Shown piece after piece: positions 1 through 6,936 of a DNA stretch of 6,936 nt. Position numbers and translations under genes: made by a program. The notes beneath the pieces are model-generated. The model was not told where the DNA came from and did no database searches. It saw only the letters and a list, made by a program, of their open reading frames with translations. The DNA lies in contig JAEOSH010000074.1 of the NCBI GenBank assembly GCA_016840465.1, positions 1-6,936 of the forward strand, given 5' to 3'. How positions within the stretch are numbered: position 1 is the stretch's first letter; each line of letters opens with the position of its first letter. The DNA is from Candidatus Baldrarchaeum yapensis (lineage in GTDB: Archaea > Asgardarchaeota > Baldrarchaeia > Baldrarchaeales > Baldrarchaeaceae).

Positions 1-540
1 GTAGCCCAGCGTGAGAACCATGGACCCCGGAGACTCCACCGAGACCTCGGAAAATACGTCTTCCTGAAAACTCTCCCAGCGCCCCTCCCTTTTCTCATCA
101 CTAATGGCGATGGTAATTGATCCCTTCTTCCCGCGTATCCGTATTGTGATCGGGAGTTCCGGGTTATTGGCGAGATCCCCTATCTTGGATACCCCGAACA
201 CCTTCCTCACGGCATCCGAGATAGAATCGGCCCACGCGTCCGGAAACTCTTCCACCAACGACCTTAAGATATGCATCATCTCCCCCGGCGGCGCAATTCC
301 CCTCCTGAGACTCTCCACCGCCCTCTCTAGCATTTCCCTTCCACATCTCCCCGCGACCCTAGCCAACCATACGCTCGCCGCGGGGAGTGTCCGCAGAAGA
401 GTCCACAGTAGATACATAACCATAGACTTCCCGGTGGAGTTCCTCCCCACGAACACCGTTAGCGGTTTCACATCCACGGAGAAATCCCTGAAGGGGCCAA
501 AATTCGAAACCCCAACTGAAATTGAAATGCGATCCGGCAT
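1..540 (-). CDS. AAA/ABC-type P-loop ATPase (AAA_15/AAA_21-like, defence-associated 'predicted ATPase'), N-terminal 180 aa, runs off the window edge
   Basis: Manual translation from ATG 540: MPDRISISVGVSNFGPFRDFSVDVKPLTVFVGRNSTGKSMVMYLLWTLL..., open to base 1. Walker A GRNSTGKS preceded by the typical 'NFGPF...LTVFVG' N-terminus. SD GTGAGGTG at 553-546. Missing from the ORF track because it has no stop inside the window. Confidence 0.88.
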   Translation of the reverse strand, partial: MPDRISISVGVSNFGPFRDFSVDVKPLTVFVGRNSTGKSMVMYLLWTLLRTLPAASVWLARVAGRCGREMLERAVESLRRGIAPPGEMMHILRSLVEEFPDAWADSISDAVRKVFGVSKIGDLANNPELPITIRIRGKKGSITIAISDEKREGRWESFQEDVFSEVSVESPGSMVLTLGY

Positions 541-545
541 CCGTG

Positions 546-596
546 CACCTCACGGACGCTCTATCTGTGTAGCGGGGCGCCGAAATAAATACTTAA
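546..596 (-). promoter_or_regulatory. SD (GTGAGGTG, 553-546) and AT-rich TATA-like element (TTAAGTATTTATTT, 596-583) for the ATPase gene
   Basis: Motifs read directly, at plausible spacing from ATG 540; function inferred. Confidence 0.5.
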
Positions 597-708
597 CGGT
601 GAGGAACATCCAAATGCCACACCGCAAGAACCGGGGCGAAAAGAGAACCCGAACGGGAATGCCCGTATTTGAATTTCACGCATGAAACACTGGGAGGATG
701 CCGATAAT

Positions 709-722
709 TTTATGATCATAAA
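709..722. repeat. Perfect 14-bp palindrome TTTATGATCATAAA, operator-like
   Basis: Self-complementary, immediately upstream of SD GGAGGT (724-729) and ATG 734. Confidence 0.5.
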
Positions 723-733
723 CGGAGGTCTCG

Positions 734-1721
734 ATGGAAGTTTTGAGAGCAAAGCGGTTCCGAATTGGAATTCATAAAATACCCGAGCGAAAGATGCCCC
801 TACAGATGGGAGTACTTCCCAGCAGTTTCCCTAGCTAGTGCTAGGAGGTTCGATATTGGCAGTTCGAAGCGGGCTCTTATCACGCGTTAAGTACGAGTTA
901 GCTGCGAATGTGAGTTTTTTGGCAAAAGGCATTCTTTTGGTGGGCTTCCCAAGCTAAAAATGTTTAAGTAAAATGATTGGGCGTTTTCTAATATCGACGC
1001 ATAAGGGAAGGTTCGCATGCGAAGCGATGACATCTTACGTGGCAATTCTCCTTCCTCAAATGGGAATACTGTGACTATTTTAAACATCACGGAAGAATTC
1101 CTAGTCACGGTAGCTTCGCTTTTGGTTGCGTTTATTCTCTATCACGTGGACCTTCTTAAGCCCTATATCAGCAATCTCGTTTTGAAACCACTGCTGATGG
1201 GAGTTATGCTGAGTGCCGCCATCATGATGATTTCCACCATGCTGTTCTGCTTTACTCTGTAGAGATAAAGAAGGAGCTGGACTACATTACCGTGCAAAAC
1301 CTTACCCCACCCGATCGCATTAATCATCTCATTCCTAATCATCATAATTGCCGCCCTTACGGGAAGATCTCGATCGACTTTGGAGCTCTCTCCGAGCGAA
1401 TACATAGACCGGGACTACTCATTGGTTATAAAAAGAGGACCCCACAACCTCAGGAAGAAGCACTCGCTCATCACCGGAATCGCATGCCTAGAGGTATTCA
1501 CATTGCTTTTTGCATCAATTGATCCGATGTCATGCCAGAGCAATCAACTGCCATGTGCGGCCGCCGGCGCCCTGATACCTCCCGCATTGTTTCCCCTCAC
1601 TTATAGTTTTAGAGGTGACAGTGGCCATCTTGGACAGTGGGGACGCATCATTTATCCGATCGGCGGAATAAATAAAAGACATACAAAAGCCGCCATCGAA
1701 TCCATGTTAAGGAAATCTTAA
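734..1721 (+). pseudogene. Decayed gene for a multi-pass membrane protein of unknown family
   Basis: SD GGAGGT + ATG 734. One frame continues from 747 to 1721 with only five internal stops (888, 969, 1002, 1260, 1266) and joins track ORFs 1017-1262 and 1380-1721. It holds hydrophobic segments FLVTVASLLVAFILY, LLMGVMLSAAIMMISTMLFCF, PIALIISFLIIIIAAL and LITGIACLEVFTLLFA. Extent is uncertain. Confidence 0.5.
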
Positions 1722-1730
1722 CCTCATTGC

Positions 1731-1908
1731 TTACGCCATTAGGTTTTCATCCATGGTGCGCAGATCCTTTAGAATTATTATTCTGTCGTAATCAACGAAT
1801 GTAAGTACCAGCCTCTTCATTTTTCACGGGTATTCCTAGTTTTTCGGCGATTCCCTCGATGACGCCTTAATCTAAGAATCCCTCCACGAAAAATACTATT
1901 GTTCTCAT
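1731..1908 (-). pseudogene. Remnant of a TOPRIM-like (OLD/DUF4276-type) ATPase-partner nuclease gene
   Basis: ATG 1908: MRTIVFFVEGFLD*GVIEGIAEKLGIPVKNEEAGTYIR*, then after a frameshift YDRIIILKDLRTMDENLMA* (1790-1731). The 'hhhVEGxxD' and 'YDxIIILxD' strands match the two TOPRIM acidic motifs. Confidence 0.6.
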
Positions 1909-2039
1909 TTCATGAGCTTCCAAATAGACATAAAGATTCTCTCATGACGTTACAATGCCGTATTCTTTTGATTTCTTACTTATTGAGTTCGAAAAGTTTT
2001 AGAAATTGAGAGAAAATCGAAAAGCGAGAACACAGACAA

Positions 2040-2079
2040 TTTATTAATCGGCACTCACTCTATTTACAAGAGCGGGAGG
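2040..2079 (+). promoter_or_regulatory. TATA-like box TTTATTAA (2040-2047) and SD GGGAGG (2074-2079) for the CARF/ring nuclease gene
   Basis: Motifs read directly upstream of ATG 2081; function inferred. Confidence 0.45.
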
Positions 2080-2080
2080 G

Positions 2081-2863
2081 ATGAGCATGAGTTTTCAAAT
2101 AGGGGTTCTCGCAACTATGGGGACCAGCCCGCCTATCATCACGGAGTTTCTCCAGTACCTCGAACTGAAGGGGATCGTGCCCCATAACATCATCCTCATC
2201 TCAACGAGGGACAAAACGGTGAGGGAGAGCACTCTCTTCGCAAGGGCCGCGATCAGAAACAGGTACAGGAAGACGAGAGTGTCCATACGGGAGGTCGATG
2301 TGGAGGACGTTGATACCGAAGAGAAGCTATTCAAATTCCTAGAGGACGCAACGGAGGTCATGTGGAGAGCGAGAGTCAACAACCACATCCTCTATGTGAA
2401 CATAGCTGGCGGGAGAATGACAATGGCGATGTCGGTTGCCCTCCTCGCTCAGATGATAGGCGTCAACGGAGTGTACCATGTTATAATGCCGGATGTCAAG
2501 ACCTTCAACATAAAACTCGAGAGGATAAGGAAGGAGATCGAGGACCTTGCAAAACTCAAGGATGAAAAGGAACAGGTGGAGTTCTACGCCAAGAATAAGA
2601 AGATATTCGATGATGTGATGTTCCCACCACCGTCAGAGTACAATGTCATAAGATTACCGCTCCTGCCCATGCCTAGAGACGTACTCGTCAAAATCGCAAG
2701 AATGCTCTCTGATGTCAAGGCAAAGATAGACCCCGCCCTTCCCAAGGACATCCTCGAGCACCTCGAAATGTCGGGAATAATAAAGAGGGCAAAGGATCTG
2801 GCATACGTCACCGAATTCGGAAGAAAAATAGGAGCGGTTCTCAAAAGCGTCCTCATGATTTAG
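2081..2863 (+). CDS. csx14: CRISPR-associated CARF protein of the Csx14/NE0113/Crn1 ring-nuclease type with a C-terminal wHTH-like region
   Basis: N-terminal ATMGTSPPIITE (family motif ATLGTSP), strand IILISTRD, LYVNIAGGRMTMA (family NxxGGRK), 'VIRLPLLP' at the end of the CARF part, and a C-terminal LEMSGII...YVTEFGRK wing-like motif. Confidence 0.8.
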   Translation: MSMSFQIGVLATMGTSPPIITEFLQYLELKGIVPHNIILISTRDKTVRESTLFARAAIRNRYRKTRVSIREVDVEDVDTEEKLFKFLEDATEVMWRARVNNHILYVNIAGGRMTMAMSVALLAQMIGVNGVYHVIMPDVKTFNIKLERIRKEIEDLAKLKDEKEQVEFYAKNKKIFDDVMFPPPSEYNVIRLPLLPMPRDVLVKIARMLSDVKAKIDPALPKDILEHLEMSGIIKRAKDLAYVTEFGRKIGAVLKSVLMI

Positions 2864-2870
2864 CAAAATG

Positions 2871-3161
2871 CTAGAAGATCAGACCCTCCTCCACCTTCTT
2901 CTTTTCCAGAACCTTTTCTTTCGTCGAGATATGTACCATTCTCTCAAGATCCGCCTTGCATAGCGGTATGAACAAAACGTCCGCTTCCGTCTTGGCAATT
3001 GCATCCGCAATCTCCCTCTTGAGAATCTGCAACCGCGCCTCGCTCAAATCTATCAGAAACGCCGATCTCTGAATCCACTCCCCTCCCCAGTCCCTCAGAA
3101 GTTCACGAACCTCGTTCCGCACGCGGTCGTCCCTCACATCATAGACAACTAGGTAAAGCAT
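2871..3161 (-). CDS. cas2: CRISPR-associated endoribonuclease Cas2 (copy b)
   Basis: 96 aa, MLYLVVYDVRDDRVRNEV...WIQRSAF; classic Cas2 'VxYD' and 'QxSxF' motifs. SD GGGGTGAGGG just upstream. Confidence 0.92.
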   Translation of the reverse strand: MLYLVVYDVRDDRVRNEVRELLRDWGGEWIQRSAFLIDLSEARLQILKREIADAIAKTEADVLFIPLCKADLERMVHISTKEKVLEKKKVEEGLIF

Positions 3162-3165
3162 TCCC

Positions 3166-3582
3166 TCACCCCGTTTTTCCTATCCAGACCCTTCTTACAT
3201 TCTCAATCCCATCGAAATCGGTATCCTCGCTTATGATAATCTCTATGTTATTCCTCCTGCAGACGGCAATGTGCAGGGCGTCTGAGGGCTTCAGCCCGTA
3301 CTTCTCGATAACCACCCTCATGACCTTGAACTCCTCATCCCCTATCGGCAGGATCCTCACAAAGGGCAACACCACGTCGTCCAGAAGCTCCATCGTCACC
3401 TCATAGGGAACTCCGTACTTCTTCTTGGAAATGTAGAGGACCTCGTCCAGGACAAGCGCATCCGTGAAGAGAACGTACCTCTCGAGAACGTCCATGAAGA
3501 AGTCCTCATAGACGCGACGCGCGCCCTCCTCCCTGACCGTGTTCAGATAGATTATGAGGTTAGCGTCGAGAAACGCCCTCAT
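3166..3582 (-). CDS. vapC: VapC-type PIN-domain toxin
   Basis: RAFLDANLIIY...LVLDEVLY...LKPSDALHIAV...IISEDTDFDGI shows the full PIN acidic motif set. ATG 3582 preferred over TTG 3588. Overlaps the antitoxin 3' end. Confidence 0.93.
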   Translation of the reverse strand: MRAFLDANLIIYLNTVREEGARRVYEDFFMDVLERYVLFTDALVLDEVLYISKKKYGVPYEVTMELLDDVVLPFVRILPIGDEEFKVMRVVIEKYGLKPSDALHIAVCRRNNIEIIISEDTDFDGIENVRRVWIGKTG

Positions 3583-3844
3583 CCTCAAACTCCTCTTCCA
3601 AATAAACTCCAGCGAGTTCCTCCGGCCTGGGACCCACTATCCCCAACTTCTCAAGCCTCTTCCTGTGCTCCTCCAACTTCCTCAAAACCTGCGCCCTATC
3701 CACCCTCCTGATCGGCTTGAGGAGAATGCCGTCGCTCCTGAGCTCTACGGCAACGTAGTCCCCCTCCGAGATTCCGTACGCCTCCCTCACAGACTTCGGA
3801 ATCACAATGTAGCCCTTGGCACCCACCTTCAACCTCAGCGTCAT
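3560..3844 (-). CDS. vapB: AbrB/MazE/SpoVT-family antitoxin (VapB)
   Basis: LKVGAKGYIVIPKSVREAYGISEGDYVAVELRSDGILLKP is a swapped-hairpin AbrB signature, with an acidic C-terminal tail. ATG 3844 follows SD GGTGGTGA (track start 3862). Confidence 0.9.
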   Translation of the reverse strand: MTLRLKVGAKGYIVIPKSVREAYGISEGDYVAVELRSDGILLKPIRRVDRAQVLRKLEEHRKRLEKLGIVGPRPEELAGVYLEEEFEDEGVSRR

Positions 3845-3890
3845 ACTCACCACCCACTCCAACTATAGTCAAACCATTCCAACTTTACAT

Positions 3891-3929
3891 GTCGCCATTT
3901 CCAAAAATAAATTTACACATCGTGGCGAC
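3891..3929 (-). promoter_or_regulatory. vapBC promoter: AT-rich core flanked by a 7-bp inverted repeat (GTCGCCA 3891-3897 / TGGCGAC 3923-3929)
   Basis: The repeat and the GTAAATTTATTTTT core are read directly. Autoregulatory operator role inferred from type II TA biology. Confidence 0.5.
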
Positions 3930-3932
3930 CCC

Positions 3933-4208
3933 TCACCCGATGTTCCAGTCGACGAGATCCGAGACCCTCGTGGAAATGTGGGAAACCTTGCTGTAACATT
4001 TTGCACACGGGAAGACCACCCTCACATCCCCAGTTCCCCTCCTCACGATCCTCCTTATCCCCCTGAGAAGTTTCTCCACATCCTCCTCCCTGATGTCAAG
4101 TTCAAACACGCTGTACTGCCGCCACTCCCCTCCCCAGTCCTTAAGATACTCACGAAGTTCGTTCCGGATGTCGTCCTCCGATATGTCATAAATGACGAAG
4201 ACCTTCAT
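3933..4208 (-). CDS. cas2: CRISPR-associated endoribonuclease Cas2 (copy a)
   Basis: MKVFVIYDISEDDIRNELREYLKDWGGEWRQYSVFELDI...PCAKC. True start is probably ATG 4208, which overlaps the cas4 stop (ATGA); track start 4241. Confidence 0.93.
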   Translation of the reverse strand: MKVFVIYDISEDDIRNELREYLKDWGGEWRQYSVFELDIREEDVEKLLRGIRRIVRRGTGDVRVVFPCAKCYSKVSHISTRVSDLVDWNIG

Positions 4209-4978
4209 ACCCTCACCCCACGGGGAACTATTAGACGACACAGCACCCTGACATCACAAAACTCGCACCTCCTCCTCCTCCTCCTCTCAGCCCTGACCGA
4301 TATCCCCGTAAAGAGAACCCTCAGAGCGTCATCACGGGCCCTCAGGGCGCGCTCCCTCAAACATTCTCCTATCTCGACCTCCATCCTCTTCCCCCTCCTC
4401 AGATCCTCCACATAACCGACATCCACATCAACCCCCATGCGATCCTCCATCAGAAGCGCGTAAAGGGCCAGTTGCACCATCTCCGGATCACCCGGCTCCC
4501 GACTCATGTACTTGAACTCCACCGGAACCCCCTCCTCCACGGAGTCTATAACTCCCACCAGCGACAACCTCTCCGACCTGAGCGGAACCTCGAAATCCGC
4601 GCTCCGCGGAACCCCGTACTCGTCCAAAACTTTGGAAAAACCCTCGAAAACCTCCCGAACAATCTCCTCCACCTCCAACCTCGAAAGGGGGGGACTGAAC
4701 CTCGGAAGAAGATCCCCAACCACCCTCTCGATCACCACCTCAGTGCCCATCTCCCTCATTCTACCCGTCACTATAATCCTCCCAAACTCCACCCTCGCCT
4801 CGTGCGCAACCTTCCCGCGTAGCATCTGTGGTGTCATCTCAACCTTATGGGGGTACCTCCTTAAAAGAAGAGCATAAACCGGACAGTAAACAAATGCGTA
4901 AACGTCGCGAATTCTGAGGACTACAGACCTCACCGGGGAACTTGCATCCACAGAGTATCCGCGAATAATCCGACCCAT
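4205..4978 (-). CDS. cas4: Cas4-family RecB-like Fe-S exonuclease with Csa1/Cas4a-like length and N-terminus
   Basis: YCP plus C-terminal CEFC-x5-C (4 Cys); motifs G-x-x-x-H (GKVAH), G-x-I-D, E-F-K and QLALY intact. ATG 4978 follows SD GTGAGG; GTG 4987 is an alternative start. Confidence 0.9.
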   Translation of the reverse strand: MGRIIRGYSVDASSPVRSVVLRIRDVYAFVYCPVYALLLRRYPHKVEMTPQMLRGKVAHEARVEFGRIIVTGRMREMGTEVVIERVVGDLLPRFSPPLSRLEVEEIVREVFEGFSKVLDEYGVPRSADFEVPLRSERLSLVGVIDSVEEGVPVEFKYMSREPGDPEMVQLALYALLMEDRMGVDVDVGYVEDLRRGKRMEVEIGECLRERALRARDDALRVLFTGISVRAERRRRRRCEFCDVRVLCRLIVPRGVRV

Positions 4979-5004
4979 CGGCCTCACGCACGACCCGAGG
5001 CTTT

Positions 5005-5081
5005 AGAAACCCTCTCACGCGGCGGCATGATTGGTTCAAACCACTACTTAAAGAGCCTGCCGCCGCACCCCGAGGAGTTCT
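5005..5081 (-). other. Long GC-rich stem-loop in the region upstream of cas4 (structured 5' leader or small RNA)
   Basis: Perfect 9-bp stem 5019-5027/5058-5066, plus an outer stem 5005-5014/5072-5081 (9 of 10 pairs on the minus-strand RNA, including one G-U) and an inner 4-bp hairpin 5032-5043. Confidence 0.55.
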
Positions 5082-5117
5082 CATGACCGTTACATATAAT
5101 TTCAAAGGGCGCTTCAA

Positions 5118-5125
5118 TTTATAAA
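5118..5125. promoter_or_regulatory. Palindromic TATA box TTTATAAA between the divergent cas4 and CARF genes
   Basis: Reads the same on both strands and lies about 24 nt before ATG 5149, consistent with a leaderless transcript. Confidence 0.6.
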
Positions 5126-5148
5126 CGAGTTTTTAACAGCAAGCGGTG

Positions 5149-5688
5149 ATGCCCTTGCCACGAGCGGGGGATGGCGGGGAAAATGAGCGGTGCGTGTGGA
5201 TAACCTTTGTGGGAGTGTCACTAGCGGCAATCTGCAACACCATCTGGATGTGCTACGACCTCGACATTCTGAGACCGAACGTCTTCTACCTAATATACAA
5301 CGAAAAGACGCGAGACCTCATGTATGACGCAAGAGACCTGATATCCGAAATCTGCAAGACCTACGGAATCCCAAACCCGCAAATAGCCGGTATAAAGACA
5401 AAGGAAGACGACCTCGACCAAATATCTAGAGAGATCAGGAAAATCCTGAAATTCGAAACCAAAAAAGGATCAAGAATAGCGGTCGACCTCACACCCGGAA
5501 GGAAATACATGACTCTAATACTCGCAATCATCGCAGCACAGTTCAACGTGGACCACGCCTTCTACCTCCACCTGAAAGACCCACAATACCAGAACGAACT
5601 GTACCCCCGTATCCCCCAGCCCCTCCAAGAACTATACGACCTGAACCGCATACTGAAGGAGGGCATAGGGAGTGCCTTCAAAAAATAA
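5149..5688 (+). CDS. Stand-alone CARF-fold protein with no fused effector domain
   Basis: beta1 WITFVGVSLAAICNT, beta2 FYLIYN, and the CARF ligand-binding motif IAVDLTPGRKYMT followed by helix and HAFYLHL strand. Start may be GTG 5146, ATG 5149 or later. Confidence 0.75.
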   Translation: MPLPRAGDGGENERCVWITFVGVSLAAICNTIWMCYDLDILRPNVFYLIYNEKTRDLMYDARDLISEICKTYGIPNPQIAGIKTKEDDLDQISREIRKILKFETKKGSRIAVDLTPGRKYMTLILAIIAAQFNVDHAFYLHLKDPQYQNELYPRIPQPLQELYDLNRILKEGIGSAFKK

Positions 5689-6865
5689 ATACGAGCACGA
5701 GTTCATCTCCGAAGAGAACATGACCGTCCTAGTAAATCAGTTGTTCAAAATAGGAACTACGATCCTCGTGAACATCCCCAGTTGCGACACCGATCCCGCC
5801 ATCACAATCGATCTCGATCTCCAAGAAATGACCCTCCACATTACCGAGAACTCTCTCAAGCACCCCCTCATAGTGGACGAAATAAGGATATCAATCGTCA
5901 GATCCGGGTTGATACCCCCACAAAACCTCTCCAACCTTGAAAAATTGCTAAAAGAGCATTACGAGTTCCACAAACTCGTAATGCTATCCCCGTGCATACC
6001 AATCGCTCTCGACACGGGCTCCCTAATAAGGGGAATCCCCACCCTGATAAGAGAACTCCTCGCAGAACTTGCAACATACATCATCTTCATAGAGCCGCAA
6101 ACCGTGAAAGACGAACTCGACAGAATGCTGAAAAATGGAAAGTGGTCGTCACGTCTCGCACTCCTCGCAATCACCGAACTGAACCGCATACCTAACCTCA
6201 TACTCTCAAGAATCACAAACATCCCCAACCACGCCGAGGACTCCGACTCCAAAATCCTCGAGGAACTCAAAATACTCGCTAAAGACCTCCCCCATCTCAC
6301 CTTCCTAACAATGGACAAGAACCTCGCAATAAGAGTGGCCAAAGAGAACATAAGATCCGTGTTCCTAGATCAACCCGTACTACACGACTCCTTTAAAATA
6401 AAAGGTCATGACCCCGGAAGATGGGTGAAAAACATCTCGAGATTCCTCCACACACTCGCAATCGCCGCCGGCACCATATCAATATCTTGCGCCGACGAAA
6501 CCATCACCCTCAACGGAGTATGGTCCGGCAAAAAACCAGAACACTGGCACAAAAACTTAATCCGCATTCTCATACCGTCTGGCTCCAAAATACTACCACC
6601 CCTCAGAAGACACCTGTCGATCCTGCAAAAAGCATCCGACCGCGCGAAAAGCCGCTATAAGAAAACCATCGAACCAATAACAGGCCCCCTCCTCACAACC
6701 AGGGAAGCCGCCTGCCTGCTACGCGTAACTCCATCAACTATACGAAGATGGATAAAGATGGGAAAAATAAGGGCCATCCGCCCCACAGATAGAAGACTTC
6801 TCATCCCCAGCGAGGAAATTTGGAAGCTAATGTCCCCAGAAAACTCAATGAAAGAAAACCACTGA
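5672..6865 (+). CDS. PIN-domain nuclease with N- and C-terminal extensions, fused to a C-terminal MerR/excisionase-like (HTH_17-type) HTH
   Basis: PIN acidic set D114 (IALDTG), E148 (VKDEL), D192 (DSDSKILEE), D215 (FLTMDKNLA). C-terminal LLTTREAACLLRVTPSTIRRWIKMGKIRAIR. GTG start with SD GGAGG (5658-5662) and a 17-nt overlap with the CARF gene. Confidence 0.8.
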   Translation: MPSKNKYEHEFISEENMTVLVNQLFKIGTTILVNIPSCDTDPAITIDLDLQEMTLHITENSLKHPLIVDEIRISIVRSGLIPPQNLSNLEKLLKEHYEFHKLVMLSPCIPIALDTGSLIRGIPTLIRELLAELATYIIFIEPQTVKDELDRMLKNGKWSSRLALLAITELNRIPNLILSRITNIPNHAEDSDSKILEELKILAKDLPHLTFLTMDKNLAIRVAKENIRSVFLDQPVLHDSFKIKGHDPGRWVKNISRFLHTLAIAAGTISISCADETITLNGVWSGKKPEHWHKNLIRILIPSGSKILPPLRRHLSILQKASDRAKSRYKKTIEPITGPLLTTREAACLLRVTPSTIRRWIKMGKIRAIRPTDRRLLIPSEEIWKLMSPENSMKENH

Positions 6866-6917
6866 CCCCTTACACCCCCAATCTTTATATTATGCTACCA
6901 CAAGACATTATCGGGGG

Positions 6918-6936
6918 CTGTCTCTTATACACATCT
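6918..6936 (+). other. Nextera/Tn5 mosaic-end adapter, a sequencing artefact
   Basis: Exact match to the 19-bp mosaic end CTGTCTCTTATACACATCT at the very end of the sequence. Confidence 0.97.

Follow-up and report, generated by a model that had tools for sequence, protein, structure and literature searches.

The two overlapping genes near the end of the window (the whole stretch of 6,936 nucleotides analysed here) most probably specify a CARF-PIN ancillary effector, split into two subunits, that serves the cyclic-oligoadenylate signalling associated with type III CRISPR systems, a reading to which we assign a probability of roughly 0.7. The upstream gene, referred to as A, would code for the CARF sensor, and the downstream one, B, for the remainder of what is a single chain in fused relatives, namely an adaptor domain, a PIN nuclease and a domain carrying a WxGK motif. 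A sensor and a nuclease on two coupled chains had been proposed in an initial annotation of this DNA, and the arrangement is supported by the CARF fold of A, the tiling of both products onto a fused protein, the conservation of the pair in related loci and the predicted complex. The pair is less novel than was supposed there, and not a new kind of system: the CARF_m1 family and fused CARF-PIN proteins have already been catalogued, and one of the latter has been solved with cA4. New findings are the HTH tail that B carries and another A-B pair, in tandem, immediately past the contig end.

Two coupled genes and their products

The features of the window are as follows (position, strand, description).

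2081..2863, +: CARF protein different from A, CARF5 family, 260 aa (PDLC01906 E 2e-68; Cas_NE0113 E 6.5e-22)
2871..4987, −: cas2, vapC (PIN), vapB (AbrB/MazE), cas2 and cas4 (Pfam), divergent from gene A
5118..5125, +: TATA-box-like TTTATAAA, 23 nt upstream of the gene A ATG at 5149
5149..5688, +: gene A, candidate stand-alone CARF sensor subunit of the CARF_m1 family, 179 aa
5658..5663, +: Shine-Dalgarno-like GGAGGG within the 3' end of gene A, with 8 nt separating it from the GTG of B
5672..5688, +: overlap of A and B, 17 nt, putative translational coupling (GTG of B at 5672, TAA of A at 5686-5688)
5672..6865, +: gene B, PIN subunit, 397 aa, GTG start
5672..5986, +: B residues 1-105, conserved N-terminal adaptor domain with an LxxLLNxL helix (22-member alignment)
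5987..6391, +: B residues ~106-240, PIN nuclease domain with D114, E148, D192 and D215
6392..6667, +: B residues ~241-332, C-terminal domain with a W284-x-G286-K287 motif and a long terminal helix
6689..6832, +: B residues 340-387, excisionase/MerR-type HTH_17 tail (PF12728, TIGR01764)
6884..6891, +: TATA-like TTTATATT before a second CARF_m1 gene that is cut by the contig end
6918..6936 (19 nt), no strand: adapter sequence CTGTCTCTTATACACATCT, an assembly artefact and not genome, recognised by divergence from a related contig (L079)

The frame of gene A is open on the + strand from 5146/5149 to its TAA at 5686-5688 (179-180 aa), and the 17-nt overlap of two genes behind a TATA box, which had been described before, can be read directly from the sequence. 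CARF and PIN are carried here by two open reading frames in different frames and not by a single polypeptide. The spacing of TTTATAAA to the ATG fits a leaderless archaeal start of gene A, and no terminator-like site was found on the + strand between A and B. A leaderless, translationally coupled transcript would deliver A and B in fixed proportion. The family N-termini match B residues 5-25, which is why the GTG at 5672 is favoured as the start of B; a start at the internal ATG (codon 17) was ruled out, as homologues align upstream of that codon. The same 179-aa and 397-aa products and the same overlap are called on three near-identical metagenome contigs. The idea that the split stems from a frameshift or a sequencing error was rejected, since the same split occurs in three assemblies and in dozens of distant loci, and it is further disfavoured by the C-terminal wHTH-like extension that some A genes bear of their own. 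Positions 1-6917 of the window are 99.88% identical to the L079 metagenome contig, after which the two diverge at CTGTCTCTTATACACATCT, which we take to be the Nextera mosaic end.

The product of gene A is assigned a CARF fold by its AF2 model (pLDDT 89), whose top structural matches (best 50) are the CARF domains of known effectors and ring nucleases, with Z scores of 12.4-16.2. The best of them is the ring nuclease Sis0811 (Z 16.2, rmsd 2.3, 140 aligned), and residues 1-137 of SiRe_0806 match with Z 15.7 (rmsd 2.1, 137 aligned). In a profile search, A matches the stand-alone PADLOC model CARF_m1--CARF (PDLC01972) over model positions 2-144 of 145 with an E value of 3.4e-30, and the same CARF_m1 matches for A and B are recovered from a search of the own genome. 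CARF motifs were defined as G-x-S/T after strand 1 and D/N-x-S/T-x-x-x-R/K after strand 4, and A has the corresponding ligand-site motifs G22-V23-S24 and D113-L-T115-P-G-R118-K119. In an alignment of 10 A-family members, G22, D113 and T115-K119 are invariant, and the Ser of GxS varies, being T in one homologue (L005) and Q in another (L024). The first gene had initially been read as a CARF fold with intact GxS and DLTPGRK, and both the structure matches (Z 15-16) and the motifs confirm this.

For gene B, the AF2 model (pLDDT 82.9) contains a PIN fold which matches 3i8o in the structural search (Z 13.8, rmsd 3.2, 126 aligned), followed by Nmd4 (Z 12.2) and SMG6 (Z 11.3). The B of the window misses the Pfam gathering scores (16.0 vs 21.9 bits for PIN_4, 16.7 vs 26.3 for PIN_9), and the PIN_4 cut-off is passed by the homologues L005 (32.7 bits) and L019 (26.9 bits); according to the 22-member alignment, the window's B lacks some 45 inserted residues that the PIN domain of its homologues carries. 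The acidic tetrad D114/E148/D192/D215, reported as complete in the initial annotation, is invariant among the 22 aligned members at all four positions, as are T115, R161, I195 and W284. G286 and K287 are nearly invariant, so that the WSGK motif is covered as well. The PIN nuclease of B, which as a member of its class would be metal-dependent, is probably an RNase. The N-terminal region of ~105 aa and the region following the PIN domain are indeed present as first described, but they are not unassigned: both are conserved domains that align to SiRe_0806, residues 3-324 of B matching residues 148-418 of that protein with Z 17.4 (rmsd 3.6, 256 aligned).

The HTH that had been noted in the second gene is also real in terms of profile scores, its HTH_17 tail exceeding both cut-offs, with 36.8 bits vs 27 for PF12728 at residues 340-383 and 38.9 bits vs 28.8 for TIGR01764. 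The AF2 confidence of this tail is low (pLDDT 47-74), because the window's B alone covers that stretch of the alignment, and the tail is absent from every other B-family row of the 22-member alignment and from the B-family matches of the exhaustive search. Its likely contribution is DNA binding, which would serve autoregulation or tethering. Taken further, DNA binding could be the principal output, in which case A-B would be chiefly a ligand-responsive transcription regulator resembling Csa3, acting via the HTH of B or the wHTH of A in Asgard relatives, with a PIN domain of structural or minor importance. The HTH_17 score would agree with such a role, as would the wHTH-like C-terminal extension found on A in Asgard relatives, the perfect 9-nt inverted repeat at 5019-5027/5058-5066 in the cas4-A intergenic region (4988-5148), and the weak matches to A-family members of HFX_2341_N, a domain known from a haloarchaeal cas repressor (PMC11434293). 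We consider this extremely unlikely, given that the acidic residues and motifs of the PIN domain are invariant in 22 divergent members, most of them without a DNA-binding domain, and that among the members examined the HTH occurs only in the window's B. A comparison of the promoter regions of both pairs found no shared 7- or 8-mers, and for this reason no operator is proposed for the HTH.

Relation to known CARF proteins

The closest single-chain counterpart with a structure is SiRe_0806 from Sulfolobus islandicus (429 aa, PDB 9jxw for the apo form and, per entry title, 9jxx for the cA4-bound form), in which the domains follow in the order CARF, adaptor, PIN and C-terminal domain, as they do in A and B taken together. 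It differs in being one chain without an HTH tail, whereas A and B are two chains with an HTH on B, and the sequence identity is about 14-19%. Its PDB chain is matched in sequence by both the A-family and the B-family profiles. The same tiling is seen with the PADLOC models of the CARF_m1 family (PDLC01971-01973), where A is full-length to the stand-alone model and A and B together correspond to the fused one: positions 3-148 of CARF_m1--CARF_PIN (PDLC01973) are covered by A and 164-453 by B, which also spans positions 132-357 of the 'CARF+PIN' model PDLC01068. The two products together thus match the domain complement of the single-chain CARF-PIN effectors from end to end. The CARF_m1 models presumably go back to the CARF classification published by Makarova et al. 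in 2020.

Proteins of this composition have been described before as 'CARF+PIN', cluster 104 of the type III accessory proteins (Msed_1167, ST0035; Shah et al. 2018), and the family is catalogued as a type III accessory (PMC6546367). For the fused ST0035, weak cross-linking of cA4 and no RNase activation were reported (PMC6546367). A literature search found no biochemistry of fused CARF-PIN proteins beyond ST0035, no paper on the activity of SiRe_0806 or any CARF-PIN and, with the 2020 CARF classification outside its scope, no description of a separate PIN subunit or an obligatory A-B pair. The single-chain effectors Csx1/Csm6 (HEPN), Can1/Can2/Card1 (PD-D/ExK) and Cami1 (RelE) have the same sensor fold and motifs as A; they fuse the nuclease to the CARF domain, while here the nuclease is a PIN domain on a separate polypeptide. 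The logic of A-B is probably that of these single-chain nucleases, by analogy with which a cyclic oligoadenylate bound to the CARF dimer would activate the nuclease.

Stand-alone CARF proteins of a size similar to A are also known as ring nucleases, namely Crn1 (Sso2081), Sis0455 and Sis0811, and A might likewise be mainly an off-switch that degrades the signal and is merely co-transcribed with B, the latter being controlled in some other way. This would sit well with the size of A (~180 aa, as in Crn1), with Sis0811 topping its structural matches, and with the alignment of the Ser of its GxS with that of the GTS of Crn1. In addition, the A-family profile matches the PDB sequences of Sis0455 (E 1.4e-7) and Sso2081/Crn1 (E 4e-6) ahead of SiRe_0806 (E 1.3e-5). 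The Ser is however not invariant in the family, and the NCBIfam Crn1 model NF040581 does not match the window's A and remains far under its cut-off for the L005 homologue (22.8 vs 125 bits). Unlike Crn1, Sis0455 and Sis0811, A comes with a closely coupled effector gene, the adjacency and overlap with B being nearly universal; it tiles onto the CARF portion of fused CARF-PIN proteins, and its predicted interface with B lies on family-conserved motifs. An off-switch as the main role of A is therefore rather unlikely, and sensing and degrading are in any case compatible, since the CARF domains of Csm6 do both. A subunit that senses the ligand on behalf of B remains the preferred reading.

Signal perception and output are distributed over more than one polypeptide in CalpL-CalpT-CalpS as well, where a SAVED sensor is reportedly combined with a Lon protease, an anti-sigma factor and a sigma factor. 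That system is not known to have any homology to A or B, and the A-B split differs from it in that it would be the fission of one effector.

Conservation of the pair and its genomic context

Searches of the k-mer type recovered one protein relative for B and two for A, which made both look like orphans, and Pfam and NCBIfam by themselves give borderline CARF and PIN matches. The relatives used here came from an exhaustive protein search, from genome searches and from PADLOC profiles. Related loci were gathered with the A-family alignment only, which yielded 38 archaeal loci, and a separate B gene lies directly downstream on the same strand in 36 of them, the other two being one fusion and one contig end. 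The start of B overlaps the stop of A in 23 of 34 related loci and follows it by 0-30 nt in another 10. The survey of gene neighbourhoods suggested in the initial annotation thus finds both the pair and its overlap conserved, and the split CARF/PIN form is widespread. Fused forms (313-498 aa in the PDLC01973 profile search, with a long-protein search spanning 498-2000 aa) occur at no fewer than three places in the B tree and coexist with split forms within one phylum and even within one genome (G400). From this coexistence and the repeated fusions it follows that the modules are functionally interchangeable as one chain or two.

In 11 loci from Methanosarcinales/Methanoperedens, the A-B pair is found within a type III-D cas operon of the order Cas10-Csm3-Cas5(IIId)-x-Csm2-Csm3-Csm3-A-B-Csx1-Cas1, so that in the Methanosarcinales loci a gene for the single-chain effector Csx1 comes directly after B. 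Outside the III-D operons the neighbours are other CARF effectors (CARF7-RelE, CARF5, Csx1, CARF_m5), and in several Asgard relatives a helicase, and not cas genes, adjoins the pair. Linkage to cas10, which the initial annotation had named as a check, holds in relatives, where 13 of the 38 loci have RAMP matches within 10 kb and 12 of those 13 a Cas10 match too, but was not seen in the own MAG (96% complete, 100 contigs), where neither Cas10 (PDLC00919, PDLC00917, PDLC01444) nor RAMP (PF03787) has a match. The source of the signal is consequently not visible. CRISPR islands frequently drop out of MAGs, and RAMP genes are present in a genome of the same order (G001).

The local context of A-B consists of cas1/cas2/cas4 and another CARF protein, together with a genuine AbrB-VapC pair at 3166-3862, 1.3 kb away. 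No CRISPR-like repeats were found at positions 500-2100 of the window, and no Rfam families anywhere in it. On the near-identical contig L079, the sequence continues into the second tandem pair, with A2 at 11253-11747 and B2 at 11744-12805. Seen from the MAG, where Cas10 and RAMP genes were not found and the locus holds just adaptation genes and other defence genes, the pair could be an orphan remnant in an organism that lacks a functioning signal pathway. Both frames are nevertheless intact and keep all family-invariant residues, a second intact paralogous pair adjoins them, the same intact genes are present in three independent metagenome assemblies, and the MAG is fragmented. Decay of this kind is accordingly most improbable in our view, and we retain the interpretation of A-B as an effector related to type III systems.

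Predicted complex, proposed mode of action and significance

Binding of the CARF to the PIN protein, put forward in the initial annotation as something to be checked, is predicted with a score of 0.82, against 0.00 for the best of three controls; as a rough guide obtained with own alignments, 58 of 80 solved complexes attained this mark, as did 2 of 110 mismatched pairs. Agreement between the runs is at least 98% of contacts, and the partner pLDDT is at least 85. The predicted interface comprises residues 15-26, 248-253 and 310-328 on B, and helix 60-72 together with the conserved YLHL..YQ..P.P segment on A, and it coincides with conserved motifs of both families. The prediction may also be a recall of the solved fused structure.

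The arrangement of the two genes is reminiscent of VapBC, where the gene for a PIN nuclease also lies downstream of, and overlaps, a small partner gene, whose product typically neutralises the PIN toxin. A could by this logic keep the PIN domain of B inactive until a ligand, or the loss of A, sets active B free, as in the ligand-gated antitoxin suggested at the outset. The order and coupling of A and B, the genuine vapBC 1.3 kb away and the fact that the DNA-binding domain of relatives sits on one or the other partner, as in the autoregulation of toxin-antitoxin pairs, would fit. The partner of a VapC is however an AbrB, RHH or Phd antitoxin, while that of B has a CARF fold and neither a VapB-like fold nor a VapB-like tail, and B has two extra conserved domains and fused relatives. 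The predicted contacts on B avoid the region of the catalytic tetrad. Moreover, the modules are covalently joined in the fused relatives, so release cannot be the ancestral mechanism. A toxin-antitoxin-like pair is very unlikely on these grounds, and because the same modules form one covalent chain in relatives, release is less likely than a permanent complex of the A2B2 type.

In the split effector that we favour, A would, by analogy with other CARF proteins, dimerise and bind a cyclic oligoadenylate at the dimer face, most likely cA4. The N-terminal and C-terminal helices of B are predicted to pack on the helix and the conserved segment of A named above, giving a stable complex, and it is through the A-B interface that the ligand on A would activate the PIN nuclease (probably an RNase), as in the single-chain CARF effectors. 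Points that count against this reading are the negative Cas10 and RAMP searches of the MAG, the weak cA4 cross-linking and lacking RNase activation of ST0035, the ring nucleases heading the PDB sequence matches of the A family, the shorter PIN domain of the window's B, the helicase beside several Asgard relatives, and the chance that the predicted complex merely echoes the fused structure. One could go further and suppose that the split is itself functional, a free CARF being shared or swapped among paralogous PINs, with cross-assembly of the tandem pairs A1-B1(HTH) and A2-B2, in a combinatorial CARF signalling node that is independent of Cas10 in this Asgard archaeon. This is quite unlikely, but if true, the module could run where no type III system is nearby, perhaps responding to a different nucleotide signal, and the HTH of B1 would couple ligand sensing to both RNA cleavage and the transcription of the neighbouring adaptation genes. 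Otherwise, A-B is an expected type of CRISPR accessory and brings no new principle.

According to the literature searched, CARF-PIN proteins are among the last classes of CARF effectors without a described activity, their record so far being a deposited cA4 structure and one negative RNase test. The natural two-chain form, which is common in the type III-D operons of Methanosarcinales and in Asgard archaea, offers an interface that can be mutated and subunits that can be titrated or swapped, which makes it suitable for studying how a CARF domain signals to its effector and for asking what the PIN module cuts. That DNA-binding domains have been acquired repeatedly, by one subunit or the other, also hints that the response may have a transcriptional component.

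Gene content of the contig and of its longer counterpart

The window is one entire contig (C73) of a 2.27 Mb archaeal MAG (100 contigs, 96% complete), from an Asgard class with five species genomes only. It carries the following features:

1-540, minus strand: AAA_15 ATPase, cut by the contig end
2081-2863, plus strand: CARF5-family protein (PADLOC)
2871-4987, minus strand: cas2, vapC, vapB, cas2 and cas4
5149-5688 and 5672-6865, plus strand: genes A (stand-alone CARF protein, 179 aa) and B (PIN nuclease gene, 397 aa)

The gap of about 1.5 kb between the ATPase and CARF5 genes (541-2080) contains no convincing ORF, CRISPR-like repeats or Rfam match, its sole feature being a 21-nt imperfect inverted repeat (1212-1232 / 1337-1357). 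On either side of the vapBC pair is a cas2 gene (96 and 102 aa; 2871-4241), an unusual interleaving of a toxin-antitoxin module with adaptation genes. The divergent intergenic region between cas4 and A holds a perfect 9-nt inverted repeat (GCGGCGGCA / TGCCGCCGC, 5019-5027 and 5058-5066, spacing 30 nt), possibly an operator or an RNA hairpin, with no counterpart in the promoter of A2 (the CARF gene of the second pair, see below).

Gene A runs from an ATG at 5149 to a TAA at 5686-5688 and gene B from a GTG at 5672 to a TGA at 6863-6865, so that the initial annotation was right in describing a 17-nt overlap behind a TATA box (TTTATAAA at 5118-5125, 23 nt 5' of the ATG of A). A GGAGGG lies 8 nt 5' of the GTG, and the gene calls are identical on three near-identical metagenome contigs. 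An internal ATG was rejected as the start of B in favour of the GTG, since homologues align from about residue 5. The motifs on which the two genes had been recognised, GxS and DLTPGRK in A and the PIN tetrad D114/E148/D192/D215 in B, are conserved across the family, as is a WxGK motif in B, and the proposed HTH is borne out by an HTH_17 tail scoring above both the Pfam and NCBIfam cut-offs. A separate peculiarity of this B (6113-6160, residues ~148-163) is the absence of some 45 residues that nearly all homologues have inserted between the Glu of the PIN tetrad (E148) and an invariant Arg (R161).

A near-identical metagenome contig of 13.3 kb (L079) matches the window with 99.9% identity over 1-6917 and is longer on both sides. 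At 6917 the match stops and the window diverges into 19 nt (6918-6936) reading CTGTCTCTTATACACATCT, which we take to be the Nextera mosaic-end adapter; the final 19 nt are thus an assembly artefact, located exactly where A2 would begin. The second split pair (L079:11253-12805) consists of A2 (164 aa, 43% identity to A) and B2 (353 aa, 28% identity to B, PIN tetrad intact, without HTH), overlapping by 4 nt. B and B2 form sister branches of the B-family tree, so the tandem pair is the product of a lineage-specific duplication. Both L079 and another contig carrying the second pair (L081) end about 23 nt past B2. The sequence 5' of the window (L079:1-4869) encodes a C-terminal PIWI fragment of pAgo, a 274-aa unknown protein with a weak HVO_A0261_N match, Cas1 and a second, divergent Cas1-like protein (282 aa), and a complete AAA_15/AriA-like ATPase (460 aa); no effector cas genes were seen in this stretch.

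Relation of A and B to single-chain CARF-PIN proteins

Gene A matches the PADLOC model CARF_m1--CARF over its full length (E 3.4e-30) and also covers positions 3-148 of the fused model CARF_m1--CARF_PIN, of which gene B covers positions 164-453; B further matches the 'CARF+PIN' model (positions 132-357). Modelled with AF2 (pLDDT 89), A adopts a CARF fold, the matches listed being CARF domains, in agreement with its description as a CARF-only protein. The structure search proposed for both proteins led to SiRe_0806, a 429-aa 'PIN domain-containing protein' from Sulfolobus islandicus deposited apo (PDB ID: 9jxw) and with cA4 (PDB ID: 9jxx): A aligns with its residues 1-137 (Z 15.7, rmsd 2.1, 137 aligned), and the model of B (pLDDT 82.9) has residues 148-418 as its best match by far (Z 17.4, rmsd 3.6, 256 aligned), followed by ordinary PIN domains with Z of 11-14. 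The pair is thus a CARF-PIN protein in two halves. The N-terminal region of B, previously left unassigned, is the conserved adaptor domain of this architecture, and the VWSGKKPEHW-containing region noted after the PIN is its conserved C-terminal domain. The closest PDB sequences to A are Sis0455 and Crn1, which would fit a rival reading of A as a ring nuclease; such a role and sensing by A are compatible, not mutually exclusive.

The complex of A with residues 1-330 of B was predicted with custom alignments in one job (three runs, three controls), as had been suggested, and scored 0.82 against 0.00 for the best control. Of 80 solved complexes 58 attained this mark, as did 2 of 110 mismatched pairs; with custom alignments these counts are rough. 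At least 98% of the contacts are common to all three runs, with a partner pLDDT of at least 85. The predicted interface involves residues 15-26 (LxxLLNxL helix), 248-253 and 310-328 (terminal helix) of B and residues 33, 37, 60-72 and 143-159 (the conserved YLHL..YQ..P.P segment) of A, falling on family-conserved parts of both proteins. Because the fused homologue has already been solved, the prediction may reflect memory of it, and is a likeness rather than proof of A-B binding.

Distribution, fission and fusion of the pair

Word-based searches gave the impression that A and B were orphans, which was overturned by exhaustive and genome searches: relatives of B are about 350-400 aa long, each with a small CARF_m1-like gene just upstream. 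A survey seeded with the A family alone gave 38 loci, from Methanosarcinales, Methanoperedens, Archaeoglobaceae, Hydrothermarchaeota, Thermoplasmatota, haloarchaea, several Asgard classes and one Desulfurobacteriaceae bacterium. The expected conservation of the pair was found, with a separate same-strand B gene following A in 36 loci, the other two being a 702-aa fusion and a contig ending after A. Among the 34 loci that could be evaluated, 23 have the probable start of B overlapping the stop of A (as a 4-nt ATGA in 14 of them) and 10 have it no more than 30 nt past the stop, which makes translational coupling a family trait. Two B genes are possibly pseudogenes or assembly errors, one in two broken frames (L072:2289-3294) and one without the N-terminal domain (L063:10732-11559). 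For the only bacterial locus among the 38 (L057, a Desulfurobacteriaceae MAG), horizontal transfer is suggested by a strongly supported grouping of its B with the B of an uncultured archaeon (L048).

Within the phylum, 34 of 300 genomes carry the family, in fused and split versions, and in one genome (G400, contigs C16 and C48) a fused CARF_m1-PIN gene (E 9e-144, in a frame of 502 aa) coexists with a split pair, whose two genes share one frame and are parted by a single TGA. The tree of B parts has fused forms at three or more positions, and the nesting of one fused group within a split clade is strongly supported; fission and fusion have thus been recurrent, an argument for the two modules working together whether as one chain or two. 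The existence of fused relatives disfavours a release-type toxin-antitoxin mode, the version of the initial proposal in which A is a ligand-gated antitoxin.

In 11 Methanosarcinales/Methanoperedens loci the pair is inside a type III-D-like operon (Cas10, Csm3, Cas5(IIId)/Csx10, unassigned gene, Csm2, Csm3, Csm3, A, B, Csx1 (CARF-HEPN), Cas1). HMMs made from the genes of this operon gave RAMP matches at a distance of up to 10 kb for 13 of the 38 loci, and a Cas10 match as well for 12 of these 13. Other loci adjoin other CARF effectors (CARF7-RelE, CARF5, Csx1, CARF_m5, CARF3). An Asgard subgroup (L070, L071 and L074, Promethearchaeota; also L015-L018) has an A of 280-310 aa with a C-terminal wHTH-like extension, a Csa3/CARF3-like gene in front and, in place of cas genes, an MkoA-like helicase of 863-918 aa behind, and may represent a CRISPR-independent context. 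The anticipated linkage to cas10 was seen in relatives but not in the source MAG, where profile searches with three Cas10 models and a RAMP model found nothing; a source of the signal for the pair is consequently not visible, which may be due to an assembly gap, and RAMP genes are present in a genome of the same order. A rival reading takes the pair as an orphan remnant.

Proposed function

The best-supported reading, to which we give a probability of roughly 0.7, is that the pair is a constitutive two-subunit CARF-PIN effector. As to ligand, activation, substrate and HTH role, we infer that an A dimer would sense cyclic oligoadenylate, most likely cA4 by analogy with 9jxx, and that the signal would cross the A-B interface to turn on the PIN nuclease of B, probably an RNase, with the HTH tail adding DNA binding. 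A mainly regulatory pair is a rival to this effector.

This kind of system is already known and catalogued. Two CARF families fused to PIN were described by Makarova et al. 2014 (PMC4012209), and CARF+PIN (Msed_1167) is a type III accessory cluster in Shah et al. 2018 (PMC6546367), where ST0035 cross-linked cA4 weakly and no RNase activity was induced. The split may already appear in the 2020 CARF classification. Relative to the literature found, what is new is that across many archaeal lineages the family usually comes as two genes and that this form sits in III-D operons, together with the HTH-tailed B subunit and the tandem pair.
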